From the sequence record NC_028448.1: a DNA stretch of 64,000 nt; one strand, written 5' to 3'. Every line of letters begins with the position of its first letter. Within the stretch, counting starts at the first letter, position 1. Source of the DNA: Escherichia phage slur14. Shown in pieces: positions 1-64,000 of the stretch. Below the pieces are notes generated by a model. The model worked only from the letters and a program-made list of their open reading frames with translations, ran no database searches and was not told where the DNA came from. The translations under genes were made by a program, and so were the position numbers.

Positions 1-614
1 GTTATATTCAAGGTAAGCGTGTCGTAACACAAAATGAAATTGATAGAACTATTCCTGTCGGAGCTATTATGATGTGGGCCGCTGATAGTCTTCCTAGTGA
101 TGCTTGGCGTTTTTGCCACGGTGGAACTGTTTCAGCATCAGATTGTCCATTATATGCTTCTAGAATTGGAACAAGATACGGCGGAAGTTCATCAAATCCT
201 GGATTACCTGATATGCGTGGTCTTTTTGTTCGCGGCTCTGGTCGTGGCTCTCACTTAACAAATCCAAATGTTAATGGTAATGACCAGTTTGGTAAGCCTA
301 GATTAGGTGTAGGTTGTACTGGTGGATATGTTGGTGAAGTACAGAAACAACAGATGTCTTATCATAAACATGCTGGCGGATTTGGTGAGCATGATGATTC
401 TGGAGCATTCGGTAATACCCGTAGATCAAATTTTGTTGGTACACGTAAAGGACTTGACTGGGATAACCGTTCATACTTCACCAATGACGGATATGAAATT
501 GACCCGGCATCACAACGAAATTCCAAATATACATTAAATCGTCCTGAATTAATTGGAAATGAAACACGTCCATGGAACATTTCTTTAAACTACATAATTA
601 AGGTAAAAGAATGA
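1..614 (+). CDS. 12: Short tail fibre protein gp12, C-terminal ~204 codons (5' end lies upstream of window)
   Basis: Frame open from window start to stop at 614; ends ...[12 protein letters not shown] as T4 gp12; followed by wac as in T4. Confidence 0.85.
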
Positions 615-2074
615 CAGATATTGTACTGAATGACTTACCATTCGTTGACGGCCCTCCTGCAGAGGGCCAGAGCCGCATTTCCTGGATTAAAAACGGCGAA
701 GAAATATTAGGAGCTGACACACAATATGGAAGTGAAGGTTCAATGAATAGACCTACAGTTTCTGTACTAAGAAATGTTGAAGTTCTTGATAAAAACATTG
801 GAATACTTAAAACATCTTTAGAAACCGCAAATAGTGATATTAAAACCATCCAGGGCATCTTAGATGTATCTGGTGATATAGAAGCTTTAGCACAAATAAG
901 TATCAATAAAAAGGATATTTCTGACCTCAAAACGCTAACCAGTGAACATACAGAAATATTAAATGGAACTAATAATACGGTTGACAGTATTCTTGCAGAT
1001 ATTGGTCCATTTAACTCCGAGGCCAACTCTGTATACAGAACGATCAGAAATGATTTACTGTGGATAAAGCGTGAACTTGGACAATACACAGGTCAAGATA
1101 TTAATGGTCTTCCTGTTGTAGGAAATCCTAGCACAGGAATGAAGCATCGCATCATTAATAATACTGATGTCATCACTTCACAGGGAATACGTTTAAGCGA
1201 ATTAGAAACAAAATTCATTGAATCTGATGTAGGTTCTTTAACTATTGAAGTTGGTAATCTTCGCGAAGAGCTTGGACCGAAACCACCGTCATTTTCACAA
1301 AACATCTACAGTCGTTTAAATGAAATTGACACTAAACAGACAACATTCGAATCTGACATTAGTGCTATTAAGACCTCAATAGGATATCCAGGAAATAATT
1401 CGATTATCACGAGTGTTAATACAAACACTGATAATATTGCATCTATTAATTTAGAGCTAAATCAAAGTGGAGGTATTAAACAGCGTTTAACAGTTATTGA
1501 AACTTCCATTGGTTCAGATGATATTCCTTCGAGTATTAAAGGACAAATTAAAGATAATACAACTTCAATCGAATCTCTGAATGGAATCGTCGGTGAAAAC
1601 ACTTCATCTGGTTTAAGAGCGAATGTTTCATGGTTAAACCAAATTGTTGGAACTGATTCTAGCGGTGGACAACCGTCTCCTCCTGGGTCTCTTTTAAACC
1701 GAGTTTCTACAATTGAAACTTCTGTTTCAGGCTTGAATAACGATGTTCAAAACCTACAGGTAGAAATTGGTAATAACAGCACAGGAATTAAAGGGCAAGT
1801 TGTAGCGTTAAATACTTTAGTAAATGGAACTAACCCAAACGGTTCAACTGTCGAAGAACGCGGATTAACCAATTCAATAAAAGCTAACGAAACCAACATT
1901 GCATCAGTTACACAAGAAGTGAATACAGCCAAAGGTAGTATATCTTCTCTGCAAGGTGATGTTCAAGCTCTACAAGAAGCAGGTTATATTCCTGAAGCTC
2001 CAAAAGATGGTCAAGCTTACGTTCGTAAAGACGGCGAATGGGTATTACTTTCTACCTTTTTATCACCAGCATAA
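611..2074 (+). CDS. wac: Fibritin (whisker/neck fibre)
   Basis: 487 aa ORF, ATG at 611 overlapping gp12 stop (ATGA); heptad-rich coiled coil; C-terminal foldon [27 protein letters not shown]. Confidence 0.9.
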
Positions 2075-2077
2075 CAT

Positions 2078-2105
2078 GGGGCCGCAAGGCCCCAAAGGAT
2101 TTTTA
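2078..2105 (+). terminator. Stem-loop GGGGCC-GCAA-GGCCCC then T-run downstream of wac
   Basis: Perfect 6-bp GC stem with tetraloop at 2078-2093, followed by aaaggattttt. Confidence 0.45.
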
Positions 2106-2106
2106 A

Positions 2107-3808
<1,702 letters not shown>

Positions 3809-3849
3809 TAAATATTATAAACTAATTAAAGCCCAGATTAGGAGAAATC

Positions 3850-6990
<3,141 letters not shown>

Positions 6991-7018
6991 TATTAAAGCA
7001 TATTAAAGAGGATTAAAA

Positions 7019-8998
7019 ATGACTTTATTATCTCCGGGCATTGAGCTCAAAGAAACTACGGTTCAAAGCACCGTGGTTAATAACTCTACTGGTACAGCAG
7101 CTTTGGCCGGTAAATTCCAGTGGGGTCCTGCTTTTCAAATTAAACAGGTTACAAATGAAGTAGATTTAGTTAATACTTTTGGTCAACCAACCGCTGAAAC
7201 TGCTGACTATTTTATGTCTGCGATGAATTTCTTGCAGTATGGAAATGACTTACGAGTTGTTCGTGCTGTTGATAGAGATACCGCTAAAAACTCATCGCCA
7301 ATTGCTGGTAATATTGAATACACAATTTCTACCCCAGGTAGTAACTATGCAGTTGGAGATAAAATCACGGTCAAATATGTTTCAGATGATATTGAAACTG
7401 AAGGTAAAATTACCGAAGTAGACGCAGATGGAAAAATTAAGAAAATTAATATTCCTACTGCAAAAATTATCGCTAAAGCGAAAGAAGTCGGTGAATATCC
7501 AGCACTAGGTTCTAACTGGACTGCAGAAATTTCTTCGTCTTCCTCTGGTTTAGCTGCAGTAATAACTCTTGGAAAAATTATTACTGATTCTGGTATTTTA
7601 TTAGCTGAAATTGAAAATGCTGAAGCTGCTATGACAGCGGTTGACTTTCAAACAAATCTTAAAAAATACGGAATTCCAGGAGTAGTAGCTCTTTATCCAG
7701 GCGAATTAGGCGATAAAATTGAAATTGAAATCGTATCTAAAGCTGACTACGCAAAAGGAGCTTCTGCATTACTCCCAATTTATCCAGGTGGTGGTACTCG
7801 TGCATCTACTGCTAAAGCAGTGTTTGGATATGGACCACAAACTGATTCACAGTATGCTATTATAGTTCGTCGTAATGATGCTATTGTTCAAAGCGTTGTT
7901 CTTTCAACGAAGCGTGGTGAAAAAGATATTTACGATAGTAACATCTATATTGATGACTTTTTCGCAAAAGGTGGTTCAGAATATATTTTCGCAACTGCAC
8001 AAAACTGGCCAGAAGGCTTCTCTGGAATTTTAACTCTGTCTGGTGGTTTATCATCAAATGCTGAAGTAACAGCAGGAGATTTGATGGAAGCTTGGGACTT
8101 CTTTGCTGACCGCGAATCTGTTGATGTTCAGTTGTTTATTGCGGGTTCTTGTGCCGGTGAATCTTTAGAAACAGCATCTACTGTCCAAAAACACGTCGTT
8201 TCAATTGGGGATGCTCGCCAGGATTGCTTAGTACTGTGCTCACCACCGCGTGAAACTGTAGTTGGAATTCCTGTAACTCGTGCAGTAGATAATTTAGTTA
8301 ACTGGAGAACTGCGGCAGGTTCATACACTGATAATAACTTTAATATCAGTTCAACCTACGCAGCAATTGATGGTAACTACAAGTATCAGTATGACAAATA
8401 TAATGATGTGAATCGTTGGGTTCCATTAGCAGCTGATATTGCTGGTTTATGCGCAAGAACCGATAACGTATCTCAGACTTGGATGTCTCCAGCTGGTTAT
8501 AATCGTGGCCAGATTCTTAACGTTATTAAACTGGCTATTGAAACTCGCCAGGCTCAGCGCGACCGTTTATACCAAGAAGCTATCAACCCGGTAACTGGTA
8601 CAGGTGGTGATGGTTACGTATTGTATGGTGATAAAACAGCTACTTCTGTTCCTTCTCCATTTGATCGTATTAACGTTCGTCGTCTGTTTAATATGTTGAA
8701 AACGAACATCGGACGTAGTTCAAAATATCGTTTGTTCGAATTAAACAACGCGTTTACTCGTTCATCATTCCGCACAGAAACTGCCCAGTACTTACAGGGA
8801 ATTAAAGCTCTCGGTGGAATTTATGAATATCGTGTAGTTTGCGATACAACAAATAACACTCCGTCAGTAATTGATAGAAATGAGTTTGTTGCAACATTCT
8901 ACATCCAACCGGCTAGAAGCATTAACTACATTACCTTAAACTTCGTAGCAACTGCTACTGGTGCAGATTTCGATGAGTTAACTGGTCTTGCAGGTTAA
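7019..8998 (+). CDS. 18: Tail sheath protein gp18
   Basis: 659 aa ORF; size/position as T4 gp18. Confidence 0.9.
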   Translation: MTLLSPGIELKETTVQSTVVNNSTGTAALAGKFQWGPAFQIKQVTNEVDLVNTFGQPTAETADYFMSAMNFLQYGNDLRVVRAVDRDTAKNSSPIAGNIEYTISTPGSNYAVGDKITVKYVSDDIETEGKITEVDADGKIKKINIPTAKIIAKAKEVGEYPALGSNWTAEISSSSSGLAAVITLGKIITDSGILLAEIENAEAAMTAVDFQTNLKKYGIPGVVALYPGELGDKIEIEIVSKADYAKGASALLPIYPGGGTRASTAKAVFGYGPQTDSQYAIIVRRNDAIVQSVVLSTKRGEKDIYDSNIYIDDFFAKGGSEYIFATAQNWPEGFSGILTLSGGLSSNAEVTAGDLMEAWDFFADRESVDVQLFIAGSCAGESLETASTVQKHVVSIGDARQDCLVLCSPPRETVVGIPVTRAVDNLVNWRTAAGSYTDNNFNISSTYAAIDGNYKYQYDKYNDVNRWVPLAADIAGLCARTDNVSQTWMSPAGYNRGQILNVIKLAIETRQAQRDRLYQEAINPVTGTGGDGYVLYGDKTATSVPSPFDRINVRRLFNMLKTNIGRSSKYRLFELNNAFTRSSFRTETAQYLQGIKALGGIYEYRVVCDTTNNTPSVIDRNEFVATFYIQPARSINYITLNFVATATGADFDELTGLAG

Positions 8999-9033
8999 TA
9001 CGGTGCATTCTAAAGGCCTGTTTCGGCAGGCCA

Positions 9034-9041
9034 TATAAATA
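9034..9041 (+). promoter_or_regulatory. Late promoter motif TATAAATA (distal, upstream of gene 19)
   Basis: Exact TATAAATA immediately after a GGCCTG/CAGGCC stem-loop (9015-9032). Confidence 0.45.
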
Positions 9042-9092
9042 CACTATATCCTTAATTCTTTAATTCTATATGCCCTAGGTTAAACATAGGGA

Positions 9093-9100
9093 TATAAATA
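9093..9100 (+). promoter_or_regulatory. Late promoter motif TATAAATA (proximal, upstream of gene 19)
   Basis: Exact TATAAATA 15 nt upstream of gene 19 ATG. Confidence 0.55.
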
Positions 9101-9114
9101 CTACAGAGGCTAAT

Positions 9115-9606
9115 ATGTTTGTAGATGATGTAACACGCGCGTTTGAATCGGGTGATTTTGCGCGACCTAACTTATTCCAAGTAGAAATTTCTTATCTTGG
9201 ACAAAATTTTACGTTTCAATGTAAAGCCACTGCTTTACCAGCTGGTATTGTAGAAAAAATTCCAGTCGGATTTATGAACCGTAAAATTAACGTAGCAGGC
9301 GATCGTACATTCGATGACTGGACTGTTACAGTAATGAACGATGAAGCTCATGATGCTCGCCAGAAGTTCGTTGATTGGCAAAGCATTGCTGCGGGACAAG
9401 GAAACGAAATTACTGGTGGAAAACCTGCAGAGTATAAAAAGAGCGCTATCGTTCGTCAATATGCTCGTGACGCTAAAACAGTAACAAAAGAAATTGAAAT
9501 TAAAGGTCTGTGGCCTACTAACGTGGGTGAACTTCAATTAGATTGGGATTCAAACAATGAAATCCAAACCTTTGAAGTAACTCTTGCTCTCGATTATTGG
9601 GAATAA
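9115..9606 (+). CDS. 19: Tail tube protein gp19
   Basis: 163 aa ORF, synteny. Confidence 0.9.
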   Translation: MFVDDVTRAFESGDFARPNLFQVEISYLGQNFTFQCKATALPAGIVEKIPVGFMNRKINVAGDRTFDDWTVTVMNDEAHDARQKFVDWQSIAAGQGNEITGGKPAEYKKSAIVRQYARDAKTVTKEIEIKGLWPTNVGELQLDWDSNNEIQTFEVTLALDYWE

Positions 9607-9638
9607 AATGAATGGGGAGAAATCCCCATCCTGCTTAA

Positions 9639-11263
<1,625 letters not shown>

Positions 11264-11264
<1 letters not shown>

Positions 11265-11512
11265 TGGAAGGTTTAATTGAAGCTATTAAATCAAACGACC
11301 TCGTAGCCGCTCGTAAATTATTTGCTGAAGCCATGGCTGCAAGAACGATTGATTTAATTAAAGAAGAAAAAATTGCTATCGCTCGTAATTTCTTAATTGA
11401 AGGTGAAGAACCTGATGACGAGGATGATGACGAAGACGAAGATAGTGATGATAAAGACGACAAAAAAGACAAAGACTCTGATGAAGATGACGAAGACGAG
11501 GATGATGAATAA
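11264..11512 (+). CDS. 67: Prohead core protein gp67 with poly-acidic C-terminus
   Basis: 82 aa ORF; start overlaps gene 20 stop; D/E-rich tail. Confidence 0.8.
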
Positions 11513-11937
11513 TGCTTCTGATCCCTGAAACTCATGAATTAGTTCTCGAGAATGTCGAAGCACTTATTCCTGAAGCACAGGGTCGCTTCGACGAATTGTC
11601 TTCTGCTTTAAATAAAGACGATATAAATACAATTGTCGAGAATATGCTTGATGATGAAACTGATTTAGCGGTTGCATTAGCTTCTATTAATGAAAATATG
11701 CCGTTAAATGAATTTATCGTTAAACATGTTTCCGCCCGTGGTGAAATTACTCGCACTAAAGACCGCAAAACGCGTGAACGTAATGCATTTCAAACCACTG
11801 GGCTGTCTAAAGCAAAACGTAGACAAATTGCTCGTAAAGCTACCAAAACGAAGATTGCCAATCCAGCAGGTCAATCTCTTGCTCAGCGTAAGCGTAAAAA
11901 AGCTCTTAAACGCCGTAAAGCATTAGGATTAAGCTAA
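11512..11937 (+). CDS. 68: Prohead core protein gp68
   Basis: 141 aa ORF; start overlaps gene 67 stop; basic C-terminus. Confidence 0.8.
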
Positions 11938-12575
11938 TGAATGAACCCCAATTACTAATTGAAACTTGGGGTCAACCTGGCGAAATTATTGATGGCGTGC
12001 CAATGCTTGAATCTCATGATGGAAAAGACCTAGGTTTAAAACCTGGTTTATACATCGAAGGAATATTCATGCAAGCGGAAGTCGTCAATAGAAATAAACG
12101 TCTTTATCCAAAACGCATATTAGAAAAAGCGGTAAAAGACTATATCAATGAGCAAGTTTTAACTAAACAAGCTCTCGGAGAATTAAATCATCCTCCACGC
12201 GCTAATGTTGACCCGATGCAAGCCGCTATCATTATAGAAGATATGTGGTGGAAAGGAAATGACGTATACGGACGAGCTCGTGTTATTGAAGGTGACCATG
12301 GTCCTGGAGATAAATTAGCAGCTAATATTCGTGCCGGATGGATTCCAGGAGTTTCTTCTCGTGGATTAGGTTCATTGACTGACACAAATAAAGGTTATCG
12401 TATCGTAAACGAAGGATTCAAATTAACTGTAGGTGTTGATGCAGTATGGGGTCCAAGTGCTCCAGATGCATGGGTAACTCCTAAGGAAATTACCGAATCA
12501 CAGACGGCGGAAGCCGATACAAGTGCCGATGACGCCTATATGGCTCTCGCAGAGGCCATGAAAAAAGCGTTATAA
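11937..12575 (+). CDS. 21: Prohead core protease gp21
   Basis: 212 aa ORF; start overlaps gene 68 stop (ATGA). Confidence 0.85.
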   Translation: MNEPQLLIETWGQPGEIIDGVPMLESHDGKDLGLKPGLYIEGIFMQAEVVNRNKRLYPKRILEKAVKDYINEQVLTKQALGELNHPPRANVDPMQAAIIIEDMWWKGNDVYGRARVIEGDHGPGDKLAANIRAGWIPGVSSRGLGSLTDTNKGYRIVNEGFKLTVGVDAVWGPSAPDAWVTPKEITESQTAEADTSADDAYMALAEAMKKAL

Positions 12576-12578
12576 ATA
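12571..12578 (+). promoter_or_regulatory. Late promoter motif TATAAATA upstream of gene 22
   Basis: Exact TATAAATA overlapping gene 21 stop, 28 nt before gene 22 ATG. Confidence 0.55.
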
Positions 12579-12605
12579 TTATTATCTAAACAACAGGACT
12601 ACAAA

Positions 12606-13415
12606 ATGCTTAAAGAACAACTGATTGCCGAAGCGCAGAAAATTGATGCTTCCGTTGCTCTTGATAGTATTTTCGAATCAGTTAATATTTCTCCGGAAGC
12701 AAAAGAAACTTTCGGCACTGTATTCGAAGCTACCGTCAAGCAGCACGCCGTTAAATTAGCTGAATCTCATATCGCTAAAATTGCTGAAAAAGCAGAAGAA
12801 GAAGTAGAAAAAAATAAAGAAGAAGCCGAAGAAAAAGCTGAGAAGAAAATCGCTGAGCAAGCTTCTAAATTCATTGACCATCTTGCGAAAGAATGGCTCG
12901 CTGAAAATAAATTAGCAGTTGATAAAGGCATCAAAGCCGAACTGTTTGAATCCATGCTTGGTGGATTAAAAGAGCTCTTTGTTGAACACAACGTTGTTGT
13001 TCCAGAAGAATCAGTTGATGTTGTAGCTGAAATGGAAGAAGAGCTGCAAGAACATAAAGAAGAATCAGCTCGTCTGTTCGAAGAACTCAATAAGCGTGAC
13101 GCATATATCAATTATGTGCAGCGTGAAGTGGCATTGAGCGAAAGTACTAAAGATCTGACTGAGTCTCAAAAAGAAAAAGTCTCTGCTCTGGTCGAAGGTA
13201 TGGATTATTCAGATGCATTCTCAAGTAAATTGAGTGCAATCGTAGAAATGGTGAAGAAATCTAATAAAGATGAAAGCACTATTACTGAGAGTATAAATAC
13301 TCCTGATACTGAAGCAGCCGGACTGAATTTCGTCACTGAAGCTGTAGAAGATAAAGCTGCACAGGGTGCAGAAGATATTGTAAGTGTATATGCGAAAGTC
13401 GCATCTCGTTTCTAA
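12606..13415 (+). CDS. 22: Prohead scaffolding core protein gp22
   Basis: 269 aa ORF; acidic coiled-coil; synteny. Confidence 0.85.
   Translation: MLKEQLIAEAQKIDASVALDSIFESVNISPEAKETFGTVFEATVKQHAVKLAESHIAKIAEKAEEEVEKNKEEAEEKAEKKIAEQASKFIDHLAKEWLAENKLAVDKGIKAELFESMLGGLKELFVEHNVVVPEESVDVVAEMEEELQEHKEESARLFEELNKRDAYINYVQREVALSESTKDLTESQKEKVSALVEGMDYSDAFSSKLSAIVEMVKKSNKDESTITESINTPDTEAAGLNFVTEAVEDKAAQGAEDIVSVYAKVASRF
13292..13299 (+). promoter_or_regulatory. Late promoter motif TATAAATA inside 3' end of gene 22 (gene 23 promoter)
   Basis: Exact TATAAATA ~135 nt upstream of gene 23 ATG. Confidence 0.5.
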
Positions 13416-13433
13416 TTTTAAAGGTTAACACAA

Positions 13434-14999
13434 ATGACTATCAAAACTAAAGCTGAACTTTTGAACAAATGGAAGCCATTACTGGAAGGTGAAGGTTTAC
13501 CGGAAATTGCTAATAGCAAACAAGCGATTATCGCTAAAATCTTTGAAAACCAGGAAAAAGATTTCCAGACAGCTCCGGAATATAAAGACGAAAAAATTGC
13601 TCAGGCATTTGGTTCTTTCTTAACAGAAGCTGAAATCGGCGGTGACCATGGTTACAATGCTACTAACATCGCTGCAGGTCAGACTTCTGGCGCAGTAACT
13701 CAGATTGGCCCAGCTGTTATGGGTATGGTACGTCGTGCTATTCCTAACCTGATTGCTTTCGATATTTGTGGTGTTCAGCCGATGAACAGCCCGACTGGCC
13801 AGGTATTCGCACTGCGCGCAGTATATGGTAAAGACCCGGTCGCTTCCGGTGCTAAAGAAGCATTCCACCCAATGTATGGTCCAGATGCAATGTTCTCTGG
13901 TCAGGGTGCTGCTAAGAAATTCGCTGCTTTGAAAGCAAGTGATACTCTTGAAGTTGGAACTATTTACACCCACTTCTTCCAGGACACTGGTACTGTATAT
14001 CTGCAAGCTACAGAAGTTAAGCAAATTGATACTAGTGCATCTGACGCAGCTAAATTAGATGCTGAAATTAAGAAACAAATGGAAGCTGGTGTACTGGTAG
14101 AAATCGCTGAAGGTATGGCTACTTCTATCGCTGAACTCCAGGAAGGTTTCAATGGTTCTACCGATAACCCATGGAATGAAATGGGCTTCCGTATCGATAA
14201 GCAAGTTATCGAAGCTAAATCTCGCCAGCTGAAAGCTGCTTACTCTATCGAATTAGCACAAGACCTCCGCGCTGTTCACGGTATGGATGCTGATGCTGAA
14301 CTGTCTGGTATTCTGGCTACAGAAATTATGCTGGAAATCAACCGTGAAGTTGTTGATTGGATTAACTACTCAGCTCAGGTTGGTAAATCTGGTATGACCC
14401 TGACTCCGGGTTCTAAAGCTGGTGTATTTGACTTCCAGGATCCGATTGATATTCGTGGTGCTCGCTGGGCGGGTGAATCCTTTAAAGCTCTGTTGTTCCA
14501 GATTGACAAAGAAGCAGTTGAAATTGCTCGTCAGACCGGTCGTGGTGAAGGTAACTTCATTATCGCTTCCCGTAACGTAGTTAACGTTCTGGCTTCAGTT
14601 GATACCGGCATTTCTTATGCTGCACAAGGTCTGGCTACCGGCTTTAACACTGATACTACCAAGTCAGTATTTGCTGGTGTTCTGGGTGGTAAATACCGCG
14701 TATATATTGACCAGTATGCTAAACAAGATTATTTCACTGTAGGTTATAAAGGTCCGAACGAAATGGATGCTGGTATTTACTATGCTCCATATGTAGCTCT
14801 GACTCCGCTGCGTGGTTCCGATCCGAAGAACTTCCAACCGGTAATGGGATTCAAAACTCGTTACGGTATCGGTATCAACCCATTTGCAGAATCCGCTGCT
14901 CAGGCTCCGGCTTCTCGCATCCAGAGCGGTATGCCTTCTATTCTGAATAGCCTTGGTAAAAACGCTTACTTCCGCCGTGTATATGTTAAAGGTATCTAA
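13434..14999 (+). CDS. 23: Major capsid protein gp23
   Basis: 521 aa; N-terminus MTIKTKAELLNKWKPLLEGEGLPEIANSK and rest near-identical to T4 gp23 from memory; synonymous-site GC-rich codon usage typical of this highly expressed gene. Confidence 0.95.
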   Translation: MTIKTKAELLNKWKPLLEGEGLPEIANSKQAIIAKIFENQEKDFQTAPEYKDEKIAQAFGSFLTEAEIGGDHGYNATNIAAGQTSGAVTQIGPAVMGMVRRAIPNLIAFDICGVQPMNSPTGQVFALRAVYGKDPVASGAKEAFHPMYGPDAMFSGQGAAKKFAALKASDTLEVGTIYTHFFQDTGTVYLQATEVKQIDTSASDAAKLDAEIKKQMEAGVLVEIAEGMATSIAELQEGFNGSTDNPWNEMGFRIDKQVIEAKSRQLKAAYSIELAQDLRAVHGMDADAELSGILATEIMLEINREVVDWINYSAQVGKSGMTLTPGSKAGVFDFQDPIDIRGARWAGESFKALLFQIDKEAVEIARQTGRGEGNFIIASRNVVNVLASVDTGISYAAQGLATGFNTDTTKSVFAGVLGGKYRVYIDQYAKQDYFTVGYKGPNEMDAGIYYAPYVALTPLRGSDPKNFQPVMGFKTRYGIGINPFAESAAQAPASRIQSGMPSILNSLGKNAYFRRVYVKGI

Positions 15000-15013
15000 T
15001 CTTTGACGATTTA

Positions 15014-15044
15014 AGGGACCTTCGGGTCCCTTTAGTTGTTTTTA
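15014..15044 (+). terminator. Rho-independent terminator after gene 23
   Basis: AGGGACC-TTCG-GGTCCCT hairpin followed by ttagttgttttt. Confidence 0.7.
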
Positions 15045-15047
15045 TGG

Positions 15048-15055
15048 TATAAATA
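15048..15055 (+). promoter_or_regulatory. Late promoter motif TATAAATA upstream of gene 24
   Basis: Exact TATAAATA 28 nt before gene 24 ATG. Confidence 0.55.
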
Positions 15056-15082
15056 AATCATATAAACCAAAAGGAAAGCGCA

Positions 15083-16366
15083 ATGGCTAAAATCAACGAA
15101 CTTCTGCGCGAATCAACCACAACGAATAGCAACTCAATCGGTCGCCCAAATCTCGTTGCTTTGACTCGCGCTACCACTAAATTAATATATTCTGACATTG
15201 TAGCAACGCAAAGAACTAATCAACCTGTTGCTGCTTTTTATGGTATCAAATACCTTAACCCAGACAATGAATTTACATTTAAAACTGGTGCTACTTATGC
15301 TGGCGAAGCTGGATATGTAGACCGAGAACAAATCACAGAATTAACAGAAGAGTCTAAATTAACTCTCAATAAAGGCGATTTATTCAAATATAATAATATC
15401 GTTTATAAAGTATTAGAAGATACACCATTTGCTGATATTGAAGAAAGCGACTTAGAGTTAGCTCTTCAGATTGCAATTGTTCTTTTAAAGGTTCGTCTAT
15501 TTTCTGATGCAGCGTCAACAAGCAAATTTGAAAGCTCTGATAGTGAAATTGCGGATGCTAGATTCCAGATTAATAAATGGCAAACCGCAGTTAAATCTCG
15601 TAAACTTAAAACTGGCATCACAGTTGAATTAGCACAAGATTTAGAAGCAAATGGATTCGATGCTCCTAATTTCTTGGAAGATTTGCTTGCAACTGAAATG
15701 GCAGATGAAATCAATAAAGACATTCTGCAGTCTTTGATTACAGTGTCAAAACGCTATAAAGTTACAGGAATTACTGATACTGGATTCATCGATTTGAGTT
15801 ATGCATCTGCTCCTGAAGCTGGTCGTTCATTATACCGAATGGTATGTGAAATGGTTTCGCATATCCAAAAAGAATCAACTTATACGGCAACGTTCTGTGT
15901 TGCTTCAGCTCGTGCCGCTGCGATTCTTGCTGCATCAGGTTGGTTAAAACATAAACCAGAAGATGACAAATATCTTTCACAAAATGCCTACGGGTTCTTA
16001 GCTAATGGTTTACCGCTTTATTGCGATACTAACAGCCCATTAGATTATGTAATCGTTGGCGTAGTAGAAAATATCGGTGAAAAAGAAATTGTTGGATCAA
16101 TTTTCTATGCTCCGTATACAGAAGGTCTTGACTTAGATGACCCTGAACATGTAGGTGCATTTAAAGTTGTAGTTGACCCAGAAAGTTTGCAGCCATCTAT
16201 CGGTTTATTAGTTAGATATGCTTTATCAGCAAATCCTTACACCGTAGCAAAAGATGAAAAAGAAGCAAGAGTAATTGATGGTGGAGACATGGATAAAATG
16301 GCGGGTCGTTCAGATTTGTCTGTTTTATTAGGTGTTAAGCTACCAAAAATTATCATTGATGAATAA
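15083..16366 (+). CDS. 24: Capsid vertex protein gp24
   Basis: 427 aa ORF; paralogue-like of gp23; synteny. Confidence 0.9.
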   Translation: MAKINELLRESTTTNSNSIGRPNLVALTRATTKLIYSDIVATQRTNQPVAAFYGIKYLNPDNEFTFKTGATYAGEAGYVDREQITELTEESKLTLNKGDLFKYNNIVYKVLEDTPFADIEESDLELALQIAIVLLKVRLFSDAASTSKFESSDSEIADARFQINKWQTAVKSRKLKTGITVELAQDLEANGFDAPNFLEDLLATEMADEINKDILQSLITVSKRYKVTGITDTGFIDLSYASAPEAGRSLYRMVCEMVSHIQKESTYTATFCVASARAAAILAASGWLKHKPEDDKYLSQNAYGFLANGLPLYCDTNSPLDYVIVGVVENIGEKEIVGSIFYAPYTEGLDLDDPEHVGAFKVVVDPESLQPSIGLLVRYALSANPYTVAKDEKEARVIDGGDMDKMAGRSDLSVLLGVKLPKIIIDE

Positions 16367-16369
16367 AAC

Positions 16370-16397
16370 AAAGGGACCTTTCGGTCCCTTTTTATTT
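16370..16397. terminator. Bidirectional terminator between convergent genes 24 (+) and rnlB (-)
   Basis: GGGACC-TTTC-GGTCCC hairpin flanked by A-run upstream and T-run downstream. Confidence 0.7.
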
Positions 16398-17400
16398 AAC
16401 TTACCAATTCAATCCAAGCCGGACGAAGTACATCTTGTACCATTTTAACTAATTCCTTTTTAATCAAAGAAGGATTATCCGCTTGAGTTAGAGTAATACC
16501 TTCACGAGAAGTTTCTTCCAAAATATCTTGAACAGTTAGTCCCATCACCTTTCCAAAATCTTTTGGACCAATTTCGCCAATTTTAGAAATAACGTTATTT
16601 ACTCGGTTTAGTGTAACGTAACAAGCTAAAATCCCCACCAATTTGTTATCAGCTTCTGACAGTTCAACTTTAGCTTTAATAGGCTTATCAGACTTTTTCT
16701 TTTCACTAAATTTAGAATTCTTGCATTTGATGGCTACACGATTGCGATTAGGCAGCCAAGAAGGATAACAAGGTTTCAATACATATCCTTCAGCGGTAAA
16801 TACTTCGCCTTTGGCTTCAGCTTTCCAAACACATTTGTTAGCGTCAATTAAACCTGCATTATCTACGGTAAAATTATAAGACGGAACAACAGAATCCAAA
16901 TCATTTGGAAGTTTAATAAGATCTTCAAATTTACCACGACCCAAAAGTGGAGCGATTTTAAACCCAAATGAATTACAAAACGATTCCATCATGTAATCAT
17001 CAACATAAGTTACATCACCACTTTCGGTAGTAACAATAATGTCAAATACATAAAAATCTTTATCGCCATAATCGACATTCTTCTGAATGCCAGGTCCAGC
17101 GAATTCGCCAAAAACTTGATAAGTCACAACAGCTGAAGTTTCCATAATTTCTTGGACAGCTTTAATAGAATCTTCGTAATTCTTTAAAATAATTTCATAA
17201 CCGAAGAAATCTTCAGCAGGAAGAATTGGTCCAGTACGTTTAGCGCAAGTTACTTTATCACGCTCAATAATCAATGAGAAATTTGTGCCGTGAATCTTTT
17301 CACGAGCTACCCATTCGCCGCCAGTCAATCCCAAGCTATAAAGTTTTTCAATAAATTTAGAGTTGTAATGATTTTCAAGACTGCTATACTTTTTAAACAT
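16396..17400 (-). CDS. rnlB: RNA ligase 2
   Basis: 334 aa; nucleotidyltransferase lysine motif EKIHGTN; matches T4 Rnl2 (gp24.1) in length and sequence. Confidence 0.85.
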
Positions 17401-17409
17401 AATTAATCC

Positions 17410-17688
17410 TCAAAATGTAATTTCTAACCAATCACCATCACGCTGATCACTATTAACTTTAAAGCTGAATCCTTCTTTTCTCAGCCAATCACCAATTTCT
17501 TCAGTAATCAATTTATCGCGAGCAGTACAATAATAATTAAAATGTGTTTTACCTTGTTCAGCTGCTTTATTAGCAAGTTCCGAAAAATCTTTAATAAAAC
17601 ACTCTAGCTTAAACTGTTTACTTTTGAATGCTTTTTCGCGTAATTGATTAGCAAAAGATTCATTTTCATAAAGATCATACTGTTCCAT
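17410..17688 (-). CDS. Hypothetical protein (24.2 position)
   Basis: 92 aa ORF, co-directional with rnlB. Confidence 0.5.
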   Translation of the reverse strand: MEQYDLYENESFANQLREKAFKSKQFKLECFIKDFSELANKAAEQGKTHFNYYCTARDKLITEEIGDWLRKEGFSFKVNSDQRDGDWLEITF

Positions 17689-17890
17689 TTTTCACCTTTT
17701 TATTAATATGTCTTTTTCTATAGACAACTTTTTCTCGAGTTTCAAATTTATTCTTAGCAGTCATAGCTCGAGCCCATAATACAGCCACTTCTTTTGCCTG
17801 TAAGTTCAATTCACGAGCAATTTCAATGAATGACTTTCCAGACTCATGGAGAGTAAACACCACAACCTCAGTTCTCATAATCAATCTCAT
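17675..17890 (-). CDS. Small putative helix-turn-helix protein (24.3 position)
   Basis: 71 aa ORF; HTH-like segment GKSFIEIARELNLQAKEVAVLWARA. Confidence 0.45.
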   Translation of the reverse strand: MRLIMRTEVVVFTLHESGKSFIEIARELNLQAKEVAVLWARAMTAKNKFETREKVVYRKRHINKKVKNGTV

Positions 17891-17944
17891 GTTATCGAGT
17901 TGGTGCCATTATATACATCATTTTCTGAGTGTGTTTTGTGTGCT

Positions 17945-17975
17945 TTCAAAATGAAGAAAGGGGCCGAAGCCCCTT
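17945..17975 (-). terminator. Rho-independent terminator downstream of hoc
   Basis: On minus strand GGGGC-TTCG-GCCCC hairpin followed by tttcttcatttt. Confidence 0.6.
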
Positions 17976-17979
17976 ATGA

Positions 17980-19974
17980 TTATGGATAGGTATAGATGAT
18001 ACCAGTTTCTAAAGCAGTTTTATGAATGATGTATCCATTACGCGATTCTTGGACATCAACTTCTGGATAGTCTTTCATCATCTTCTGAAGAGTGTAACGA
18101 TGCAGGTAGTATTTACTATCTGGATCTTCAGTTTTCCAATCTTTACCTTCTTCGGTCATTTTTTGGATTTCATCCATAACCCACCAACCGCACCAGATGT
18201 AAGCTGAAGTGCGATGTGGAAGAGGATGAACATAAGGCAATTCACCTTCTGGTTCTGGAGCAACTTTATCAGTTACCTGAACTTGACCTTCTGCTGTGAT
18301 AGTTTTGCTATCATAATCAGTAGCAGTAACAGTTGCAGTAACTTCAATAGTTTGACTTCCAATAGATGATGTATCAACAGTGTATACATTAGTTGACCCT
18401 TCTACTGGAGAAGAATCTTTCTTCCATGAATATTCGATTTGTGCTTCTTCTGGAGCATCCGTAACATTAGCAGTAAATGTAGCCGAAGCATCTTGCTGAA
18501 CGTTAATAGAAGGAGGAGTCAATGTAACCCGTGGATTCATTGTTTTCTTATTAACAGTCAATGATACTTCATTAGAAGTAACTTCCTTTTCATTGTAATT
18601 TTCTGCAGTTACTTGCGCTACACACTTAACTGTTTTAGCTCCAACTGTGGTAGGAGTATAGTTAAATGTAGTAGTAGTTTCTCCATCGACCAGAGAACCG
18701 TCAACATACCACTGATACGTAGCAGACGCTCCTGGTGGCTGTGAAGCCAAGGCAGCAGTAAATTGAACTGGGGTTCCAATTACTGCTGCAGCAGGATTAG
18801 CAGGAGTTACGGCTAACGTAGTTGTCTGTGTTTTCTTATTAACTGTTAATGATACTTCATTAGAAGTAACTGTTTTTGCGTCATAATCTGTTGCTGTTAC
18901 TTGCGCTACGCATTTAATTCTTTTTACTCCACTTGTAGTTGGAGTATAGCTAAATGTAGCAGAAGTCGCTTCACCAATTTGAGAATCATCTACATACCAC
19001 TGATACGTAGCAGATGCCCCATCAGGTTGAGAAGCTAAGGCAGCAGTAAATTCAACAGCTGTTCCGATTACTCCGGCAGCAGGATTAGCAGGAGTTACAG
19101 ATAGGGTAGTCGTTTGTGTTTTCTTGTTAACAGTCAAAGATACTTCATTCGAAGTAACTTCCTTTTCATTGTAATTTTCAGCAGTTACTTGGGCTACGCA
19201 TTTAATTCTTTTAACCCCACTTGTAGTTGGAGTGTAATTGAACGTAGCATTAGTTTCTCCACCAACTTGTGAATCATCTACATACCACTGATACGTAGCA
19301 GATGCTCCTAGCGGCTGCGAAGCTAAGGCAGCAGTAAATTGAACTGGGGTTCCAATTACTCCTGCTGGAGGACTATCAGGAGTTACTGCCAAAGTAGTTG
19401 TCTGCTCCTTTTTATTAACAGTCAGTGATACTTCATTAGAAGTAACGCTTAGTGCATCATAATCTGTCGCAGTTACTTGAGCCACACACTTAATTCTTTT
19501 TACCCCGCTTTCGGCAGGAGTGTAATTGAACGTAGCGTTAGTTGCTTCGTCTACAGGAGAACCGTCAACGTGCCATTGATACGTAGCGTTTGCACCTGAT
19601 GGCTGTGAAGCTAAGGCAGCGGTAAATTCAATTGGAGTTCCAATCACTCCAGCATCAGGGCTATCAGGAGTTACTGCCAACGTAGTTGACTGAGTTTTAT
19701 TTTTAACCGTGATAGTCGTAGTAATTTCTGCTGTTTCGGGACTACTATCGGCAACTTGATTTGTTGCAACAACTTTAATTGTTTTTGTTCCAGCAGGTCC
19801 TTTTAATACATAATTAAAAGTTGCTTCAGCTCCATCTTGTGGAACATCATCTACGCTCCAAGCATATGTAATAGGTCCATCTCCAGTTTGACCACTGGGT
19901 GTAGCAGTAAACTGCTGAGTCTGATCTATAACTCCAGTGGTGTTTTTAGGAGTTATATCAACTGTAAAAGTCAT
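17980..19974 (-). CDS. hoc: Highly immunogenic outer capsid protein Hoc, expanded Ig-like domain array
   Basis: 664 aa; N-terminal Ig-like domain, four near-identical ~96 aa repeats, a further Ig-like domain, and C-terminal capsid-binding segment ...YIWCGWWVMDEIQKMTEEGKDWKTEDPDSKYY as in T4 Hoc. Confidence 0.85.
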   Translation of the reverse strand: MTFTVDITPKNTTGVIDQTQQFTATPSGQTGDGPITYAWSVDDVPQDGAEATFNYVLKGPAGTKTIKVVATNQVADSSPETAEITTTITVKNKTQSTTLAVTPDSPDAGVIGTPIEFTAALASQPSGANATYQWHVDGSPVDEATNATFNYTPAESGVKRIKCVAQVTATDYDALSVTSNEVSLTVNKKEQTTTLAVTPDSPPAGVIGTPVQFTAALASQPLGASATYQWYVDDSQVGGETNATFNYTPTTSGVKRIKCVAQVTAENYNEKEVTSNEVSLTVNKKTQTTTLSVTPANPAAGVIGTAVEFTAALASQPDGASATYQWYVDDSQIGEATSATFSYTPTTSGVKRIKCVAQVTATDYDAKTVTSNEVSLTVNKKTQTTTLAVTPANPAAAVIGTPVQFTAALASQPPGASATYQWYVDGSLVDGETTTTFNYTPTTVGAKTVKCVAQVTAENYNEKEVTSNEVSLTVNKKTMNPRVTLTPPSINVQQDASATFTANVTDAPEEAQIEYSWKKDSSPVEGSTNVYTVDTSSIGSQTIEVTATVTATDYDSKTITAEGQVQVTDKVAPEPEGELPYVHPLPHRTSAYIWCGWWVMDEIQKMTEEGKDWKTEDPDSKYYLHRYTLQKMMKDYPEVDVQESRNGYIIHKTALETGIIYTYP
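18541..19692. repeat. Four tandem ~288-bp direct repeats inside hoc
   Basis: Unit boundaries at 18541, 18829, 19117, 19405 (recurring tgttttctt(a/g)ttaac motif); each unit encodes one Ig-like repeat. Confidence 0.8.
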
Positions 19975-19983
19975 AAGTTATCC

Positions 19984-20664
19984 TTATTTTAATGTTACGA
20001 AAGAAGAATTGCGTGTTTCACGAATTAAAACTGATCCGTCACGGTTAATGTAATAAATTAAGCTAAATAAAGTTTGGTGTGCTGACGCATGCTCAAAACT
20101 TGTTGGGTGAGATTTCCAATCCGGAGTTTCAGCTATCCATTGATAAATCCACCAAGGAACAGTGCAGAATCCTGGATTTTTTCCAATCAGCTGAAGATTC
20201 GGACTAAAGTTTTCCGGAAGAGTAAATACAGACGGCTTTTCAGATTCAATAATCTCAGCTACAGCCTGCTCGAATTTTTCTTCAACAAAAGGAGTATCTT
20301 CAATCAAAACATCGGTATTTTCAGGAATTTTATCCGTTTCTACTACTTCAATTTTAATGTCAGATTTAACCGGAGAATCAATCAGAAGTGCTGCTTCTGG
20401 ATTGACTTCTTCATCGTCATATTTTAACCCCTCTGCAGCATCAGCAGCATCAATTAAGTCTTTAATAGATAACCCATCAGTCTCTGGCATAGGTTCACTA
20501 GCGAGCTTCTGGAGGGCTTCTTCAATATCATTAACGATATTATCAAAAGATTTATTCTTTTTGACCTTTATACCAAACTGTTCAGCATATTCAGCTAATT
20601 TAGCTTTAGCTTCTTTATTATCATCAAGAGCCTTCAGCTCTGCAATATAATCTTTATCTATCAT
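19984..20664 (-). CDS. inh: Inhibitor of prohead protease
   Basis: 226 aa ORF immediately downstream of hoc; size and position as T4 inh. Confidence 0.75.
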   Translation of the reverse strand: MIDKDYIAELKALDDNKEAKAKLAEYAEQFGIKVKKNKSFDNIVNDIEEALQKLASEPMPETDGLSIKDLIDAADAAEGLKYDDEEVNPEAALLIDSPVKSDIKIEVVETDKIPENTDVLIEDTPFVEEKFEQAVAEIIESEKPSVFTLPENFSPNLQLIGKNPGFCTVPWWIYQWIAETPDWKSHPTSFEHASAHQTLFSLIYYINRDGSVLIRETRNSSFVTLK

Positions 20665-20677
20665 AATATTTCCTCAG

Positions 20678-20685
20678 TATAAATA
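20678..20685 (+). promoter_or_regulatory. Late promoter motif TATAAATA upstream of uvsW
   Basis: Exact TATAAATA 30 nt upstream of uvsW ATG in the divergent inh/uvsW intergenic region. Confidence 0.45.
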
Positions 20686-20714
20686 TAGATATATTTATTA
20701 CATGGTATTTAGAC

Positions 20715-22226
20715 ATGACTGACATTAAAGTACATTTTTATGATTTTAGTCACGTGAGAATTGATTGTGAAGAAAGTACATTTCATGAACTCCGTGATTT
20801 CTTTAGCTTTGAAGCTGATGGGTATCGTTTTAATCCGAAGTACAGATATGGCCACTGGGATGGACGAATCCGTCTTTTAGATTATAATCGTCTTCTTCCA
20901 TTCGGCTTAGTCGGGCAAATTAAAAAGTTCTGTGATAACTTTGGCTATAAAGCCTGGATTGACCCACAAATTAATGAAAAAGAAGAATTATCAAGAAAAG
21001 ATTTTGATGAATGGCTTTCTAAATTAGAAATCTATTCAGGAAATAAAAGAATTGAACCACACTGGTATCAAAAAGATGCAGTGTTCGAAGGATTAGTTAA
21101 TCGTCGTAGAATTCTTAATCTTCCAACATCCGCTGGTAAATCGTTAATTCAAGCTTTGCTTGCGCGATATTATTTGGAAAATTATGAAGGTAAAATTCTT
21201 ATCATTGTTCCAACAACTGCTCTGACAACTCAGATGGCTGATGACTTCGTCGACTATCGTCTATTCAGTCATGCAATGATAAAGAAAATTGGTGGCGGAG
21301 CATCAAAAGATGATAAATATAAAAATGATGCACCAGTCGTTGTTGGTACATGGCAAACTGTAGTAAAACAACCGAAAGAATGGTTCTCACAGTTTGGAAT
21401 GATGATGAATGATGAATGCCATCTTGCTACAGGAAAAAGTATTTCATCTATCATATCAGGTTTAAATAACTGTATGTTTAAATTTGGTTTGTCTGGTTCA
21501 TTACGTGACGGCAAAGCCAATATCATGCAGTATGTTGGAATGTTTGGTGAAATATTTAAGCCAGTAACGACCTCTAAATTAATGGAAGATGGACAAGTAA
21601 CTGAGTTAAAAATTAATAGTATTTTTCTTCGCTATCCCGATGAGTTCACTACTAAATTAAAGGGAAAAACTTACCAAGAAGAAATAAAAATTATTACTGG
21701 GCTCAGTAAAAGAAATAAATGGATCGCTAAATTAGCTATTAAGCTTGCACAAAAAGATGAAAACGCTTTTGTCATGTTTAAACATGTATCGCATGGTAAA
21801 GCTATTTTCGATTTAATTAAAAATGAATACGATAAAGTTTATTACGTATCAGGGGAAGTTGATACCGAAACCCGCAATATAATGAAAACCTTAGCTGAAA
21901 ATGGTAAAGGAATAATTATAGTAGCTAGTTATGGTGTATTTTCTACTGGTATTTCAGTTAAAAATCTACATCACGTTGTTTTAGCGCACGGTGTTAAATC
22001 AAAAATCATTGTATTACAAACAATCGGTCGTGTATTACGTAAGCATGGTTCTAAGACAATAGCAACAGTCTGGGATCTTATAGATGACGCGGGCGTTAAG
22101 CCAAAATCTGCTAATACGAAAAAGAAATATGTTCATTTGAACTATCTTTTAAAACACGGCATTGATCGTATTCAGCGCTACGCAGATGAAAAATTTAATT
22201 ACGTAATGAAAACAGTTAATTTATAA
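20715..22226 (+). CDS. uvsW: UvsW RNA-DNA / DNA helicase
   Basis: 503 aa; SF2 helicase with Walker A LPTSAGKS; N-terminus MTDIKVHFYDFSHVRIDCEE as T4 UvsW. Confidence 0.9.
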   Translation: MTDIKVHFYDFSHVRIDCEESTFHELRDFFSFEADGYRFNPKYRYGHWDGRIRLLDYNRLLPFGLVGQIKKFCDNFGYKAWIDPQINEKEELSRKDFDEWLSKLEIYSGNKRIEPHWYQKDAVFEGLVNRRRILNLPTSAGKSLIQALLARYYLENYEGKILIIVPTTALTTQMADDFVDYRLFSHAMIKKIGGGASKDDKYKNDAPVVVGTWQTVVKQPKEWFSQFGMMMNDECHLATGKSISSIISGLNNCMFKFGLSGSLRDGKANIMQYVGMFGEIFKPVTTSKLMEDGQVTELKINSIFLRYPDEFTTKLKGKTYQEEIKIITGLSKRNKWIAKLAIKLAQKDENAFVMFKHVSHGKAIFDLIKNEYDKVYYVSGEVDTETRNIMKTLAENGKGIIIVASYGVFSTGISVKNLHHVVLAHGVKSKIIVLQTIGRVLRKHGSKTIATVWDLIDDAGVKPKSANTKKKYVHLNYLLKHGIDRIQRYADEKFNYVMKTVNL

Positions 22227-22239
22227 GGGCTTCGGCCCT

Positions 22240-22482
22240 TTGGAGAAAAAGATGTTACTAGGATTTAAACAATTTCTTTATGAAGCTTCTATTGATGAAT
22301 TTATGGGTAAAATTGCCTCTTGTCAAACATTAGAAGGTTTAGAAGAACTTGAAGCTTATTATAAGAAAAGAGTCAAAGAAACTGAATTAAAAGATACTGA
22401 TGACATCTCTGTAAGAGATGCTTTGGCAGGAAAAAGAGCTGAATTAGAAGATTCAGACGATGAAGTAGAAGAAAGCTTTTAA
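22240..22482 (+). CDS. uvsW.1: UvsW.1 small acidic protein
   Basis: 80-codon ORF (alternative in-frame start MLLGF at 22252); directly follows uvsW. Confidence 0.6.
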   Translation: MEKKMLLGFKQFLYEASIDEFMGKIASCQTLEGLEELEAYYKKRVKETELKDTDDISVRDALAGKRAELEDSDDEVEESF

Positions 22483-22537
22483 ATTAAAAAAGGCCCAACC
22501 AAAAAGGAAGGGCCAAAACTATAGACTAAAGGTCACA

Positions 22538-22705
22538 CTATAGCAAAAGTTGTGTTTCATTTAATTGTTCTTCCGAACTTTCTGAAACTGGTAGTTCTTT
22601 AATGTAATTATAGCAAGGCCCAGGATGTACAGGACCTTTGTCTGTTTCAACAACCAATGCAGAATCGATTGGAGTTTTACAGACAACACAAATCTTATCT
22701 GACAT
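22538..22705 (-). CDS. Small Cys-rich protein, 55 aa (below ORF-track size cutoff)
   Basis: Hand translation MSDKICVVCKTPIDSALVVETDKGPVHPGPCYNYIKELPVSESSEEQLNETQLLL; RBS gaggagacaatc before ATG; CxxC ... PxC pattern. Confidence 0.5.
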   Translation of the reverse strand: MSDKICVVCKTPIDSALVVETDKGPVHPGPCYNYIKELPVSESSEEQLNETQLLL

Positions 22706-22733
22706 GATTGTCTCCTCTGAATTATATATCTAT

Positions 22734-22958
22734 TTATACAACTCTCATATGCATATCAATGCCCATATCTTTAGAATAAAAATATTCATCAAGATATCCG
22801 GCAAATTTTCCTTTAATATAAAGGACATCTTCACCACACGGGTGGTCGGCCAGGATACGAATATCCTGACGCTTAAGATTATGCTTTTTCATTAAGAATT
22901 GAATTTCCGTTTCAAATTCTTCTTCATAATTAAAAGCATCATCAATGCTATATCTCAT
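22734..22958 (-). CDS. Hypothetical protein (uvsY.-1 position)
   Basis: 74 aa ORF; start overlaps uvsY stop. Confidence 0.5.
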   Translation of the reverse strand: MRYSIDDAFNYEEEFETEIQFLMKKHNLKRQDIRILADHPCGEDVLYIKGKFAGYLDEYFYSKDMGIDMHMRVV

Positions 22959-23371
22959 TATTTTCCAGCCTCAAATGCTCGCATGTCTTGAATATGCTTA
23001 ATAGCAAATCCGCGTGATTTAATAGCATCAAGAGCTCCGCTACAGAAATCCAATAAAATTCCCCAATATTGCAATGAAGTATCAACCTTTAAAACATCCT
23101 TATCAGCTGATAGAACTGTCTTCATTTCTGATTTCTCGTAACGATCCATACTAAATTCATCACCATCTCCTCGTCCCGAGTAGTAGTCTAATCTAGCTTT
23201 AAGAGCAACTTTTTTCTGTGCGTCAATTCTAAGCATTTCCTTTTTAATACTTGAATGCTTATTAAGCCATTTACTATATAACATCACATTATTAGCTGCT
23301 TCATACTGTAATTTAGTCGAATCTATAAACACATCTTTCTTCAATTCTTCTTGAAGATCTTCTAATCTCAT
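22958..23371 (-). CDS. uvsY: UvsY recombination mediator
   Basis: 137 aa; matches T4 UvsY length and position. Confidence 0.85.
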   Translation of the reverse strand: MRLEDLQEELKKDVFIDSTKLQYEAANNVMLYSKWLNKHSSIKKEMLRIDAQKKVALKARLDYYSGRGDGDEFSMDRYEKSEMKTVLSADKDVLKVDTSLQYWGILLDFCSGALDAIKSRGFAIKHIQDMRAFEAGK

Positions 23372-23409
23372 ATTGTTCTCTATTCAATTGTTATTGGATG
23401 GACTTAGAT

Positions 23410-23440
23410 TCATTATACCACGTTTTAACGTGAAGCATTA
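23410..23440 (-). promoter_or_regulatory. Middle (MotA-dependent) promoter upstream of uvsY; corresponds to the oriF region of T4
   Basis: Minus strand reads aTGCTTCA-13 nt-TATAAT; MotA-box consensus TGCTT(T/C)A at about -30 and sigma70 -10. Confidence 0.55.
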
Positions 23441-23836
23441 TACCCTATTACTCGAAGCCAGTTGCAGTTTTATCTGCTCAATATCATCAGGGTTATCGAT
23501 GACCGAAAAGCGTATTTCTACTATCAGAGTATAATCATCATAAACTGGTATCACATTAACTGATAATTTATCAATACGTGGCTCATAGTTTCTTACTGCG
23601 CTTTCAATATTGCGCTCAACTGTGTCAGCAGTAAGAGGAGTCATATTTTCAAAAAGCTGGTCTGATAAATCACATCCAAATTCAGGGTCAAACGGTCTTG
23701 AACCTTTTCTTGTTGTAATAATTCCCAAAAGACTGTTTTTAATTGACCTTAATCCAAGTGATCTGGAAACATCTTTGTTCCAATCCATTTTCATTTCCGG
23801 GTCAATATCAGAATAAAGCTTATTAATATTTGCCAT
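23438..23836 (-). CDS. 25: Baseplate wedge / sheath initiator gp25
   Basis: 132 aa ORF; synteny. Confidence 0.85.
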   Translation of the reverse strand: MANINKLYSDIDPEMKMDWNKDVSRSLGLRSIKNSLLGIITTRKGSRPFDPEFGCDLSDQLFENMTPLTADTVERNIESAVRNYEPRIDKLSVNVIPVYDDYTLIVEIRFSVIDNPDDIEQIKLQLASSNRV

Positions 23837-24462
23837 TATAGTAACTCAAAGAACTCTTTGAGGCCTCTTATTACGTGAGCATGGGTTTTTCCACACTCTG
23901 GACACTTAATTGGAACAGCCAAATAAACGGTAGGTTTTAAAAGCATATCTTTTATAGCTACAATATCTGACTCTGTGATGATAGAATATAAATCTTCTAG
24001 TTCCTTTTCATTTAAGTCTTCAACTGGAATGCTTTCCCCGTTAGCATGAATCGTTTCTATGCATGATACTATCATATGGGCTATATTTTTATCATCAAAA
24101 ATTTTAGGGTATCGGAATTTAATTTTAATGTCACCCAGTGTATACCAGAGGTCTTCTGGTGCATCTATTTGTGTATGTAATAAATTTATATGGGTTGGTA
24201 TTTCAGTTCCACAGGTGCACTTCCAGGAGTTTTCGTGATTAACTTCACCGAGAGAATGCGCCCATAAATGAATCAACAATAGTTCTGATTCTTGGCGGTT
24301 TAAATCTTTTGCATTTGTGCAGTCTTTGATTAGCTTTTTAACAATTACTTCTACAGAACCATTATTTTTGGCAGTAATAAGTTCTAGATATTCTTTAAGC
24401 GTGAATGCGCGACAATTGATTATTTTAGAACCAACTCTCACATCAAATTTGTATTCATACAT
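23836..24462 (-). CDS. 26: Baseplate hub protein gp26
   Basis: 208 aa ORF; start precedes gp25 with ATGA-type overlap. Confidence 0.8.
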
Positions 24463-24483
24463 ATTTAGCTCCTTTATTTATCA

Positions 24484-24491
24484 TATTTATA
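24484..24491 (-). promoter_or_regulatory. Late promoter motif TATAAATA for gene 26 (minus strand)
   Basis: Plus-strand tatttata; half of palindromic TATTTATAAATA in the divergent 26/51 intergenic region. Confidence 0.5.
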
Positions 24492-24495
24492 AATA
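24488..24495 (+). promoter_or_regulatory. Late promoter motif TATAAATA for gene 51 (plus strand)
   Basis: Exact TATAAATA 18 nt before gene 51 ATG; overlaps minus-strand copy. Confidence 0.5.
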
Positions 24496-24512
24496 GAATA
24501 AAAGGAGCATCT

Positions 24513-25262
24513 ATGGCAAACATTATTCGTTGTAAATTACCAGATGGTGTTCATCGTTTTAAACCATTTACGGTAGAAGATTATCGAGATTTTTTGTTAG
24601 TTCGAAACGATATAGAACATCGGTCACCACAAGAACAAAAAGAAATAATTGCTGATTTAATTGCTGATTATTTTGGAGACTATCCGAAGACTTGGCAACC
24701 ATTTATATTTTTGCAGGTATTTGTAGGGTCGATAGGTAAAACTAAAGTACCGGTCACATTTGTATGTCCAAAATGTAAAAAAGAAAAGACAGTTCCATTT
24801 GAAATATACCAAAAAGAATTAAAGGAACCTGTTTTTGATGTAGCTAATGTTAAAATTAAATTAAAGTTTCCTTCTGAGTTTTATGAAAATAAAGCAAAGA
24901 TGATTACTGAAAATATTCATTCTGTTCAAGTAGATGAAATGTGGTATGATTGGAATGAAATTAGCGAATCAAGTCAAATAGAATTTGTTGATGCCATCGA
25001 GATAGAAACATTAGAAAAAATTCTCGATGCAATGAATCCTATTAATTTAACATTGCATATGTCATGCTGTAATAAATATGTAAAAAAATACACTGATATA
25101 GTAGATGTGTTTAAGCTATTAGTTAACCCAGATGAAATATTTACTTTTTATCAAATCAATCACACGCTCGTAAAAAGTAATTATAGCTTAAATTCAATAA
25201 TGAAAATGATTCCTGCTGAGCGCGGATTCGTATTAAAACTGATTGAGAAGGATAAACAATAA
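24513..25262 (+). CDS. 51: Baseplate hub assembly catalyst gp51
   Basis: 249 aa ORF; synteny. Confidence 0.8.
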
Positions 25263-26437
25263 TGAGTATGTTGCAACGCCCCGGATATCCAAATCTCAGC
25301 GTTAAATTATTTGATAGCTACGACGCTTGGAGTAATAATAGATTTGTTGAATTAGCTGCTACTATTACCACATTAACTATGCGGGATTCTCTTTATGGCC
25401 GAAATGAAGGAATGCTGCAGTTTTATGATTCTAAAAATATCCATACAAAAATGGATGGAAATGAAATAATTCAGATTTCTGTAGCTAATGCAAACGATAT
25501 TAATAATGTTAAAACACGAATTTATGGATGTAAGCATTTTTCCGTGTCAGTAGATTCAAAAGGTGATAACATCATTGCTATTGAATTGGGAACTATTCAT
25601 TCTATAGAAAATCTTAAATTTGGTAGACCATTTTTCCCTGATGCAGGCGAATCTATAAAAGAAATGCTTGGTGTCATTTATCAGGACCGCACATTATTAA
25701 CTCCAGCAATAAATGCTATAAATGCTTATGTTCCTGATATTCCATGGACTAGCACATTTGAAAACTATTTGTCGTATGTTAGAGAAGTTGCTCTAGCTGT
25801 AGGAAGTGACAAATTTGTATTTGTGTGGCAAGACATCATGGGAGTTAACATGATGGACTATGATATGATGATAAATCAAGAACCGTATCCAATGATTGTC
25901 GGTGAGCCATCTTTAATAGGTCAATTCATCCAAGAATTAAAATATCCATTAGCATATGATTTCGTTTGGTTGACTAAATCGAATCCTCATAAACGCGACC
26001 CAATGAAAAACGCTACTATCTATGCTCATTCATTTTTAGATTCTTCATTGCCAATGATTACTACAGGAAAGGGAGAAAACTCTATTGTAGTGTCAAGGTC
26101 AGGTGCTTATTCTGAAATGACTTATAGGAATGGATATGAAGAAGCTATTCGTCTTCAAACTATGGCGCAATATGATGGCTATGCTAAATGTTCTACTGTC
26201 GGTAATTTTAACTTGACTCCTGGTGTTAAAATTATTTTTAATGATAGTAAAAACCAATTTAAAACAGAATTTTACGTTGATGAAGTTATCCATGAATTAT
26301 CCAATAATAATTCAGTAACTCATCTATATATGTTCACTAATGCAACGAAACTGGAAACAATAGACCCAGTTAAGGTTAAAAATGAATTTAAATCTGATAC
26401 TACCACTGAAGAAAGTAGTTCTTCCAATAAGCAATAA
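25262..26437 (+). CDS. 27: Baseplate hub subunit gp27
   Basis: 391 aa ORF; synteny. Confidence 0.85.
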
Positions 26438-26915
26438 AGAAGTTTCTATTCCTAAAATGGGTCTTAAACATTATAATATTTTAAAAGATGTTAAAGGTCC
26501 TGATGAAAATTTAAAACTTCTTATTGATTCTATTTGTCCGAATTTATCACCGGCAGAAGTTGATTTCGTTTCTATTCATTTATTGGAATTTAATGGAAAG
26601 ATTAAATCTCGTAAAGAAATAGATGGCTATACTTATGACATAAATGATGTTTATGTATGCCAAAGATTAGAGTTTCAATACCAAGGAAATACATTTTATT
26701 TTAGACCTCCTGGAAAATTTGAACAATTTTTAACGGTGAGCGATATGTTATCCAAATGCTTGCTTAAGGTCAATGATGAAGTTAAAGAAATTAATTTTCT
26801 TGAGATGCCAGCATTCGTTTTAAAATGGGCAAATGATATTTTTACAACTTTAGCAATTCCTGGCCCTAATGGTCCAATAACTGGAATTGGCAATATTATT
26901 GGATTATTTGAATGA
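26382..26915 (+). CDS. 28: Baseplate hub distal subunit gp28
   Basis: 177 aa ORF; overlaps 3' end of gene 27 by 56 nt in another frame. Confidence 0.8.
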
Positions 26916-28684
26916 AAAAGCCACAAGAAATGCAAACGATGCGTAGAAAAGTTATTTCAGATAATAAACCAACACAGGAAGCGGCTAAATCCGCTTCTAA
27001 TACTTTATCTGGGCTTAATGACATTTCTACGAAATTGGATGATGCTCAAGCTGCTTCTGAATTAATAGCTCAAACTGTCGAAGAAAAATCGAATGAAATA
27101 ATTGGAGCAATTGATAACGTAGAAAGCGCAGTGAGTGATACTACTGCTGGTTCTGAGTTAATTGCTGAAACTGTCGAAATTGGCAACAATATTAATAAAG
27201 AAATCGGTGAATCACTCGGAAGCAAATTAGATAAATTAACAAGTTTACTAGAGCAAAAAATTCAGACAGCTGGAATTCAACAGACGGGAACTAGTTTAGC
27301 CACGGTTGAAAGCGCTATTCCTGTTAAAGTCGTTGAGGATGATACTGCCGAATCTGTGGGTCCTTTATTACCAGCTCCCGAAGCAGTTAATAATGATCCT
27401 GACGCTGATTTTTTCCCTACCCCTCAACCAGTTGAACCCAAACAAGAATCACCAGAAGAAAAACAGAAAAAAGAAGCATTTAACTTAAAATTATCTCAAG
27501 CTTTAGATAAATTAACAAAGACAGTTGATTTTGGATTTAAGAAATCTATTTCAATTACTGATAAAATATCAAGCATGCTATTTAAGTATACCGTTAGTGC
27601 TGCTATTGAAGCTGCTAAAATGACTGCAATGATATTGGCTGTTGTTGTTGGAATAGACCTGTTGATGGTTCATTTTAAATACTGGTCAGATAAATTTTCA
27701 AAAGCCTGGGATTTATATAGTACTGATTTTACTAAATTCTCTAGCGAAACCGGAACATGGGGTCCTTTATTACAGAGCATCTTTGATTCTATTGATAAAA
27801 TTAAACAACTTTGGGAAGCGGGAGATTGGGGTGGATTGACAACAGCTATCATAGAAGGACTTGGAAGTGTTCTTTTTAATTTAGGAGAGCTTATTCAATT
27901 AGGTATGGCTAAATTATCTGCAGCAATTCTTCGAGTCATTCCTGGTATGAAGGATACTGCTGATGAAGTAGAAGGAAGAGCATTGGAAAATTTCCAAAAT
28001 TCTACTGGAGCATCTCTCAATAAAGAAGACCAAGAAAAAGTTGCAAATTATCAATATAAAAGAATGAATGACGATCTTGGTCCAATAGCAAAAGGGCTAG
28101 ACAAAATTGCGAACTGGAAAACTCGTGCATCTAATTGGATTCGTGGGGTTGATAATAAAGAAGCACTAACTACCGACGAAGAACGCGCAGCAGAAGAAGA
28201 AAAATTAAAGCAACTTTCACCTGAAGAAAGAAAAAATGCTTTAATGAAGGCTAATGAAGCCCGTGCCGCAATGATTCGCTTTGAAAAATATGCTGATTCA
28301 GCTGATATGAGTAAAGACTCAACGGTTAAATCTGTTGAATCTGCCTATGAAGACCTTAAAAAACGAATGGATGACCCGGATTTAAACAATTCACCGGCAG
28401 TTAAAAAAGAACTTGCTGCTAGATTTTCTAAAATTGATGCTACTTATCAAGAGCTCAAGAAAAATCAGCCTAATGCCAAACCTGAAACTTCTGCTAAATC
28501 GCCAGAAGCGAAACAGGTCCAGGTTATTGAAAAGAACAAAGCACAGCAAGCTCCTGTTCAGCAAGCATCTCCTTCAATCAATAATACTAATAATGTTATT
28601 AAGAAAAATACTGTCGTTCATAATATGACACCCGTAACGAGCACGACTGCTCCTGGTGTATTTGATGCGACTGGAGTTAATTAA
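26912..28684 (+). CDS. 29: Baseplate hub / tail length determinator gp29
   Basis: 590 aa ORF; low-complexity central region; synteny. Confidence 0.85.
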   Translation: MKKPQEMQTMRRKVISDNKPTQEAAKSASNTLSGLNDISTKLDDAQAASELIAQTVEEKSNEIIGAIDNVESAVSDTTAGSELIAETVEIGNNINKEIGESLGSKLDKLTSLLEQKIQTAGIQQTGTSLATVESAIPVKVVEDDTAESVGPLLPAPEAVNNDPDADFFPTPQPVEPKQESPEEKQKKEAFNLKLSQALDKLTKTVDFGFKKSISITDKISSMLFKYTVSAAIEAAKMTAMILAVVVGIDLLMVHFKYWSDKFSKAWDLYSTDFTKFSSETGTWGPLLQSIFDSIDKIKQLWEAGDWGGLTTAIIEGLGSVLFNLGELIQLGMAKLSAAILRVIPGMKDTADEVEGRALENFQNSTGASLNKEDQEKVANYQYKRMNDDLGPIAKGLDKIANWKTRASNWIRGVDNKEALTTDEERAAEEEKLKQLSPEERKNALMKANEARAAMIRFEKYADSADMSKDSTVKSVESAYEDLKKRMDDPDLNNSPAVKKELAARFSKIDATYQELKKNQPNAKPETSAKSPEAKQVQVIEKNKAQQAPVQQASPSINNTNNVIKKNTVVHNMTPVTSTTAPGVFDATGVN

Positions 28685-28692
28685 GGAATAAT

Positions 28693-29787
28693 ATGGCAAT
28701 TGTTAAAGAAATAACTACTGATTTAATTAAAAAGTCCGGTGAGAAAATTTCAGCCGGACAGAGCACTAAATCAGAAGTAGTAACTAAAACATACACTGCC
28801 CAGTTTCCAACTGGGCGTGCTAGTGGTAATGACACTACAGGGGACTTCCAGGTAACAGATCTATATAAGAATGGATTATTATTTACTGCATACAATATGT
28901 CATCTAGGGATTCTGGAAGTCTTAGATCGATGAGATCTAACTACTCTTCTTCATCTTCGAGTATTTTAAGTACAGCTAGAAACACTATTAGTAGTACAGT
29001 ATCAAAACTATCAAATGGATTAATATCAAATAATAATTCAGGAACAATAAGTAAAGCTCCTGTCGCAAACATTCTTTTACCGAGATCTAAATCTGATGTT
29101 GACACATCATCACATAGATTTAATGATGTTCAAGAAAGCCTTATCAGTAGAGGCGGAGGTACTGCTACTGGTGTGCTAAGTAATGTTGCTTCAACTGCAG
29201 TATTTGGGGCACTGGAAAGTATAACACAAGGTATAATGGCTGATAATAATGAACAGATTTATACGACAGCCAGAAGTATGTATGGTGGTGCTGAAAATAG
29301 AACTAAAGTGTTTACATGGGATTTGACTCCACGTTCAACAGAAGATTTAATGGCTATTATTAATATCTATCAATATTTTAACTATTTTTCTTATGGTGAA
29401 ACAGGTAAATCTCAATACGCTGCTGAAATAAAGGGGTATTTAGATGATTGGTATCGTTCTACGTTAATTGAACCTTTATCTCCGGAAGACGCAGCTAAAA
29501 ATAAAACACTATTTGAGAAAATGACAGCAAGTTTAACGAACGTTCTTGTAGTTTCAAACCCGACAGTTTGGATGGTGAAAAACTTTGGTGCAACATCTAA
29601 GTTTGATGGAAAAACGGAAATATTTGGTCCATGCCAAATACAGAGCATTAGATTTGATAAAACACCTAATGGTAACTTTAACGGATTAGCTATTGCTCCA
29701 AACCTCCCTAGTACATTTACTCTCGAGATTACTATGAGAGAAATTATCACGTTAAACCGTGCTTCTTTATATGCGGGGACTTTTTAA
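28693..29787 (+). CDS. 48: Baseplate tail-tube junction protein gp48
   Basis: 364 aa ORF; synteny. Confidence 0.85.
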   Translation: MAIVKEITTDLIKKSGEKISAGQSTKSEVVTKTYTAQFPTGRASGNDTTGDFQVTDLYKNGLLFTAYNMSSRDSGSLRSMRSNYSSSSSSILSTARNTISSTVSKLSNGLISNNNSGTISKAPVANILLPRSKSDVDTSSHRFNDVQESLISRGGGTATGVLSNVASTAVFGALESITQGIMADNNEQIYTTARSMYGGAENRTKVFTWDLTPRSTEDLMAIINIYQYFNYFSYGETGKSQYAAEIKGYLDDWYRSTLIEPLSPEDAAKNKTLFEKMTASLTNVLVVSNPTVWMVKNFGATSKFDGKTEIFGPCQIQSIRFDKTPNGNFNGLAIAPNLPSTFTLEITMREIITLNRASLYAGTF

Positions 29788-30752
29788 TGTATTCTTTAGA
29801 GGAATTTAATAATCAAGCAATAAACGCAGATTTCCAACGTAATAATATGTTTAGCTGCGTTTTTGCAACAACTCCATCAACTAAAAGCTCTTCGTTGATA
29901 AGTTCAATTAGCAACTTTTCTTATAATAACTTGGGCCTAAATTCAAATTGGTTAGGATTAACTCAAGGTGATATTAATCAGGGAATTACCACGCTAATTA
30001 CAGCTGGCACACAAAAACTGATAAGAAAATCAGGGATTAGTAAATATCTTATTGGTGCCATGAGTCAACGTACAGTTCAAAGTTTATTAGGCTCATTTAC
30101 AGTTGGTACATATTTAATTGACTTCTTTAACATGGCATATAACTCATCTGGATTGATGATATACTCTGTAAAAATGCCAGAGAATAGATTATCCTATGAA
30201 ACTGACTGGAACTATAATTCTCCTAATATTCGTATAACTGGGAGAGAATTAGACCCTTTGGTTATTTCATTTAGAATGGATTCAGAAGCTTGTAACTATC
30301 GTGCAATGCAAGACTGGGTTAACTCTGTTCAAGACCCAGTAACTGGACTACGTGCTTTGCCGCAAGATGTCGAGGCAGATATTCAGGTTAATCTTCATTC
30401 TCGCAATGGATTGCCTCATACTGCGGTGATGTTCACCGGATGCATTCCAATATCAGTGAGCGCTCCTGAGCTATCATATGATGGAGATAACCAAATAACT
30501 ACATTTGATGTTACTTTTGCGTATAGAGTGATGCAGGCTGGAGCAGTTGATAGGCAAGCTGCGCTTGAATGGCTTGAATCTGCTGCTATAAATGGTATTC
30601 AAAGCGTTCTCGGAAATAGTGGAGGTGTTACTGGACTATCTAATTCGCTTTCACGACTCAGTAGATTAGGTGGAACTGCAGGAAGCATTTCAAACATTAA
30701 TACTATGACAGGAATTGTCAATTCGCAAAGTAAAATATTAGGAGCAATATAA
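29787..30752 (+). CDS. 54: Baseplate tail-tube initiator gp54
   Basis: 321 aa ORF; start overlaps gene 48 stop. Confidence 0.85.
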   Translation: MYSLEEFNNQAINADFQRNNMFSCVFATTPSTKSSSLISSISNFSYNNLGLNSNWLGLTQGDINQGITTLITAGTQKLIRKSGISKYLIGAMSQRTVQSLLGSFTVGTYLIDFFNMAYNSSGLMIYSVKMPENRLSYETDWNYNSPNIRITGRELDPLVISFRMDSEACNYRAMQDWVNSVQDPVTGLRALPQDVEADIQVNLHSRNGLPHTAVMFTGCIPISVSAPELSYDGDNQITTFDVTFAYRVMQAGAVDRQAALEWLESAAINGIQSVLGNSGGVTGLSNSLSRLSRLGGTAGSISNINTMTGIVNSQSKILGAI

Positions 30753-30756
30753 CAAT

Positions 30757-30786
30757 GGGGACCGAAAGGTCCCCATATTTTTATTT
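30757..30786. terminator. Bidirectional terminator between gene 54 (+) and a convergent minus-strand ORF
   Basis: GGGGACC-GAAA-GGTCCCC hairpin followed by atatttttattt. Confidence 0.7.
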
Positions 30787-31071
30787 ACGGAATGAAATGA
30801 AAGCAGCAACTGAAGCAACTAAACCGTCTTCAATATAAACTTCAATTTTTACAGGAGCTTCTGACTCAAATTTACCTGTTACTACACCCTGAAAAATACT
30901 TTCAGTCTGTTCTGGCTTTGAAAAATTTTCAGAAGGAAAAATTCCAAACTTTTTATCTGTTCCGAAAATTTTGATAAATTCATCGTAAACCGCTTCGTTA
31001 AAAGCATTATCAGCAGGAATAACGCCTTCAACTACAAGTTCTTGACCTAAAAAGCGTAAAGAAGATTTCAT
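30781..31071 (-). CDS. Hypothetical protein (alt.-3 position)
   Basis: 96 aa ORF; RBS gagga 7 nt upstream; driven by the 54-bp early promoter cassette. Confidence 0.55.
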   Translation of the reverse strand: MKSSLRFLGQELVVEGVIPADNAFNEAVYDEFIKIFGTDKKFGIFPSENFSKPEQTESIFQGVVTGKFESEAPVKIEVYIEDGLVASVAAFISFRK

Positions 31072-31078
31072 TTTGTGT

Positions 31079-31132
31079 TCCTCATGTTATGTCAGTAAGA
31101 CTACTATAACACAACACGAGGGACTTGTAAAC
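31079..31132 (-). promoter_or_regulatory. Conserved early promoter cassette, copy 1 (TTTACA-17-TATAGT plus leader and SD)
   Basis: 54 nt identical to 45355-45408; minus strand gtttacaagtccctcgtgttgtgttatagtagtcttactgacataacatgagga then ATG. Confidence 0.65.
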
Positions 31133-31492
31133 TACATTTTGAACTTTTTAGTACGCGGAATAGGCATGCGTCGATTTTATACTGTTTCATTGTTTGAAGA
31201 GCAGTATCAAAAACAGCATTAATGACACCAATTGGATTTCCACTCAAGTTTTTAAGCTTAACTAATGATAGTTTCTCATTAACACCTATCATTACGATAT
31301 GCATCATTTTGTCGCCTGGTTTAACGTTTTATCTGTATCACCGCCAGAGGTGTATGTACAAAATCTAAATCCAGGAAGCACGCTTTCTTCGCCGGCTTGA
31401 ATAGCAAAAATTTGTGGTATTTTATGCTTAGGATTTAAGTTAACAACCGGCGCCGAAGCGCCGTCAAATAATTATGTAATAAGTTCCATGAT
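31104..31492 (-). pseudogene. Decayed duplicate of the alt 5' region (first ~125 codons): premature TAA at codon 6 and a frameshift; residual 67-codon ORF 31104-31307
   Basis: About 70% DNA identity to alt 33230-33586 by eye; translates MELIT*...PQIF...GFRFCTYTSGGDT...MMHIV...MKQYKIDAC versus Alt N-terminus. Confidence 0.6.
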
Positions 31493-33586
31493 TTATCCTT
31501 GAACGAACTTGTAAGGCATGTTTGCAATATCTATGCAAGACGCAATAATTCCAAGAGATGATTCTACTTTCTGTTTAACATTTGATGAAACAAATGATGC
31601 AAAGTCAACTCTGTCTTCTATTTCAATATCACCTGTCATTGCAACCAATTCACCAGTTTCCATTAAATGGTCTCCATCATAGATTACCGATTCGGTGAGC
31701 TCTTCCGTGGTCATAACTTCAGCTTGAATGAGTTTTGTATTATTAGATGTTGTTCCGTCATTATTAGAAGCATCAGTTATTTTATTAACTTTGACCATCA
31801 ATCCACGCGGTAGAATAACTTCAGCTTCTGTTGCTATTCCGAGACTTCCTGGATATACAACATTAACTTTATGAGCTCCATCAATTGCCCATCCTATTTG
31901 AACTTTAACGTATTCAGGATTTTCTTTATACGCTCTTATTTCGTTTGGATTAATAGTTATTCCTTCTTCATTTTTATCAACTGTTAATTCATTGCGAGCT
32001 TCTGGTTCTAAAAGACCAATACCAGCATGTGTAATTCCAAAACGTCCAAAAATGATAGGAGTTAAAGAAGTAGATACAAAATTTCTGAAATAGAATACTT
32101 TATTTTTAACTAGTGCTTCGTATATAGGAGCAGTCATACTTTGAGCACGATAAACTGTAATGCCTTCTGGTATACGATCACCATTTTCAAAAGCAGAATC
32201 TAAATTAGTTATAGCAGCTTCAATTTCTTTTTCACTCATTACTTCATAACGTTCTGGATCATAACGACCCAAAAGAAGATTATTGATGTCAGTATATCCT
32301 GAACCGCAATACTCTCTAATGCCACGCTTTTGTGATGGAGTATATTTAGAACCATCACGGGCAATAGTAATATCAATCATTGGACCTGCACCAATTCCAG
32401 AGAAACTATAAATCATTCTTTTGAGGAATTTAGTTTTTGTCGCGTTCCAGGAATTTTTAGTTATTTCTTCCCAGACTTCATCTGGCTGTCCTTTACGGGT
32501 TTTATTATGTTTATCAAGCCAAGTATCTTTATATTCTTCAAATAATTGATTAACAGCTGCTGCGTATTTCTCTAAACATTTTATTGAAGTAGTCGGTTCA
32601 TTTTTAATCGCATTAAGAATTACATCTTTAATTTTTTCAGAAACTTCATTAACCTCACTTTTTGAAAAGAATTTATAGTCATAATGAAGTTCATCTGCAG
32701 TTCCTTCGGCAATGATTTTTGCTGCCTTAGTTTTAGAAGCTAATGAATTAATTCCAATTTTCATTTCTTCTGCTTCGGGAATTAAAGGTGCAGTAGCTGG
32801 TTTATTAAAATTAGCTGCTGTAGATTCATACTTCTGGAATAATTCACTTTCAAATCTAGAAGACTCTAATGATTGACTTTGTGCAATTGCTCTACGGGAA
32901 ATTTTAACTTTAACGATTACAGCTTGATCAGAACGTTTATCATTTTCTTGTGCAATAGATGCTGCAATTGCCTCATTTTTAGTTACTTGAGCTCCAGTAT
33001 CTTTATTGATATAAACATCACCGACCTTCGATTCAACTTTAGTAAAGAGCTCGGTACTAATTTCCGGAACCCCTGGAATGTCTTCTAGCGATACATTTTT
33101 GCGATGTATAAGAATATATGCATACTTTTTATCATAATCCCAGAGTTCCTTAAGAAGGACGTATCTGCCACCTGAACGACTACGGATAAGTCTATCAGCA
33201 ATAACTTGAATTTGTCGAGCTTGACCAGCAGTTTTAGACTTAAGAATACGGAGCATACAGGCATCAATTTTATACTGACGCATTGTTTGCATTGCAACAG
33301 TAAAAACCGAATTGATATAATTAATTGGGCTTGGACCAAGACCTTTCAATTTAGCAATTGAACCTTTAGCGGTTAATGTAAAAGGAACAATATGCATCAT
33401 TTTATCGCCCATCTTTAAATCGCGATTAGTATCACCTCCAGATGTATAGGTACATAAACGAAAACCTGGTTGTTCAATTGCGTCATCAACATGAACTGAA
33501 AAAATTTGTGGTATTTTCTTCTTTGGATTTAAGTTTGTAATTGGAAGAGTAGTATCTTCGTCAAATAATTCTGTAATTAGTTCCAT
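31493..33586 (-). CDS. alt: Alt ADP-ribosyltransferase (packaged in the capsid)
   Basis: 697-698 aa (tandem ATG ATG; second has better SD spacing); N-terminus MELITELFDEDTTLPITNL as T4 Alt. Confidence 0.85.
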   Translation of the reverse strand: MELITELFDEDTTLPITNLNPKKKIPQIFSVHVDDAIEQPGFRLCTYTSGGDTNRDLKMGDKMMHIVPFTLTAKGSIAKLKGLGPSPINYINSVFTVAMQTMRQYKIDACMLRILKSKTAGQARQIQVIADRLIRSRSGGRYVLLKELWDYDKKYAYILIHRKNVSLEDIPGVPEISTELFTKVESKVGDVYINKDTGAQVTKNEAIAASIAQENDKRSDQAVIVKVKISRRAIAQSQSLESSRFESELFQKYESTAANFNKPATAPLIPEAEEMKIGINSLASKTKAAKIIAEGTADELHYDYKFFSKSEVNEVSEKIKDVILNAIKNEPTTSIKCLEKYAAAVNQLFEEYKDTWLDKHNKTRKGQPDEVWEEITKNSWNATKTKFLKRMIYSFSGIGAGPMIDITIARDGSKYTPSQKRGIREYCGSGYTDINNLLLGRYDPERYEVMSEKEIEAAITNLDSAFENGDRIPEGITVYRAQSMTAPIYEALVKNKVFYFRNFVSTSLTPIIFGRFGITHAGIGLLEPEARNELTVDKNEEGITINPNEIRAYKENPEYVKVQIGWAIDGAHKVNVVYPGSLGIATEAEVILPRGLMVKVNKITDASNNDGTTSNNTKLIQAEVMTTEELTESVIYDGDHLMETGELVAMTGDIEIEDRVDFASFVSSNVKQKVESSLGIIASCIDIANMPYKFVQG

Positions 33587-33638
33587 CATATCCTCTCTAG
33601 TGTTTATTCTATTTATAAAATTAAAGGCCCGAAGGCCT

Positions 33639-33827
33639 TTAGTAATCTAGTGGTAAGAGAGTACGATATATTTCAAACTTTGGTCCTTTTTCATAGGCAT
33701 CAAATGTTTCTGTAAATTTATTATAAGCGTATGCATCTACAAATTCGAGAATGACTTGTGATACAGAAGTAGAAACATCTCCACCTTCTTTTTGAGCAAT
33801 GACAATTGTTTCTAAGTAAGCTTTCAT
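33639..33827 (-). CDS. Hypothetical small protein
   Basis: 62 aa ORF; ATG overlaps gene 30 stop (ATGA). Confidence 0.45.
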   Translation of the reverse strand: MKAYLETIVIAQKEGGDVSTSVSQVILEFVDAYAYNKFTETFDAYEKGPKFEIYRTLLPLDY

Positions 33828-35287
33828 AGACCAGTTACCTCATGAAAATCACCAAATACATCCTCGAATGTATTAGCTTTAGTTTTATCTTCACGTAAAC
33901 GAATCGCAATCGGAAGAAATAATTTAACGTAATCAGTGCGGCCATCAGATTTTAACCAACCGTTGCATTCGCACTCTAGAATTTTTCCAATATAATAATT
34001 TTGGTTTTCCATAATGCGAGTACGGTCAAGTTCATGTGATTTTACACCGGCTTTATCTTTTAAGCCTGAACCAGCATTTACCTTAATTTTTCCACACTCT
34101 GACTCAAGAATAAATCCACCCGCTTTAGTAGGGTCTTTACGGTGAGGATAAATTCCTACAATTTTTAAATCAACATCAATTACTTCTTTAAATTTATAGA
34201 GATTTTTTGAACGAGCATTTTCCCATAATCCATCGATATTTTTGAGAATAATACCTTCAAGACCTTGGTCAATATACTTTTTATAAATTACCTTAGCTTC
34301 ATCTAGGTTATTTACTACCTGGTTTTCAATTAAAATTACTTTATCATAGCCTGATGTCATTTGTTCTAGTTTAGAAAAACGTACATCATATTTTAAACGA
34401 AACGCCGGAAGACCGTATATTTCTACCAACGGGACATAATCCCAGACCTGAAACTTCATGCATTGAGCTTCTTTTTCGGAAATGGTTCCCTTTAAAGATT
34501 TATTAGCGATTCCATTAGAAGTAGTACGTGATTCAGCTACTTCGGCGAATTCTTTGGCTTTACTAATTTCAGGATAAGCATCAAAAAGAAAATCTAGGCC
34601 TTCTGGCTCCTTTTTAACTTGCTCATGGTATACCAATTCGCCATCAATTAACACGCCTTCTGGATGAATCTGGCGGGCTTCAGCGGTCATTTTGATTAAT
34701 TCTTCCTTAAGAAGATCTAATCCTAGATATTCATTACCGGCTCGTGATAAAAGACGAACATCATCTAATTCATCACCTCTGACTTCGGCAAAGCACCGAG
34801 CCCCATCAGCTTTTAACTGGGCAAAGGCTGGAAATTTGATATTCTTATTAATGCCTTTTTCATCATAAGAACTTGCCAGCATTTGAGGTTGTTCAGGAAT
34901 TAAACCTGGCCAAACTTTGTTTGCAATAGATACTGAAGCACCACATTCAAGGTCTCGCATCATCACTCGACGCAAAACTTCAACATCATCTTTTTTACCA
35001 TCGGTGATATATCCAGTTAATTCCTCAATTGCTGCATTTCCAGTCAATTTCCGAGTAGCTAATGTGAATTCAATGAAGTCAAGCATATCGGTAAGAGTCA
35101 ACATTCCAAAACTCTGGGTAGCAATACCAGGTTTAGGCCATTTCTTGATATAATACTGCAGCCCACGAGAATAAGTCAGACGATATACTCGTTTAAGCAA
35201 TTCATTATCTTTATTCTTTTCAAGAATTGCTTGCTTCTGCTTAGTTGAACCAATAGATGCTATTTCGTTCAGAATTTTAAGAATCAT
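33824..35287 (-). CDS. 30: ATP-dependent DNA ligase gp30
   Basis: 487 aa; adenylation motif KADG (QLKADGARCF); length as T4 ligase. Confidence 0.9.
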   Translation of the reverse strand: MILKILNEIASIGSTKQKQAILEKNKDNELLKRVYRLTYSRGLQYYIKKWPKPGIATQSFGMLTLTDMLDFIEFTLATRKLTGNAAIEELTGYITDGKKDDVEVLRRVMMRDLECGASVSIANKVWPGLIPEQPQMLASSYDEKGINKNIKFPAFAQLKADGARCFAEVRGDELDDVRLLSRAGNEYLGLDLLKEELIKMTAEARQIHPEGVLIDGELVYHEQVKKEPEGLDFLFDAYPEISKAKEFAEVAESRTTSNGIANKSLKGTISEKEAQCMKFQVWDYVPLVEIYGLPAFRLKYDVRFSKLEQMTSGYDKVILIENQVVNNLDEAKVIYKKYIDQGLEGIILKNIDGLWENARSKNLYKFKEVIDVDLKIVGIYPHRKDPTKAGGFILESECGKIKVNAGSGLKDKAGVKSHELDRTRIMENQNYYIGKILECECNGWLKSDGRTDYVKLFLPIAIRLREDKTKANTFEDVFGDFHEVTGL

Positions 35288-35553
35288 TGTTCATCCTTCA
35301 GAGTTTGATTTACAGCTCTATTATAAATCAATTCATCATTAAGCTCAGTTAAAGACCTATGATATGTAGTTCTAACTTTATTTCCTTGCATCCAGTGCTT
35401 GATATAAATGAAACCTTGCTCTACACATTTTTTAAAAATTCGTTCGTCTTTTTGAGCTCGGAATTCTGGATTGCATCTAAAAAATTGATTTACGTGACCG
35501 TAATCACGTGTAGTATTACCTTCATTTTCATAAATAGTGTGAACAACAAACAT
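35284..35553 (-). CDS. Hypothetical protein (30.1 position)
   Basis: 89 aa ORF with overlapping stop/start junctions. Confidence 0.5.
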   Translation of the reverse strand: MFVVHTIYENEGNTTRDYGHVNQFFRCNPEFRAQKDERIFKKCVEQGFIYIKHWMQGNKVRTTYHRSLTELNDELIYNRAVNQTLKDEQ

Positions 35554-36392
35554 TAGAATGCTCCTTGGAAAATATTATCACCACAAGTAGGTCTATTATA
35601 CAAATACTCTATACCGCCGGGTTTAATATAGTTCCATGTCTGAAACGGATGTGTCTGATATGGATGATATAGATGATTATAAGGATTAAATCCAGGAGTT
35701 CTCCAGGTAGTGTTCCAACGAAAAGAATCGTTTTTAATCATCTTTTCAATTACATCTTTTATAGCTTTTTCACTATCAAAACTTTCTTTATTTTCCTTTG
35801 GTGAAAAAAGCTTATTCTCTACATCGTTCCATGTATAAACTCGCTGAGCAGTTTTTGGAATACTGTCACGTTCCCCTCGAGCCATCCAATAAACAGGAAC
35901 ACTTAATATTTCACTCGCGTGATCGCAGTGGTGAGCGAGATCGTCAATATAACAAATTACGTTATATTTCTCTTTTGCCTTTTTGAACAACTCTTCTTTT
36001 GAAGAATCATGACCACACATCAGTACTTCTGAGAAGGCACCAGGAAAAAGAGCATTCAAATTAAATTGACGATTCAGCAGAGCGTCAATAGAATCACCCA
36101 GCGCTGTAACAGCTACAAAATTATAATCTTCTTTTAATTTGTTAATTACACACAGAGCATCTTTATATGGAGACAAGTAACGAATAAAATCTGAACGATT
36201 GTATTTTTCAATTAACTTGACACCAAGTTCTTCATCACAATTAAAAAGTTTACCAGGAGAAATAAATTTTTCATCTTGGATCATTTTTAAAATATGTTCC
36301 AACGGAAGATTATATTTCTGAGCAAAATAAGGAAGGCCTGATTGCCAGCTTAAACACACTCCATCAATATCAGTTAAAATAGTAGGCTTCAT
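35553..36392 (-). CDS. Putative HAD-superfamily 5'(3')-deoxyribonucleotidase-like protein with C-terminal extension
   Basis: 279 aa; N-terminal DxDGV motif (ILTDIDGVCLSW), later VTA and YIDD motifs typical of HAD phosphatases. Confidence 0.5.
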   Translation of the reverse strand: MKPTILTDIDGVCLSWQSGLPYFAQKYNLPLEHILKMIQDEKFISPGKLFNCDEELGVKLIEKYNRSDFIRYLSPYKDALCVINKLKEDYNFVAVTALGDSIDALLNRQFNLNALFPGAFSEVLMCGHDSSKEELFKKAKEKYNVICYIDDLAHHCDHASEILSVPVYWMARGERDSIPKTAQRVYTWNDVENKLFSPKENKESFDSEKAIKDVIEKMIKNDSFRWNTTWRTPGFNPYNHLYHPYQTHPFQTWNYIKPGGIEYLYNRPTCGDNIFQGAF

Positions 36393-36853
36393 AGAGAGTC
36401 TCTTAATAGGTTTAACACATCAATAAATTCAGCTTCGGTTAGTATTGTATCATCTTTTGTTAGACCACTAGCCATGCTGTGCTTCAAAACTTTTCCTTTC
36501 GAGGCTTGTAATGCATCACGAAAGCCCTTGTTTTGGATCACTGCTTCAAAATATGCATTTGTGTATAATTCTTTCCACGCCGGGGAGTATCTTGAAAATG
36601 GAACTCCAAGCCAGAAGAGGGTTCCACGGTCCTGAGCTCTTGCATAAGACCTTCCAGCTTGTTGGGCGGCAAGCCCGGATAACCCAAATATACGACGTTG
36701 TTGTTCAACGTTTTTCACCTTGCATCCTTGGAGGAATCCTTCAAGACCTCCAAATTGAATACCATCCATAACGAAAGGCCATTGGGCGAAATTACTTAAT
36801 GTACATGATGGCCACCTAAAATTGCTTCTAATCTCTAACTCAGACATTTTCAA
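36389..36853 (-). CDS. NADAR / YbiA-family (DUF1768) protein
   Basis: 154 aa; motif LSNFAQWPFVMDG resembles E. coli YbiA FSNFAAWPIKVDG recalled from memory. Confidence 0.5.
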   Translation of the reverse strand: MKMSELEIRSNFRWPSCTLSNFAQWPFVMDGIQFGGLEGFLQGCKVKNVEQQRRIFGLSGLAAQQAGRSYARAQDRGTLFWLGVPFSRYSPAWKELYTNAYFEAVIQNKGFRDALQASKGKVLKHSMASGLTKDDTILTEAEFIDVLNLLRDSL

Positions 36854-37046
36854 TGCTTATAATTTCAACATCAGCCCAATGACCATAGCAAGGAAGACGA
36901 AATTCAACTGGCCAGTTAGGGTCCTTTTCTAATATAATAGACTCAACTCGTGGTTCTTCACGTTCATCAGTATATGGATTTTTATCTGTTACTTTATATG
37001 TGACCTTAATGTACTGAATTCCAAAAATCTTATTAATTATATTCAT
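36840..37046 (-). CDS. Hypothetical small protein
   Basis: 68 aa ORF in operon-like array. Confidence 0.45.
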   Translation of the reverse strand: MNIINKIFGIQYIKVTYKVTDKNPYTDEREEPRVESIILEKDPNWPVEFRLPCYGHWADVEIISIENV

Positions 37047-37240
37047 ACTAATTCCTTTAATCCGTAGATAGGAGATAATTCATCACCCATACGAAGGTCT
37101 TCATTTCCATCTACCCAGGAAACAATATAAGCCTCTTTTATTTGAATACCACTCCATTTAAATGGAGGTAGAACCTTAGAAATTAATCCAGGTATACCAA
37201 CTCCCTTTAATTCAACAGTTTGACCTAAAAAGAATTTCAT
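37043..37240 (-). CDS. Hypothetical small protein
   Basis: 65 aa ORF, overlapping junctions. Confidence 0.45.
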   Translation of the reverse strand: MKFFLGQTVELKGVGIPGLISKVLPPFKWSGIQIKEAYIVSWVDGNEDLRMGDELSPIYGLKELV

Positions 37241-37527
37241 TAGAACCTCATCTGAAAACCGTGCGATTTAACATTACCGCCGCCAATATCAGAGATATTA
37301 ATTTCGCGCGCAATTGAAGGGTCAATGTCAATTTCGCGATTGAGTTTAGTGATAGCTAAAGTATCACGCCCATTTACAGTACGGAACTCTAAAGGACAAA
37401 CCACATCAACGTAGTTTTTAATCGATTCGCTAGTAGGCTGCAAATGAGCAGGAAGGTCTTTAGGCGCCTTTGAGAAAACCACTTCACAGAAATTTTTGCG
37501 GGTATCAAAATAAGTAGTCATAAACAT
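37240..37527 (-). CDS. Hypothetical protein
   Basis: 95 aa ORF; SD gagg upstream. Confidence 0.5.
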   Translation of the reverse strand: MFMTTYFDTRKNFCEVVFSKAPKDLPAHLQPTSESIKNYVDVVCPLEFRTVNGRDTLAITKLNREIDIDPSIAREINISDIGGGNVKSHGFQMRF

Positions 37528-37568
37528 AGTATTTTCCTCAGTAAGGGGCCGAAGCCCCTCATTTTATT

Positions 37569-37946
37569 TTAAATATCAAATTCGTTAAGAACTACATCAA
37601 AGATTGCTTCAAGATGCTCAGGTTTAGCTCTGTTACTCAGAATATGACGAATCCAAGTTTTAACCAGAAGCTTGCGATTAACGCCATTCCAGCAAGGATG
37701 AGTCCCTAAATCGCGTTGACGAAAATCATCATCCAAAGCAATTTTGAAGTTGGAACCTTCCATTGTGATTGAAACCGTGATGCCATTTTCAAATCGCATA
37801 TAAACGTAGTTAGGAGTCATATACTGTTCAATTTCGCATACTGATCCATTTTGATGTTTCCAAAGGCAGATGGTATCAATAGAACCTGCAATACCATTAG
37901 AAACATATTTACGTTCAAAGTTAATGTAGTTCATTTTATTCTCCAA
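37569..37946 (-). CDS. Hypothetical protein
   Basis: 125 aa ORF; RBS ggagaa. Confidence 0.5.
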   Translation of the reverse strand: MENKMNYINFERKYVSNGIAGSIDTICLWKHQNGSVCEIEQYMTPNYVYMRFENGITVSITMEGSNFKIALDDDFRQRDLGTHPCWNGVNRKLLVKTWIRHILSNRAKPEHLEAIFDVVLNEFDI

Positions 37947-37963
37947 GATGTTTAATTGCGGTA

Positions 37964-38000
37964 CAGGTATATAATATCATGTCCTGTACCAAAGTAAACA
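37964..38000 (-). promoter_or_regulatory. Candidate early promoter (GTTTAC ... TGaTATTAT) overlapping an 8-bp inverted repeat
   Basis: Minus strand gtttactttggtacaggacatgatattatatacc upstream of ORF 37569-37946. Confidence 0.35.
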
Positions 38001-38001
38001 A

Positions 38002-38334
38002 TTATTTTACTACTTTCCAATGCTGCATGTCAAGTTTACCAACTTTTTTCATCTTCTCAATTAAGCGTTCGGCACGTTGGCGAGCTGTAACATAATACCA
38101 TTCACCTAATTCATTTTGTTCAATTTTTCCAACGATTACTGTATTCAATTCATAAATCCAACCAGTAAAGAAATTATGAACTTGAATTGTAAAGGTGAAA
38201 TCTGTTCCCATACCTTCTGTTGTTTCTACTTCAATAATATCACCTTCAACTGCCATTAAGAACCACATAGTTTCATCATATTTACCATTGAAGCATTTAG
38301 TTTTAACTGCAGCGTTCAGATTAATCGTTTTCAT
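38002..38334 (-). CDS. Hypothetical protein
   Basis: 110 aa ORF; RBS aaggag. Confidence 0.5.
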   Translation of the reverse strand: MKTINLNAAVKTKCFNGKYDETMWFLMAVEGDIIEVETTEGMGTDFTFTIQVHNFFTGWIYELNTVIVGKIEQNELGEWYYVTARQRAERLIEKMKKVGKLDMQHWKVVK

Positions 38335-38359
38335 TTTATTCTCCTTTGTTTGTGTAAGA

Positions 38360-38392
38360 TAATACTATCACAAAGGAACCATACTGTAAACA
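38360..38392 (-). promoter_or_regulatory. Candidate early promoter (TTTACA-17-TAGTAT)
   Basis: Minus strand ttgtttacagtatggttcctttgtgatagtattatc ~25 nt upstream of ORF 38002-38334. Confidence 0.4.
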
Positions 38393-38407
38393 ACTTTATG
38401 CAATCTT

Positions 38408-38440
38408 TGGAAAATAAAAAAGGACTCCCGAAGGAGTCCT
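38408..38440 (-). terminator. Rho-independent terminator downstream of the small basic-protein gene
   Basis: Minus strand AGGACTCC-TTCG-GGAGTCCT hairpin followed by ttttttattttcc. Confidence 0.7.
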
Positions 38441-38444
38441 CAAC

Positions 38445-38621
38445 TTATGCTTTCTGCTTACCAAAACGAGAAGCATCATCTCGAAGAACCGCACGTGCTC
38501 GGCGCATGATCTTCTCAACAGTTTGATTGATACGAGAGTTCGACCCACGCTTGTAGCCAGCGCGTTTAGAATCACCAACTTTCTTTTCAACTGCTTTCTT
38601 TGCTTTAGCTTGTTTTGCCAT
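38445..38621 (-). CDS. Small highly basic protein (Lys/Arg-rich)
   Basis: 58 aa from ATG at 38621 (MAKQAKAKKAVEKKV...); track ORF extends to 38663 from a weaker upstream start. Confidence 0.45.
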   Translation of the reverse strand: MAKQAKAKKAVEKKVGDSKRAGYKRGSNSRINQTVEKIMRRARAVLRDDASRFGKQKA

Positions 38622-39019
38622 TATAAATTCTCTTTTAAATGAAAATGCAGGACTTATTGGCATTGCCTGCGCAAGCCCTCAAGGGGAACATAGGTTTTTG
38701 GATATTTAACGACCAGGATAACCATAAACCCGTCATCATACCTTATAGCTCTTATCTGTTGCACACCGTTAGCTTAAAGGTTCCGGGTTCGATTTCTCGA
38801 GGATAAGATATATACTGATGGATATATAGGCCTTGAGGCGTACTCCCGATTGGCCATCACCTCGGGGTAGCATGCACTTGCCGCTATAAGAATAACATTC
38901 AAGAGGTACACCGTAAAACTGCCGGGGTCTTAAAACTATAATGATTCGCAAATCATTAATCAGACAGTTCGACGGCTCCTCGATTTTAGCTCACACTAAG
39001 GCAGTGAATCTCCAGTAAA

Positions 39020-39268
39020 TTACTTCAGTGTTACCACAAAGTGACGAACTGCTTTTCGTGCAGCAGAAGCCAAAGGCTTAGCATATTTAAGTTCATCTTT
39101 TTCCTGAAGCTCAGCAGCTAATGCAGTTTGAGCAGGATTCAGATGTTTGAAATAACGCAGGATTTCAAGAGCTTCGGCTTCAACATCAATAGATGCGCCA
39201 TAGTTTTCGTGACCATTATTCCATGCGTTTCGTTGCAGTTCAAGAGCGTGTTGTAATTGTTTAATCAT
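39020..39268 (-). CDS. rIII: rIII lysis-inhibition accessory protein
   Basis: 82 aa ORF, same length as T4 rIII; lies upstream of gene 31. Confidence 0.75.
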   Translation of the reverse strand: MIKQLQHALELQRNAWNNGHENYGASIDVEAEALEILRYFKHLNPAQTALAAELQEKDELKYAKPLASAARKAVRHFVVTLK

Positions 39269-39415
39269 TTAAAAATTCTCGTTAGAGATTAAAACTCGGT
39301 AGTCACGTTCTTCTGAATTTCATCTTCTTTCGACAGATCTCTCAGTTGTAGACTACCACATAGAATTGTTCGGTTAACTTATTATTCCGACACCCAATTC
39401 ATATTATTATTTATA

Positions 39416-39751
39416 TCACTTATAAAGACACGGAATAGCTTTATAGTGACAGGTAACAAATTTTTGTTTAATTTCTTTTGGCTGCTTAAGACCCAGAGCT
39501 ACAAAAGGATGCGGAACATTTCGAATTTGACCAACTGGGAGAGAAGTCAAATCACCAACTTCGCAGAAACCTTCAGGAACATCAGGACCGACAGAGTGAA
39601 TTACACACAGTTCAGGAACTTCACCTTGAACACGTTTACCGATAATAAGTCCTGATTCTGTAACTTCTTCATCACCGGCTTGTGCAGGTTCAGAAACTAA
39701 AATAACATATTCACCGACAGCACGAATTGGTAGCTGTTGTACTTCAGACAT
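39416..39751 (-). CDS. 31: Co-chaperonin gp31 (GroES functional analogue)
   Basis: 111 aa ORF; matches T4 gp31 in length and position. Confidence 0.85.
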
Positions 39752-39779
39752 CGTTTTTCCTTTTTGTTAACAGATGAGT

Positions 39780-39808
39780 TAATAATAACAAATAATTCTT
39801 AAAGCATT
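39780..39808 (-). promoter_or_regulatory. Candidate middle promoter for gene 31 (MotA box TGCTTTA-12 nt-TATTAT)
   Basis: Minus strand aatgctttaagaattatttgttattat ~25 nt upstream of gene 31 SD/ATG. Confidence 0.45.
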
Positions 39809-40116
39809 TATTTACCAATAAATTGAAGCAAATGCTCAACTTTCATACCATTAACAGAAATCAATTTGTCAATAGAAAAACCTCGCCATGCACCGAGCTC
39901 AACATCAAATACTGGAATCATATCCGTAGATTCTTTCCGAGTAGATTCAGTCAATTTACCGGTTTGCATGGTTGGCATAAAGTCTGCATCACGAGTACCT
40001 TTCATAGTACGAATAGTACCATCAGACTTTTCAAAAACTACGTTTGAAACACCCATGGACAATTTAGTTTTCAAAATTTCACGAATTGCTACTTTCTGCT
40101 CAGTTGTTAGTTTCAT
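39808..40116 (-). CDS. Hypothetical protein (31.1 position)
   Basis: 102 aa ORF. Confidence 0.5.
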   Translation of the reverse strand: MKLTTEQKVAIREILKTKLSMGVSNVVFEKSDGTIRTMKGTRDADFMPTMQTGKLTESTRKESTDMIPVFDVELGAWRGFSIDKLISVNGMKVEHLLQFIGK

Positions 40117-40353
40117 TTATTTACCTATCACAGTTTTAATATGAGTTGTTCCACGTTCTTTAAGGGTGGAAAGTAATTTTTGGCATTTTTCTAAATCAGA
40201 TTTCCAACTATATGGTCTATCAATACTAGTCCAATCAGTTTTATAATACTGTTTCCATTTAGAGAAAAAATATTTCTTATACTCTACAGCAAATGAGATG
40301 TTCTCGTTAGAATAAGAACTAATTGCTGTGAGCTTTACCAAACGAAATTTCAT
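40117..40353 (-). CDS. Hypothetical protein (31.2 position)
   Basis: 78 aa ORF; start overlaps cd stop. Confidence 0.5.
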   Translation of the reverse strand: MKFRLVKLTAISSYSNENISFAVEYKKYFFSKWKQYYKTDWTSIDRPYSWKSDLEKCQKLLSTLKERGTTHIKTVIGK

Positions 40354-40934
40354 TATTCACCGCAGAATTCGTTGATATTTTCCCAGTTTAACTTATTCAA
40401 GTTTTTCTTAGGAACATTAAACACTTCAATACCTGCATTTCGCAGAATATCATCCCAACCAGGTTTATTTTTGTCGTATGTTTCACAATAAACCAGCTTT
40501 TTAATACCAGATTGAGCTATCGCTTTTGCGCAATCTGGGCAAGGAGAAAGTGTTACATACATAGTAGCACCTTCAATAGAAGAACCATTTCGTGCAGCAA
40601 ACAAAATTGCATTTAGTTCAGCATGAATTTCATTTTTAGATGACCATTCCGAGTGAGCACTACGATGTTCTTTCGCCAAAACAAAACGATCAGTTGAACC
40701 AAATGATACGCATTCAGGCTTATGACCTTGAATGATAGTATGTTTAGGCTTATTCAGCAACCAACCTTGCTCAGCAGCATAATCGCAGCAATTCACACCC
40801 CCGGCAGGTGAACCATTATATCCGGTAGAAATAATACGTCCATTCTTTTCAATTACCGCTCCTACCTTCCAGGAGCAACATTTTGATTCTTGTGATACTA
40901 AATATGCAATTTGAAGTACTGTACTCGCTTTCAT
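40353..40934 (-). CDS. cd: dCMP deaminase
   Basis: 193 aa; zinc-binding motifs HAE(LNAI) and PCxxC (SPCPDCAKA). Confidence 0.9.
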   Translation of the reverse strand: MKASTVLQIAYLVSQESKCCSWKVGAVIEKNGRIISTGYNGSPAGGVNCCDYAAEQGWLLNKPKHTIIQGHKPECVSFGSTDRFVLAKEHRSAHSEWSSKNEIHAELNAILFAARNGSSIEGATMYVTLSPCPDCAKAIAQSGIKKLVYCETYDKNKPGWDDILRNAGIEVFNVPKKNLNKLNWENINEFCGE

Positions 40935-41269
40935 TTCATAATCACCAGATAAGCAGATTTAGCAGTTTCAACACGATAAATTTCGTGACGAAGTTTAGTT
41001 ATACTTTTAATAACAGAACTAATTATATTCTGCCCATCTTTAAAGCGGTTTTTCTTATCAATAAAAATTGCACCAACCATCTTTTTGTGAAGCTCAACTG
41101 GATACTTCGTCACAATAATAGCATCATATACAGAAGGATGAATACTATTTACTAGAGTGTCATTCATTAAAGTTATTCTAATGAACTGTGCTGTTTCAGA
41201 GTCAAGCGCTCTATGATCGCCAGTATCATTTTCAAGACAATTATCAATTATATCAGTTAAATTCATCAT
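40931..41269 (-). CDS. Hypothetical protein
   Basis: 112 aa ORF; overlapping junction with cd. Confidence 0.5.
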   Translation of the reverse strand: MMNLTDIIDNCLENDTGDHRALDSETAQFIRITLMNDTLVNSIHPSVYDAIIVTKYPVELHKKMVGAIFIDKKNRFKDGQNIISSVIKSITKLRHEIYRVETAKSAYLVIMK

Positions 41270-41502
41270 AGTACGCCATACACCCTTTGTGCTTCAACTA
41301 ATCCATCAAAATCCAGTTTAAGATGCGATATTTGATCGCCATCGCCTGGATTCACAATTACTAATACTGAACGAGGAGTTTCGGTAATAACACGAACCGA
41401 TGTTTCAGGAAATCGTTCAGAAACCTTATTTACCAATTCCTGAGCAAATAGTTTAACTTTTTCTTGGAATTCTTTAACAGTAATTGGTTTTTCACTTAGC
41501 AT
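41266..41502 (-). CDS. Hypothetical protein
   Basis: 78 aa ORF. Confidence 0.5.
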   Translation of the reverse strand: MLSEKPITVKEFQEKVKLFAQELVNKVSERFPETSVRVITETPRSVLVIVNPGDGDQISHLKLDFDGLVEAQRVYGVL

Positions 41503-42023
41503 GTTGATCCCAGCTCCTTACTTTCAACGTTTTTAACTAATTTGACAGAAACTAATTCAGCATCTTGAGTAATCATTACCGGGCCTTCTTCATACTCTTC
41601 AAGATATTCTAGAGCTTTCTTTTTAGCTTCTTCCTTCGTATCAGTTTGAGCATAGATATAAAACATACAACCAGTAATACCTACTACTTTCCACTTAATT
41701 TCTTTATCAGTTTTAATTTCAAATTTACTGACAGAATCATCTTTTTGAACTTCTTCGAAAAAAGAATATTCTAACATATAAGCAATTGAAAATAACGGGC
41801 TAACTTTATAAGATTCGCCCATTACATCAACAGCTTTATACCAACAATCATCAATTTCGCGTTTAATGCTAATAACATTTTTCGCAGGATCTATTTTTAC
41901 TTTAAATGAATTTTCCCCAATAAACTGGGCAATTCGTTTATTAGCCCCGCAAGTTTCATTAAAAATATCTTTATATCCAGCTTTAAAGCGATAAACCTTA
42001 TCTTCTTCAAACCATTCGCTCAT
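41496..42023 (-). CDS. Hypothetical protein
   Basis: 175 aa ORF. Confidence 0.5.
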   Translation of the reverse strand: MSEWFEEDKVYRFKAGYKDIFNETCGANKRIAQFIGENSFKVKIDPAKNVISIKREIDDCWYKAVDVMGESYKVSPLFSIAYMLEYSFFEEVQKDDSVSKFEIKTDKEIKWKVVGITGCMFYIYAQTDTKEEAKKKALEYLEEYEEGPVMITQDAELVSVKLVKNVESKELGSTC

Positions 42024-42085
42024 TTCAATTTCCTCATTTGTTTTGGTAGAGCTATAATATCACAACTCTACCGTAAAGTAAACTA

Positions 42086-42391
42086 TTAAATTGCTTTGAA
42101 TTCTGATGTCTGTGATTCAAAGCGAATATCGCCTTTGATGACTAGCTCAGCATCAAGACCGAATACAACAATGATATGCGCTGAACCTGGATACAACGTG
42201 ATGGCAACAGAATCCACCTGGTCTGGAAGCAAAGTATTCAATACATGAGTCACTTGAGCGTGGATTCGAAGTTCAGCTGCATTATCAAGCTTTTCAAACA
42301 TGTTATTAGCGATAATTTGGCTAAACACTACTTCTACGATTTTAGAGTAAGTCGGAAACATATTTACCTCACATAATTTTCTTCGAGCCAA
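42086..42391 (-). CDS. Hypothetical protein
   Basis: 101 aa ORF. Confidence 0.5.
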   Translation of the reverse strand: MARRKLCEVNMFPTYSKIVEVVFSQIIANNMFEKLDNAAELRIHAQVTHVLNTLLPDQVDSVAITLYPGSAHIIVVFGLDAELVIKGDIRFESQTSEFKAI

Positions 42392-42564
42392 TCAATAACA
42401 TCCAAAGCGTTATCAAAAGTTGAACCATCTACTTTGTCTTCTGTTTCATAATCAAGAACATCTAGGCCTACTCTTCCGTCAACAATAGGCCATAAACAAA
42501 ATAGATATTTCTTTTCTTTTTCAATTTTATCACAAAGACGATAAATCTTTTCTATATTATTCAT
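42364..42564 (-). CDS. Hypothetical small protein
   Basis: 66 aa ORF. Confidence 0.4.
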   Translation of the reverse strand: MNNIEKIYRLCDKIEKEKKYLFCLWPIVDGRVGLDVLDYETEDKVDGSTFDNALDVIDWLEENYVR

Positions 42565-42753
42565 AAGTTTTCCATGGTAAAGGCAGTTTAGTTTTCTTTA
42601 CTGTTAGTTCAATATCAGGATTCTTTTCTCTTAATTTAAGGCATTCCTCCCAAGCTCTGATTTCACTAGTGAATACACAAAATTGCCCATTACTAGTACC
42701 AACTAAACCACTATTTACAATAACAATAGACCAAGTTTCATGATGCCACGCCA

Positions 42754-42754
<1 letters not shown>
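42557..42754 (-). CDS. Hypothetical small protein
   Basis: 65 aa ORF; start overlaps pseT stop. Confidence 0.4.
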
Positions 42755-43979
<1,225 letters not shown>

Positions 43980-43982
43980 TTA

Positions 43983-44213
43983 TTATTTCTCAACCAATGA
44001 TTGAATATAATCATGCAGGTCTTTAGATGCTTTACCCCACTTATTTTGGTATTCATTTTTAAGATTAGCCCGAGATTGAGCTAATAAAACATCATTAGTT
44101 GGAGGTAAAGATTCTAACCGTTGAATCTGGCGTCCATAAATCATTGCAGCCATCTCGGATTCATAAATCAATCCTTTGAGATGTTCAAATTGATGCCATG
44201 AAATCATTTGCAT
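43983..44213 (-). CDS. Hypothetical protein
   Basis: 76 aa ORF. Confidence 0.45.
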   Translation of the reverse strand: MQMISWHQFEHLKGLIYESEMAAMIYGRQIQRLESLPPTNDVLLAQSRANLKNEYQNKWGKASKDLHDYIQSLVEK

Positions 44214-44503
44214 TTATCCTCTTTTAGCTCTTGACGATAATAACATATCATAGTTTTTTGGTCATGTACATATCGTTTTACATCATTAAGCCAAATACGA
44301 AATTCCTGGGAATCTTCAAATGGCATACCGACCCAAGCTTTACCATCAATAACTTTAACTTGCCAAGATAGTTTAGCTTCATCATATGACTTTATTTGTA
44401 CAGGCCAATTAGGATGAACTGTTTCTTTCTTTACTTCTAGAGGCTTTGTCGAACAACCAACTAGAAGACCAATAGATAATATTACTGCTGATAGTTTAAT
44501 CAT
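44204..44503 (-). CDS. Outer-membrane spanin (o-spanin) lipoprotein
   Basis: 99 aa; signal peptide with lipobox LVGC (MIKLSAVILSIGLLVGCSTK); overlaps upstream i-spanin gene by 4 nt. Confidence 0.55.
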   Translation of the reverse strand: MIKLSAVILSIGLLVGCSTKPLEVKKETVHPNWPVQIKSYDEAKLSWQVKVIDGKAWVGMPFEDSQEFRIWLNDVKRYVHDQKTMICYYRQELKEDKCK

Positions 44504-44853
44504 TTAGAAAGGTCCTGGATGTCTTCTGCGAACTTGTTGAAGGAGTTGTTGATTTGTTTTTCAACCAATCCTGGCTTATGAGCCACCACATCCGCCTTCT
44601 TTGCGTCTTTGCGCAGTTTTTCATTTTCACGCTCAATAGCAGCAATTGCCTCACGATTTTTATTATTCATCGCATCAATATAATTATACTGAATTCGCAA
44701 ATTGTTTAATGCTAAAGCGTTTTCATTGGCCGTTTTTGTAATTTCTACAACAGACGTTTCTAATCTTTCAATTTTATTTTTTAAAATTAAAGAAGTTCCG
44801 CCCAATGCAATTACAATTAATAGCAAACCTGTTGTCGTATTACTTAATTGCAT
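44500..44853 (-). CDS. Inner-membrane spanin (i-spanin)
   Basis: 117 aa; N-terminal TM segment TTGLLLIVIALGGTSLIL then predicted coiled-coil periplasmic domain. Confidence 0.55.
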   Translation of the reverse strand: MQLSNTTTGLLLIVIALGGTSLILKNKIERLETSVVEITKTANENALALNNLRIQYNYIDAMNNKNREAIAAIERENEKLRKDAKKADVVAHKPGLVEKQINNSFNKFAEDIQDLSK

Positions 44854-45347
44854 AAAGTTTTAATAACCTCTATAATATCGTCTTGAGAAAGACCGTTAAT
44901 TAAAATATGATGTTCCGCCGGAGATTTAGAAATTTTAAAGCATGCCGCAACATCTTCTGCCATATCTGATGCACTACGATTTGGATTACTAATCCCAAGG
45001 CGGTGTTTTCCCGTTAAAGGATTAACGATGATATAGCATTTACAGTTGTTAACATGAACATTAGGTTGAGTCTGATTAATGAACACATCACAATCATATT
45101 TCGCAAGCTGATTTTCTAAAAAGACTTTCATCTCCTCAACCGCATCAGGAAGCATATCACGGGCTTGCTCAAGACGACGATTTCGATATTCTTTAATGGT
45201 CGTTTTCCGCTTGACTTGCTTAGCTAAATCTTTCTTAAGATCGGTGATATATCCAACTCGACGATTTCCTTTGAATACAGAAATCCCATCTGTAGTATCA
45301 CCGTATGCTTCAACGACCATTTCAGTAGTAATAAGTTGTAAATCCAT
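44844..45347 (-). CDS. alc: Alc (host transcription shut-off) protein
   Basis: 167-168 aa; N-terminus MDLQLITTEMVVEAYG; driven by the 54-bp early promoter cassette. Confidence 0.8.
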   Translation of the reverse strand: MDLQLITTEMVVEAYGDTTDGISVFKGNRRVGYITDLKKDLAKQVKRKTTIKEYRNRRLEQARDMLPDAVEEMKVFLENQLAKYDCDVFINQTQPNVHVNNCKCYIIVNPLTGKHRLGISNPNRSASDMAEDVAACFKISKSPAEHHILINGLSQDDIIEVIKTLCN

Positions 45348-45354
45348 CATAAAG

Positions 45355-45408
45355 TCCTCATGTTATGTCAGTAAGACTACTATAACACAACACGAGGGAC
45401 TTGTAAAC
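45355..45408 (-). promoter_or_regulatory. Conserved early promoter cassette, copy 2 (upstream of alc)
   Basis: 54 nt identical to 31079-31132; -35 TTTACA, 17-nt spacer, -10 TATAGT, leader with SD gagga. Confidence 0.65.
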
Positions 45409-45411
45409 AGC

Positions 45412-46999
<1,588 letters not shown>

Positions 47000-47026
47000 A
47001 ATAAAATGGGCCTTGCGGCCCACTCC

Positions 47027-48196
47027 TTAAAAATATTTTTTAAAACTCATCATAACTTTATCATCAACATCATTATCAATCTGTGCTACAAGGTAAGATG
47101 ACAGTTCTACTTCTTGCGGCGCGGATTGAACATTATCAGAATTAAGGTATTCACGAATCCAAGGATATGGATGTTTAACCGGAGCATCGGTAATTGGGCA
47201 TGGAAGACCGCACTGTTTCATACGAGATACAGTTAAGTAATCAATAAAGCTCCACATGCTATTTGTATTTAATCCAGGAACATCACCATCTTTAAATAAA
47301 TGAACTGCCCAATCTTTTTCTTGGCGGTTAACTTCCATGAAAATATCAACTGCTTCTTGTTCACACTCTTGAGCAATTTTAACCCATTCATCGCCATCAG
47401 TGCCAAGTTGAAGTTGACGAATAATATATTGAGTGCCTTTAAGGTGAAGCTGCTCATCACGTGCAATGAACTTCATAATCTTGGCATTACCTTCCATGAT
47501 TTCCATATTCTTGTGGAAGTTAAAGGTACATGCGAAAGATACATAAAAACGAATAGCTTCTAAGGCATTAATAACGTGCAAACAGAGGTAAAGAGATTTC
47601 ATTAGCTCTCGTTTGGCGTATTCAACGACTTTACCAAGTTCATCTTTGCGCCAACCTTCAGACAAAATTCCTTCGTATTCTTCTTTAGCGTTTTCCCATT
47701 CACGGGTTTTAACCAAGACATCATCGTAATATCGCCCAATGGACTCAGCACGTTTCATAATAGCTTCATCTAATACAATCTCATCAAACACCTTCGATGG
47801 ATCAGTATAAAGATTTCGCATGATATGTGTATATGAACGGCTGTGAATAGTTTCACTAAAAGTCCACGTAGCAACCCATGTATCAAGGCTTGGGTCTGAA
47901 ATTAATGACATAAGTACAGCAGATGGCGCGCGACCCTGAATGCTATCCAAAAGTGATTGATACTTCAGGTTATTAGTAAAAATATTCTGTTGATACTGAG
48001 GAAGTTTATTAAATTGTGCAGCATCCATCATCAAGTTTACTTCTTCAGGACGCCAGAAAAATGATAATTGCTTTTCAGTCAAATCTTCAAAAACTTTATG
48101 GCGTTGAATATCATAACGCGCAATACCAAGACCTGAACCGAAGAACATAGGTTCTTTTAAAACATCAACTGGATTTGTATTAAAAACTGTGCTCAT
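47027..48196 (-). CDS. nrdB: Ribonucleotide reductase small subunit, uninterrupted
   Basis: 389 aa continuous ORF; di-iron ligand motifs; no intron. Confidence 0.9.
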   Translation of the reverse strand: MSTVFNTNPVDVLKEPMFFGSGLGIARYDIQRHKVFEDLTEKQLSFFWRPEEVNLMMDAAQFNKLPQYQQNIFTNNLKYQSLLDSIQGRAPSAVLMSLISDPSLDTWVATWTFSETIHSRSYTHIMRNLYTDPSKVFDEIVLDEAIMKRAESIGRYYDDVLVKTREWENAKEEYEGILSEGWRKDELGKVVEYAKRELMKSLYLCLHVINALEAIRFYVSFACTFNFHKNMEIMEGNAKIMKFIARDEQLHLKGTQYIIRQLQLGTDGDEWVKIAQECEQEAVDIFMEVNRQEKDWAVHLFKDGDVPGLNTNSMWSFIDYLTVSRMKQCGLPCPITDAPVKHPYPWIREYLNSDNVQSAPQEVELSSYLVAQIDNDVDDKVMMSFKKYF

Positions 48197-48247
48197 AAAT
48201 TTTCCGCTTAGTTAATAGTTGGTGACTCGTCCATGAGTCAAATTATA

Positions 48248-50512
48248 TCATAATTTACAGGATGAACAATCTTCAGCTTTAGGAGTTTCTATTTCATAAT
48301 CATCAGTACCAGAACCATCGCGGGTATTATGATAATAGAAATTTTTTCCGCCAAAATACCAAAAATACAAAAGGTCATCAATCATTATTGACATTGGAAC
48401 CTTGCCTTTAGGGAAGATTTGGGGGTCATAGTATGTATTCGCCGAAGCTGATTGACAAACCCATTTCAGCATAATAGCTACCTGCGTAAGATAAGGTTTA
48501 TTACCTTTCTTAGCTAATTTCCATGTATAGTCGTAAAGGTCTATGTTATGCTCAATATTGGGCACGACTTGATTAAAGGAGCCCTCTTTTGATTCTTTAA
48601 CAGAGACTGGTCCACGTGGAGGCTCGATACCGTTTGTACTGTTAGAAACTTGGGAAGATGACTCACATGGCATAAGTGCTGATAATGTGCTATTACGGAT
48701 GCCAAAGAGCTTAAGGTCTTCCCGCAGCGACGACCAGTCACAAACGTATTTTGGAGCTGCGATTTGGTCAATCTTTTTATTGTACCAGTCGATAGGTAAT
48801 TCGCCTCGAGACCAACGAGTGTCTGAATAATATTCGCAAGGTCCTTTTTCTTTGGCGAGCTTAATGGATGCTTTAATGAGTCCATACTGTAATCTCTCAA
48901 ATAGTTCATGTGTTAAATCGTTAGCATCTTCATAAGAAGCAAAGTTACTTGCCAGCCAAGCTGCATAGTTAGTAACACCTACACCAAGGTTTCGACGCTT
49001 TTTAGCTTTTTCTGCTTCAGGAACTGGATATCCTTGGTAATCCAAAAGATTATCAAGAGCACGAACTTGAACTTCTGCCAATTCATTAATTTTATCTTGG
49101 TCTTGCCAGTCAAAATTATCCAGTACGAATGCAGAGAGAGTACACAATCCAATTTCAGCATCAGGACTATTCACATCATTTGTTGGAATAGCAATTTCAC
49201 AGCACAAGTTACTCTGACGAATAGGTGCCTTTTCACGAATAAACGGAGTATAGTTATTCGTATTATCAATGAACTGCACATAAATCCTTGCTGTTCCTGA
49301 ACGTTCAGTCATGAGCAATTCAAATAGTTCACGGGCTTTAATACGCTTTTTACGAATATTAGGGTCTTTTTCTGCTGCTTCGTATAATTCACGGAAACGG
49401 TCTTGGTCTTTAAAATAAGAATAATAAAGCTCGCCACCCATTTCATGCGGACTGAACAAAGTAATGTAATCGTTCTTTCCGAATCGTTCCATCATCAAAT
49501 CATTCAGCTGAACACCATAATCCATATGACGAATGCGGTTTTCTTCTACGCCTTTGTTATTTTTCAAAACGAGAAGATTTTCAACTTCCAAATGCCAAAT
49601 AGGATAATAAGCAGTAGCAGCGCCGCCACGAATTCCACCCTGTGAACATGATTTAACTGCAGTCTGAAAATGTTTCCAAAAAGGAATAACACCAGTATGG
49701 CGTACTTCACCCATGCCAATCTTAGAACCTTCAGCACGAATCATACCTACGTTAATTCCAATTCCAGCGCGTTTAGAAATATATTCAACAATTGAAGCAG
49801 AAGCTTTATTAATTGACTTCAATGAATCACCAGCTTCAATAACAACGCATGAACTAAACTGTCGAGTCGGAGTACGGCAACCAGCCATAATAGGAGTTGG
49901 CAATGAAATCTGTCGAGTAGATACTGCTTCATAAAAACGAATAACATGTTTTAATCTATCAACAGGTTCATCTTGATGCAATGCCATTCCAATAGTCATA
50001 AATGCAAACTGTGGAGTTTCATAAATTTGACCAGTGGTTTTATCTTTAACTAGATATTTTTCTTTTAATTGCATCGCCCCGGAATAAGTAAATTCCATAT
50101 CCCGCTCGTGCTTAATTTTTGATTCTAAAAATGTAATTTCTTCTGCTGAATATTTTGACAATAATTCAGGGTCGTATTTACCTTCATTTACACAGTAAGA
50201 AATATGGTCAATAAATGAACGTGGTTCATACTGTCCATAAACATGCTTACGAAGAGCAAACATTAAACAACGTGCAGCTACATATTGATAATCAGGCTCT
50301 TCAACCGAAATAGAATTCGCAGCAGCCTTAATGACAATAGTCTGAATATCATTAGTTGTCATTCCATCACGGAGATAAGATTTAATATTTTCATATAATT
50401 CATAAGGATCTACTGATGTTCCTTCAGCTGCCCAAGATAAAACTTTAATAATTTTTTGTGGGTCAAAGCTCTGAGAAACACCACTACTTTTGATAACATT
50501 AATTAATTGCAT
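48248..50512 (-). CDS. nrdA: Ribonucleotide reductase large subunit
   Basis: 754 aa; ATP-cone N-terminus; active-site region NLCCEI. Confidence 0.9.
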   Translation of the reverse strand: MQLINVIKSSGVSQSFDPQKIIKVLSWAAEGTSVDPYELYENIKSYLRDGMTTNDIQTIVIKAAANSISVEEPDYQYVAARCLMFALRKHVYGQYEPRSFIDHISYCVNEGKYDPELLSKYSAEEITFLESKIKHERDMEFTYSGAMQLKEKYLVKDKTTGQIYETPQFAFMTIGMALHQDEPVDRLKHVIRFYEAVSTRQISLPTPIMAGCRTPTRQFSSCVVIEAGDSLKSINKASASIVEYISKRAGIGINVGMIRAEGSKIGMGEVRHTGVIPFWKHFQTAVKSCSQGGIRGGAATAYYPIWHLEVENLLVLKNNKGVEENRIRHMDYGVQLNDLMMERFGKNDYITLFSPHEMGGELYYSYFKDQDRFRELYEAAEKDPNIRKKRIKARELFELLMTERSGTARIYVQFIDNTNNYTPFIREKAPIRQSNLCCEIAIPTNDVNSPDAEIGLCTLSAFVLDNFDWQDQDKINELAEVQVRALDNLLDYQGYPVPEAEKAKKRRNLGVGVTNYAAWLASNFASYEDANDLTHELFERLQYGLIKASIKLAKEKGPCEYYSDTRWSRGELPIDWYNKKIDQIAAPKYVCDWSSLREDLKLFGIRNSTLSALMPCESSSQVSNSTNGIEPPRGPVSVKESKEGSFNQVVPNIEHNIDLYDYTWKLAKKGNKPYLTQVAIMLKWVCQSASANTYYDPQIFPKGKVPMSIMIDDLLYFWYFGGKNFYYHNTRDGSGTDDYEIETPKAEDCSSCKL

Positions 50513-50829
50513 AAGTCCTCAACTTGAAAATCGTCTTTAAACAATCGGTTAACTATATGAGCTATTATATCACCATGACACGGCTTTGGTTTACATGTGC
50601 ATCCTAGCCTCATTCCACGTAAAGGCTCTAAATGTGCTTTAGTTATTTCTCCGGATTTAATTCGACGTATAAAATCTTTTTTGAATAATTCAATGGCAGC
50701 CTCCCGGCTGCCAGCATCTTTACCGACGTAATTTCCCCAAAATGTACCGCGGTGAATATTAACATCAAAGTCGGATTTGTATTTATTCACTACCCGACAT
50801 AGACGGCCAGCGCGGTGATGATTCGGCAT
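50503..50829 (-). CDS. Hypothetical Cys/His-motif protein
   Basis: 108 aa; motif [14 protein letters not shown]. Confidence 0.5.
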
Positions 50830-51046
50830 ATTGTTTTTCCGTTAATACAGTAATATCGTAGTAACAGTCAGAAGAAGTTTTAACTGTGGAAATTTTATTG
50901 TCAAAATATTCACGAGTCATTTTATGAGTATAGTATTTTTTACCATAAATGATAATAGGCTGTTCTGGTCCTGGAACTTCTAACTCGCTTGGGTTAGGAA
51001 GTGTAAAAAGAACAACGCCAGAAGTATCTTTAAATCGTAAAATCAT
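50783..51046 (-). CDS. Hypothetical protein
   Basis: 87 aa ORF; start overlaps td stop. Confidence 0.45.
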
Positions 51047-51903
51047 ATTGCCATTTTCCCTTTAATTGCTGGATGCGATTCATAATTTTCAAGGATAAAA
51101 TCTTTCGGTTTCATGTATTCAGTTAACCAGTAAAGCTGTGTTTCGGTGTCACAATTTCCAAACTCTATAGGCCAATCAATTTTAAGTTCACACAGTTCTT
51201 TAGGCTCACGACGTAAAATTTCTTTACATTGCTCAGTATGATTCATATAGATGTGAGTATTACCACCAGAAAATATCAAATCTCCTGGGATAAGATTACA
51301 CATCTTAGCCACAATATGCGTCAAGGCAGCGTACGAGGCAATGTTGAATGGCAATCCCAAGAAAACATCTACACTTCTTTGGTACCATTGTAAATCAAGA
51401 TAACCATTACGCACATTAAACTGATAGAACATATGACAGGGCGGTAATGCCATTTGATTGATTTCAGCTGGATTCCATGCTGAAACGATTTGACGTCGAT
51501 CAGTTGGTAATTTTTTAATACGATCAATAGTTTCAACTAATTGATCCACACCACCGAAATCACGCCATTGTTTACCGTATATAGGACCAAGTTCACCACT
51601 ATGATATCCTAGGTCTTTAGCTTGGTTTTCATAGTTATCGTCCCAAATAGTTTTACCTTGAATAAGACTGCCATGAGTGCGAAGACGTAAATCATTAACA
51701 TTGGTAGAACCGGAAATAAACCATAGAAGCTCAGCAATGCATGCATTCCAGGCGAGCTTTTTAGTTGTTACTGCAGGAAAACCTTTTGTTAAATCCCAAC
51801 GCAATTTAGTACCGAACAAAGCAATTGTTCCTGTGCCTGTTCGGTCATCGGTTTCATAGCCATTTTCAAAAATGTCTTTAATTAAATCTTGGTATTGTTT
51901 CAT
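51043..51903 (-). CDS. td: Thymidylate synthase, uninterrupted
   Basis: 286 aa continuous [19 protein letters not shown]...; catalytic PPCH motif; no intron. Confidence 0.9.
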
Positions 51904-51948
51904 TTAGTACCTTATATAAATTATAATACATTTTATGAAGCTAAATAA

Positions 51949-53145
<1,197 letters not shown>

Positions 53146-53156
53146 ATTATCTCCTA

Positions 53157-53489
53157 TTAAAAAGGATCAGGAACATATCCGCTAGCTTTAATCATTTTAA
53201 TTAACGTTAACATTCCTTTGTTAACTGCTCGTGAGATTTCATCAAAAACTTCATCACTAAAAAGTTCTAACACGCCCTTCTGAACTTTTAATTTACAGCC
53301 AACAATTTCGTCATCGCCTATAGTAAATTCATTACCACCAATTCCACCGAAAAACTTAATTACACCAGTTAACTGTCTTCCACGAGAATATGGGTCGTGT
53401 GATAAAGTAATATGAGTCACCCCGGGTACAGTTTTAAATTGGCAGCGAATATTTACTTGTGAAATTCCAGTTACATGAATGTCAGACAT
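53157..53489 (-). CDS. Hypothetical protein
   Basis: 110 aa ORF. Confidence 0.5.
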   Translation of the reverse strand: MSDIHVTGISQVNIRCQFKTVPGVTHITLSHDPYSRGRQLTGVIKFFGGIGGNEFTIGDDEIVGCKLKVQKGVLELFSDEVFDEISRAVNKGMLTLIKMIKASGYVPDPF

Positions 53490-53499
53490 AATATTTTCC

Positions 53500-53742
53500 T
53501 CAAATAGACTTTTTCACAATTTTCCAATCAGCTTTAAACTGATCGACGTCAGAGTGATAAATCCAAAATCCTGCGCTTTCTCCGTCTTCATAAAGAGGAC
53601 ATCCATCGCATTCATCTTCCCACCCCATATCGCGTAAAAGGTGTTCAGCTTTTTCAACAAGCTCAGAATCTTTACCGATGATATTAAAATACCATTTACC
53701 TCTAACTTCTGAATCTTTGATGCTCTGGCGTTGTAATCTCAT
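53500..53742 (-). CDS. Hypothetical protein
   Basis: 80 aa ORF; RBS aaggag. Confidence 0.5.
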   Translation of the reverse strand: MRLQRQSIKDSEVRGKWYFNIIGKDSELVEKAEHLLRDMGWEDECDGCPLYEDGESAGFWIYHSDVDQFKADWKIVKKSI

Positions 53743-53752
53743 TTTATTCTCC

Positions 53753-53821
53753 TTAGCAAGCTTTAATCAAAAGATATAAACAGACCAACATAACTGCTGC
53801 CATAATATAAGGTGCGAACAT
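53753..53821 (-). CDS. Possible 22-aa hydrophobic micro-protein
   Basis: Hand translation MFAPYIMAAVMLVCLYLLIKAC; RBS ggagaaaag 5 nt upstream; below ORF-track cutoff. Confidence 0.3.
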   Translation of the reverse strand: MFAPYIMAAVMLVCLYLLIKAC

Positions 53822-53849
53822 TTTCTTTTCTCCATTAGTTTTGATAGGG

Positions 53850-53883
53850 TAATAGTATCACACTACTACCCTTCTGTAAACTA
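53850..53883 (-). promoter_or_regulatory. Candidate early promoter (TTTACA-17-TACTAT)
   Basis: Minus strand gtttacagaagggtagtagtgtgatactattacc upstream of the micro-ORF and ORF 53500-53742. Confidence 0.4.
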
Positions 53884-54243
53884 CTTTTTGAAAGTTTTTC
53901 GCAAAAGTTCAATGATTTCATCTACATTGTTTTCGTCAACAATGCAGTGAATTTTTGTTACGCCAGAAACCTTGTCTTCTATTTCATCTTCAGAAGTCGG
54001 TTCTTTATACTCACGAAAACAATGAAATTCATCTTCGCAGACGTTGAAGTAAAAATGCTTTCCATTGGCGCATTCTACGTGTTTTACTACTTTAAATTCA
54101 TCAGCAAAGAAAACTTCTTTAACTTCAAACCATCCGCCATTTTCTTGAATAGCTTTAACTATTAATGAATTAGAACGCGGGCGATAATTAATAAATGTAT
54201 CAATAAGTCTTGGAACAAGTTCGTACTTTTTATCAATATACAT
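53881..54243 (-). CDS. Hypothetical protein
   Basis: 120 aa ORF. Confidence 0.5.
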   Translation of the reverse strand: MYIDKKYELVPRLIDTFINYRPRSNSLIVKAIQENGGWFEVKEVFFADEFKVVKHVECANGKHFYFNVCEDEFHCFREYKEPTSEDEIEDKVSGVTKIHCIVDENNVDEIIELLRKTFKK

Positions 54244-54287
54244 TATGTTTTCCTCATTTTAATAGGGGCTTGATAGCCCCTCGATAA

Positions 54288-54539
54288 TTACTGTTCAATC
54301 AATCCCATGTAAAATTCTGCATCTTCAGCATCCATACCATCACAGTATTCATTAGCCATAAATCGTTCAAGAACTTCTAAAGGACCTTCAATAACAATAG
54401 AAAAATTGCAATAATTGGGATCATCATGAATACTTGTGATACTAAGTTCAGGATAACGATTACGAATAATTTCTTCAATATATTCAAAATCAACGATGTC
54501 AATATCAACTTTAGCCATATTGTTTTCCTCTTTAATCAT
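54288..54539 (-). CDS. Hypothetical acidic protein
   Basis: 83 aa ORF; preceded by stem-loop AGGGGCT-TGAT-AGCCCCT (54272-54289). Confidence 0.5.
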
Positions 54540-54609
54540 CAGCAGTATTGCCGATAGTTGTATAGTACCATAAAGCTTTATGCTTGTAAACCGTTTTGTG
54601 AAAAAATTT

Positions 54610-54641
54610 TTGAAATAAAAAAGGGGACCTCTAGGGTCCCC
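54610..54641 (-). terminator. Rho-independent terminator downstream of gene 32
   Basis: Minus strand GGGGACC-CTAGA-GGTCCCC hairpin followed by ttttttatttc. Confidence 0.75.
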
Positions 54642-54663
54642 AATTAATTAGTAATATAATCTA

Positions 54664-55572
54664 TTAAAGGTCATTCAAAAGGTCATCCAGGTCCGTGTCA
54701 TCAGCACTAGATGAACTGCCAGAGCTTGAGCTCATAAAATCATCTTCAGTTTTTGTATTGAAGTCATCAACATTGAATGCATCCAAATCATCAGCAACTT
54801 TATCAGCTTTCTTAGCAGCAGTTGCTGCGGCACCACCCATAGCAGCAGTTCCCATAACTTGACTGAACTTAGTGCTCAGTTCTTCAAACGATTTGAATTT
54901 ATCTTTAGAAGTCATTTCAGAAAGGTCAACCATTTGTTCGAACAGTTCTTTTTGGAAAGATTCATCATCAATGTTTGGAATCGCAGATTGATTCAGGAAT
55001 TTAGATTCGTCGTAGTTACTAAAACCAGAAACTTGTTTAACTTTCAGTACAAAGTTAGCACCTTCCCACGGACAAGTTACATCAACCGGAGTTTCACCCA
55101 TTTCAACATCAACTGCAATCATTGCATTGATTTTATCCCAGATTTTCTTACCGAAACGGTATTTAAATACTTTACCTTCGTTTTCTGGAGCAGCCGGGTC
55201 TTTTACTACAAGAATGTTAGCCCAGTAAGAAGTTTTACGTTTAACAAGGCTGTACTCTTTATTGTCAGTGTTGTACAAATCATTTTTACTGATGTATTGA
55301 CATACTGGACAAGAATCGTAATCACCGTGGGTAGATGAACAGTTTTCAATATACCATTTACCATTTTTCTTGAAACCGTGATTTACAAGAATTGCGAATG
55401 GTGCTTGTTCATCATTTTTAGACGGAAGAAAACGAATTACTGCTTGACCGTTACCCGCATTGTCGAGTTTCAGTTTCCACTCGCCTTTATCTTCAGAAGA
55501 AAAACCACCTTTATTTCCAGCCAGTTTAGCCATTTGTGCAGCGAGTTCAGCAGTAGATTTACGTTTAAACAT
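54664..55572 (-). CDS. 32: Single-stranded DNA-binding protein gp32
   Basis: 302 aa; N-terminus [17 protein letters not shown], zinc ligands, acidic C-terminus ...[12 protein letters not shown]. Confidence 0.95.
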
Positions 55573-55640
55573 TTTTATTTCCTTTTTAATTTAATTAACA
55601 GTTGGTGCTATGACGATGTATGACCTCATAGCTGGTCAGT
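55573..55640 (-). promoter_or_regulatory. Gene 32 translational operator: 5' pseudoknot plus unstructured A/U-rich leader
   Basis: Minus strand tgaccagctatgaggtcatacatcgtcatagc (stem 1 TGACC/GGTCA, stem 2 TATGA/TCATA) then aattaaattaaaaaggaaataaaa before ATG. Confidence 0.65.
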
Positions 55641-55655
55641 GAGATAATTATAATC

Positions 55656-55663
55656 TATTTATA
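55656..55663 (-). promoter_or_regulatory. Late promoter motif TATAAATA upstream of gene 32 leader
   Basis: Plus strand tatttata; minus TATAAATA ~85 nt upstream of gene 32 ATG. Confidence 0.45.
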
Positions 55664-55671
55664 ATAAGCAA

Positions 55672-56325
55672 TTAATACTTGCAAGATTTCACAGTTTCAA
55701 TAAAAACATTTTTAGCTTTCTGTGAATCAATATTTAAAATTTTTCTATAAGCCTTTAACTTTATAGAATAATTATTCCAGACTAAATTATCAGTCTGTTC
55801 ATCATGTTTATCAATTATATTTAAAAACGAATCAAGCAAGATAAACGTTTCAAACGAAATTATATTCGACTGAAGCAGTTTAAAAATATAACTTGATTGA
55901 ACCTTTGGATTATATTCAAAGATTTCTTTAAAAGCAGAAACTTCAACTTTTTTACTAAAATAATAAATGTTGCGAATATCTTCTTCAAACTTAAATTTAA
56001 TTTGCTTTAAGCGTCCGATATATTCACGATAAAACACAAGTGCATCAGCGTCAGAGATGTCACCAATCCAAGCATCTTGGTTAGCAACAAGATTGCTTAT
56101 AAAGATTAAAGCAAGTTCCTTTAATTTATATTTTTCTGATAACTTCTGGAAAAAATACTTATCCCTTCGCTTTTGATAAGCGGCATCAGACACCCGCATG
56201 CACCAATTATACTTAATTACATCATACTTTCCATTCATATGTTGTTTTATCATTAAGTATAATTTATAAACTGATTTACCATCAATATATCTTTCACCAC
56301 CAGCAGGCATGCGGAGTTTAATCAT
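55672..56325 (-). CDS. 59: gp59 loader of the gp41 helicase
   Basis: 217 aa ORF; synteny next to gene 32. Confidence 0.85.
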   Translation of the reverse strand: MIKLRMPAGGERYIDGKSVYKLYLMIKQHMNGKYDVIKYNWCMRVSDAAYQKRRDKYFFQKLSEKYKLKELALIFISNLVANQDAWIGDISDADALVFYREYIGRLKQIKFKFEEDIRNIYYFSKKVEVSAFKEIFEYNPKVQSSYIFKLLQSNIISFETFILLDSFLNIIDKHDEQTDNLVWNNYSIKLKAYRKILNIDSQKAKNVFIETVKSCKY

Positions 56326-56660
56326 AATAGAAAATCTAATGTATTAGTTTTTTCACAACGAACAACAGAAGGACGTAAAAGATTTTCGTCAATAGCTTCT
56401 GACTGAATTTTTTCAATTATACCCGAAGGAATAAATTTAGCAAATTGAGTTTCAGGAATAGAATTTTCTTCCAAGAATGCTGTTGTAGCTTCAAGATAAC
56501 TCATTCCAAACTCTTCTACCATTTTTTCAATAATAAATCCATTTTCTTGGCGGTCAAGAAGCTTTGCAATTTCATCCTTTTCTTTCTTAATTGAGAGTTC
56601 TTTTTCTGAAAGACCGGTCTCATCGACCGGACGAATATCATTTAGAGAAAACTGTGTCAT
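56322..56660 (-). CDS. 33: gp33 late-transcription co-activator
   Basis: 112 aa from MTQFSL...; overlaps gene 59 start. Confidence 0.8.
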   Translation of the reverse strand: MTQFSLNDIRPVDETGLSEKELSIKKEKDEIAKLLDRQENGFIIEKMVEEFGMSYLEATTAFLEENSIPETQFAKFIPSGIIEKIQSEAIDENLLRPSVVRCEKTNTLDFLL

Positions 56661-56907
56661 AAAGTTCAACTACCTCTTCAGTTTCAGCTTCAAACACATC
56701 ACGGTTATCTTTATGATACAAAGCTAATAGACGATTAAACATCTTACCATCAACGCCAAGTTCATCTTTGGCACGAATTCGAATATCTTTAATCAATTCA
56801 TTATAACCAGAAATTTTCAGTTTATGATCAGATGCTTCTTTAATAAATTTAGCCAAGTCTTCGCCGTGGATAGCTTCATCAAATTCAACCATTTCTTTTT
56901 TAGCCAT
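56638..56907 (-). CDS. dsbA: DsbA double-stranded DNA-binding protein
   Basis: 89 aa ORF; synteny. Confidence 0.75.
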   Translation of the reverse strand: MAKKEMVEFDEAIHGEDLAKFIKEASDHKLKISGYNELIKDIRIRAKDELGVDGKMFNRLLALYHKDNRDVFEAETEEVVELYDTVFSK

Positions 56908-56915
56908 TATTCACC

Positions 56916-57833
56916 TCAAAATTCATTAATGCTATTAGTTAATTTAGAAAGACCCGCTTTTACAAAATATGAATAAATTTTGCCACGCGGTGGTAATTTA
57001 TATGAATTATAGTAATTCACAATGTTTGAAGCAATATTATCAGGAATATAATCAAAATCAATTAGAACTAAATTTTCTTTATAACGATTATATTCAGATT
57101 CAGTGAGAAGCACCTTAGCTTGCTCACGGTCATTAGCAATAGCTTCAACAATAGAGGTTTTCATTGAAGGAGTTCGTTCACCTTCAACTCTAGTAAACCA
57201 AAAGTCAGATCGTACTTTAACTGAAGCAACGTTATCCTTTTTGTCGCCTTTAAGGATTTTAGTCATACAGTCAATTTCAGCAGAACCGCTTTTAATTTTA
57301 ACCCATTTCTTATGCATCGGTGACCATTGCTTAACATTTGGGTATTTGTGAAGCTGTGTAAAGTCACCATCCGATGAAATGATTAAAATCTTGTGTCCTT
57401 CTAAAGAGAACTTTTTAACAAGAACAGCAATGTGGTCATCTGCTTCATACTTATCAATATCCATAACAATGTATGGCATATAAGCTTTCAATTCATCTAT
57501 AACTTTATGGCTGGATTCAAAATAACCTTCCCAGTCCCAAGTAGATTCTTCTCGTGCTTTTCCACGGTTTTTCTTGTAATAGTAAGCAAAATCACGACGC
57601 CAGTATCCAGATTTCGCGTTATCAATACACAGTACAATTTTAGTGTATCCAAGCGTTTTTGCTTTTTTAACATTAAACTTAATTGAGTTCAATATCAAAT
57701 GACGAACCATTGATAAATTAATTTTTTCTTTATCTGGGAAGTTTACCAAAGCAGTTGAAAGCGCAATTTGACTAAAGTCAATTAAGCAGATTCCTTCTTT
57801 GTAATCTTCATCCAGCATCATTTCTAAATCCAT
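56916..57833 (-). CDS. rnh: RNase H (5'-3' exonuclease / flap endonuclease)
   Basis: 305 aa from ATG at 57833 (track ORF begins at in-frame TTG 57848); acidic active-site residues. Confidence 0.85.
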   Translation of the reverse strand: MDLEMMLDEDYKEGICLIDFSQIALSTALVNFPDKEKINLSMVRHLILNSIKFNVKKAKTLGYTKIVLCIDNAKSGYWRRDFAYYYKKNRGKAREESTWDWEGYFESSHKVIDELKAYMPYIVMDIDKYEADDHIAVLVKKFSLEGHKILIISSDGDFTQLHKYPNVKQWSPMHKKWVKIKSGSAEIDCMTKILKGDKKDNVASVKVRSDFWFTRVEGERTPSMKTSIVEAIANDREQAKVLLTESEYNRYKENLVLIDFDYIPDNIASNIVNYYNSYKLPPRGKIYSYFVKAGLSKLTNSINEF

Positions 57834-57895
57834 ATGAACCTCGTTCAATTAGTGAGATTTCTATTATATACCATCCAAATCTTAAAGTAAACAAG

Positions 57896-57903
57896 TATAA
57901 ATA
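57896..57903 (+). promoter_or_regulatory. Late promoter motif TATAAATA upstream of gene 34
   Basis: Exact TATAAATA 35 nt upstream of gene 34 ATG; RBS aggag. Confidence 0.55.
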
Positions 57904-57937
57904 CTTATTATTGAAAACACAATAGGAGCCCGGGAGA

Positions 57938-60900
57938 ATGGCCGAGATTAAAAGAAAGTTCAGAGCAGAAGATGGTCTGGACGCAGGTGGCGATAAAATA
58001 ATCAACGTAGCTTTAGCTGATCGTACCGTAGGAACTGACGGTGTTAACGTTGATTACTTAATTCAAGAAAACACAGTTCAACAATACGATCCAACTCGTG
58101 GATATTTAAAAGATTTTGTAATCATTTATGATAACCGCTTTTGGGCTGCTATAAATGATATTCCAAAACCGGCAGGAGCTTTTAATAGCGGACGCTGGAG
58201 AGCATTACGTACCGATGCTAACTGGATTACAGTCTCATCTGGTTCATATCAATTAAAATCCGGTGAAGCTATTTCGGTTAACACTGCAGCTGGTAATGAT
58301 ATTACATTTACTTTACCATCTACCCCAATTGACGGTGATACTATCGTTCTCCAAGATATTGGAGGAAAACCTGGAGTTAACCAAGTTTTAATTGTAGCTC
58401 CAGTGCAAAGTATTGTAAACTTTAGAGGTGAACAGGTACGTTCAGTACTAATGACTCATCCAAAGTCACAGCTAGTTTTAATTTTTAGTAATCGTCTGTG
58501 GCAAATGTATGTAGCTGATTATAGTAGAGAAGCTGTAGTTGTAACACCAGCGAATACTTATCAAGCGCAATCTAATGATTTTATCGTGCGTAGATTTACT
58601 TCTGCTGCACCAATTAATGTTAAACTTCCAAGATTTGCTAATCATGGCGATATTATTAATTTCGTCGATTTAGATAAACTGAATCCACTTTATCATACAA
58701 TTGTTACTACATACGATGAAACGACTTCAGTACAAGAAGTTGGAACTCATTCCATTGAAGGCCGTACATCGATTGACGGTTTCTTGATGTTTGATGATAA
58801 TGAGAAATTGTGGAGATTGTTTGACGGTGACAGTAAAGCGCGTTTACGCATTATAACGACTAATTCTAATATTCGTCCAAATGAAGAAGTCATGGTATTT
58901 GGTGCGAATAACGGAACAACTCAGACAATTGAACTTCAGCTTCCAACTAATATTTCTGTTGGTGATACTGTTAAAATTTCCATGAATTACATGAGAAAAG
59001 GACAAACAGTTAAAATCAAAGCTGCCGGTGAAGATAAAATTGCTTCTTCAGTTCAATTGCTGCAATTCCCAAAACGCTCAGAATATCTGCCTGAGGCTGA
59101 ATGGGTAACAGTTCAAGAATTAGTTTTTAATGGTGAAACTAATTATGTTCCAGTTTTACAACTTGCTTATATAGAAGATTCTGATGGAAAATACTGGGTT
59201 GTGCAACAAAATGTTCCAACTGTAGAAAGAGTTGATTCTTTAAATGATTCTACTAGAGCAAGATTAGGCGTAATTGCTTTAGCTACACAAGCTCAAGCTA
59301 ACGTCGATTTAGAAAATTCTCCACAAAAAGAATTAGCAATTACTCCAGAAACATTAGCTAACCGTACTGCTACAGAAACTCGTAGAGGTATCGCAAGAAT
59401 AGCAACTACTGCTCAAGTGAATCAGAACACCACATTCTCTTTTGCAGATGACCTTATCATTACTCCTAAAAAGCTGAATGAAAGAACTGCTACAGAAACT
59501 CGCAGAGGTGTTGCTGAAATTGCTACGCAGCAAGAAACTAATACAGGAACCGATGATACTACAATCATCACTCCTAAAAAGCTTCAAGCTCGTCAAGGTT
59601 CTGAATCATTATCTGGTATTGTAACTTTTGTATCTACTGCAGGTGCTACTCCAGCTTCTAGCCGTGAATTAAATGGTACAAATGTTTATAATAAAAACAC
59701 TAATAATTTAGTTGTTTCACCTAAAGCTTTGGATCAGTATAAAGCTACGCCTACTCAACAGGGTGCAGTAATTTTAGCAGTTGAAAGTGAAGTAATTGCT
59801 GGACAAAGTCAGCAAGGATGGGCAAATGCTGTTGTAACGCCAGAAACGTTACATAAAAAGACATCAACTGATGGAAGAATTGGTTTAATTGAAATTGCTA
59901 CGCAAAGTGAAGTTAATACAGGAACTGATTATACTCGTGCAGTCACTCCTAAAACTTTAAATGACCGTAGAGCAACTGAAAGTTTAAGTGGTATAGCTGA
60001 AATTGCTACACAAGTTGAATTCGACGCAGGCGTCGACGATACTCGTATCTCTACACCATTAAAAATTAAAACCAGATTTAATAGTACTGATCGTACTTCT
60101 GTTGTTGCTCTATCTGGATTAGTTGAATCAGGAACTCTCTGGGACCATTATACACTTAATATTCTTGAAGCAAATGAGACACAGCGCGGTACACTTCGTG
60201 TAGCTACACAAGTTGAAGCTGCTGCAGGAACATTAGATAATGTTTTAATAACTCCTAAAAAGCTTTTAGGTACTAAATCTACTGAAGCACAGGAAGGTGT
60301 TATTAAAGTTGCAACCCAGTCTGAAACTGTGACTGGAACGTCAGCGAACACTGCTGTATCTCCAAAAAATTTAAAATGGATTGTGCAGAGTGAACCTACT
60401 TGGGCAGCTACTACTGCGATAAGAGGTTTTGTTAAAACTTCATCTGGTTCAATTACATTCGTTGGTAATGATACAGTCGGTTCTACACAAGATTTAGAAC
60501 TGTATGAGAAAAATAGCTATGCAGTATCACCATATGAATTAAACCGTGTATTAGCAAATTATTTGCCGTTAAAAGCAAAAGCTGCTGATACAAATTTATT
60601 GGATGGTCTAGATTCATCTCAGTTCATTCGTAGGGATATTGCACAGACGGTTAATGGTTCACTAACCTTAACCCAACAAACGAATCTGAGTGCCCCTCTT
60701 GTATCATCTAGTACTGCTACGTTTGGTGGTTCAGTTTCGGCAAATAGTACATTAACTATTTCTAATACTGGAACGGCAACTCGTCTGATTTTTGAGAAAG
60801 GACCTCAGACTGGAACTAACCCAGCACAGACGATGACTATCAGAGTATGGGGAAATCAGTTTGGTGGCGGATCAGATACAACACGTTCTACTGTATTTGA

Positions 60901-61807
60901 AGTTGGTGATGAAACGTCTAATCATTTTTATTCTCAACGTAATAAAGATGGGAATATAGCGTTTAGCATTAATGGTACTGTAATGCCAATAAACATTAAT
61001 GCTTCCGGTTTGATGAATGTGAATGGTGTTGCAACATTCGGTCGTTCAGTTACAGCCAATGGTGAATTCATTAGCAAGTCTGCAAATGCTTTCAGAGCAA
61101 TAAATGGTGATTATGGATTCTTTATCAGGAATGATGGCGGTAGCACATATTTTATGCTTACTGCATCTGGTGATCAGACTGGCGGATTTAATGGATTACG
61201 TCCATTATCAATTAATAATGCATCTGGCCAAGTAACGATTGGTGAAAGCTTAATCATTGCCAAAGGTGCTACTATAAATTCAGGTGGTTTGACTGTTAAC
61301 TCGAGAATTCGTTCTCAGGGTACTAAAACATCTGATTTATACACCCGTGCACCAACATCTGATACTGTAGGATTCTGGTCAATTGATATTAACGATTCAG
61401 CCACTTATAACCAGTTTCCGGGTTATTTTAAAATGGTTGAAAAAACTAATGAAGTGACTGGGCTTCCATACTTAGAACGTGGAGAAGAAGTTAAATCTCC
61501 TGGTACACTGACTCAGTTTGGTAACACACTTGATTCGCTTTACCAAGATTGGATTACTTATCCAACGACGCCAGAAGCGCGTACCACTCGCTGGACACGT
61601 ACATGGCAGAAAACCAAAAACTCTTGGTCAAGTTTTGTTCAGGTATTTGACGGAGGTAACCCTCCTCAACCGTCTGATATCGGTGCTTTACCATCTGATA
61701 ATGCTACAATGGGAAATCTTACTATTCGTGATTTCTTACGAATTGGTAATGTTCGCATTATTCCTGACCCAGTGAATAAAACTGTTAAATTTGAATGGGT
61801 TGAATAA
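57938..61807 (+). CDS. 34: Long tail fibre proximal subunit gp34
   Basis: 1289 aa; internal repeated TPKKL/ATQ motifs; length as T4 gp34. Confidence 0.9.
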   Translation: MAEIKRKFRAEDGLDAGGDKIINVALADRTVGTDGVNVDYLIQENTVQQYDPTRGYLKDFVIIYDNRFWAAINDIPKPAGAFNSGRWRALRTDANWITVSSGSYQLKSGEAISVNTAAGNDITFTLPSTPIDGDTIVLQDIGGKPGVNQVLIVAPVQSIVNFRGEQVRSVLMTHPKSQLVLIFSNRLWQMYVADYSREAVVVTPANTYQAQSNDFIVRRFTSAAPINVKLPRFANHGDIINFVDLDKLNPLYHTIVTTYDETTSVQEVGTHSIEGRTSIDGFLMFDDNEKLWRLFDGDSKARLRIITTNSNIRPNEEVMVFGANNGTTQTIELQLPTNISVGDTVKISMNYMRKGQTVKIKAAGEDKIASSVQLLQFPKRSEYLPEAEWVTVQELVFNGETNYVPVLQLAYIEDSDGKYWVVQQNVPTVERVDSLNDSTRARLGVIALATQAQANVDLENSPQKELAITPETLANRTATETRRGIARIATTAQVNQNTTFSFADDLIITPKKLNERTATETRRGVAEIATQQETNTGTDDTTIITPKKLQARQGSESLSGIVTFVSTAGATPASSRELNGTNVYNKNTNNLVVSPKALDQYKATPTQQGAVILAVESEVIAGQSQQGWANAVVTPETLHKKTSTDGRIGLIEIATQSEVNTGTDYTRAVTPKTLNDRRATESLSGIAEIATQVEFDAGVDDTRISTPLKIKTRFNSTDRTSVVALSGLVESGTLWDHYTLNILEANETQRGTLRVATQVEAAAGTLDNVLITPKKLLGTKSTEAQEGVIKVATQSETVTGTSANTAVSPKNLKWIVQSEPTWAATTAIRGFVKTSSGSITFVGNDTVGSTQDLELYEKNSYAVSPYELNRVLANYLPLKAKAADTNLLDGLDSSQFIRRDIAQTVNGSLTLTQQTNLSAPLVSSSTATFGGSVSANSTLTISNTGTATRLIFEKGPQTGTNPAQTMTIRVWGNQFGGGSDTTRSTVFEVGDETSNHFYSQRNKDGNIAFSINGTVMPININASGLMNVNGVATFGRSVTANGEFISKSANAFRAINGDYGFFIRNDGGSTYFMLTASGDQTGGFNGLRPLSINNASGQVTIGESLIIAKGATINSGGLTVNSRIRSQGTKTSDLYTRAPTSDTVGFWSIDINDSATYNQFPGYFKMVEKTNEVTGLPYLERGEEVKSPGTLTQFGNTLDSLYQDWITYPTTPEARTTRWTRTWQKTKNSWSSFVQVFDGGNPPQPSDIGALPSDNATMGNLTIRDFLRIGNVRIIPDPVNKTVKFEWVE

Positions 61808-61815
61808 GAGGTATT

Positions 61816-62934
61816 ATGGAAAAATTTATGGCAGAGTTTGGACAAGGATATGTCCAAACGCCATTTTTATCGGAAAGCAATTCAGTAAGATATAAAATAA
61901 GTATAGCGGGTTCTTGCCCGCTTTCTACTGCAGAAGGACCATACGTTAAATTTCAGGATAATCCTGTTGGAAGTCAAACATTTAGCGCAGGACTTCATTT
62001 AAGAGTTTTTGACCCTTCTACAGGAGCATTAGTTGATAGTAAGTCATATGCTTTTTCGACTTCAAATGATACTACATCAGCTGCTTTTGTTAGTTTCATG
62101 AATTCTTTTTCAAACAACAGACTTGTTGCTATATTAACCAGTGGAAAGGTTAATTTTCCTCCTGAGGTAGTATCTTGGCTAAGAACCGCTGGAACGTCTG
62201 CTTTTCCATCTGACTCTGTACTGTCAAGATTCGACGTATCATATGCTGCTTTTTATACTTCTTCTAAAAGAGCTATTGCATTAGAGCATGTTAAACTGAG
62301 TAATAGAAAAAGCACAGATGATTATCAAACTATTTTAGATGTTGTATTTGACAGTTTAGAAGACGTCGGAGCTACCGGCTTTCCAAGAAGAACGTATGAA
62401 AGCGTTGAGCAATTTATGTCAGCGGTTGGTGGAACTAATAACGAAATTGCGCGTCTACCAACTTCGGCTGCAATAAGTAAACTCTCTGATTATAATTTAA
62501 TTCCTGGTGATGTTCTTTATCTTAAAACACAGCTATACGCCGATGCTGATTTACTTGCTCTTGGAACTACAAATATATCTATCCGTTTTTATAATGCATC
62601 AAATGGATATATTTCCTCGACACAAGCTGAATTTACTGGGCAAGCTGGGTCATGGGAATTAAAGGAAGATTATGTAGTTGTTCCAGAAAACGCAGTAGGA
62701 TTTACGATATATGCACAGAGAACTGCTAAAGCTGGCCAAGGTGGCATGAGAAATTTAAGCTTTTCTGAAGTATCAAGAAATGGCGGCATTTCAAAACCTG
62801 CTGAATTTGGCGTCAATGGTATTCGTGTTAATTATATCTGCGAATCTGCTTCACCTCCGGATATAATGGTACTTCCTACACAAGCATCGTCTAAAACTGG
62901 TAAAGTGTTTGGGCAAGAATTTAGAGAAGTATAA
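61816..62934 (+). CDS. 35: Long tail fibre hinge connector gp35
   Basis: 372 aa ORF; synteny. Confidence 0.85.
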   Translation: MEKFMAEFGQGYVQTPFLSESNSVRYKISIAGSCPLSTAEGPYVKFQDNPVGSQTFSAGLHLRVFDPSTGALVDSKSYAFSTSNDTTSAAFVSFMNSFSNNRLVAILTSGKVNFPPEVVSWLRTAGTSAFPSDSVLSRFDVSYAAFYTSSKRAIALEHVKLSNRKSTDDYQTILDVVFDSLEDVGATGFPRRTYESVEQFMSAVGGTNNEIARLPTSAAISKLSDYNLIPGDVLYLKTQLYADADLLALGTTNISIRFYNASNGYISSTQAEFTGQAGSWELKEDYVVVPENAVGFTIYAQRTAKAGQGGMRNLSFSEVSRNGGISKPAEFGVNGIRVNYICESASPPDIMVLPTQASSKTGKVFGQEFREV

Positions 62935-62939
62935 ATTGA

Positions 62940-62966
62940 GGGAGCCTTCGGGTTCCCTTTTTCTTT
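62940..62966 (+). terminator. Terminator-like hairpin after gene 35
   Basis: GGGAGCC-TTCG-GGTTCCC followed by tttttcttt. Confidence 0.55.
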
Positions 62967-62973
62967 ATAAATA
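62966..62973 (+). promoter_or_regulatory. Late promoter motif TATAAATA upstream of gene 36
   Basis: Exact TATAAATA 24 nt before gene 36 ATG. Confidence 0.5.
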
Positions 62974-62996
62974 CTATTAAAATAAAGGGGCATACA

Positions 62997-63659
62997 ATGG
63001 CTGATTTAAAAGTAGGTTCAACAACCGGAGGCTCTGTCATTTGGCATCAAGGAAATTTTCCATTGAATCCAGCCGGTGACGATGTACTCTATAAATCATT
63101 TAAAATATATTCAGAATATAATAAACCACAAGCTGCTGATAACGATTTCGTTTCTAAAGCTAATGGTGGTACTTACGCTGCGACTGTTCGATTTAATGGA
63201 GGCGTACATGTTCCTACTATAGGTAGTAATCAACAGTGCGGTGTTTATCCAGGTAACGGTGATGCAGCTACTTTTGCTATGGCAAATATTGACATCGTTT
63301 CGTGGAATGGTATTGGTTTTAAATCATCACAAGGTTCAGCAGACCGAACTGTTGTAATTAATGCACGTAATGGTGATATTAGTACAAAAGGCATTGTGAC
63401 AGCAGTAGGTCAAATAAGAAGTAATGCAGTTTCTCCTGTATCAGCAAATGACCTTACTAGAAAGGACTATGTTGATGGAGCAATAAATACTGTTACAGCA
63501 AATGCGAACTCTAGAGTGTTGCGTTCTGGTGACACTATGACAGGTAATTTAACGGCGCCAAACTTTTTCTCGCAGAATCCCGCATCTCAACCTTCACATG
63601 TTCCACGATTTGACCAAATCGTAATTAAGGATTCTGTTCAAGATTTCGGCTATTATTAA
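62997..63659 (+). CDS. 36: Long tail fibre distal connector gp36
   Basis: 220 aa ORF; synteny. Confidence 0.85.
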
Positions 63660-63667
63660 GAGGACTT

Positions 63668-64000
63668 ATGGCTACTTTAAAACAAATACAATTTAAAAGA
63701 AGCAAAACCGCAGGTGCACGTCCTGCTGCTTCAGTATTAGCCGAAGGTGAATTGGCTATAAACTTAAAAGATAGAACAATTTTTACTAAAGATGATTCAG
63801 GAAATATCATTGATTTAGGTATTGCTAAAGGCGGTCAAATTGATGGAAATGTAACTATCAATGGTCTTTTGAGATTAAATGGCGATTATGTACAAACGGG
63901 TGGAATGACTGTAAATGGACCTATTGGTTCTACTGATGGCGTAACAGCAAAAGTTTTCAGATCTACACAGGGTTCATTTTATGCAAGAGCAACAAACGAT
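63668..64000 (+). CDS. 37: Long tail fibre distal subunit gp37, N-terminal 111 codons (3' end beyond window)
   Basis: ATG at 63668 with RBS aagagga; [39 protein letters not shown]; frame open to window end. Confidence 0.8.

Follow-up and report, generated by a model that had tools for sequence, protein, structure and literature searches.

Hoc of phage T4 forms a 180-Å fibre present in 155 copies, it is dispensable in the laboratory, and the number of Ig domains strung together in its homologues varies and reaches 10 (PMC10385173). The protein serves as the display scaffold of T4 nanoparticle vaccines and as a model for the adherence of phages to mucus. T4 Hoc (PDB codes 5VF3, 8T1X and others) has 376 amino acids, encoded by 1131 bp, and contains three Ig-like domains, one of which is domain 2 (D2). 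The range described elsewhere is wider, with 1174 amino acids and 10 Ig-like domains in the Hoc of Serratia phage Muldoon and only two Ig domains in the short Hoc of phage PNJ-9, but these proteins are distant, come from other genera or lineages, and are set apart from the Hoc studied here by their descriptions. The difference that we report lies within a single genus, and comes about through a change in the copy number of one domain type.

The hoc gene of the T4-like coliphage slur03 (Tequatrovirus) encodes 664 amino acids, with four D2-type units and six Ig-like domains in place of the single D2 and the three Ig-like domains found in T4. It is not a new kind of system, as variable Ig number has been published and the sequence is already annotated as Hoc in GenBank; it is the longest form, among the matches listed, of a one- to four-copy polymorphism, real and fairly ordinary. 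We consider it very probable that the product is a six-Ig capsid fibre built on old, selected D2 paralogues, and that the one- to four-unit polymorphism arises via unequal crossover.

The hoc locus and the architecture of its product

The gene occupies positions 17980–19974 on the minus strand of the window (the whole 64-kb stretch of DNA that was analysed) as a single intact ORF of 664 amino acids plus stop. It is 100% identical to slur03 and slur08 records labelled ‘Hoc-like head decoration’ or ‘PKD domain protein’. Its product matches PHROG 1149, ‘Hoc-like head decoration’ (E = 3.9e-172), and the PDB chains of T4 Hoc (E = 4.7e-209). The gene order around it, likewise found in the slur03 record, is the T4 synteny rnlB-24.2-24.3-hoc-inh-uvsW, so that hoc sits between inh and 24.3/rnlB in both phages, and the neighbouring ORFs match PHROGs for RNA ligase, the 24.2 and 24.3 families, the prohead protease inhibitor Inh and the UvsW helicase. 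An initial annotation had called the gene hoc and contrasted its 664 residues with about 376 in T4; these matches and the synteny bear out the name, and both lengths are correct.

Tandem Repeats Finder returned one array at 18541–19707 (period 288, 4.1 copies, 78% matches, score 1264), the sole long-period array within the window, and a repeat search gave four copies at spacings of 288/288/288 with 76–84% identity. In codon register the array spans 18547–19698 and consists of four in-frame 288-bp units, each of which encodes a 96-residue homologue of domain 2 of T4 Hoc. The four tandem 288-bp repeats of the initial annotation, placed there at 18541–19692, are thus confirmed to within ~15 nt, as is its attribution of the added length to copies of a central Ig-like module. 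D1, D3 and the capsid-binding domain at the C terminus are collinear with those of T4, and T4 Hoc aligned to the longer protein in two pieces, residues 1–189 and 177–376.

All domains are encoded on the minus strand. The single-copy, Ig-like domain 1 (amino acids 1–92, positions 19699–19974) aligns with T4 Hoc residues 1–92 and forms a β-sandwich at amino acids 4–91 of the AF2 model. It is followed by the four D2-type, Ig/PKD-like units: U1 of type ‘D’ (amino acids 93–188, 19411–19698; AF2 strands at 99–187), U2 of type ‘B’ (189–284, 19123–19410; strands at 194–283), U3 of type ‘G’ (285–380, 18835–19122; strands at 290–379) and U4 of type ‘E’ (381–476, 18547–18834; strands at 387–475), the last of which contains the best Pfam PKD stretch (388–457). 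Domain 3, again Ig-like and single-copy (477–570, 18265–18546), aligns with T4 residues 189–282, with Pfam Ig_3 and I-set matches at 481–565 and AF2 strands at 482–568. A linker and the C-terminal domain, capsid-binding by homology, complete the protein (571–664 plus stop, 17980–18264) with ~97% identity to T4 residues 283–376; amino acids 568–664 differ from T4 residues 280–376 by three substitutions and keep the Trp-rich IWCGWWVMDE motif, and PHROG 21694 matches amino acids 600–664 (E = 2.2e-41).

The AF2 model has a mean pLDDT of 83.5 and contains six β-sandwich blocks between amino acids 4 and 568, with block pLDDT values mostly of 84–95, and an α/β C-terminal domain of low confidence. Pfam PKD scores 65.2 bits on the protein (cutoff 23.5) over four stretches, and PKD_3, PKD_4, Ig_2 and Ig_3 likewise exceed their cutoffs. 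A Foldseek search of the PDB with the whole model returned only generic multi-Ig proteins, among them CEA, MDGA1 and E-cadherin, at TM-scores that are low because the Hoc chain is flexible; it supports the fold class, and the RB49 Hoc crystal structure did not stand out among the matches. The D2 unit also detects proteins that contain up to 38 tandem matches at ~30–38% identity, in the manner of the Ig/PKD/Big arrays of bacterial and phage surface adhesins. Such tandem-Ig adhesins are, however, cell-surface or tail proteins and not capsid-anchored monomers, and the likeness holds at the level of fold or domain family only.

Copy number of the D2 unit among T4-like phages

Among the Hoc proteins of Tequatrovirus four lengths occur, 376, 472, 568 and 664 amino acids, corresponding to one to four units, and the gene spans in phage records are 1131, 1419, 1707 and 1995 bp. 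The census is based on the matches listed and on 120 listed protein clusters, which include 78 of 376, 29 of 472 and 7 of 568 amino acids, the 664-residue clusters not being among those listed. The four-unit form is rare: among the matches listed it occurs in four phages, slur03 and slur08 (UK), FJ1 (Portugal) and Sfk20 (India), against ~650 matching records. No array of more than four units is present among the 160 matches listed, in which the longest span is 1995 bp.

In slur03 the unit types follow the order D-B-G-E. Ordered subsequences of this arrangement make up the shorter alleles D-B, D-G, D-E, B-E, H-B-E, D-G-E and D-B-G; the order is strictly kept in all 39 multi-unit alleles typed. 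The 472-residue alleles (for example ime09 and fPS-90) and the 568-residue alleles (for example T4_ev151, ESh36 and UGKSEcP1/2) share flanks, unit types and order with slur03, but have one or two units fewer and contain chimeric junction units (U2/U3, U2/U4). Alleles with just one unit, of type B, E or F, circulate as well. Taken at the sequence level, the D2 segment of T4-like coliphages is a one- to four-unit copy-number polymorphism with position-specific unit types. Literature searches found no explicit account of such a polymorphism, an absence that is no proof that it is unpublished. When a single 96-residue unit was searched against a representative library of 1.84 billion proteins, the top matches were giant multi-Ig proteins at 26–39% identity; close Hoc relatives were absent from the matches listed, and this search is therefore uninformative on copy number.

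The natural series of one to four Ig copies in near-identical backgrounds provides material for relating fibre length and valency to adherence, aggregation and immunogenicity, and it bears on the number of Hoc domains that the capsid tolerates. It also means that the reference T4 Hoc is just one allele of a recombining array, possibly a contracted one.

Fibre length and adherence

By homology, Hoc would be a monomeric capsid fibre anchored by its C-terminal domain, one to the centre of every gp23* hexamer and 155 to a prolate head, a position that we infer because the binding domain is near-identical to that of T4. The string of six Ig-like domains, composed of D1, the four D2-type paralogues and D3, would then point outward from the capsid. 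With three extra domains of ~4 nm the fibre would measure roughly 30 nm, as compared with ~18 nm in T4, and each would gain three further Ig modules, which are weakly adhesive. With ~155 such fibres, the head would gain reach as well as avidity for mucin glycans or bacterial surfaces, and the predicted function is that of a longer, more multivalent adhesive fibre. The initial annotation, too, had supposed that the number of domains could alter surface interactions.

In phage PNJ-9, the D2 residues S183, L184 and T185 bind MUC2 fucose (PMC11853027). All four slur03 units contain the corresponding SLT motif, a likeness at the level of the motif. The published mucin-binding site differs by phage, being located in D1 in PNJ-6 and in D2 in PNJ-9, with D3 implicated in T4, and extra D2 copies therefore need not mean extra binding. 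The additional domains might be neutral spacers or hitch-hiking length variation that has no selective meaning for adherence. Such inconsistent mapping, the dispensability of Hoc in the laboratory (PMC10385173) and the free variation of copy number among near-identical phages, for instance between fPS-90 and slur03, all speak for this explanation. We nevertheless regard it as rather unlikely: the four units are in frame and under purifying selection (dN/dS between units 0.09–0.27), all have preserved an acidic pI of 4.4–4.8, and ~0.86 kb of additional coding sequence has been kept despite a headful-limited genome.

Crossover junctions and the direction of change

Several shorter alleles contain units that can be divided at DNA level into parts of two slur03 units. 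Unit 2 of T4_ev151 agrees with slur03 U2 over its first 43 informative sites and with U3 over the next 17, so that 60 of 60 sites are concordant with a single breakpoint at unit nucleotides 219–228. Unit 2 of fPS-90, a phage whose hoc flanks are 98.6–99.8% identical to those of slur03 at nucleotide level, follows U2 and switches to U4 past nucleotides 219–231, while that of ESh36 follows U2 up to about nucleotide 57 and U3 thereafter. Every chimeric unit resolved in this way is deletion-oriented, with the front of an earlier unit joined to the back of a later one. The single D2 of T4 is itself a mosaic of U1-, U2- and U3-like segments.

We read clean junction units of this kind as the signature of unequal crossover. 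Alleles would interconvert by homologous exchange between units that are out of register, and such two- and three-unit alleles as were examined seem to have arisen by deletion from an array of four units. This signature suggests that the four-unit array is old and that the shorter forms, perhaps including that of T4, are contractions. Recombination had been foreseen in the initial annotation as a cause of expansion and contraction, and the junctions in related phages support it. The same annotation described Hoc as ‘expanded to six Ig-like domains’; the AF2 model agrees with the six domains, but ‘expanded’ may be backwards, given that the orientation of the junctions fits deletion.

A wider proposal, to which we assign a low probability, is that the D2 array is an ancient length and valency locus of at least four units, with alleles of one to four units sorted by niche, T4 Hoc a collapsed mosaic and the arrays of slur03, FJ1 and Sfk20 full. 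Frequent unequal crossovers at co-infection would generate the alleles, and selection by niche, such as mucus thickness or glycan type, would sort them. If this were true, the near-isogenic pair of slur03 (four units) and fPS-90 (two units) would allow the mucus-adherence (BAM) model to be tested directly for its dependence on fibre length.

Alternatively, the array may have been built up stepwise, through recombination of shorter arrays or divergent single-copy D2 alleles from co-infecting phages, and slur03 would then carry the derived, assembled form. Co-infecting phages of the T4 family are known to recombine freely, alleles with a single unit (type B, E or F) are available, and a unit type common to two arrays could serve for an in-register exchange, in which D-B-G and D-G-E would give D-B-G-E. 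We think this course of events doubtful. The unit order is conserved without exception in the typed multi-unit alleles, each chimeric unit resolved at DNA level points towards deletion, and pre-existing multi-unit arrays would still be needed to account for the order.

Divergence of the four units

The copies had been taken for near-identical in the initial annotation. This does not hold: pairwise identity among the four units is 74–84% at nucleotide and 72–84% at amino acid level, dS between them is 0.58–1.55, and the longest exact run common to any two is 36 nt. Variation is concentrated in the predicted loops, with a mean entropy of 0.59 as compared with 0.25 in the strands. The slur03 units are not each other’s closest relatives when units of other phages are included, and U3 is the one nearest to the single D2 of T4 (88.5% nucleotide identity). 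Judged from the sequences, the 288-bp units are four paralogues that diverged long ago, each of them under purifying selection.

Given this identity and the dS values, the array is no recent amplification, in which a T4-like Hoc with three Ig domains would have duplicated its domain 2 lately in the slur03 lineage, leaving near-identical and highly unstable copies. The head-to-tail layout with its exact 288-bp period and the single D2 of reference T4 could be cited in favour of such an event. We rejected it as very improbable, since dS among the units is higher than in a comparison of the hoc flanks of slur03 with those of T4 (0.27–0.43), the equivalent positions in other phages are occupied by counterparts with 94–100% amino acid identity to each unit, and the junction chimeras of shorter alleles have the earlier-front, later-back form that deletions predict.

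Reliability of the four-unit assembly

The slur03 genome was assembled with SPAdes from Illumina MiSeq 2×250 reads without long reads, and slur03 and slur08 share one slurry sample and are not independent. FJ1 and Sfk20 are independent isolates; they have 1995-bp hoc genes with the unit order of slur03, and each of their units best matches the slur03 unit at the same position (87.5–100% nucleotide identity). Since any two units share runs of at most 36 nt and differ at 16–26% of positions, the array has a unique solution with 250-nt reads and large k-mers. The concern of the initial annotation over assembly errors is hence weak, and mis-assembly of the four-copy array from a shorter hoc, by expansion or chimera formation, is hardly credible in view of the divergent units, the recurrence of the four-unit order in Portugal and India, and a frame unbroken through all four units.

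Sequence signals flanking hoc

No exact copy of the T4 late promoter, TATAAATA, was found on the minus strand upstream of inh-hoc, and upstream of inh there is only AATAAATA, with one mismatch. A Shine-Dalgarno-like AAGGA, read from the sequence at 19981–19985 (minus strand), is located 6 nt 5′ of the hoc ATG and overlaps the stop codon of inh. Downstream, a consensus scan identified a hairpin resembling an intrinsic terminator, AAGGGGCTTCGGCCCCTT, with a T-run after it, at 17958–17975 on the minus strand, 5 nt past the hoc stop. At the position equivalent to this hairpin, the fPS-90 record has an annotated terminator.

Identity and surroundings of hoc

The hoc reading frame (17980–19974, minus strand; 664 aa) encodes a Hoc protein, a member of a known family. 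It matches the PHROG ‘Hoc-like head decoration’ (E = 3.9e-172) and the T4 Hoc chains in the PDB (E = 4.7e-209), and scores above the curated Pfam cutoffs for PKD, PKD_3, PKD_4, Ig_2 and Ig_3. Over hoc, the window is 100% identical to Escherichia phages slur03 and slur08 (genus Tequatrovirus), which derive from UK cattle slurry, and the slur03 gene is already deposited in GenBank and RefSeq as ‘Hoc-like head decoration’. The capsid-binding domain at the C terminus is ~97% identical to that of T4 and keeps the tryptophan-rich motif, and the whole protein (pI 4.55; 4.4–4.8 for each repeat unit) is about as acidic as T4 Hoc (pI 4.74). The gene is intact, with a ribosome-binding site (AAGGA) that overlaps the inh stop codon and a terminator, a GC-rich hairpin with a T-run, located 5 nt past the hoc stop. 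It is flanked by rnlB (RNA ligase 2) and homologues of 24.2 and 24.3 on one side, and by the genes for Inh (prohead-protease inhibitor) and the UvsW helicase on the other, as in the T4 gene order.

The longest reading frame of the 24.3 homologue (17675–17890, minus strand) has 71 aa, and its start codon differs between records, with 67 aa (204 nt) annotated in slur03 and 56 aa (171 nt) in T4. The gap between inh and uvsW (20665–20714) spans only ~50 bp in slur03; at this position T4 has segE, a GIY-YIG homing endonuclease gene, and a homing endonuclease is likewise found in FJ1. The short gap fits the remark in the genome announcement that slur phages carry fewer endonuclease genes. The whole window contains 18 copies of the T4 late-promoter motif TATAAATA, versus 8.2 expected (0 of 100 shuffles reached 18), and one of them, at 20678–20685 on the plus strand, lies immediately upstream of uvsW. 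Our motif scan of the window found no perfect TATAAATA on the minus strand upstream of inh–hoc, where only the one-mismatch AATAAATA is present, near 20692–20699.

Repeat array and domain architecture

Tandem Repeats Finder identified a single long-period array in the whole window, at 18541–19707 (period 288, 4.1 copies, 78% matches, score 1264), and a repeat search returned four copies with a spacing of exactly 288 nt. In codon register on the minus strand, these units are U1 (19411–19698, aa 93–188), U2 (19123–19410, aa 189–284), U3 (18835–19122, aa 285–380) and U4 (18547–18834, aa 381–476). In alignment with the slur03 protein, T4 Hoc matches first with residues 1–189 and then with residues 177–376, which identifies the repeated module as T4 domain 2 (D2) and gives slur03 three extra copies. 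An AlphaFold2 model built from a 32-sequence alignment (mean pLDDT 83.5, block values mostly 84–95) contains six all-β modules (aa 4–91, 99–187, 194–283, 290–379, 387–475 and 482–568), followed by an α/β C-terminal domain of lower confidence, and a Foldseek search with this model returned multi-Ig proteins. The initial annotation was thus right about the six Ig-like domains and the four repeats of 288 bp. When U2 was used to query a representative library, the proteins P0121–P0270 were also retrieved, giant proteins (1,000–4,900 aa) in which as many as 38 tandem stretches match the D2-type Ig/PKD-like domain at ~26–39% identity.

Length classes and unit types in related phages

Comparison of hoc length across related phages gave span classes of 1131, 1419, 1707 and 1995 bp among the matches listed of 655 phage records with a nucleotide match. 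In a sample of 60 records, evenly spaced down the ranking of these matches, about 29 had a span of about 1131 bp, about 19 of about 1419 bp, and approximately one each of about 1710 bp and 1995 bp, the rest being partial matches. Among the matches listed, four units were seen only in slur03/slur08, FJ1 and Sfk20, and none had more than four. The best 120 protein clusters, counted without those of 664 aa, comprise 78 of 376 aa, 29 of 472 aa, 7 of 568 aa and 6 of off-size length. In several deposited records (e.g. MZ501066 FriedrichMiescher, MZ234042 PM107, NC_019399 ACG-C40, MH550421 T6), hoc is either split over two CDSs (‘Hoc part 1/part 2’) or one nucleotide away from an in-frame length, with a span of 1418, 1420 or 1132 nt; sequencing frameshifts or genuine hoc pseudogenes may explain them.

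The 118 Hocs of canonical length yielded 170 units, which clustered at 88% amino acid identity into 14 types, each denoted by a letter. The four-unit alleles read D-B-G-E (slur03, FJ1) and H-B-G-E (Sfk20). Three-unit alleles are H-B-E, F-B-E, H-B-G, D-G-E, D-B-G and D-B-J; two-unit alleles are C-A, C-B, D-B, D-E, D-G, H-B, H-E, H-A, D-A, F-A, B-E and C-K; single units are A (T4), B, F, E, I and a few singletons. All typed alleles keep the same order, a first-position type (C, D, H or F), then B, G, and then E or A, and every slur03 unit has counterparts in other phages that are 94–100% identical. The type K second unit of P0036 (472 aa) is far diverged from all other D2 types, even at otherwise conserved motifs, as if the domain had been acquired from a more remote lineage of phages. 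In P0001 (568 aa), the third unit (type J), judged from the protein sequence, seems to be of U3 type with an inner U4-type patch (VDGSLVDGETTTTF), which is more like a tract of gene conversion than the product of a simple crossover.

Age of the units and direction of change

The slur03 units share 74–84% nucleotide and 72–84% amino acid identity in pairwise comparison, and the longest exact run common to any two is 36 nt; the near-identical copies of the initial annotation were therefore not borne out. Between units, dS is 0.58–1.55 and dN/dS 0.09–0.27 (Nei–Gojobori), whereas the hoc flanks (D1; D3 plus C-terminal domain) differ between slur03 and T4 by a dS of only 0.27–0.43. The units are thus old paralogues, each under purifying selection. 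Across 130 distinct unit sequences, variation is higher in predicted loops than in strands (mean entropy 0.59 versus 0.25).

Several shorter alleles contain chimeric units. In the three-unit phage T4_ev151, the first 43 informative sites of unit 2 follow slur03 U2 and the last 17 follow U3 (60/60 concordant), with a breakpoint at unit nt 219–228, and unit 3 matches U4 at 100% identity. The two-unit phage fPS-90 has flanks 98.6% (D1) and 99.8% (D3 plus C-terminal domain) identical to those of slur03, and differs by 576 bp; its unit 2 follows U2 to nt 219–231 and then U4. Unit 2 of ESh36 (three units) changes from U2 to U3 at ~nt 57, and in ime09 (two units) U1 precedes a unit that is essentially of U4 type. 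The single D2 of T4 is a patchwork: nearest to U3 (88.5% nt), it includes segments that resemble U2 and U1. At the DNA level, every resolved chimera begins as an earlier unit and ends as a later one, the orientation made by a unit-deleting unequal crossover. Expansion or contraction by recombination, as initially proposed, is hence supported by the comparative data, although the copies are not near-identical.

Considered with the high dS among units, junction orientation points towards an old four-unit array from which shorter alleles arose by contraction, a direction that we consider somewhat more probable than not. Longer arrays could also have been built from shorter ones by recombination within a common unit type. 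An assembly artefact, a risk raised initially, is very unlikely: the 2×250-nt MiSeq reads of slur03, assembled with SPAdes, should resolve unambiguously an array with exact identity of at most 36 nt, and two independent isolates, vB_EcoM_FJ1 (Portugal, poultry sewage) and Sfk20 (India, lake water), have a 1995-bp hoc in which every unit is closest to the slur03 unit at the same position (87.5–100% nt).

Relation to known Hoc proteins and possible function

Copy-number variation of D2 is of the kind expected for tandem Ig-domain proteins. Fokine et al. (2023) described 650 Hoc homologues with strings of Ig-like domains of variable length, up to ten in phage Muldoon (PMC10385173), compared with six in slur03; Fu et al. 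(2024) reported a Hoc without domain 3 (PMC11853027), and the related record moskry annotates repeat regions within hoc. We found no explicit account of the one- to four-unit D2 series or of crossover junctions in the searchable literature, and both may be new. The hoc alleles offer a natural series for testing the effect of fibre length on phage adherence.

Each T4 head bears 155 copies of Hoc, a 180-Å fibre, with a single copy at every gp23* hexamer centre; Hoc adheres weakly to bacterial surfaces and mucin glycans, and it influences the dispersion of virions (PMC10385173; PMC9271167). With three extra Ig domains of ~4 nm each, the fibre would reach a length of ~30 nm and present multiple D2-type surfaces. 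The mapping of the mucin site varies by phage, to D1 in PNJ-6, to D2 in PNJ-9 (PMC11853027), and to D3 by mutation in T4 (PMC9271167). In PNJ-9 D2, an SLT motif was reported as the MUC2-fucose contact (PMC11853027). This motif is present in all four slur03 units and, as a candidate mucin-binding site recognized by sequence, serves as a lead only.

Follow-up and report, generated by a model that had tools for sequence, protein, structure and literature searches.

The DNA immediately downstream of alt in Escherichia phage slur14 is very probably a unitary pseudogene: a stub, now decaying, of what was once a full-length gene for a second Alt-type ADP-ribosyltransferase. We analysed a 64,000-nucleotide stretch of the phage genome (NC_028448.1; hereafter the window), in which BLAST and tblastn place the remnant at 31132–31489 on the minus strand. 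It belongs to the second alt paralogue, which is known as alt.-2 or Alt2 in relatives and is represented by alt.-1 plus alt.-2 in T4. The partial look of the stub comes from a later internal deletion between 9-bp direct repeats. The locus is already known, having been annotated in T4 and discussed as an alt-derived remnant, and the window carries one allele of it; our sole refinement is to recognize in the stub, instead of a partial duplication, what a repeat-mediated deletion has left of a complete gene.

Similarity of the stub to alt

A 3.2-kb query around the stub gives a 100% match to Escherichia phage slur03 (Tequatrovirus) and matches of 90–99% to more than 500 T4-like phages. The minus-strand gene order in the window is that of T4: the DNA ligase gene lig (33824–35287), alt.1 (33639–33827), alt (31493–33589), the stub and alt.-3 (30781–31071), after which gp54 lies on the plus strand. 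Both neighbours of the stub are intact. Upstream, alt encodes the capsid-packaged ADP-ribosyltransferase as a 698-amino-acid open reading frame (ORF) with a PF03496 domain (E = 1.9e-36), annotated in the slur03 record as an Alt-like RNA polymerase ADP-ribosyltransferase; downstream, alt.-3 encodes a DUF5498 protein. A tblastn search of the window for further alt-like copies returned alt and the stub only.

An earlier note on this DNA had proposed that the whole of 31104–31492 is a copy of the alt 5′ region. Homology to alt is firmly supported: local alignment of this interval matches 31143–31489 (minus strand) to the 5′ end of alt with 229 of 340 positions identical (67%) and a score of 109, against 20.3 ± 2.4 (maximum 31) for 300 shuffles. 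In a tblastn search of the window with Alt, the stub is recovered as two frame-shifted pieces, 31492–31307 and 31328–31143, that match Alt residues 1–118 with 56–58% amino acid identity (E = 7e-33); this N-terminal region is thought to direct head packaging. The match is shorter than the ~125 codons proposed, however, comprising about 113 codons (111–113) and ending at 31143. The last ~40 nt of the interval (31104–31142) are not alt-like, and consist instead of the final 11 nt of the paralogue with their TAG, followed by the promoter of alt.-3.

The parent gene is a full-length second Alt paralogue

Many relatives span 4.9 kb at this locus, compared with 3.2 kb in slur03. The additional DNA in Shigella phage Shfl2 consists of Shfl2p198 (2058 bp, 685 amino acids), a complete gene directly 3′ of alt whose annotation names a second Alt-like ADP-ribosyltransferase. 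Its product aligns with Alt along the full length at 42% identity and has its ADP-ribosyltransferase (ART) domain at residues 416–620 (PF03496, E = 3e-20); searching the PDB with the sequence of the intact paralogue returned no relative of solved structure. The full-length gene is annotated in many genomes and goes by several names, being Shfl2p198 in Shfl2, ‘alt.-1’ in T2, ‘alt.-2’ in RB27 and ‘ADP-ribosyltransferase Alt2’ in the BASEL phage Bas43. Of 496 records that match the intact gene, 402 (about 80%) hold at least 80% of it.

We aligned a sample of 17 deletion alleles and 9 intact genes, 26 alleles of about 490. The GenBank records were picked singly, and an IMG/VR scan with the alt.-3 protein gave five loci: two deleted, two intact and one (L017) cut by a contig end. 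All nine intact copies are open for 685 codons and have GAA at codon 6, a run of five A residues (A5) at the position of the stub frameshift and both 9-bp repeats. The intact paralogue is under purifying selection: when its first 348 nt are read in the ancestral frame, 33 polymorphisms are synonymous and 2 are non-synonymous. Alignment of the intact copy with Alt extends from end to end, which makes it unlikely that a T4-like stub gave rise to the 2058-bp copies through an insertion. In the literature on alt.-1, alt.-2 and Alt2 we found no function for the full-length paralogue, and our searches turned up only Nolan et al. 2006 on the locus. T4 lacks Alt2, and hence cannot be used to study what the protein does.

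A deletion between direct repeats removed the catalytic domain

The stub consists of the first 348 nt of the paralogue (347 after the loss of 1 bp) joined to its last 11 nt, which carry the original TAG at 31132–31134. Its 5′ piece, taken with the preceding tail of alt, is identical to the corresponding part of Shfl2 at 446 of 459 nt, and its 3′ piece matches the last bases of Shfl2p198 and the alt.-3 leader at 148 of 152 nt. Overall the stub is 97% identical in nucleotide sequence to the ends of the paralogue, compared with 67% to alt, and tblastn with Shfl2 Alt2 gives 87–98% amino acid identity. It follows that the duplication alone is old, whereas the decay is recent.

The two segments matching Shfl2p198 overlap on the 9-mer CTAAAAAGT, which marks the deletion junction at 31143–31151 (minus strand) and is retained there as a single copy. 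In each of the nine intact genes examined, CTAAAAAGT occurs at both nt 340–348 and nt 2039–2047. We therefore conclude that the 1,699 bp between the direct repeats were lost and that one repeat was kept, a deletion that also shifts the reading frame. The stub is without paralogue residues 114–682 of 685, and hence without all catalytic motifs. The junction pattern ...CGCGTA CTAAAAAGT TCAAAATGTAG... is present both in the record from which the window is taken and in T4.

Two smaller lesions accompany the deletion, both on the minus strand and both anticipated by the earlier note. Codon 6 of the paralogue, GAA in all nine intact copies sampled, is TAA in the stub (31472–31474); an exact 60-mer that includes this stop codon occurs in 43 of 485 matching records. 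The A-run at 31327–31330 has four residues (A4), one fewer than the A5 of all intact copies, and this missing base is the frameshift. The description of the interval as a pseudogenised relative of alt thus holds, since relative to the intact paralogue it carries a nonsense codon, a frameshift and the 1,699-bp deletion. The stub is not translatable from its own start. The codon-6 stop leaves a five-codon mini-ORF at 31472–31489 (ATG GAA CTT ATT ACA TAA, encoding MELIT*), which begins 3 nt past the alt stop, and the final codons of alt ahead of it contain a Shine–Dalgarno-like AAGGA. Ribosomes ending translation of alt could re-initiate on this mini-ORF.

Together these features very probably reflect a history in three steps. 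An old tandem duplication of alt produced a complete paralogue, which now shares 42% protein identity with Alt. Much later, slippage or illegitimate recombination between the CTAAAAAGT repeats removed 1,699 bp and with it the whole catalytic domain. The stub then acquired the 1-bp loss in the A-run and the GAA-to-TAA change at codon 6.

Elements of the stub that may still act

One feature runs counter to simple decay. Across 89 records, which represent at least eight named species, the stub has kept its length and has undergone no other large deletion. Something within it could be needed, and a promoter and a hairpin may be the explanation.

The 3′ end of the stub abuts a predicted early σ70-type promoter of alt.-3 (31103–31131, minus strand), identified in a promoter scan and composed of TTTACA, a 17-nt spacer and TG-TATAGT. 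With 10 of 12 matches and an extended −10 element it resembles a promoter more closely than any other site in the region, and the annotation of phage Lutter marks it as one. Its sequence agrees with the early −35 motif of T4, GTTTAC (PMC1524935), and the −35 box is invariant in the sampled alleles. The deletion ends 12 nt before the promoter. In T4, alt.-3 is early at both the RNA and the protein level (PMC9697503 Table S2). The promoter was spared by the deletion and probably still acts.

The hairpin is a C(UUCG)G tetraloop on a 6-bp stem of G:C pairs throughout (−12.8 kcal/mol), detected as a 16-nt palindrome on the minus strand. The earlier note had recognized this perfect GC hairpin but placed it at 31449–31464, and its correct position is 31448–31463. 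It begins 29 nt past the alt stop codon, within codons 9–14 of the paralogue, and is invariant in all 26 sampled alleles, whether intact or deleted. Because it is an invariant feature of the coding 5′ end of the intact paralogue, it was not created in the remnant. The corresponding codons of the intact genes, for Gly-Ala-Ser-Ala-Pro, include GGC, TCG, GCG and CCG, each of which accounts for only ~8–12% of the codons for its amino acid in alt; these rare codons end in G or C, in a genome with a G+C content of 36%. The combination of rare codons and invariance suggests selection on the structure, as an RNA element within coding sequence. The hairpin is as stable as a terminator-like hairpin between alt.1 and alt (−11.8 kcal/mol).

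We rejected the hairpin as a canonical intrinsic (rho-independent) terminator. A terminator scan does not call it, and the stem-loop is followed not by a U-tract but by GUUGUUAACUU. An Rfam search of 30500–33900 at a permissive threshold gave two sub-threshold chance hits only, and so assigns the hairpin to no known RNA family. The hairpin probably still acts, and it may serve as a 3′-end barrier or weak terminator for the alt mRNA.

These elements bear on the possibility that the stub is kept as a non-coding regulatory spacer, with its DNA under selection because the hairpin acts at the 3′ end of the alt mRNA or on read-through and the promoter drives alt.-3. We hold this only tentatively, and it would add to the pseudogene interpretation without replacing it. 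In its favour are the invariance of the hairpin in 26 of 26 alleles, its composition of four rare codons where the genome has 36% G+C, a stability that matches that of the alt.1/alt hairpin, the invariant GTTTAC of the −35 box, the halt of the deletion 12 nt short of the promoter, and the early expression of alt.-3 in T4 (PMC9697503). Against it, the hairpin lacks a U-tract and goes undetected by the terminator scan, and the fold z-score of its 81-nt context is just −1.6. Moreover, the sequence between the hairpin and the promoter, some 300 nt, has evolved under relaxed constraint, and identity across the region is so high that invariance weighs little.

Distribution and decay among relatives

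An uninterrupted match to a 136-nt probe spanning the slur03 junction is found in 89 of 497 records, which include T4, RB59, Lutter, G8, HY03, fPS-2, pSe_SNUABM_01 and IME537. All 17 sampled stubs have the same junction, whereas their other lesions differ. Besides the deletion, phage N2 has no lesion; two stubs (fPS-2 and PTE-Eco15) have only the TAA; six (T4, RB59, G8, F25 and two IMG/VR contigs) have only the frameshift; and eight (slur03, Lutter, pSe_SNUABM_01, ESh36, SP21535, IME537, 235Ecol030PP and HY03) have both. Further damage affects the 67-codon ORF that remains in the stub (see below). It is broken in IME537 and 235Ecol030PP, which have each lost one more base, and in HY03, which has a 7-bp duplication. 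In F25 a base lost inside the junction repeat lengthens it to 74 amino acids, and in PTE-Eco15 a base change removes its stop codon to give 68 amino acids.

The stubs are under relaxed selection and have decayed further independently. Over the same 348 nt, variants private to stubs number 2 synonymous and 11 non-synonymous, against 33 and 2 among intact genes (Fisher p = 2.4e-7), where ‘private’ depends on the 26-allele sample, and 5 of the 17 stubs carry the extra damage described above.

In phage N2 (positions 701–1087 of locus L005) the stub is an open 128-codon ORF made up of 116 N-terminal residues of Alt2 and an out-of-frame tail. This allele may be the youngest form of the stub or a recombinant one, and its ORF, if translated, would yield an N-terminal fragment without the enzyme.

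A neighbour-joining tree of the 5′ 348 nt places the deletion alleles, which are not monophyletic, in three haplotype groups, with N2 grouping with Shfl2-like intact genes and fPS-2 and PTE-Eco15 with T2-like genes. T-even phages recombine freely and frequently, and for this reason the haplotype tree does not separate a single origin of the deletion from a recurrent one: the deletion either arose once and was spread by recombination or recurred at the same repeats.

A separate deletion of ~1.9 kb is present in phage sutha (3000–3128 of locus L012), between AAGTTCGTyCAA repeats (8+3 bp) located at the 3′ end of alt and near the 3′ end of the paralogue. The end of alt is there fused to the last 128 nt of the paralogue, which gives Alt the C terminus ...YKFVQ*; the annotation also lists a 117-bp ‘Alt-like’ fragment. 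Because the sutha deletion differs from the T4-type deletion, the paralogue is dispensable and has been lost at least twice.

We consider it improbable that the presence or absence of Alt2 is an adaptive polymorphism rather than the result of neutral loss; separately, the rare-codon hairpin in the Alt2 5′ coding region may be an RNA element serving alt. Repeated selection to drop Alt2 would fit the two types of repeat-mediated deletion (T4-type, in 89 records, and sutha-type) and their occurrence on several 5′ haplotypes. If the loss were adaptive, it would imply repeated selection against an effector, for example in hosts with a defence that senses Alt2. T4 would then be a natural Alt2 knockout, explaining why Alt2 was never studied.

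The residual 67-codon ORF

The residual 67-codon ORF beginning MMHIV... that the earlier note had picked out is present at 31104–31307 (minus strand) and is of the T4 alt.-2 type (phrog_15247). The comparison with T-even alt.-1 and alt.-2 that the note had proposed bears this out: the ORF occupies the same locus as T4 Alt.-2 and is identical to it at 65 of 67 residues (97%). It restarts at ancestral Met61/Met62 and follows the ancestral frame as far as the junction, from where it runs out of frame past the old TAG (31132–31134) and ends at a TAG within the −10 box of the alt.-3 promoter. Its last 14 residues are this out-of-frame reading through the old stop codon into the promoter. The ORF matches positions 64–120 of phrog_802, the Alt-like ART family (E = 2e-19), and the stub as a whole covers only positions 2–120. 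Pfam searches gave no hit for either the 67-residue ORF or the 128-residue N2-type ORF, and the catalytic R-S-ExE domain is absent.

We conclude that this ORF is not a maintained gene and arises from a chance restart at an internal Met-Met. That it instead encodes a working small protein from the middle of the Alt N-terminal region, possibly interacting with the capsid or with Alt, is very unlikely. The ORF is intact and 97% identical in slur03 and T4, intact in 12 of 17 sampled stubs and the basis of its own PHROG family, and in T4 the alt.-1/alt.-2 region is transcribed, in the ‘middle’ class (PMC9697503 Table S2). However, indels or loss of the stop codon break or alter it in the other 5 of the 17, all three stub-private substitutions within it are non-synonymous, its last 14 residues are out-of-frame sequence from beyond the old stop codon, and its high identity reflects the youth of the deletion and not selection. 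In addition, Alt.-3 was found in a time-resolved T4 proteome from which Alt.-1 and Alt.-2 were absent despite transcription of the region (PMC9697503 Table S2), although for two proteins this small a miss in shotgun data, from T4 and not from slur03, is weak negative evidence.

Two PHROG families listed as ‘unknown function’, phrog_15247 (67 amino acids) and phrog_23015 (61 amino acids), comprise ORFs called on the pseudogene, and both map to the N terminus of phrog_802. Rather than being protein families whose function is unknown, they are fragments of a pseudogene, as is the 67-residue ‘hypothetical protein’ predicted in the window and in dozens of other T4-like genomes.

Relation to T4 and other known systems

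In T4’s own annotation, alt.-1 and alt.-2 are put down to an old duplication that took in the first part of alt, a description also given by Nolan et al. 2006 (PMC1524935). The T4 genes alt.-1 (61 amino acids, T4p199) and alt.-2 (67 amino acids, T4p198) share with the stub in the window the slot between alt and alt.-3, the 1,699-bp junction and the A5-to-A4 frameshift. The window differs in the additional GAA-to-TAA change, which cuts the alt.-1 ORF down to 5 codons, whereas T4 keeps 61. The full-length Tequatrovirus paralogue occupies the same slot and is the parent gene, to whose first 348 and last 11 nt the stub is 97% identical; unlike the stub, which has no catalytic domain, it encodes 685 amino acids with PF03496 and is under purifying selection. 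T4 Alt (gpAlt) is a capsid-injected mono-ADP-ribosyltransferase that modifies Arg265 of the RNA polymerase α subunit (Hinton 2010, PMC2988021). Its N-terminal region is homologous to the stub (56–58% amino acid and 67% nucleotide identity over the stub), but the stub is a remnant of the paralogue and not a copy of alt, and it is without the catalytic domain.

Deletions between short direct repeats are familiar in T-even phages from the classical rII deletion studies. The stub resembles these in having its breakpoints on a perfect 9-bp direct repeat of which one copy is kept, and sutha provides a second case; it differs in being a natural polymorphism over many species and not a laboratory mutant.

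The earlier note had read the stub as an ancient tandem duplication of part of alt, of which the duplication stands and the partial, 5′-only copy does not: the duplicate was a complete 685-residue gene that later suffered an internal deletion. It is most improbable that only the 5′ third of alt, with the capsid-targeting region, was anciently duplicated in tandem and later acquired a stop codon and a frameshift, for although the stub is homologous solely to the first 111–113 codons of alt and Nolan et al. 2006 (PMC1524935), like the T4 annotation, describe it in partial-duplication terms, it is 97% identical to a complete paralogue present in about 80% of relatives and 67% identical to alt, its 3′ end is the last 11 nt of that paralogue with its own stop codon, and its breakpoints fall on a 9-bp direct repeat of which intact genes have two copies. 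The standard T4 note on alt.-1 and alt.-2 is corrected accordingly: they are the remains of a complete second gene for an ADP-ribosyltransferase, which is intact and under purifying selection in about 80% of sequenced Tequatroviruses.

Flanking signals

The start of alt offers two in-frame ATG codons (ATGATGG, in the region 33583–33617), of which RefSeq takes the second (33586). Upstream of it lies a perfect T4 late-promoter consensus box, TATAAATA (33610–33617, minus strand), which is consistent with late expression of a head-packaged protein.

At the other end of the locus, a bidirectional terminator hairpin, ATGGGGACC-loop-GGTCCCCAT, lies between alt.-3 and gp54 (30755–30776). Its stem is constant among the phages compared. 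Read in the alt sense, the 4-nt loop is GAAA in Shfl2, T2, AR1, JoYop, RB27 and locus L014, and TTTC in slur03, ime09, Bas43 and locus L013. This is a loop-inversion polymorphism, in which the GAAA tetraloop has moved to the opposite direction of transcription.

Follow-up and report, generated by a model that had tools for sequence, protein, structure and literature searches.

A repeated early promoter of T4-type phages with a predicted hairpin that pairs the promoter spacer with the Shine-Dalgarno sequence

The genes alt.-3 and alc of Escherichia phage slur14 and its relatives are preceded by the same 54-nt cassette, in which the motifs of a T4-type early promoter are followed by a short leader and a Shine-Dalgarno (SD) sequence, and in which the promoter spacer is complementary to the leader and SD. 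We propose that the cassette is an early promoter of the promoter-early stem-loop (PeSL) type whose hairpin hides the SD and so acts as a gate on translation, that it originated at alc, and that it was copied onto alt.-3 by ectopic gene conversion. To this reading as a whole, we assign a probability of about 0.6.

The promoter is textbook T4 biology, the pair is present in T4, and the idea of a portable cassette has been published. What we add, all of it computational, is the predicted anti-SD hairpin gate, the putative origin at the alc locus, and evidence suggesting concerted evolution of the two copies. We found no paper on complementarity between early-promoter spacers and SD sequences in the accessible full texts, and this complementarity may have been described before.

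Results and discussion

A 54-nt repeat at two loci

The DNA analyzed here (the window) is a stretch of 64,000 nt from phage slur14 (NC_028448.1). It is 100% identical to sequence of Escherichia phages slur03 and slur08, which belong to Tequatrovirus, and its gene order is that of T4 (NC_000866). Features needed in the following sections are listed by position in the window.

30755-30776, both strands: terminator-like hairpin in the interval between gene 54 and alt.-3, with a T-rich tail that is clear on the plus strand
30781-31071, minus strand: alt.-3 ORF (96 aa), downstream of copy 1; its homologue is early in T4
31079-31132, minus strand: copy 1 of the repeat, with promoter motifs, upstream of alt.-3
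31131-31126, 31108-31103, 31096 and 31083-31079, minus strand: parts of copy 1, namely -35 TTTACA, -10 TATAGT (preceded by TGn), predicted +1 (A) and SD GAGGA
31104-31307, minus strand: alt.-2 remnant ORF (67 aa), upstream of copy 1, with its stop codon TAG inside the -10 hexamer
33610-33617, minus strand: T4 late-promoter motif TATAAATA, just upstream of alt
44844-45350, minus strand: alc ORF (inhibitor of host transcription), downstream of copy 2
45355-45408, minus strand: copy 2 of the repeat, with promoter motifs, upstream of alc
45407-45402, 45384-45379, 45372 and 45359-45355, minus strand: parts of copy 2, namely -35, -10, predicted +1 and SD
45412-46572, minus strand: rnlA (gene 63), upstream of copy 2, with its stop codon 3 nt before the cassette

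Direct reading of both stretches agrees with the original prediction, made from this DNA alone, of a perfect 54-nt repeat at two loci, the second of them upstream of alc. Positions 31079-31132 and 45355-45408 are identical at 54 of 54 nucleotides, both on the minus strand, and the coding (minus) strand of the unit reads GTTTACAAGTCCCTCGTGTTGTGTTATAGTAGTCTTACTGACATAACATGAGGA. The flanks of the two copies are unrelated, and identity ends sharply on either side. The search for further copies that the prediction had called for found none in the window: a pattern search permitting up to three mismatches returned these two sites in total. An independent repeat search paired the same two copies, at 100% identity and a spacing of 14,276 nt. 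Among other promoter-like sites in the window that carry GTTTAC, the next most similar pair matches at 39 of 54 positions, and most pairs match at about 19 to 30. Matches to the 54-mer occurred in none of 100 dinucleotide-preserving shuffles, which rules out a chance repeat.

A blastn search with the 54-mer found about 498 phage records and 995 places overall, including T4, T6 and RB33, with two places per record in all 60 records that were sampled. An assembly artefact is ruled out by the presence of the pair in these many records. Orthologous copies are 94-100% identical across the approximately 498 records, and a pattern scan of IMG/VR yielded 10 loci that resolve into 5 genome pairs. The cassette pair is a standing feature of the T4 genus and is not peculiar to the window. 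In T4, the pair (NC_000866, ~123.09 and ~136.34 kb) is orthologous, with the same flanking genes and early class, and shows no substantive difference from that of the window; the T4 alc copy is identical to the window 54-mer, and G40A is the single change in the T4 alt.-3 copy. The two copies differ from each other at one position in T4 and at five in T6, and the window carries the state with no differences.

A repeat of another kind is found at window positions 18541-19704, where four tandem units of ~288 nt with 76-84% identity lie inside a coding region. By its position, this region may be hoc, which encodes repeated Ig-like domains.

Promoter motifs and expression class

Cassette positions are numbered from G1 of GTTTAC. 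The 54-mer then contains TTTACA at positions 2-7, a 17-nt spacer that ends in TGT (the TGn element, positions 22-24), TATAGT at positions 25-30, and the SD sequence GAGGA at positions 50-54, with an ATG 5-8 nt downstream of GAGGA in both copies. The T4 alc annotation begins at the second ATG. The predicted +1 is A37, which is placed by spacing only. The architecture of T4 early promoters consists of UP, -35, TGn and -10 elements (Hinton, PMC2988021). Comparison with the T4 early consensus, also proposed at the outset, shows a fit of both copies in the -35 element, spacer, TGn and -10 element (GTTTACA, 17 nt, TGT and TATAGT). Directly upstream of the -35 element, where an A/T-rich UP-like region would lie, copy 1 has CTAAAAAGTTCAAAATGTA; copy 2 is preceded there by 25 nt that belong to the coding sequence of rnlA, CCCAGAAGGATACTAAGCT, and A-tracts lie farther off.

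Judged by these motifs, both copies are standard T4-type early sigma-70 promoters, which are ordinary T4 biology. The motifs named in the original prediction (-35 TTTACA, 17-nt spacer, -10 TATAGT and SD GAGGA) are all present on the minus strand, and its interpretation as an early promoter with a short leader stands. In time-resolved omics of T4, alt.-3 and alc are early at both the RNA and the protein level, and alt, alt.-1 and alt.-2, which are directly upstream of the alt.-3 copy, are classified as "middle" RNAs (PMC9697503, supplements). This step from middle to early across the T4 alt.-3 copy is what an early promoter at that spot predicts. A promoter is also annotated at the homologous 30 nt of the alt.-3 copy in phage Lutter (NC_054924).

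We infer that host sigma-70 RNA polymerase starts at approximately A37 (window positions 31096 and 45372). Such a start would leave an 18-nt leader within the repeat, ending in the SD GAGGA, and the resulting RNA would support immediate-early translation of alt.-3 and alc.

Neighbouring genes and transcripts expected to enter the cassettes

Both copies lie where RNA from upstream genes can be expected. The rnlA stop codon is only 3 nt before copy 2, so rnlA transcripts can read into it. On the other side, alt is preceded by the late motif, and a consensus scan of the minus strand between alt and alt.-3 found no terminator-like site; late alt RNA should therefore cross copy 1 into alt.-3. The late-promoter motif TATAAATA is absent from both copies of the cassette. 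Downstream, the hairpin at 30755-30776 is a perfect, GC-rich 9-bp stem flanked by two genes that converge on it, the late gene 54 on the plus strand and the early gene alt.-3 on the minus strand; the annotation of phage Lutter has a terminator at the homologous place. This hairpin is likely the end of the alt.-3 transcription unit. The alt.-3 gene is nonessential, and mutants with a C-terminal extension of its product escape CmdTAC (PMC11618068).

The ORF upstream of copy 1 has a history of its own. Phages FriedrichMiescher, T6, PP01 and others carry a full-length second alt gene (Alt2), and in these relatives the same intact cassette comes right after the Alt2 stop codon, whose TAG overlaps G1. 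By comparison with FriedrichMiescher, the window and T4 are without 1,699 bp of Alt2. The deletion junction, at window positions 31151-31152, is a 9-nt imperfect match (8/9), CTAAA(G/A)AGT, located 19 nt upstream of the cassette, and a separate 1-nt indel splits the Alt2 residue into alt.-1 and alt.-2.

It had been suggested that the cassette was how the alt-like remnant and the 96-aa ORF came to be expressed. As to the remnant, the cassette is downstream of alt.-2 and so cannot express it; the remnant is the product of a separate deletion whose junction is outside the cassette, and a link between the two is ruled out. As to the 96-aa ORF, alt.-3 has an early promoter in four other genera, so the cassette replaced a promoter and did not activate a silent ORF.

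A predicted hairpin that includes the SD

The original prediction, sound as to the promoter, missed an inverted repeat inside the cassette. The spacer (CCTCGTGTTGTGTT) and the leader plus SD (GACATAACATGAGG) are reverse complements of each other; the spacer sequence CCUCGUGUUGUGUU is complementary to GACAUAACAUGAGG, and the SD is within the stem. The 54-mer folds with a predicted -22 kcal/mol (z -5.4), and none of 200 shuffles folded as well. Positions 12-25 pair with 40-53 and positions 28-31 with 36-39, leaving a bulge at 26-27 and a loop at 32-35, which is GUCU in copy 1. The SD is predicted to pair through positions 12-15 with 50-53 (CCUC/GAGG), as part of an 18-bp helix. In the window, the hairpins are placed as follows.

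31080-31121, minus strand: hairpin of copy 1, with its 5' arm at 31121-31102 (spacer and -10) and its 3' arm at 31097-31080 (leader and SD)
45352-45402, minus strand: hairpin of copy 2, with arms at 45397-45378 and 45373-45356

Copy 2 has four additional basal pairs, AAGU (45402-45399) with ACUU (45355-45352), which extend 3 nt past the 3' end of the repeat. A search of Rfam gave no relevant family match at E ≤1.

Since the spacer is complementary to the leader and SD, RNA derived from upstream contains both arms. The predicted start, A37, is inside the hairpin, in its apical stem. RNAs that begin at A37 have predicted folds of -1.8 and -4.5 kcal/mol with z ~0; that is, they are unstructured.

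These folds suggest a gate. Read-through RNA, which at copy 2 would come from rnlA and the genes before it and at copy 1 from middle and late transcription of alt, would contain both arms and form the 18-bp helix, with the SD buried. RNA begun at the embedded promoter would be without the 5' arm, leaving its SD free and translatable. In this way, the cassette would tie translation of the downstream gene to that gene's own early promoter. The upstream stop codons bear on how tight such a gate might be. The Alt2 stop overlaps G1 and the alt.-2 stop lies in the -10 element, and ribosomes terminating there could partly open the base of the stem, the outcome being coupling and not a block.

Comparison with known systems

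For the PeSL cassettes known from T4-like phages (Arbiol et al. 2010, PMC2839356; Comeau et al. 2014, PMC4122927), the PST/T4 early consensus is TTTACW N17 TAYWAT. They are repeated in the genome and have been proposed as substrates for recombination, and their stem-loop has been read as a terminator or attenuator (PMC2839356, PMC4122927). The cassette at alc and alt.-3 shares with PeSLs the sigma-70-like early promoter, a stem-loop that overlaps the -10 element (among the commonest PeSL layouts), repetition in the genome, a 3' end that carries the SD and start codon, and a beginning at an upstream stop codon (3 nt away for rnlA, overlapping G1 for Alt2). On these features, it falls within the published PeSL definition, and the earlier idea of a portable cassette corresponds to the PeSL concept (PMC2839356, PMC4122927). 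However, in contrast to PeSLs as published, the predicted stem reaches and buries the SD, and no U-tract follows it. Also, recombination of PeSLs is by excision and insertion, whereas for alc and alt.-3 we infer non-crossover conversion between copies that are 14 kb apart and flank essential genes. With respect to the recombination and indels associated with PeSLs, exchange between copies is what the haplotypes described below point to, and the 1,699-bp deletion ends 19 nt upstream of the cassette and not in it.

A second comparison is to the T4 genes e, soc, 49 and I-TevI, whose SD is held in a helix on long transcripts, while RNA from an internal promoter is without the 5' arm and can be translated (PMC3014915). 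The two systems are alike in that the SD is paired (here, by prediction) in RNA started upstream, and an internal promoter produces RNA without the 5' arm. They differ in the class of that promoter. In e, soc, 49 and I-TevI, it is a late promoter, and the arrangement delays translation (Uzan and Miller 2010, PMC3014915); in alc and alt.-3, it is an early sigma-70 promoter, and translation is predicted to be restricted to RNA started early. By analogy, an early gate would be the temporal mirror image of these late gates.

Conservation of the hairpin within and across genera

Among 18 distinct variants of the cassette within Tequatrovirus, 93% of cells stay paired. Those seen often (27C, 32A, 33A and 34T) map to the loop or bulge, others preserve pairing (15T, 16A, 40A and 42T), and there is one compensatory pair, 15T/50A. 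One frequent variant, A29, breaks a G-C pair and improves the -10 element to TATAAT. Variation is scarce, and covariation within Tequatrovirus is not significant, as the observed level is reached by 92 of 500 shuffles.

At the alc locus of other genera, spacers are different, and each pairs with its own SD region. Predicted hairpins there have folding energies of -17.6 kcal/mol (z -3.8) in Dhakavirus (Bp7, AnYang), -24.2 kcal/mol (z -7.1) in Karamvirus (KMB20), -23.4 kcal/mol (z -6.3) in Moonvirus (NM4.3), and -18.2 kcal/mol (z -3.5) in Klebsiella phage Mexia; that of Marfavirus F48 is weaker (-12 kcal/mol, z -2.9). Mosigvirus alc has no such hairpin, and Gaprivervirus alc has a different one. 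In Gaprivervirus (SP18, TH55), alc itself has been split or duplicated, giving alca and an N-terminal fragment, alcb; the promoter is upstream of alcb.

Alignment with MAFFT followed by RNAalifold did not recover the helix across genera, because the hairpins are shifted relative to the -35 element. We therefore used per-sequence folds and an alignment-free comparison of cognate and non-cognate spacer/TIR duplexes. Cognate duplexes average -17.4 kcal/mol versus -9.5 kcal/mol for non-cognate ones, and the cognate assignment is the best of 120 permutations. The 3' arm is TIR sequence that is conserved generally, so part of this apparent covariation is one-sided evolution of the spacer. As judged by these predicted structures, the case for selection on the hairpin is stronger across genera than within Tequatrovirus.

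Spacer/SD pairing in other early promoters

Strong spacer/SD pairing in the window is confined to the two copies (-21.7 and -20.8 kcal/mol; matched by none of 300 shuffled spacers). Separately, a promoter at 38334-38391 on the minus strand (G1 at 38391), upstream of a 110-aa ORF that corresponds to T4 gene 30.8, has a weaker pairing, TCCTTTG with CAAAGGA, at -11.3 kcal/mol (1 of 300 shuffles). Another arrangement is seen on the minus strand at 42030-42083, 53828-53881 and 37946-37999. These GTTTAC early promoters have strong inverted repeats that embrace the -10 element (z ~-4; for example, GGTAGAG...CTCTACC) without including the SD, and the hairpins are PeSL-type stem-loops.

A scan of the T4 genome (OZ035787.1) found 30 GTTTAC cassettes with an SD and ATG, all on the strand of the early genes. 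The cognate duplex is -15 kcal/mol or stronger in seven of the 30, compared with 11 of 870 non-cognate combinations. This count was reached in none of 20,000 permutations, and each of the seven was matched by 0 of 500 shuffled spacers. Five cassettes are thereby added to the pair at alc and alt.-3, near 8.2, 53.9, 62.8, 65.4 and 166.8 kb of NC_000866. The ORF downstream of the one at ~62.8 kb has 153 aa, which is the size of RegB.

With seven of 30 T4 cassettes paired in this way, the alc/alt.-3 cassette belongs to a recurrent design. We tentatively suggest, at somewhat less than even odds, that this subset of T4 early promoters is "self-licensing", with the spacer serving as an anti-SD arm, and that one such module was copied from alc to alt.-3 and homogenized by conversion. 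A self-licensing gene would be translated only from the RNA of its own early promoter and would be silent on middle or late read-through RNA.

The foremost alternative is that the stem-loop serves mainly as a terminator or attenuator, or as a 3'-end stabilizer, for transcripts of rnlA and of alt or Alt2, and that SD pairing is incidental. In phages RB49 and phi1, PeSL stem-loops lowered the expression of lacZ placed after them to a degree similar to the rrnB T1 terminator (PMC2839356), the annotators of phage SA20RB (OL960581) marked the alt.-3 copy as a rho-independent terminator using WebGeSTer, both upstream ORFs end at the cassette or within 3 nt of it, and three other early promoters of the window have the -10 hairpins just described, which stop short of the SD. 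However, our consensus scan for terminators picked out neither copy. A U-tract after the stem is absent at alt.-3, where the sequence is AACACAAAAUG, and likewise in the alc cassettes of Dhakavirus, Karamvirus, Moonvirus and Mexia, which are A-rich at this point. Moreover, complementarity in five or six genera includes the SD and tracks its flanks, and the seven T4 cassettes have spacer/TIR pairing that is specific to the cognate partner. We regard the terminator explanation as unlikely.

Origin of the alt.-3 copy

Four outgroup genera were examined at both loci, and each has an early promoter at alt.-3 and at alc. At alt.-3, their cassettes differ in the spacer, are predicted to form no hairpin (z ~0), and share with the 54-mer the ends GTTTACAAG and (A)ACATGAGGAA. 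An SD-pairing hairpin occurs at alc in five or six other genera and is absent at alt.-3 in these four, which argues that the alt.-3 copy was imported. The Tequatrovirus alt.-3 cassette thus probably came from alc. In the proposed scenario, the hairpin interior of alc was copied onto an existing alt.-3 promoter in an ancestor of Tequatrovirus by ectopic gene conversion. Copying would have been bounded by the shared anchors GTTTACAAG and AACATGAGGA, would have preceded diversification of the genus, and would have left two copies that still exchange sequence.

A new insertion at alt.-3, such as integration of a PeSL mini-circle that gave expression to a silent ORF, has precedents in the PeSL-mediated excision and integration documented for RB49 and phi1 (PMC2839356) and in the variable region next to the site, where Alt2 is full-length or a remnant depending on the phage, but is very improbable given that no extra DNA accompanies the cassette, that gene order at alt.-3 is unchanged in the four outgroup genera, that all four already have a GTTTAC promoter and ATGAGGA SD at the same place, and that the Alt2 junction with its 8/9 match is 19 nt upstream and not at the cassette.

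Probable continuing exchange between the copies

Exchange was assessed in 18 genomes with both copies; they were selected because they carry variants, and they are related by descent, which makes the P values below approximate. The copies differ at 0-5 positions, and no difference between the loci is fixed in the 18 genomes. Seven of the eight variable alc sites also vary at alt.-3 (hypergeometric P = 7e-5). Six derived alleles are common to both loci, and four haplotypes recur at the two loci, among them A29+A32 and A32+T34, each defined by two sites. Phage ACG-C40, for example, has 27C at both loci, and its alc copy also has an extra G in the SD (GAGGGA). Copies within a genome differ at 2.22 positions on average versus 2.66 between genomes (permutation P = 0.025), and the within-genome mean of 2.2 is close to the diversity among orthologues, which is 2.0 for alc and 3.0 for alt.-3.

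Recombination between orthologous loci cannot move haplotypes from one locus to the other, and ectopic gene conversion is therefore favored. Continuing ectopic conversion combined with purifying selection appears to be the best explanation for the similarity of the copies. The original prediction had taken perfect identity as a sign of strong selection or recent conversion; both find support, although the identity itself is not general, as T4 and T6 illustrate. Recurrent mutation at tolerant sites could mimic some of the shared polymorphism.

Could purifying selection common to both loci have kept the copies alike on its own, with no transfer after an ancient duplication or a convergence? A function is plausible for most of the 54 positions (-35, TGn, -10, stem arms and SD), and the 94-100% identity among orthologues is what such selection might produce. 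However, the same derived haplotypes of two sites turn up at alc and at alt.-3 in different genomes, fixed differences are lacking even though 8-13 sites are polymorphic at each locus, shared variants fall at loop positions 32-34, which have no obvious constraint, and outgroup alt.-3 promoters have a different spacer without the hairpin. Selection alone is in our estimation quite improbable, and conversion together with selection remains the preferred explanation.

A crossover between the copies would delete 14 kb in which ligase and gene 31 lie, and for this reason survival is expected of non-crossover events only. Outside Tequatrovirus, close similarity is seen between the cassette at alc in Mosigvirus p000v and that at alt.-3 in Dhakavirus Bp7, with the sequence GTTTACAAAC(A/G)CCAAGGATGGTG... 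This likeness suggests that exchange across loci may occur in other genera too, possibly in the opposite direction.

Conclusions

If the gate is real, it is a simple cis rule that would keep early proteins early despite pervasive read-through transcription, and Alc, the RegB-sized product and other early products would come under the same rule. It would also explain why whole blocks from promoter to SD are conserved, and not just the hexamers, and PeSL stem-loops would gain a second, translational function. For engineering of alt.-3 or alc, the predicted coupling means that spacer and SD would have to be considered together, and alt.-3 is relevant to escape from CmdTAC. Finally, the alc/alt.-3 pair would be a compact natural case of concerted evolution of viral regulatory DNA, and could be used to measure ectopic conversion over 54 bp of homology.

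Follow-up and report, generated by a model that had tools for sequence, protein, structure and literature searches.

A minus-strand open reading frame in the early gene cluster of Escherichia phage slur14 (NC_028448.1; the 64,000-nt stretch that was analyzed is referred to here as the window) raises the question of whether a NADAR-type protein is encoded a short distance from the ADP-ribosyltransferase gene alt, and whether such a protein would protect phage DNA against a host DarTG system, cooperate with Alt or serve in metabolism.

Gene structure and relation to phage T4 gp30.3

The reading frame is uninterrupted and ends at position 36389 (Table 1). It was described in the earlier note as a frame of 154 amino acids spanning 36389-36853, and it is indeed a real conserved gene, but the TTG start assumed there is probably two codons too long. 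As the published numbering of E36 and K43 fits only the ATG at 36847, the adfN product probably has 152 amino acids, and the two codons upstream of this ATG are probably not translated. Both T4 and PP01 are annotated with a gene of 459 nt and 152 amino acids that begins at the equivalent ATG. The ATGA arrangement at the junction with gene 30.2 was also identified in T4, PP01, KP27 and MP1, and suggests that the translation of adfN and 30.2 may be coupled. The nested frame 30.3' of T4 was considered as a second product and rejected here, as its ATG is replaced by ACG in slur14 and the frame contains an internal stop.

The window comes from a T4-like phage (Tequatrovirus), the region is 100% identical to that of phage slur03, and the gene order 30.8-30.7-30.6-30.5-30.4-30.3-30.2-30.1-30-alt.1-alt is that of T4, the slot between 30.4 and 30.2 being common to T4 and PP01. 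The slur14 protein is identical to T4 gp30.3 at 149 of 152 positions (98%). Twelve nucleotide differences separate the two genes, and the three that change an amino acid (T16 for A, V103 for A and M125 for I) leave E36, K43 and H123 untouched; T16 and M125 are the residues common to more distant family members. These substitutions would not be expected to cause a functional difference. From residue 126 to the end there is no difference from T4 gp30.3, so that the C-terminal helix is intact, and residues 138-151 were modelled as a helix with high confidence by AlphaFold. In phage RB69, which is sensitive to DarTG1, a frameshift allele truncates the protein 15 residues early and abolishes protection (Johannesman et al., PMC11257639 / PMC11825919). 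A pseudogene of this type is ruled out in slur14 because adfN is full length. The T4 AdfN described in Nat Commun 2025 (PMC11825919) and the slur14 protein thus agree in length, genomic slot, the residues E36, K43 and H123, and the C-terminal helix.

Table 1. Coordinates of adfN, its functional residues and the neighbouring expression signals in the window
Feature	Position	Strand	Remarks
adfN (gene 30.3) coding sequence	36389..36847	-	152 amino acids plus TGA stop; phage-type NADAR DNA ADP-ribosylglycohydrolase (very probable)
Extra codons TTG AAA	36848..36853	-	within the frame of the earlier note; T4 and PP01 annotations begin at the ATG
ATGTCTGA overlap of adfN start and gene 30.4 stop	36840..36847	-	read from sequence
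ATGA overlap of adfN stop (TGA) and 30.2 start (ATG)	36389..36392	-	read from sequence
SNFAQWPFVMDG, N-terminal NADAR signature, residues 18-29	36761..36796	-	aligned to YbiA SNFAAWPIKVDG
GAA, catalytic Glu36	36740..36742	-	invariant; aligns with Glu of YbiA SEHYFQ
AAG, catalytic Lys43	36719..36721	-	invariant; aligns with Lys of YbiA FQAQK
CAC, His123	36479..36481	-	third active-site position; invariant
Last 14 codons and stop, in the C-terminal helix (residues 138-151)	36389..36433	-	approximately the segment missing in the RB69 frameshift allele
GC-rich hairpin AAAGGCC-TTCG-GGCCTTT at the alt.1 stop	33622..33641	-	terminator scan; shares three bases with the 3' end of the reading frame
TATAAATA, T4 late-promoter consensus	33610..33617	-	20 nt upstream of the alt ATG; from sequence
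Early-type promoter-like site GTTTACT-N16-TG-TATTAT, upstream of 30.7	37971..37998	-	consensus scan and sequence
Early-type promoter-like site GTTTACA-N17-TAGTAT with TG, upstream of 30.8	38362..38390	-	putative; consensus scan

Membership of the NADAR superfamily

The SNFAxWP...DG motif, on which the assignment to the YbiA/NADAR family had originally been based, is present: residues 17-29 (LSNFAQWPFVMDG) align with FSNFAAWPIKVDG of E. coli YbiA, and S18, N19, F20, F25, D28 and G29 are invariant in an 18-sequence family alignment. The catalytic Glu and Lys of the E-x6-K segment that follows the motif are present as E36 and K43. A search of PDB sequences with the family profile (hmmsearch) recovered YbiA with E=4e-4, and hhalign of the family profile against YbiA gave a probability of 94.6% and E=7.2e-8; in the reciprocal test YbiA matched PF08010 weakly (E=0.004). 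The AlphaFold model of slur14 AdfN (pLDDT 92.5, pTM 0.88) exhibits the alpha+beta fold of NADAR proteins, and its top three Foldseek matches were 2b3w, 8bau and 8bat, with a probability of at least 0.99 each, all other matches having E>1. The protein matches PF08010 (Phage_30_3) over all profile positions (1-138 of 138) with E=1.3e-69 and 232.8 bits, the gathering cut-off being 36 bits, and homologues were identified by tblastn in 1,509 phage records.

Direct scans gave a different picture. PF08719, the NADAR model, was not matched in a direct Pfam HMM scan even at E<=10, whereas YbiA reaches 133 bits with it, the phage branch being placed by Pfam in the separate family PF08010. The slur14 protein had no match in hmmscan searches of NCBIfam and PADLOC, a single-sequence phmmer search of the PDB returned no NADAR protein and only a chance match to an ATP-pyrophosphatase (E=0.5), and PHROGs offered only phrog_652, 'unknown function'. 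Because these direct single-sequence and HMM scans were negative, methods based on a family profile or on structure are needed for the assignment. The earlier note would have abandoned its reading if no NADAR/DUF1768 profile matched; this is what the plain Pfam scan gives, but YbiA is found with the family profile and by structure. With the conserved catalytic residues, these matches support slur14 gp30.3 as a stand-alone phage member of the NADAR superfamily (de Souza and Aravind 2012; Schuller et al. 2023), an assignment credited in the literature to de Souza and Aravind (2012).

None of the 18 homologues, which go down to 37% identity, departs from the active-site residues E36, K43 and H123. 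The third position is occupied by Glu in the YbiA branch, by Asp in the DarT-associated branch and by His in the phage branch, and slur14 AdfN carries the His of the phage branch. H123 can be placed opposite the Glu of YbiA, since the hhalign block stops at L121-K122, aligned with L-V of YbiA, and the next YbiA residue is Glu. In T4 AdfN, the E36A and K43A substitutions each impair rescue (Johannesman et al., PMC11257639 / PMC11825919).

Function against DarTG1

The function of gp30.3 is already known from work published in 2023-2025 (enzymatic activity in 2024, anti-DarTG1 role in 2024-2025). Experiments with the T4 protein, 98% identical to that of slur14, have demonstrated the protection against DarTG-type defence that the earlier note offered as a conjecture, and for DarTG1 only. 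Deletion of adfN renders T2 and T4 about 10^4-fold (about 4 logs) more sensitive to DarTG1, AdfN supplied ectopically, in trans and by itself, is enough for RB69 to regain full plaquing on DarTG1 hosts, and purified T4 AdfN strips ADP-ribose off DarT1-modified DNA; no interaction between AdfN and DarT1 was seen in a two-hybrid assay, and AdfN counters DarTG1, which modifies guanine, with no effect on DarTG2, which modifies thymidine (Johannesman et al., PMC11257639 / Nat Commun 2025, PMC11825919). Hydrolysis of guanosine-ADPr in vitro has been reported, and all NADARs tested so far act on guanine-ADPr, not on thymidine-ADPr (PMC11125620). In a transposon screen, 30.3/adfN was conditionally essential, insertions being lost only on DarTG1 hosts (bioRxiv 10.1101/2025.11.20.689424).

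With 98% identity to the T4 protein, conserved catalytic residues and an intact C-terminus, the slur14 gene can be identified with high confidence, on sequence grounds, as adfN, encoding an anti-DarTG1 guanine-ADP-ribose DNA glycohydrolase. In the proposed mechanism, AdfN would be made early in infection from the transcription unit extending from 30.7 to alt.1. Once host DarTG1 is triggered, DarT1 would ADP-ribosylate guanines of the phage DNA and block replication; AdfN would then hydrolyse the N-glycosidic bond of guanine-ADP-ribose through Glu36, Lys43 and the phage-specific His123, so that replication is restored. AdfN would act on the DNA lesion without binding the toxin. As its target is the lesion and not the toxin, it would work like a DarG1 antitoxin, though one that is carried toxin-free. 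The intact adfN allele of slur14 predicts resistance to DarTG1-carrying hosts.

The gene is still listed as 'hypothetical protein' in nearly all phage records inspected. As plain Pfam, NCBIfam and PADLOC scans miss the nature of AdfN, transfer of the annotation (adfN, anti-DarTG1) to slur14 and its relatives appears justified.

Transcription of the locus and the relationship to alt

It had been proposed that this gene shares an early transcription unit with the DNA ligase gene, a HAD-like nucleotidase gene (30.2) and alt. For 30.2, 30.1 and ligase the proposal is consistent with the sequence, as their stop and start codons overlap or abut and no terminator lies between them. The promoter-like site upstream of 30.7 may be the nearest candidate promoter for the 30.7...adfN...30...alt.1 unit, and the second putative site, upstream of 30.8, is preceded by a terminator-like hairpin at 38441-38420. 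Promoter-like sequences of this kind suggest that adfN is expressed early. The early unit to which adfN belongs probably ends at the GC-rich hairpin at the alt.1 stop. The TATAAATA late promoter directly before alt indicates that alt is expressed separately and late; 18 matches to this sequence were observed in the window, versus 8.2 expected. The hairpin and the late promoter thus set alt apart from the unit to which it had been assigned.

These signals bear on the possibility that the NADAR protein forms an ADP-ribosylation module with Alt, in which modification of host or phage proteins by Alt (or by ModA/ModB) would be reversed or tuned and DarT would not be the target. Alt is the nearest ADP-ribosyltransferase; its gene follows adfN at a distance of 2.8 kb, in the same orientation, and its ADP-ribosyltransferase domain (PF03496, E=1.9e-36) is of the exoenzyme type and not DarT. 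In RNA polymerase alpha, the residue modified by Alt is an arginine. The tested NADARs act on guanine-ADPr, whereas Alt modifies proteins of the host, among them the alpha subunit of RNA polymerase (PMC11125620 for NADARs). In addition, Alt is recorded in T4 as a capsid-packaged protein, and adfN and alt do not stay linked across phages: KP27 has no alt beside the ligase gene, Acinetobacter phage Kimel carries alt on the other strand, and in Aeromonas phage G2, Ralstonia phage RSP15 and Serratia phage PS2 the AdfN homologue occurs by itself. AdfN alone is sufficient for the rescue of RB69 in trans (PMC11257639 / PMC11825919). The functional module with Alt was rejected on the transcription signals and the non-conserved linkage, and is considered highly improbable.

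Alternative substrates

A second alternative is that AdfN mainly degrades soluble ADP-ribose-derived signals or NAD metabolites, in response to TIR/Thoeris-type or NAD-depletion defences, and that its activity on DNA is secondary. The genomic context in Aeromonas phage G2, where a PRPP synthetase gene is found two genes downstream of the homologue and a nicotinamide phosphoribosyltransferase gene nearby, is in line with such a role. However, the purified protein acts on ADP-ribosylated DNA (PMC11825919; PMC11125620), the phenotype seen genetically for T4 adfN is confined to DarTG1 (PMC11825919; bioRxiv 10.1101/2025.11.20.689424), and no evidence for a soluble substrate of AdfN was found, so that there is very little probability that this is the main function. 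A housekeeping role as an N-glycosidase of the YbiA type, with intermediates of the riboflavin pathway as substrates, is hardly credible, even though YbiA is the closest in sequence of the proteins with solved structures and has a nearly identical N-terminal motif, as the Glu of the YbiA branch is replaced by His in every member of the family alignment, AdfN clusters nearest to the DarT-associated NADARs in the published phylogeny (Johannesman et al., PMC11825919), and riboflavin damage control is of no evident need to a phage.

Dependence on T-even infection and gene 30.2

Within the anti-DarTG1 role of AdfN, uninfected E. coli are not protected from DarT1 by T4 AdfN, and T5 and Bas25 benefit hardly at all (PMC11125620; PMC11825919), and the mechanism in vivo thus requires T-even infection. 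DNA modification is not the reason for this limit, and a T-even-encoded partner protein was proposed by the authors (PMC11825919). The product of 30.2 (35553-36392) is a candidate for this partner because of the ATGA overlap, the maintained proximity of its gene to adfN and ligase, and a nearly equal distribution. It was identified in 1,437 phage records and adfN in the 1,509 mentioned above, with similar genus counts, and in the distant Straboviridae KP27, Kimel and MP1 gene 30.2 keeps its place beside or close to adfN and borders the DNA ligase gene. As a partner, gp30.2 might act on the ADP-ribose set free by AdfN, or might hold AdfN at DNA that is replicating or nicked. However, conserved synteny is common by descent in T4-like phages, AdfN homologues occur alone in phages G2, RSP15 and PS2, and adfN alone is named as lost in the accessible part of the DarTG1 transposon screen (bioRxiv 10.1101/2025.11.20.689424); a partner role of gp30.2 is therefore regarded as improbable.

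Motifs suggest that gp30.2 is HAD-like, and its description as a nucleotidase is tentative. All four HAD-phosphatase signature motifs were identified (D8xD10G, T96, K132/K142 and D150-D151), and they are invariant in five homologues, but the database matches are weak (PHROG polynucleotide kinase, E=0.0036; 5'(3')-deoxyribonucleotidase, E=1.4). Matches in PDB searches were non-significant, and the single-sequence AlphaFold model (pLDDT 34.5) is too low in confidence for its fold to be read.

Comparison with known ADP-ribosylhydrolases

DarG1 of E. coli C7 and Geobacter lovleyi (PDB 8bat) has an N-terminal extension that is missing from slur14 AdfN, in which the NADAR motif begins at residue 17 of 152, and carries Asp at the third active-site position in place of His123. 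DarG1 is an antitoxin, whereas T4 AdfN cannot serve as one in uninfected cells (PMC11125620; PMC11825919). No darT1 toxin gene is adjacent to adfN, whose neighbours are 30.4 and 30.2, and slur14 AdfN differs from DarG1 in matching no PADLOC model.

E. coli YbiA (2b3w, PF08719), with 18-25% identity to slur14 AdfN, differs at the branch-defining position, where it has Glu and not His; it is a housekeeping N-glycosidase of a LexA operon that gives no protection from DarT1 in vivo (PMC11125620). The phage NADARs of the Bas32/Bas60 type and AdfM share the strategy of AdfN, in which the phage carries an orphan hydrolase, similar to an antitoxin, that removes the marks of DarT from DNA. The Bas32 and Bas60 proteins belong to other NADAR clades and, unlike AdfN, are active in uninfected cells as well (PMC11825919). 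AdfM (T4 Tk.4) has a macrodomain fold, unlike AdfN, and counters the thymidine-modifying DarTG2 (PMC11825919; bioRxiv 10.1101/2025.11.20.689424).

A structured RNA between rIII and 30.9

Elsewhere in the window, an unannotated structured RNA of 146 nt (38743-38888, minus strand) was identified between rIII and 30.9. Natural deletions of this element occur in T4 and PP01, and 402 phage records can supply a larger alignment of it. It had no match in Rfam at the gathering threshold or at E<=1, no tRNA was detected in it by ARAGORN, and its single-sequence folding z-scores (-0.95 and -1.69) were not significant. Its 21-mers gave no match in 185,579 scanned genomes of bacteria and archaea, and a literature search by sequence and keywords found no report. 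The RNA has strong covariation support and, although unrelated to adfN, is the more novel object of the two in the window.

Identity and locus of the gene

The window belongs to the genome of a T4-like phage (genus Tequatrovirus), and its minus strand carries the classical T4 gene order 30.8, 30.7, 30.6, 30.5, 30.4, 30.3, 30.2, 30.1, 30 (DNA ligase), alt.1 and alt, with rIII, 31 and cd placed upstream of this series. The NADAR/YbiA-like reading frame described in the earlier note is gene 30.3, now adfN. A mechanical ORF list starts it with a TTG at 36853 (154 aa), but in T4 and PP01 the gene is annotated with 459 nt and an ATG equivalent to 36847, which shares bases with the 30.4 stop (ATGTCTGA); at the other end, the 30.3 stop overlaps the ATG of 30.2 (ATGA). 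Since the published catalytic numbering (E36, K43) fits the ATG start exactly, 36389-36847 (152 aa) was taken as the gene, so that the reading frame of the note (36389-36853) stands, probably without its first two codons.

The Pfam family PF08010 (Phage_30_3) covers gp30.3 end to end (E=1.3e-69). The protein is identical to T4 gp30.3 at 149 of 152 residues, three of the 12 nucleotide differences between the two genes being protein-changing. Over the surrounding 1.3 kb, identity is 100% with Escherichia phage slur03 and at least 95% with more than 440 other phage records. A tblastn search identified AdfN homologues in 1,509 phage records, the majority from T4-like phages of Escherichia, Klebsiella, Aeromonas, Acinetobacter, Vibrio and others.

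For the T4 internal ORF 30.3', nested in adfN in another frame, the comparison with T4 argues against a maintained protein-coding gene. Its ATG is replaced by ACG, a synonymous change in the adfN frame, and Arg58 by an in-frame stop; including these, seven positions differ in the 30.3' frame versus three of 152 codons in adfN, and selection therefore acts on the 30.3 frame.

The G+C content of adfN is 41.8% versus 36.2% across the whole window (94th percentile among 459-nt windows), and its GC3 is 33% versus 16-25% in the adjacent alt.1, 30, 30.1, 30.2, 30.4 and 30.5. This composition is compatible with the published idea of acquisition from a bacterial DarG1-like NADAR. Directly upstream, comparison with PP01 shows a small mosaic replacement: the PP01 30.4-like gene (PP01 5793-6008) is only 47% identical to slur14 30.4, and PP01 has no 30.5, whereas identity to the slur14 counterparts is 95-99% for the genes on either side.

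Features on the minus strand of the window
Feature	Coordinates	Strand	Remarks
alt	31493-33589	minus	698-aa Alt
Terminator-like hairpin	33641-33622	minus	terminator scan; first downstream of the early promoter-like sites
T4 late-promoter consensus TATAAATA	directly after the hairpin	minus	20 nt upstream of alt ATG
adfN (30.3)	36389-36847	minus	152 aa
Equivalent of T4 ORF 30.3'	36484-36711	minus	nested in adfN, other frame
Early-type promoter-like site	37998-37971	minus	T4 early-type, upstream of adfN
Early-type promoter-like site	38390-38362	minus	T4 early-type, upstream of adfN
Insertion relative to T4 and PP01	38742-38894		153 nt, rIII-30.9 spacer
Candidate structured RNA	38743-38888	minus	conservation and covariation; unannotated

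Membership in the NADAR family

The NADAR motif noticed earlier is present as residues 17-29 of gp30.3 (LSNFAQWPFVMDG), followed by E36-GFLQGC-K43. The plain profile check on NADAR/DUF1768 that the note had proposed as its own criterion went against the idea, as a Pfam scan gave no match of AdfN to PF08719 (NADAR) even at E<=10. NCBIfam and PADLOC scans of AdfN likewise gave no matches, and phmmer against PDB sequences returned nothing relevant. Membership is nevertheless supported by more sensitive comparisons. A profile of 18 full-length AdfN members, reaching down to 37% identity, matches E. coli YbiA (PDB 2b3w) with E=4e-4; hhalign aligns AdfN residues 14-122 with YbiA 26-124 (probability 94.6%, E=7e-8), and in the reciprocal search YbiA matches PF08010 below threshold. 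The AlphaFold2 model built from the 18-member alignment is confident (pLDDT 92.5, pTM 0.88). With this model, Foldseek ranks three PDB structures first, namely YbiA, the NADAR-ADP-ribose complex from Phytophthora (8bau) and the DarT-associated NADAR of Geobacter lovleyi (8bat), all further matches having E>1. Across the 18 members E36, K43 and H123 are invariant. The site of H123 is occupied by Glu in the YbiA branch and by Asp in the DarT-associated branch, and a His at this third active-site position has been described as the hallmark of the NADAR phage branch (PMC11543638).

Function

NADARs reverse DarT1 guanine ADP-ribosylation, and a phage branch of the family has been noted (Schuller et al. 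2023, PMC11543638). In vitro, T4 gp30.3 hydrolysed guanosine-ADPr and not thymidine-ADPr, and it did not rescue E. coli from DarT1 (2024, PMC11125620). T-even resistance to the defence system DarTG1 was mapped to 30.3, which was renamed adfN, by Johannesman et al. (bioRxiv 2024, PMC11257639; Nat Commun 2025, PMC11825919). In that work, T2 or T4 without adfN plaqued about four logs less on DarTG1, and AdfN in trans rescued RB69, whose own allele is frameshifted and lacks the last 15 residues; rescue was impaired by E36A and K43A. Purified AdfN removed ADP-ribose from DarT1-modified DNA and did not bind DarT1, and DarTG2 was unaffected by AdfN (PMC11257639; PMC11825919). According to the final version, AdfN is still required by T4 without any DNA modifications (PMC11825919). 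An independent transposon screen confirmed that 30.3/adfN is dispensable on K-12 and that insertions are lost on DarTG1 hosts (bioRxiv 10.1101/2025.11.20.689424).

The anti-DarT role suggested by the note is correct in substance, as judged from adfN deletion, rescue in trans, the purified enzyme and the transposon screen for the T4 protein; adfN is a gene already characterised. Because both the catalytic residues and an intact C-terminal helix are present in slur14 AdfN, it would be expected with high confidence to have the same anti-DarTG1 function as its T4 counterpart.

A T-even-encoded partner protein of AdfN has been proposed (PMC11825919), for which the gene 30.2 product is a candidate of low probability. 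A HAD-like assignment of gp30.2 is plausible from its sequence: five homologues show no variation in any of the four HAD signature motifs, with weak matches to a polynucleotide-kinase PHROG (E=0.0036) and a 5'(3')-deoxyribonucleotidase (E=1.4); the single-sequence structure model has a pLDDT of 34.5. In T-even phages gp30.2 carries a C-terminal extension of about 80 residues (35553-35790) with a high content of aromatic residues, Pro and His (...PGFNPYNHLYHPYQTHPFQTWNYIKPGG...), whereas the homologues of KP27, Kimel and MP1 end after the HAD-like domain.

Transcription unit and relation to Alt

The note had placed the gene in one early unit with the ligase, the HAD-like nucleotidase and Alt. 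Stop and start codons overlap or abut throughout the 30.x cluster, and a terminator scan found no terminator-like sites between the two early promoter-like sites and the hairpin preceding alt, which is consistent with predicted co-transcription of adfN with 30.2, 30.1 and the ligase gene. The proposal does not extend to alt, which is set apart by this hairpin and the late-promoter consensus, and whose product is described as capsid-packaged (T4 sequence record).

The grouping of 30.3, 30.2 and ligase is kept in Slopekvirus KP27, Lazarusvirus Kimel and Gualtarvirus MP1, but alt is not at the KP27 locus, lies on the opposite strand in Kimel and is separated by an annotated terminator in MP1. None of these neighbours accompanies the AdfN homologue in Aeromonas phage G2, Ralstonia phage RSP15 or Serratia phage PS2. 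A functional ADP-ribosylation module with Alt is not supported, because AdfN alone in trans fully restored RB69 plaquing on DarTG1 (PMC11257639).

Of the NAD salvage genes in Aeromonas phage vB_AdhaM_G2 (6001-10536), ribose-phosphate pyrophosphokinase follows two genes downstream of the AdfN homologue, and nicotinamide phosphoribosyltransferase is about 2.5 kb away from it; Iyer et al. 2022 had already described this type of neighbourhood.

As for alt itself, the gene is a divergence hot spot as judged by identity: Alt shares only 70% identity with its T4 counterpart but 98% with PP01 Alt, and the flanking ligase, 30.1, 30.2 and adfN are 98-100% identical to T4. A further Alt-like gene lies downstream in PP01, and the remnants alt.-1 and alt.-2 are present in T4.

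Elsewhere, the whole 64-kb window contains no Rfam matches and no tRNA genes. Two uninterrupted ORFs, 51043-51903 (286 aa) and 47027-48196 (389 aa), presumably occupy the td and nrdB slots by T4 gene order. The T4 td and nrdB genes carry group I introns; slur14 appears intron-less at both putative genes.

A candidate structured RNA between rIII and 30.9

Composition and synteny checks revealed an insertion in the rIII-30.9 spacer that is absent from T4 and PP01 through a clean deletion. Over a core of about 135 nt, identity is 80-96% among T4-like phages from nine genera or more (402 phage records), namely Tequatrovirus (a subset), Dhakavirus, Moonvirus, Karamvirus, Kanagawavirus, Jiaodavirus, Marfavirus, Muldoonvirus and an Edwardsiella phage. 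The proteins of these phages are far more diverged; for comparison, slur14 AdfN and its homologues in Klebsiella T4-like phages share about 41% identity. At all annotated loci inspected, the element is flanked by rIII and by a small downstream gene, which is called 30.9 wherever it has a name; the sequence around the element has diverged completely.

On the minus strand, RNAalifold together with direct counts of pairs supports a predicted four-way junction made up of seven helices with 44 base pairs. Standard pairs occupy 99.2% of sequence/pair cells versus 24-43% with partners slid by 1-3 columns, compensatory double changes occur at 13 pairs versus 0-2 in the slid controls, and none of 500 shuffles attained the observed pairing values. 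The G-U pairs, one of them U-G in 16 of 17 distinct sequences, fix the minus strand as the transcribed one. No Rfam 15 family matches the element, ARAGORN finds no tRNA in it, a 21-mer from its invariant 3' part occurs in none of 185,579 bacterial and archaeal genomes, and a literature search by sequence did not find it. With a covariance model, a single copy is detected in the window, whereas the T4, PP01, KP27, Kimel and MP1 loci give no match. The element may be a stable small RNA of the phage, or it may act in cis within the rIII or 30.9 transcripts.

Follow-up and report, generated by a model that had tools for sequence, protein, structure and literature searches.

The interval between rIII and gene 30.9 in Escherichia phage slur14, singled out in a first-pass annotation as a GC-rich, ORF-poor island, raises the question of what it encodes, if not a protein. 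We analyzed it within a 64,000-nt stretch of this Tequatrovirus genome (NC_028448.1; hereafter, the window), which at this region is 100% identical to Escherichia phage slur03. The GC enrichment of the island (38622–39019) is real but modest, at 42.5% (window mean, 36.2%), within the top 5% for 398-nt windows, and it is concentrated in a discrete minus-strand core of about 143 nt (47.6%, top 1.4% of 143-nt windows). The island had also been called the longest ORF-less stretch, which holds for ORFs of at least 80 aa, the uncovered segment then being 38335–39019, but this segment includes the 58-aa gene 30.9. Chance ORFs of 34–60 aa do occur in the island, none of them with a PHROG family match, and no open frame is conserved: stop codons break every one of the six frames within the element in 25 of 25 homologues, and between lineages the element carries indels of 1–9 nt. 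The description as ORF-poor therefore stands, and on these comparisons the element reads as non-coding, having failed our test for a small protein-coding gene. Folding energy of the single sequence is unexceptional (z = −0.84 sense, +0.28 antisense); the evidence above chance is comparative, with nothing visible in the slur14 sequence alone.

Searching across phages, we found the element in 406 records spanning about 11 genera at 77–96% identity, with flanks that do not align; in Klebsiella, Serratia and Erwinia phages, too, the element aligns and the flanks do not. Between genera it is 77–87% identical, compared with 59–73% for gp31 and rIII; its conservation thus exceeds that of neighboring protein genes. 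About 40% of related genomes carry the element; T4 lacks it, as do 12 of 25 related 30.9 loci. Its distribution is patchy among close relatives, and even near-identical genomes are polymorphic for its presence and absence. Comparison with the rIII–30.9 interval of T4, as the first-pass annotation had recommended, gave sharp boundaries: exactly this segment is missing from T4 and Kha5h, and T4 reads GA in its place (Table 1). At the same insertion point, two loci (L170 and L174) carry an unrelated insert of about 50 nt. By alignment, then, the element is shown to be a discrete, dispensable cassette. In all records inspected it is unannotated, and it is often overprinted with spurious "hypothetical proteins."

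Beyond enterobacterial T4-like phages, no relatives were found in pattern scans of IMG/VR and metagenomes or among 30.9- and rIII-anchored loci; three loci (L028, L152 and L166) were chance matches. Neither an E. coli host origin nor a plasmid origin found support, with no blastn match in 5,426 E. coli genomes and only two chance 30-nt matches among plasmids. For 596 Gb of bacterial genomes, the 16-mer pattern used was too short, 100 of 120 loci being noise by the covariance model (best score, 17.8 bits). Within the window, the model (CM R1) has a sole match, at 174.6 bits (E about 6e-38).

Table 1. Features of the rIII–30.9 interval, with positions in the window; sequence strings quoted in the first-pass annotation are in the last rows.
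Feature	Position	Strand	Remarks
Gene rIII	39020–39268	−	Directly upstream of the island; ORF and homologue annotation
Presence/absence cassette enclosing the RNA	38740–38894	−	GA in T4-type genomes; alignments with T4, Kha5h and IMG/VR Tequatrovirus loci
P1 extended to 9 bp, possible in slur14	38741–38891	−	
Covariance-model match to the element	38742–38890	−	CM R1
Structured RNA element, 143 nt	38745–38887	−	P1 5' strand through P1 3' strand
P1 5' strand, AUAGC	38883–38887	−	Pairs with 38745–38749 (GCUAU); closes the four-way junction
P2 5' strand, GGC	38880–38882	−	Pairs with 38829–38831 (GCC)
J2/3, AAGUGCAU	38872–38879	−	Asymmetric internal loop with J3/2
P3 arm, 12 bp	38838–38871	−	Bulged C, A and AA; capped by 6-nt L3
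Loop L3, UGAUGG	38854–38859	−	
J3/2, CUCAAG	38832–38837	−	Partner of J2/3 in the asymmetric internal loop
P4 hairpin, 7 bp	38809–38828	−	Loop L4
Loop L4, CCAUCA, 6 nt	38816–38821	−	Watson-Crick complement of L3
P5 5' strand, UCUUAUC	38802–38808	−	Pairs with 38750–38756 (GAUAAGA)
P6 hairpin, UCGA-GAAA-UCGA	38789–38800	−	Covariation in 4 of 4 pairs
P7 (ACCCG/CGG-U-GU, bulged U), L7 and J7/5	38757–38788	−	Most conserved part of the element
L7, GAACCUUUAAGCUAA			15-nt invariant loop of P7
J7/5, GCAACA			
Gene 30.9, 58 aa, very basic	38445–38621	−	PHROG 1427, unknown function
Intrinsic terminator after 30.9	38420–38441	−	Ends the transcription unit
ggttccgggttcgatttctcgagg	38779–38802		
cctcggggtagcatgcacttgccgc	38860–38884		
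ctgccggggtc	38919–38929		
ccttgagg	38831–38838		
Hairpin ATGATT-CGCA-AATCAT	38941–38956		

The comparisons show the element as a linker-free four-way junction of P1, P2, P4 and P5, in which P2 continues through an invariant internal loop into the long, bulged P3 arm and P5 bears a P6 GNRA hairpin and a P7 hairpin, and the minus-strand centroid fold coincides with this covariation model. P1 has changes on both sides in 5 of 5 pairs across the family. P2 is the same in 24 members, the Tegunavirus-like copy having a compensatory change (GGU/ACC), and J2/3 belongs to the invariant core, with AAGNGCAU in every member (conservation line of alignment A6). In P3, both sides change in 7 of 13 pairs, or 9 of 13 after model-based realignment. 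P5, which carries P6 and P7 and whose 3' strand continues directly into that of P1, changes on both sides in 5 of 7 pairs, reading UCCGUG/CACGGA in Slopekvirus. The P6 tetraloop is a GNRA loop (GAAA or GUAA) in most lineages; for P7, covariation is seen in Slopek-, Roskilde- and Teguna-type copies, and GCUAA, GUGNGCAAC and CCNGANCC, within the P7/L7/J7/5 region, are invariant in all lineages. The folded strand is the minus strand, since the G-U pairs (at one P3 pair, G-C 19 versus G-U 10) and the GNRA loop fit only that strand.

Covariation across related phages, also recommended in the first-pass annotation, carries the case for this fold. Pairing cells make up 97.3% in alignment A4 and 98.7% in A5, compared with 24–42% when partners are slid, and compensatory double changes occur in 27 of 44 pairs (A4) or 29 of 44 (A5), a level reached by 0 of 500 shuffles. 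Most of the covariation is carried by about 12 independent lineages and the shuffle control ignores phylogeny; the control with slid partners and the count of different pair types argue against a phylogenetic artefact. Divergent copies of the Slopek and Teguna type, scoring down to 105–124 bits, retain all helices by compensatory change. In each of the 25 members, loops L3 and L4 are fully complementary (6 of 6 Watson-Crick positions), with five covarying versions of the loop pair; double-sided changes affect all six pairs, and 100% of cells are paired. This covarying complementarity indicates a 6-bp kissing interaction between L3 and L4. Any pseudoknots among J2/3, L7 and J7/5 would involve invariant positions and so lie beyond the reach of covariation. 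From these comparisons, we are close to certain that the structured RNA element is real and folds as described.

The first-pass annotation had offered a structured small RNA among its suggestions, and this is borne out for the central 143 nt, with covariation in seven helices and the kissing loop; the motifs it had pointed to are not those that matter. All its quoted strings are present, one of them misplaced (cctcaagg lies at 38677–38684, not 38669). The T-loop-like GGTTCGATT occurs on the strand antisense to the RNA (plus), and the bases there, far from being conserved, covary as P6/P7 (TCGA/TCGA, CCGA/TCGG and CTGA/TCAG). The long-range 8-mer pair would join a local hairpin shared with T4 (38672–38686) to J3/2, which T4 lacks, and the small hairpin at 38941–38956 is outside the real architecture of the element.

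We compared the element with known RNA classes and found no known family. Rfam 15 gave no match in the element at gathering thresholds and nothing at E ≤ 10 with lax filters, either in 1 kb or in the 161-nt element alone, and noise only for the Slopekvirus copy; Atu_C8 and Phe_leader matches at 38406–38489 were merely the 30.9 terminator. ARAGORN called 0 tRNA genes in the whole window, and a tRNA, tmRNA or remnant of one was rejected, there being no tRNA-like Rfam match even at E ≤ 10 and the supposed T-loop being on the wrong strand. A MITE-like or other mobile DNA insert, decayed or not, was set aside as well: the element occurs once in 64 kb, the junction between T4 and window sequence shows no target-site duplication, and P1, its terminal repeat, varies freely yet pairs. 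Only the presence/absence polymorphism favors such an origin. An SD-like GAGGUGAU in P3/L3 is not conserved (GAGGCGAU and UAGGCUAU elsewhere). Parts of the element resemble the SAM-I core (UCUUAUC...CCCGGNAACC...GGUG...AGAUAAGA), but a relation was rejected: the SAM-I model gives no match, and P5 fully covaries in Slopekvirus.

Like phi29 pRNA, the element is phage-encoded, in a size range of about 120–170 nt, and has two complementary loops that covary between related phages. pRNA, however, is an essential RNA organized around a three-way junction; it binds both the portal and the packaging ATPase, and its loops pair from one molecule to another. The present RNA, in contrast, has a four-way junction, is dispensable and absent from T4, and shows no sequence or model similarity, Rfam included; we rejected this assignment. 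The T4 stable RNAs rnaC and rnaD (species 1 and 2) are likewise encoded by a T4-type phage, dispensable, 119–139 nt long and of unknown function, but they map to the tRNA cluster and have a tRNA-like T-arm with acceptor at their end, and T4 has both without the present element. CM R1, run unfiltered on the T4 tRNA/rnaC/rnaD region, scores them as noise (best, 7.2 bits), and paralogy was discarded. GOLLD, ROOL and the candidates in structured RNA catalogues share with it recognition by covariation only, a phage-borne location, unknown function and tertiary contacts including kissing loops; GOLLD and ROOL differ in length (400–800 nt, with Rfam models, against 143 nt) and architecture. No published description of the element was found in the full-text RNA literature on T4-like phages, Tevenvirinae, Tequatrovirus or Straboviridae, or through its 13–16-mers. 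Judged by these searches, the element is a new phage RNA that matches no catalogued RNA family; it may be among the 10,006 unnamed candidates of Fremin et al. 2023 (PMC10690425).

The genomic setting bears on how the RNA is made. No terminator-like site lies between rIII and the element in a scan of the window, no sigma-70-like promoter of its own passed the scan, and candidate −10, late or MotA motifs seen by eye upstream are not conserved between lineages. Without its own conserved promoter or terminator, the element would be made within the rIII-to-30.9 message or, in Slopekviruses, the uvsY operon message, and we infer co-transcription with these genes. The likely source of transcription through it is rIII, which in T4 has early, middle and late promoters (PMC9409239). 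The element always lies on the sense strand shortly 3' of an ORF (8–130 nt past the rIII stop codon; 17 nt past the last uvsY-operon ORF in Slopekvirus), near the operon end ahead of the terminator, and small stable hairpins flank it in most lineages. Its distance to the 30.9 start codon is 100–230 nt, and it is upstream of 30.9 in every non-Slopek lineage examined. In two Slopekvirus-type lineages it instead lies between the uvsY operon and the convergent uvsW, with no conserved ORF following it. In Tequatroviruses the leader between the element and 30.9 is identical in phages lacking the RNA, such as T4. The first-pass annotation had also considered a regulatory region; in the form of a dedicated leader for 30.9, this is therefore unlikely. 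Nor can the 30.9 protein be confidently proposed as a partner, because one scan found no recognizable 30.9 in Slopekviruses and T4 keeps 30.9 without the RNA. Gene 30.9 is itself unusually conserved.

We favor a model in which the cassette encodes an autonomous, partner-binding RNA; taken whole (structured cassette, fold and mechanism), we give it a probability of roughly 45%. P3 (11–14 bp) probably folds back along P2 plus P4 (10 bp), as its length is about that of P2 plus P4, letting L3 meet L4, which would yield a compact globular RNA. Somewhat short of an even chance, in our estimate, is the component claim that the RNA acts as a module independent of any particular neighboring gene. It would most likely be released, or persist, as a stable species shielded by P1 and the flanking hairpins, and the invariant J2/3, J3/2, L7 and J7/5 would recognize one particular partner, whether a small molecule or a protein of host or phage. 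Such an RNA would be an accessory factor in host takeover or counter-defense and not a switch tied to one gene. Its closed fold and invariant junctions suit a self-cleaving ribozyme, or an mRNA element acting in cis, just as well.

A cis-acting element without a ligand, serving as a barrier to 3' exonucleases or RNase E, as a cistron insulator or as a modifier of polymerase or ribosomes, would account for the constant position on the sense strand behind rIII or the last uvsY-operon ORF, close to the operon end and with hairpins on its flanks. Simple hairpins suffice for protection, however, and long single strands kept invariant across genera, together with a 6-bp tertiary contact, suggest that something specific is recognized; in T4 and many relatives, which do without the element, the same genes are expressed, and in Slopekvirus an anti-terminator before a bidirectional terminator facing uvsW would be counter-productive. 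We consider this explanation unlikely. Rather unlikely as well, though the main rival to partner binding, is a new class of self-cleaving ribozyme that would cut the rIII–30.9 (or uvsY-operon) transcript at an invariant junction and uncouple the fates of the cistrons. A four-way junction with a long-range loop contact recalls the hairpin and twister-sister ribozymes, in which the junction likewise gathers conserved internal loops or the loops of different arms, and which also occur as autonomous intercistronic modules in mobile or viral genomes; the occurrence of the module in two unrelated intercistronic contexts, its patchy distribution among close relatives and a P1-closed fold with its invariant nucleotides in junctions and internal loops agree with such an activity. 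Against it, the RNA matches no known ribozyme family even at E ≤ 10, the signature core sequences of hairpin and twister-sister ribozymes are absent from it and no catalytic signature is recognizable; at 143 nt it exceeds most small self-cleavers, and it is a single copy at a syntenic site, whereas phage hammerhead and twister ribozymes are typically scattered and multi-copy.

Control of 30.9 by a riboswitch-type aptamer for a metabolite or ion we judge improbable. The RNA shares with the kissing-loop aptamers (lysine L-box, purine and cobalamin) a P1-closed multi-helix junction with one arm folded back, a kissing helix of roughly 6 bp, invariant nucleotides concentrated in the junctions and a size of 100–200 nt, and both its position upstream of 30.9 outside the Slopekviruses and the conservation of that gene would suit this role. 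It differs in matching none of their models and in its restriction to lytic T4-like phages, where the gene context is not ligand-related, and the Slopekvirus locus, with no conserved gene after the element, unties it from any one downstream gene. The generic position and expression platform of a riboswitch are not evident either, given the distance to the 30.9 start, a leader common to RNA-less phages and no terminator/anti-terminator alternative beside P1. L3 and L4 could instead pair between molecules, "hand in hand," into dimers, rings or filaments that would act as a scaffold, a quite improbable arrangement in our view. pRNA is a phage-associated RNA that multimerizes through kissing loops. 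GOLLD and ROOL are reported to do likewise (bioRxiv 10.1101/2024.12.08.627333). The two fully complementary 6-nt loops, each closed by a stem and covarying as matched alleles, are what self-assembly would need, and if P2-P3 stacks on P4, the loops would cap the two ends of a rod, out of each other's reach in a single molecule. Yet the match in length between P3 and P2 plus P4 is what intramolecular fold-back would need, the invariant P2/P3 internal loop is well placed for a turn, and the T4-type packaging motor needs no RNA, T4 lacking the element. Last, the segment might have no function at the RNA level, being a young insert of selfish or mobile DNA or what is left of a decayed tRNA or mobile element, as its presence/absence polymorphism, the different insert at the same point in some relatives and its high identity between genera could suggest. 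By covariation this appears already largely refuted, with divergent copies keeping every helix, including strand-specific G-U pairs; the single copy, lack of a target-site duplication or tRNA signal, and absence of anything similar from E. coli genomes or plasmids also speak against it, and we find it very hard to credit.

It is possible, if on balance doubtful, that the element represents a functional class of RNA not seen before. It would then be a self-cleaving ribozyme of a new type or an aptamer-like RNA acting in trans to capture a signaling molecule or host factor. In the aptamer-like case it may be an RNA-based counter-defense or takeover factor, whose kissing-loop "alleles" may be under selection for a compact fold or for self-assembly. 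T4-type phages are the reference system of phage molecular biology, yet this RNA, with a fold as complex as that of a riboswitch aptamer or ribozyme and a loop-loop contact that is textbook covariation, stands unannotated there and has no Rfam counterpart. Natural, isogenic-like pairs with and without the element (T4 versus slur03-type phages) make its function directly testable by a 155-nt cassette swap. A non-coding RNA feature should replace the fake ORFs here in the genome annotations of several hundred therapeutic-candidate phages, which infect E. coli, Klebsiella, Enterobacter, Citrobacter, Serratia and Yersinia. Should the RNA prove to self-cleave, or to bind a metabolite or host factor, phage takeover, counter-defense or mRNA processing would gain an RNA component.

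Base composition sets the flagged interval between gene 30.9 and rIII apart, as the first-pass annotation had held: it has 42.5% GC against 36.2% for the window (top 5% of equal-size windows), and the excess stems from its central 143 nt (47.6%, top 1.4%). Of the readings offered for this island, a structured small RNA is borne out for that central part by helix covariation and a kissing loop, and we regard it as a genuine structured RNA, strongly supported and not annotated before (probability about 0.95).

Coordinates of features in the window
Feature	Position	Strand	Remark
gp31	39416-39751	-	
rIII	39020-39268	-	followed by the flagged interval
Flagged interval	38622-39019		
Hairpin of the first-pass annotation	38941-38956		in the Tequatrovirus-specific rIII 3′ region
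Segment extra relative to T4 and Kha5h	38740-38894		155 bases; 'GA' in T4
Element	38745-38887	-	
L3	38854-38859	-	6-nt apical loop of P3, UGAUGG
L4	38816-38821	-	6-nt loop of P4, CCAUCA
Conserved block	38690-38744	-	UAUGAUGACGGGUUUAUGGUUAUCCUGGUCGUUAAAUAUCC; immediately 3′ of the insertion point
34-aa ORF	38635-38739		begins in the conserved block
Flanking hairpin	38672-38686	-	CCCC-UUGA-GGG then CUUG; once in the window
cctcaagg 8-mer	38677-38684		
Gene 30.9	38445-38621	-	58-aa basic protein; 3′ of the flagged interval
Strong intrinsic terminator	38420-38441		directly past gene 30.9
Other 360-420-nt stretches with no ORF of at least 80 aa on either strand	31072-31492; 36854-37239; 42392-42753		

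An alignment of 22 distinct copies (A4, MAFFT-based) yielded seven minus-strand helices. P1, the closing helix, joins P2, P4, and P5 in a four-way junction with zero unpaired linker bases. P2 (3 bp) is separated from P3 (11–14 bp, with a bulged A and AA) by an asymmetric internal loop (J2/3, AAGNGCAU; J3/2, YUNANG), and P4 is a 7-bp hairpin. Within P5 (7 bp) lie P6, whose loop is in most cases GNRA, and P7, with a bulged U, a loop of 15 nt (L7, GAMCC...GCUAA) and J7/5 (GCAACA) after it. In A4, pairing holds in 97.3% of cells, and 27 of 44 pairs change on both sides; none of 500 shuffles reached any measure, and sliding the 3′ partners by 1–3 columns lowered pairing to 29–42%. Realignment with R1, the covariance model built from A4, gave 98.7% pairing, both-side changes in 29/44 pairs and slid controls of 24–42%, and because it leans towards the model, the MAFFT-based figures are the more conservative. 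Further compensatory changes, in P2 (GGU/ACC) and P7, come from a divergent copy of Tegunavirus type (105 bits). Frequent G-U pairs (one P3 pair is G-C in 19 and G-U in 10) and a loop that reads GNRA on the minus strand only show that the predicted fold belongs to the minus-strand transcript, whose centroid structure equals the comparative model and whose folding-energy z-score is unremarkable (-0.84). In IMG/VR locus L022 (UViG_2974737508, 526-683), a small extra hairpin, GCC-UAU-GGC, replaces UUUAA in mid-L7; the flanks GAMCC and GCUAA are invariant, so the centre of L7 is a site where expansion is tolerated.

L3 and L4 are exact Watson-Crick complements in 25/25 members, in five versions: UGAUGG/CCAUCA (the window and relatives), CGAUGG/CCAUCG (Klebsiella, Enterobacter, and Citrobacter phage copies and PS49), CUAUGG/CCAUAG (Muldoon type), CAAUGA/UCAUUG (Cronus, L022, and Teguna type), and UGCAUU/AAUGCA (Slopekvirus). 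All six pairs change on both sides, with 100% of cells pairing. As P3 is about as long as stacked P2 and P4 (10 bp), we infer that the invariant internal loop turns sharply and that P3 runs back along P2-P4, bringing L3 and L4 of the same molecule together. Pairing between molecules, 'hand in hand' as with phi29 pRNA, is possible.

The proposed comparison with the rIII-30.9 interval of T4 found the element within a segment for which T4 has 'GA', and a core of ~135–145 nt recurs in Klebsiella phages from other genera, whose flanks are unalignable on both sides. Sensitive blastn matched the element in 406 phage records at 80–100% identity (Escherichia, Shigella, Yersinia, Salmonella, Citrobacter, Klebsiella, Enterobacter, Raoultella, Serratia, and Erwinia phages, and one Karamvirus labelled Aeromonas), against 985 for the surrounding region. 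It is present in 13 of 25 IMG/VR loci anchored on gp30.9 and 6/16 anchored on rIII; without it, the rIII-30.9 spacer is only 120–245 nt. At the point equivalent to 38740/38894, two IMG/VR Tequatrovirus loci (L170 and L174) carry an unrelated ~50-nt insert (…CACGCGTCAGAAAAAGGTTATCTGTCTAAGTCGTG…), suggesting that this is a recombination hot spot where inserts can differ. Across genera, the element keeps 77–87% identity, compared with 59–73% for gp31 and rIII, and only 30.9, in Marfavirus, equals its conservation. Slopekvirus K41P2 and another lineage of Slopek type (82% UvsY identity) have a divergent copy (115–124 bits), with all helices kept and its own kissing-loop allele, not at rIII-30.9 but at the uvsY operon end, facing the convergent uvsW helicase gene. 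Past this copy, sequence is unconserved between the two lineages except for a shared terminator. In Klebsiella phage K41P2 (L009, 1250-1480), ~200 nt more of non-coding sequence with several hairpins, poorly conserved in the second lineage, leads from the RNA to this terminator, which is bidirectional and common to uvsW. The element is a discrete, dispensable module with a compact fold under purifying selection, and it functions in two unrelated mRNA contexts.

Pattern scans of IMG/VR and JGI/ENA metagenomes found no carriers beyond T4-like enterobacterial phages; loci L028, L152, and L166 were rejected as chance matches. A 16-mer pattern too short for bacterial genome contigs gave random matches, 120 loci of which R1 placed 100 at ≤17.8 bits, and neither plasmids nor 5,426 E. 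coli genomes contained anything similar.

The window is from a Tequatrovirus; its 38400-39300 region matches Escherichia phage slur03 at 100% identity and many T4-like phages of E. coli, Shigella, and Yersinia at 98–99%. All local genes lie on the minus strand, a scan found no terminator-like site between rIII and 30.9, and in T4 early, middle, and late promoters drive rIII (PMC9409239), so the interval should be transcribed within the rIII-30.9 message. The very basic gp30.9 (PHROG 1427, function unassigned there; no match in Pfam or PDB) is unusually conserved relative to Marfavirus (86% amino-acid and 87% nucleotide identity; gp31 and RIII, 66–70% amino-acid) and may bind RNA. In T4, 30.9 is present without the element, and one IMG/VR scan for 30.9 returned no Slopekvirus contig, so a partnership of the two is speculative.

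The flanking hairpin is retained in RNA-less T4, L186, and L190. A version, GUACCC-N4-5-GGGGCUUG, follows the RNA at a few to ~10 nt in phages of Jiaoda, Marfa, Muldoon, and Slopek type, including the differing Slopekvirus locus, and directly precedes it in Karamvirus PS49; one lineage shows compensatory CCUC/GAGG. The hairpin may act in processing or stability, bind a protein or belong to a MotA-box-like promoter. The adjoining block is conserved in several genera with or without the RNA and is probably non-coding, since 1-nt indels among relatives shift, restore and again shift the frame of its 34-aa ORF.

Every string quoted in the first-pass annotation occurs in the sequence, and its long-range 8-mer pair exists with one coordinate off by 8; the pairing itself is coincidental, joining J3/2 to a local hairpin that RNA-less T4 also has. 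The hairpin it listed beside the island's other features lies outside the element. The suggested tRNA remnant is rejected: ARAGORN found no tRNA in the window, and the 'T-loop' is antisense to the RNA, its bases covarying as P6 and P7. A MITE-like insert fares no better, the element being single-copy in the window, without target duplication and free to change its P1 sequence. The island does lack a convincing ORF (chance ORFs of 34–60 aa overlap it, none matching a PHROG family), and a conserved small protein is rejected because in none of the 25 distinct members does any of the six frames stay open through the element; several GenBank records (MK327939, PV402692, and others) place between two and four short CDSs labelled 'hypothetical protein' over it, almost certainly artefacts of gene calling. 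Rfam 15 gave no match at gathering thresholds and, at E≤10, none within the interval, even with the element searched alone; the sole weak matches, Atu_C8 and Phe_leader, are the 30.9 terminator. Kinship to the T4 stable RNAs rnaC and rnaD was also rejected (best score, 7 bits).

Kissing-loop riboswitch aptamers (lysine, purine) are nearest in architecture, phi29 pRNA in loop genetics and four-way-junction ribozymes in junction layout, and the element fails testable defining features of all three. Full-text literature searches (rIII/30.9/ncRNA, T4-like structured RNA, Tevenvirinae ncRNA, and the element's 13–16-mers) found no description; it may be among the 10,006 unnamed viral candidate RNAs catalogued in bulk by Fremin et al. 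2023 (PMC10690425). We rate it a new RNA class, new in family and fold; orphan structured phage RNAs are familiar as a general kind.

A riboswitch specific to one gene is improbable, since the element is a dispensable module found in two mRNA contexts and the leader on its 3′ side is common to RNA-less phages; self-assembly of the RNA is a minority option, marginally less probable again. We think a cis-acting mRNA element unlikely, though less so than either; as a mere stability hairpin it would not account for why the single-stranded core is invariant and the tertiary contact kept. Most of the same facts fit a new self-cleaving ribozyme, which we hold to be slightly more doubtful than cis action. 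The invariant nucleotides are confined to the junctions and one loop, and our tentative preference is for an autonomous RNA whose junction core would bind a specific protein or small molecule. Such an RNA would probably persist as a processed species shielded by P1 and the small flanking hairpins, and may serve these phages as an accessory takeover or counter-defence factor.

Follow-up and report, generated by a model that had tools for sequence, protein, structure and literature searches.

In T4 (NC_000866, 137955-145112), the td-nrdA-nrdB region holds a 1017-nt td intron with I-TevI, a 598-nt nrdB intron with I-TevIII, and the genes mobE and nrdB.1. The question raised by the corresponding region of the 64,000-nucleotide stretch of DNA analysed here (the window) is whether any of these elements is present, and, if not, whether the sites that they occupy in T4 could still receive them. 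The preliminary description of this DNA had called td and nrdB uninterrupted and the phage a potential recipient for intron homing, and had described the T4 introns as carrying I-TevI and I-TevIII. Both introns are indeed found in T4, but its I-TevIII gene is truncated and inactive (PMC1865063).

The window and the gene order of the cluster

Over positions 46500-52400 the window was 100% identical to the genomes of slur03 and slur08 (LN881728, NC_042129, LN881733; Genome Announc 2015, PMC4698387), with zero differences seen in that stretch; the genes follow one another in an identical order there, and td, nrdA and nrdB are likewise uninterrupted. By its sequence, the window comes from the genome of a Tequatrovirus that is identical to Escherichia phage slur03, and, read as the reverse complement, it appears to correspond to slur03 positions 16340-80339. 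The nucleotide-metabolism cluster reads frd-td-nrdA.2-nrdA.1-nrdA-nrdB-denA (Table 1); the td-nrdA-nrdB region has the same genes, order and orientation as in T4, and its proteins are collinear with those of T4. The length of nrdA, 2265 nt, is the same in the window, in T4 and in Escherichia phage vB_EcoM_Lutter (NC_054924; Lutter below).

The window differs from T4 by a 408-nt insert between frd and td that contains an ORF of 115 codons. This ORF was considered as an unrecognised endonuclease and rejected, as it gave no Pfam match and no PDB sequence relative and belonged only to phrog_1928, a family of unknown function.

Table 1. Positions in the window of the genes, empty sites and homing-site equivalent (slashes mark insertion points)
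Feature	Position	Strand	Basis
denA, endonuclease II, GIY-YIG fold	46589..46999	-	Pfam GIY-YIG E=5e-6; phrog_1111 'endonuclease' E=2e-65; phmmer vs T4 DenA E=5e-96
nrdB, class Ia ribonucleotide reductase small subunit, single 389-codon ORF	47027..48196	-	ORF list; Pfam PF00268
Empty nrdB intron site, gene nt 667/668, GCAT/GTACC	47529..47530	-	Alignment to T4 junction
nrdA-nrdB spacer, 51 bp, empty slot	48197..48247	-	T4 and Lutter annotation; blastn breakpoints 48196/48252; sequence
nrdA, class Ia ribonucleotide reductase large subunit, uninterrupted, 754 aa	48248..50512	-	Pfam ATP-cone, Ribonuc_red_lgN, Ribonuc_red_lgC
nrdA.1 homologue (DUF4326)	50503..50829	-	Pfam PF14216, E=6e-22; position as T4 nrdA.1
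nrdA.2 homologue (DUF5496)	50783..51046	-	Pfam PF17600, E=8e-56; position as T4 nrdA.2
td, thymidylate synthase, single 286-codon ORF	51043..51903	-	ORF list; Pfam PF00303
I-TevI homing-site equivalent, -27 to +12	51343..51381	-	Alignment with T4; site geometry from PMC2988022, PMC5009752
Empty td intron site, gene nt 549/550, GGGA/TTGCC	51354..51355	-	Alignment to T4 splice junction GGGT/CTACC

td and nrdB are continuous genes with empty intron sites

The identities given to both genes in the preliminary description, and their continuity, were borne out by the ORF list, by Pfam matches that each formed a single stretch, and by alignment with the spliced T4 genes. The td product covered the whole of the thymidylate synthase domain (PF00303 Thymidylat_synt, positions 1-266 of 266, E=7e-96, 320.8 bits) and has the catalytic PPCH motif at residue 154; this full-length domain with its catalytic cysteine motif identifies it as a thymidylate synthase. 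Its alignment with spliced T4 Td covers both proteins in full, with 239 of 286 residues identical and a nucleotide identity of 76.8%. NrdB matched PF00268 (Ribonuc_red_sm) at positions 9-271 of 281 (E=3e-37), and its score of 128.8 bits against a curated cut-off of 33.6, together with its collinearity with T4 NrdB, places it among the small subunits. The gene is one codon longer than that of T4, the extra codon coming from a patch of variable sequence at about residues 171-197; outside this patch NrdB matches the spliced T4 protein from end to end. At 36% G+C, frames of these lengths would stay open by chance with probabilities of about 1e-9 (td) and 7e-13 (nrdB).

Alignment with T4, which the preliminary description had proposed as a check, located the empty sites between 51355 and 51354 in td and between 47530 and 47529 in nrdB. 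At the first, where T4 has the intron with I-TevI, the 861 nt of the window gene (1878 nt in T4) run on without extra sequence; at the second, where T4 has the intron with the defective I-TevIII, the junction is likewise contiguous (1170 nt against 1765 nt). In both cases the intron is skipped precisely at the splice junctions. The third empty site is the spacer between nrdA and nrdB, which contains mobE and nrdB.1 in T4 and a full-length MobE of 213 aa in Lutter, and neither gene in the window.

Could the introns have been collapsed or dropped when the source genome was assembled? A close relative, BYEP02, does have 77-nt duplications at three joints in this region; its nrdA in three pieces was rejected as an insertion, the duplications being consistent with an assembly artefact. 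For the window, however, such an explanation is scarcely credible: slur03 and slur08 are independent records that are identical here, the frame is kept exactly at both junctions, and in 575 records at least 80% of the 5.9-kb region is found at one place, as a single collinear piece in nearly all of those listed. We found no evidence against the absence of the introns, and td and nrdB are uninterrupted in this phage.

Searches for introns and homing endonucleases

We then looked for introns and endonuclease genes by similarity. A scan with Rfam gathering thresholds gave no match in the window, but it gave none on the intron-bearing region of T4 either, and this null result was discarded as evidence. 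Since the gathering threshold misses the ORF-carrying group I introns of T4 itself, a default Rfam scan cannot declare a phage gene intron-free. When the scan was run by E-value, the group I intron model RF00028 detected the two introns of T4 (at 40.3 and 35.7 bits), and with the same model at E<=1 no match was obtained for 44000-56000 or for the window as a whole. The window shares no 16-mer with either T4 intron.

The endonucleases of T4 and Lutter were compared by phmmer with all 342 window ORFs of at least 50 aa, and only DenA matched; at this length no ORF was like I-TevI, I-TevIII, MobE or nrdB.1, within the reach of a single-sequence search, from which distant Seg-type genes could escape. 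Pfam searches of the neighbouring and the larger hypothetical ORFs gave no HNH or GIY-YIG domain except that of DenA, and the annotation of the slur03 interval that matches the window contains no 'homing endonuclease'. DenA, the one protein of GIY-YIG or HNH type that was detected in the window, was rejected as a homing endonuclease, being a nuclease that degrades host DNA. These searches, with the junction alignment, agree with the earlier statement that td and nrdB lack introns and endonuclease genes.

A search for an nrdD intron and for further GIY-YIG and HNH genes had also been suggested. T4 nrdD lies at 43535-46385, and the slur03 gene has 1818 nt, the length that T4 nrdD would have without its intron of 1033 nt, and was aligned by blastn as one contiguous piece; judged from this comparison, nrdD is also intron-free in the genome that matches the window.

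Possible competence of the empty sites for homing

The nrdB site is very close to that of T4. Over 30 nt on either side of the insertion point, the window differs from the spliced T4 junction at 4 of 60 positions (-5, -2, +17 and +23), none of which falls on the I-TevIII cut positions -14 and -16 (PMC1865063), and nrdB exon II as a whole is 97% identical to that of T4.

The td site has diverged more. Around the insertion point 17 of 60 positions differ from T4, all but one synonymously, and within the I-TevI site itself (-27 to +12) 11 of 39 bases differ, all synonymously; across both the td and the nrdB insertion sites the amino-acid sequence is identical in the window and in T4. I-TevI cleaves at a CNNNG motif 23-27 nt upstream of the insertion site, in which C1 and G5 are critical (PMC5009752, PMC2988022). 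Both bases are present in window td, where the motif is CAAAG (51377-51381, -27 to -23) against CAACG in T4, so that the central triplet is AAA in place of AAC. Many CNNNG variants are not cleaved by I-TevI, and the enzyme tolerates multiple substitutions (PMC5009752); our literature search found nothing on its activity on CAAAG. In exon II, the side on which the DNA-binding domain of the enzyme stays bound, there are 4 differences from T4 in the first 12 bases and 7 in the first 21. The base at -1 is A and not the U required for the U-G pair of the 5' splice site; an intron would consequently be functional here only if exon sequence were co-converted with it, as in Lutter.

We regard the td and nrdB sites as putative homing targets. 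The reading of the phage as a potential recipient is supported, at the level of sequence, by the near-T4 nrdB site, by the conserved C and G of the td motif and by the case of Lutter.

Phage Lutter as a filled counterpart

Lutter is 98.4% identical to the window over the region, and its td, nrdA and nrdB alleles are those of the window outside short patches. What it has and the window lacks is a T4-type td intron with an intact I-TevI of 245 aa, and the full-length MobE. Its td gene is 96.7% identical to window td, and its intron, of 1016 nt, matches the 1017-nt intron of T4 at 1009 positions. T4-type exon bases are confined to gene nt 505-555 (-45 to +6), with window-type bases at 501 and 558, which delimits a converted tract of 51-56 nt lying mostly in exon I; such an exon I bias of co-conversion is expected for I-TevI (PMC2988022). 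Beside mobE, T4-type patches are seen at nrdB nt 6-123 and nrdA nt 2238-2264, in agreement with the location of the MobE nick region, the 5' part of nrdB (PMC2790892). Lutter represents the filled state of two of the three sites that are empty in the window, as the outcome of a past event and not as proof that I-TevI cuts the exact sequence of the window.

This comparison bears on the possibility that window td is a naturally resistant target, in which synonymous drift in the binding region and the cleavage triplet of I-TevI would block cutting, the phage then being intron-free through immunity and not for want of an encounter with a donor. The 17 differing positions, among them the change from CAACG to CAAAG and the seven changes in +1 to +21, would fit, as would the number of CNNNG triplets that escape cleavage (PMC5009752) and the fact that about 70% of td-bearing records are intron-free despite efficient homing in the laboratory (PMC2988022). 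Window td, with A for U at -1 besides the CAAAG triplet and the seven synonymous exon II changes, might then be partly I-TevI-resistant, such alleles could explain the prevalence of intron-free genes, and the Lutter tract would be a rare successful invasion. We nevertheless hold this to be quite improbable, because Lutter has essentially the same allele and carries the T4-type intron, which means that a similar background was invaded, and because C1 and G5 are kept in a site whose enzyme is tolerant of substitutions.

It is also unlikely, if a little less so, that the intron-free state is secondary, an ancestor having lost the td intron, the nrdB intron or both precisely, for instance through recombination with an intron-free relative or with spliced cDNA. 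Loss is part of the life-cycle models of homing elements (PMC2988022), and the T4-like exon II and junction of nrdB fit a T4-like ancestry there. The flanks of window td, however, have none of the T4-type bases found in the exons next to the intron in both T4 and Lutter, and no remnant of an intron was found by 16-mers or by RF00028. Our data are compatible both with a gene that was never invaded and with one whose intron was lost by replacement with an intron-free allele.

In our preferred reading, which we hold to be very probable, the cluster is unoccupied for three selfish elements, namely the td intron with I-TevI, the nrdB intron with I-TevIII in truncated form and mobE, a free-standing HNH gene, and co-infection could convert its sites. 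As the introns are absent, td and nrdB are translated from their mRNA directly, without a splicing step, and both should be fully functional. The sites being empty and the targets largely intact, co-infection with a relative bearing the elements could lead to their conversion: after a cut by the endonuclease close to the empty site, donor-templated repair would copy in the element together with a short stretch of flanking exon. Lutter is a natural product of such a conversion on the same genetic background.

Distribution and typing value

Among 678 td-bearing records, about 466 are uninterrupted and about 197 have the intron. An intron-free td is therefore the majority state among T4 relatives and not a distinguishing one, and the intron-minus state has been described as common (PMC2988022). 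T2 and T6, which we compared by their published descriptions, have an uninterrupted nrdB as the window does, and T2 is described as having no mobE. The intron-free condition of td and nrdB reported here is correct, ordinary and already documented. The suggestion that it would be useful for typing within the T-even group needs qualifying: it has little value for this, since intron and mobE content varies between phages that are 98% identical over the region. The finding itself adds little past bookkeeping; its useful by-products are the precise positions of the three empty sites and a clean natural pair of filled and empty states, Lutter and slur03, with co-conversion tracts of the homing type.

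Position and continuity of the empty insertion sites

All genes between 45.4 and 55.6 kb of the window lie on the minus strand (see the table). The ORF list reproduces exactly the coordinates and codon counts previously given for td (286) and nrdB (389); at 36% G+C, the chance of an open frame of these lengths is about 1e-9 and 7e-13, respectively. In the T4 annotation, by contrast, td consists of two pieces joined around I-TevI, nrdB of two pieces joined around a defective I-TevIII, and the nrdA-nrdB interval holds mobE and nrdB.1. Alignment placed the T4 td intron (1017 nt) after gene nucleotide 549 (…TTCTTGGGT/TAATTGAGG…CATAATG/CTACCG) and the T4 nrdB intron (598 nt) after nucleotide 664 (…TTTGCGT/AAAATG…CATACG/GTACC). 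The window sequence is continuous across both splice junctions, and the blastn breakpoints between the window and T4 fall at 47529/47532, 48196/48252 and 51351/51356; we therefore placed the three empty sites as listed in the table. At both sites the amino acids are the same in T4 and in the window (LPFNIASYA after the td site, EAIRFYVSFA-C-TFNFHKNME around the nrdB site). The alignment with T4 thus confirmed that td and nrdB are intron-minus.

Genes of the td-nrdB region in their order and empty T4 insertion sites
Feature	Position	Strand	Evidence
gene 32	first in order, 45.4-55.6 kb	minus	
frd.3, frd.2, frd.1, then two small ORFs	after gene 32	minus	
frd	after the two small ORFs	minus	
115-aa ORF	51949-52296, between frd and td	minus	phrog_1928
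td, 286 aa	51043-51903	minus	Pfam Thymidylat_synt, positions 1-266 of 266, E=7e-96
nrdA.2 and nrdA.1	between td and nrdA	minus	
nrdA, 754 aa	48248-50512	minus	
nrdB, 389 aa	47027-48196	minus	Pfam Ribonuc_red_sm, single stretch, E=3e-37
denA, then rnlA	after nrdB	minus	
Empty td site	51355/51354	minus	T4 alignment and blastn breakpoints
Empty nrdB site	47530/47529	minus	T4 alignment and blastn breakpoints
Empty mobE slot	51-bp spacer, 48197-48247	minus	sequence read

The window corresponds to the reverse complement of positions 16340-80339 of slur03, one of 14 cattle-slurry coliphages published in 2015 (PMC4698387), and its 46500-52400 segment is 100% identical to slur03 (LN881728, NC_042129) and slur08, both of the genus Tequatrovirus; in 575 phage records at least 80% of this segment was covered in one place. 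Relative to T4 the region is a mosaic, since td is only 76.8% identical to T4 over the gene (nucleotides) versus 92-97% for nrdB outside a short, strongly divergent patch at residues ~171-197 (window ~47597-47686), which has one codon more than T4 NrdB. In T4 frd and td overlap. Here a 408-nt insertion (51907-52314), absent from T4 and seen in Lutter, UFV-AREG1, BYEP02, RB14 and others, sits exactly between the two genes; the 115-aa ORF that it carries had no Pfam or PDB sequence match, and its phrog is of unknown function. Between frd and frd.1 (52900-53489, minus strand) we observed an 81-aa ORF (phrog_3183) and a 110-aa ORF (DUF7247/phrog_3566) that have no counterpart in the T4 interval.

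Searches for introns and homing endonucleases

A default Rfam scan of the window gave no match; neither did the same scan of the T4 intron-bearing region (134000-148000), so the negative result is uninformative. Against the group I intron model RF00028, whose gathering score is 50, the ORF-carrying td and nrdB introns of T4 reach 40.3 and 35.7 bits, and because both fall under this threshold, a default scan cannot prove a phage gene intron-free; the E-value mode, which detects both T4 introns, is needed. In this mode (E≤1), RF00028 had no match in 44000-56000 or in the whole window, and the window does not share a single 16-mer with the two T4 introns.

When the 342 ORFs of at least 50 aa were searched by phmmer with T4 I-TevI, I-TevIII, MobE and nrdB.1 and with Lutter MobE, the sole match was DenA; this GIY-YIG nuclease serves to degrade host DNA and does not belong to the homing endonucleases. 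Pfam found no HNH or GIY-YIG domain in ten larger hypothetical ORFs, and the RefSeq annotation of the matching slur03 interval lists no homing endonuclease, which bears out the statement that td and nrdB encode none. Outside the window, the slur03 nrdD gene (1818 nt, the 2851 nt of T4 nrdD minus its 1033-nt intron) is contiguous by blastn and directly followed by nrdG, with no mobC. Also outside the window, at slur03 98739-99347 (18400-19008 of segment L012), a 202-aa HNH endonuclease is annotated directly upstream of a 10-tRNA cluster. Slur03 is thus intron-free at the three T4 intron sites, yet not endonuclease-free.

In the slur03 annotation, a gap of ~400 nt without annotated gene (window 38621-39020) adjoins rIII; nearby, window 38406-38489 gave a sub-threshold Rfam match to Atu_C8 (31.4 bits, E=0.024), probably by chance.

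The td and nrdB sites as possible homing targets

Within 30 nt on either side of the nrdB site, only positions -5, -2, +17 and +23 differ from the T4 spliced junction; the I-TevIII of RB3 cuts at -14/-16 (PMC1865063). Around the td site, 17 of 60 positions differ from T4. The CNNNG cleavage motif (CAAAG, -27 to -23) keeps C1 and G5, the bases critical for I-TevI (PMC5009752); C1 opens a Gln codon, and G5 takes the second position of an Arg codon. The central triplet of the motif is AAA versus AAC in T4, and a literature search for I-TevI activity on the CAAAG variant found no data. The -1 base of the td site is A. In group I introns a U at -1 forms the 5' splice-site U-G pair, and a newly inserted td intron would therefore need exon co-conversion for splicing.

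A filled counterpart of the region is found in Lutter (NC_054924), 98.4% identical to the window over the whole region and 96.7% over td. Its td intron (1016 nt, 1009 positions matching that of T4) encodes an intact 245-aa I-TevI. In a three-way comparison, Lutter was T4-like against the window only at td informative sites 505-555 (-45 to +6); this tract is flanked by window-type sites 501 and 558, and elsewhere in the 3' two-thirds of the gene Lutter is window-type throughout. The tract is mostly exon I, taking in the cleavage site and the -1 U, and extends over six bases of exon II. Such a bias is reported for I-TevI, which remains attached to exon II (PMC2988022). Between nrdA and nrdB, Lutter carries a 213-aa MobE flanked by T4-type patches at nrdB nucleotides 6-123 and nrdA nucleotides 2238-2264, which fits the position reported for the MobE nick in T2, in the 5' part of nrdB (PMC2790892). 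The same backbone is thus seen empty in the window and converted in Lutter, a pair that lends strong circumstantial support, with the qualifications noted for the td site, to the suggestion that this phage is a potential homing recipient.

Lutter MobE (3194-3835 of its segment, L003) combines HNH and NUMOD3. Compared with T4 (5717-6417 of L001), its N-terminal end corresponds to T4 MobE (141 aa) and its C-terminal end to T4 nrdB.1 (83 aa, NUMOD3 motif), so that T4 mobE and nrdB.1 resemble two fragments of a single longer gene.

Distribution among phages

At a coverage of at least 80%, the T4 td intron was found in 197 records; td itself was present in 678 and uninterrupted in 466, copies with the intron falling into two places under the joining rule of the counting tool. 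The T4 nrdB intron was found at the same coverage in 118 records, versus 824 with nrdB. These counts are approximate, as they include duplicate GenBank/RefSeq entries and laboratory T4 variants. Intron-free is clearly the majority state, in agreement with the absence of the nrdB intron from T2 and T6 (PMC1865063) and with a review that describes T4 as an oddity, most T-even genomes having few endonuclease insertions (PMC2988022). Since the genome has been published and a lack of these introns is already documented as the norm, nothing here is novel. The preliminary description had also considered intron absence useful for typing within the T-even group; its value for this is low, since both intron and mobE content vary among phages with 98% identity in this region, and the character marks strains and not lineages.

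In the records of two other relatives, nrdA is disrupted. In UFV-AREG1 (96.7% identical), the record as deposited has nrdA in two ORFs separated by a ~1-kb insertion (3168-4168 of L010) encoding a 236-aa HNH/I-HmuI-NUMOD-like endonuclease; the halves share ~126 nt of duplicated nrdA, with an additional 87-nt perfect repeat, and the split corresponds to window ~49032-49253, where nrdA is intact. In BYEP02 (L011), nrdA is annotated as three CDSs, broken by three exact 77-nt tandem duplications whose joints correspond to window 48516-48592, 49997-50073 and 52322-52399. We rejected a biological origin of these breaks; the pattern fits contigs joined with a 77-nt overlap left untrimmed, an assembly artefact.
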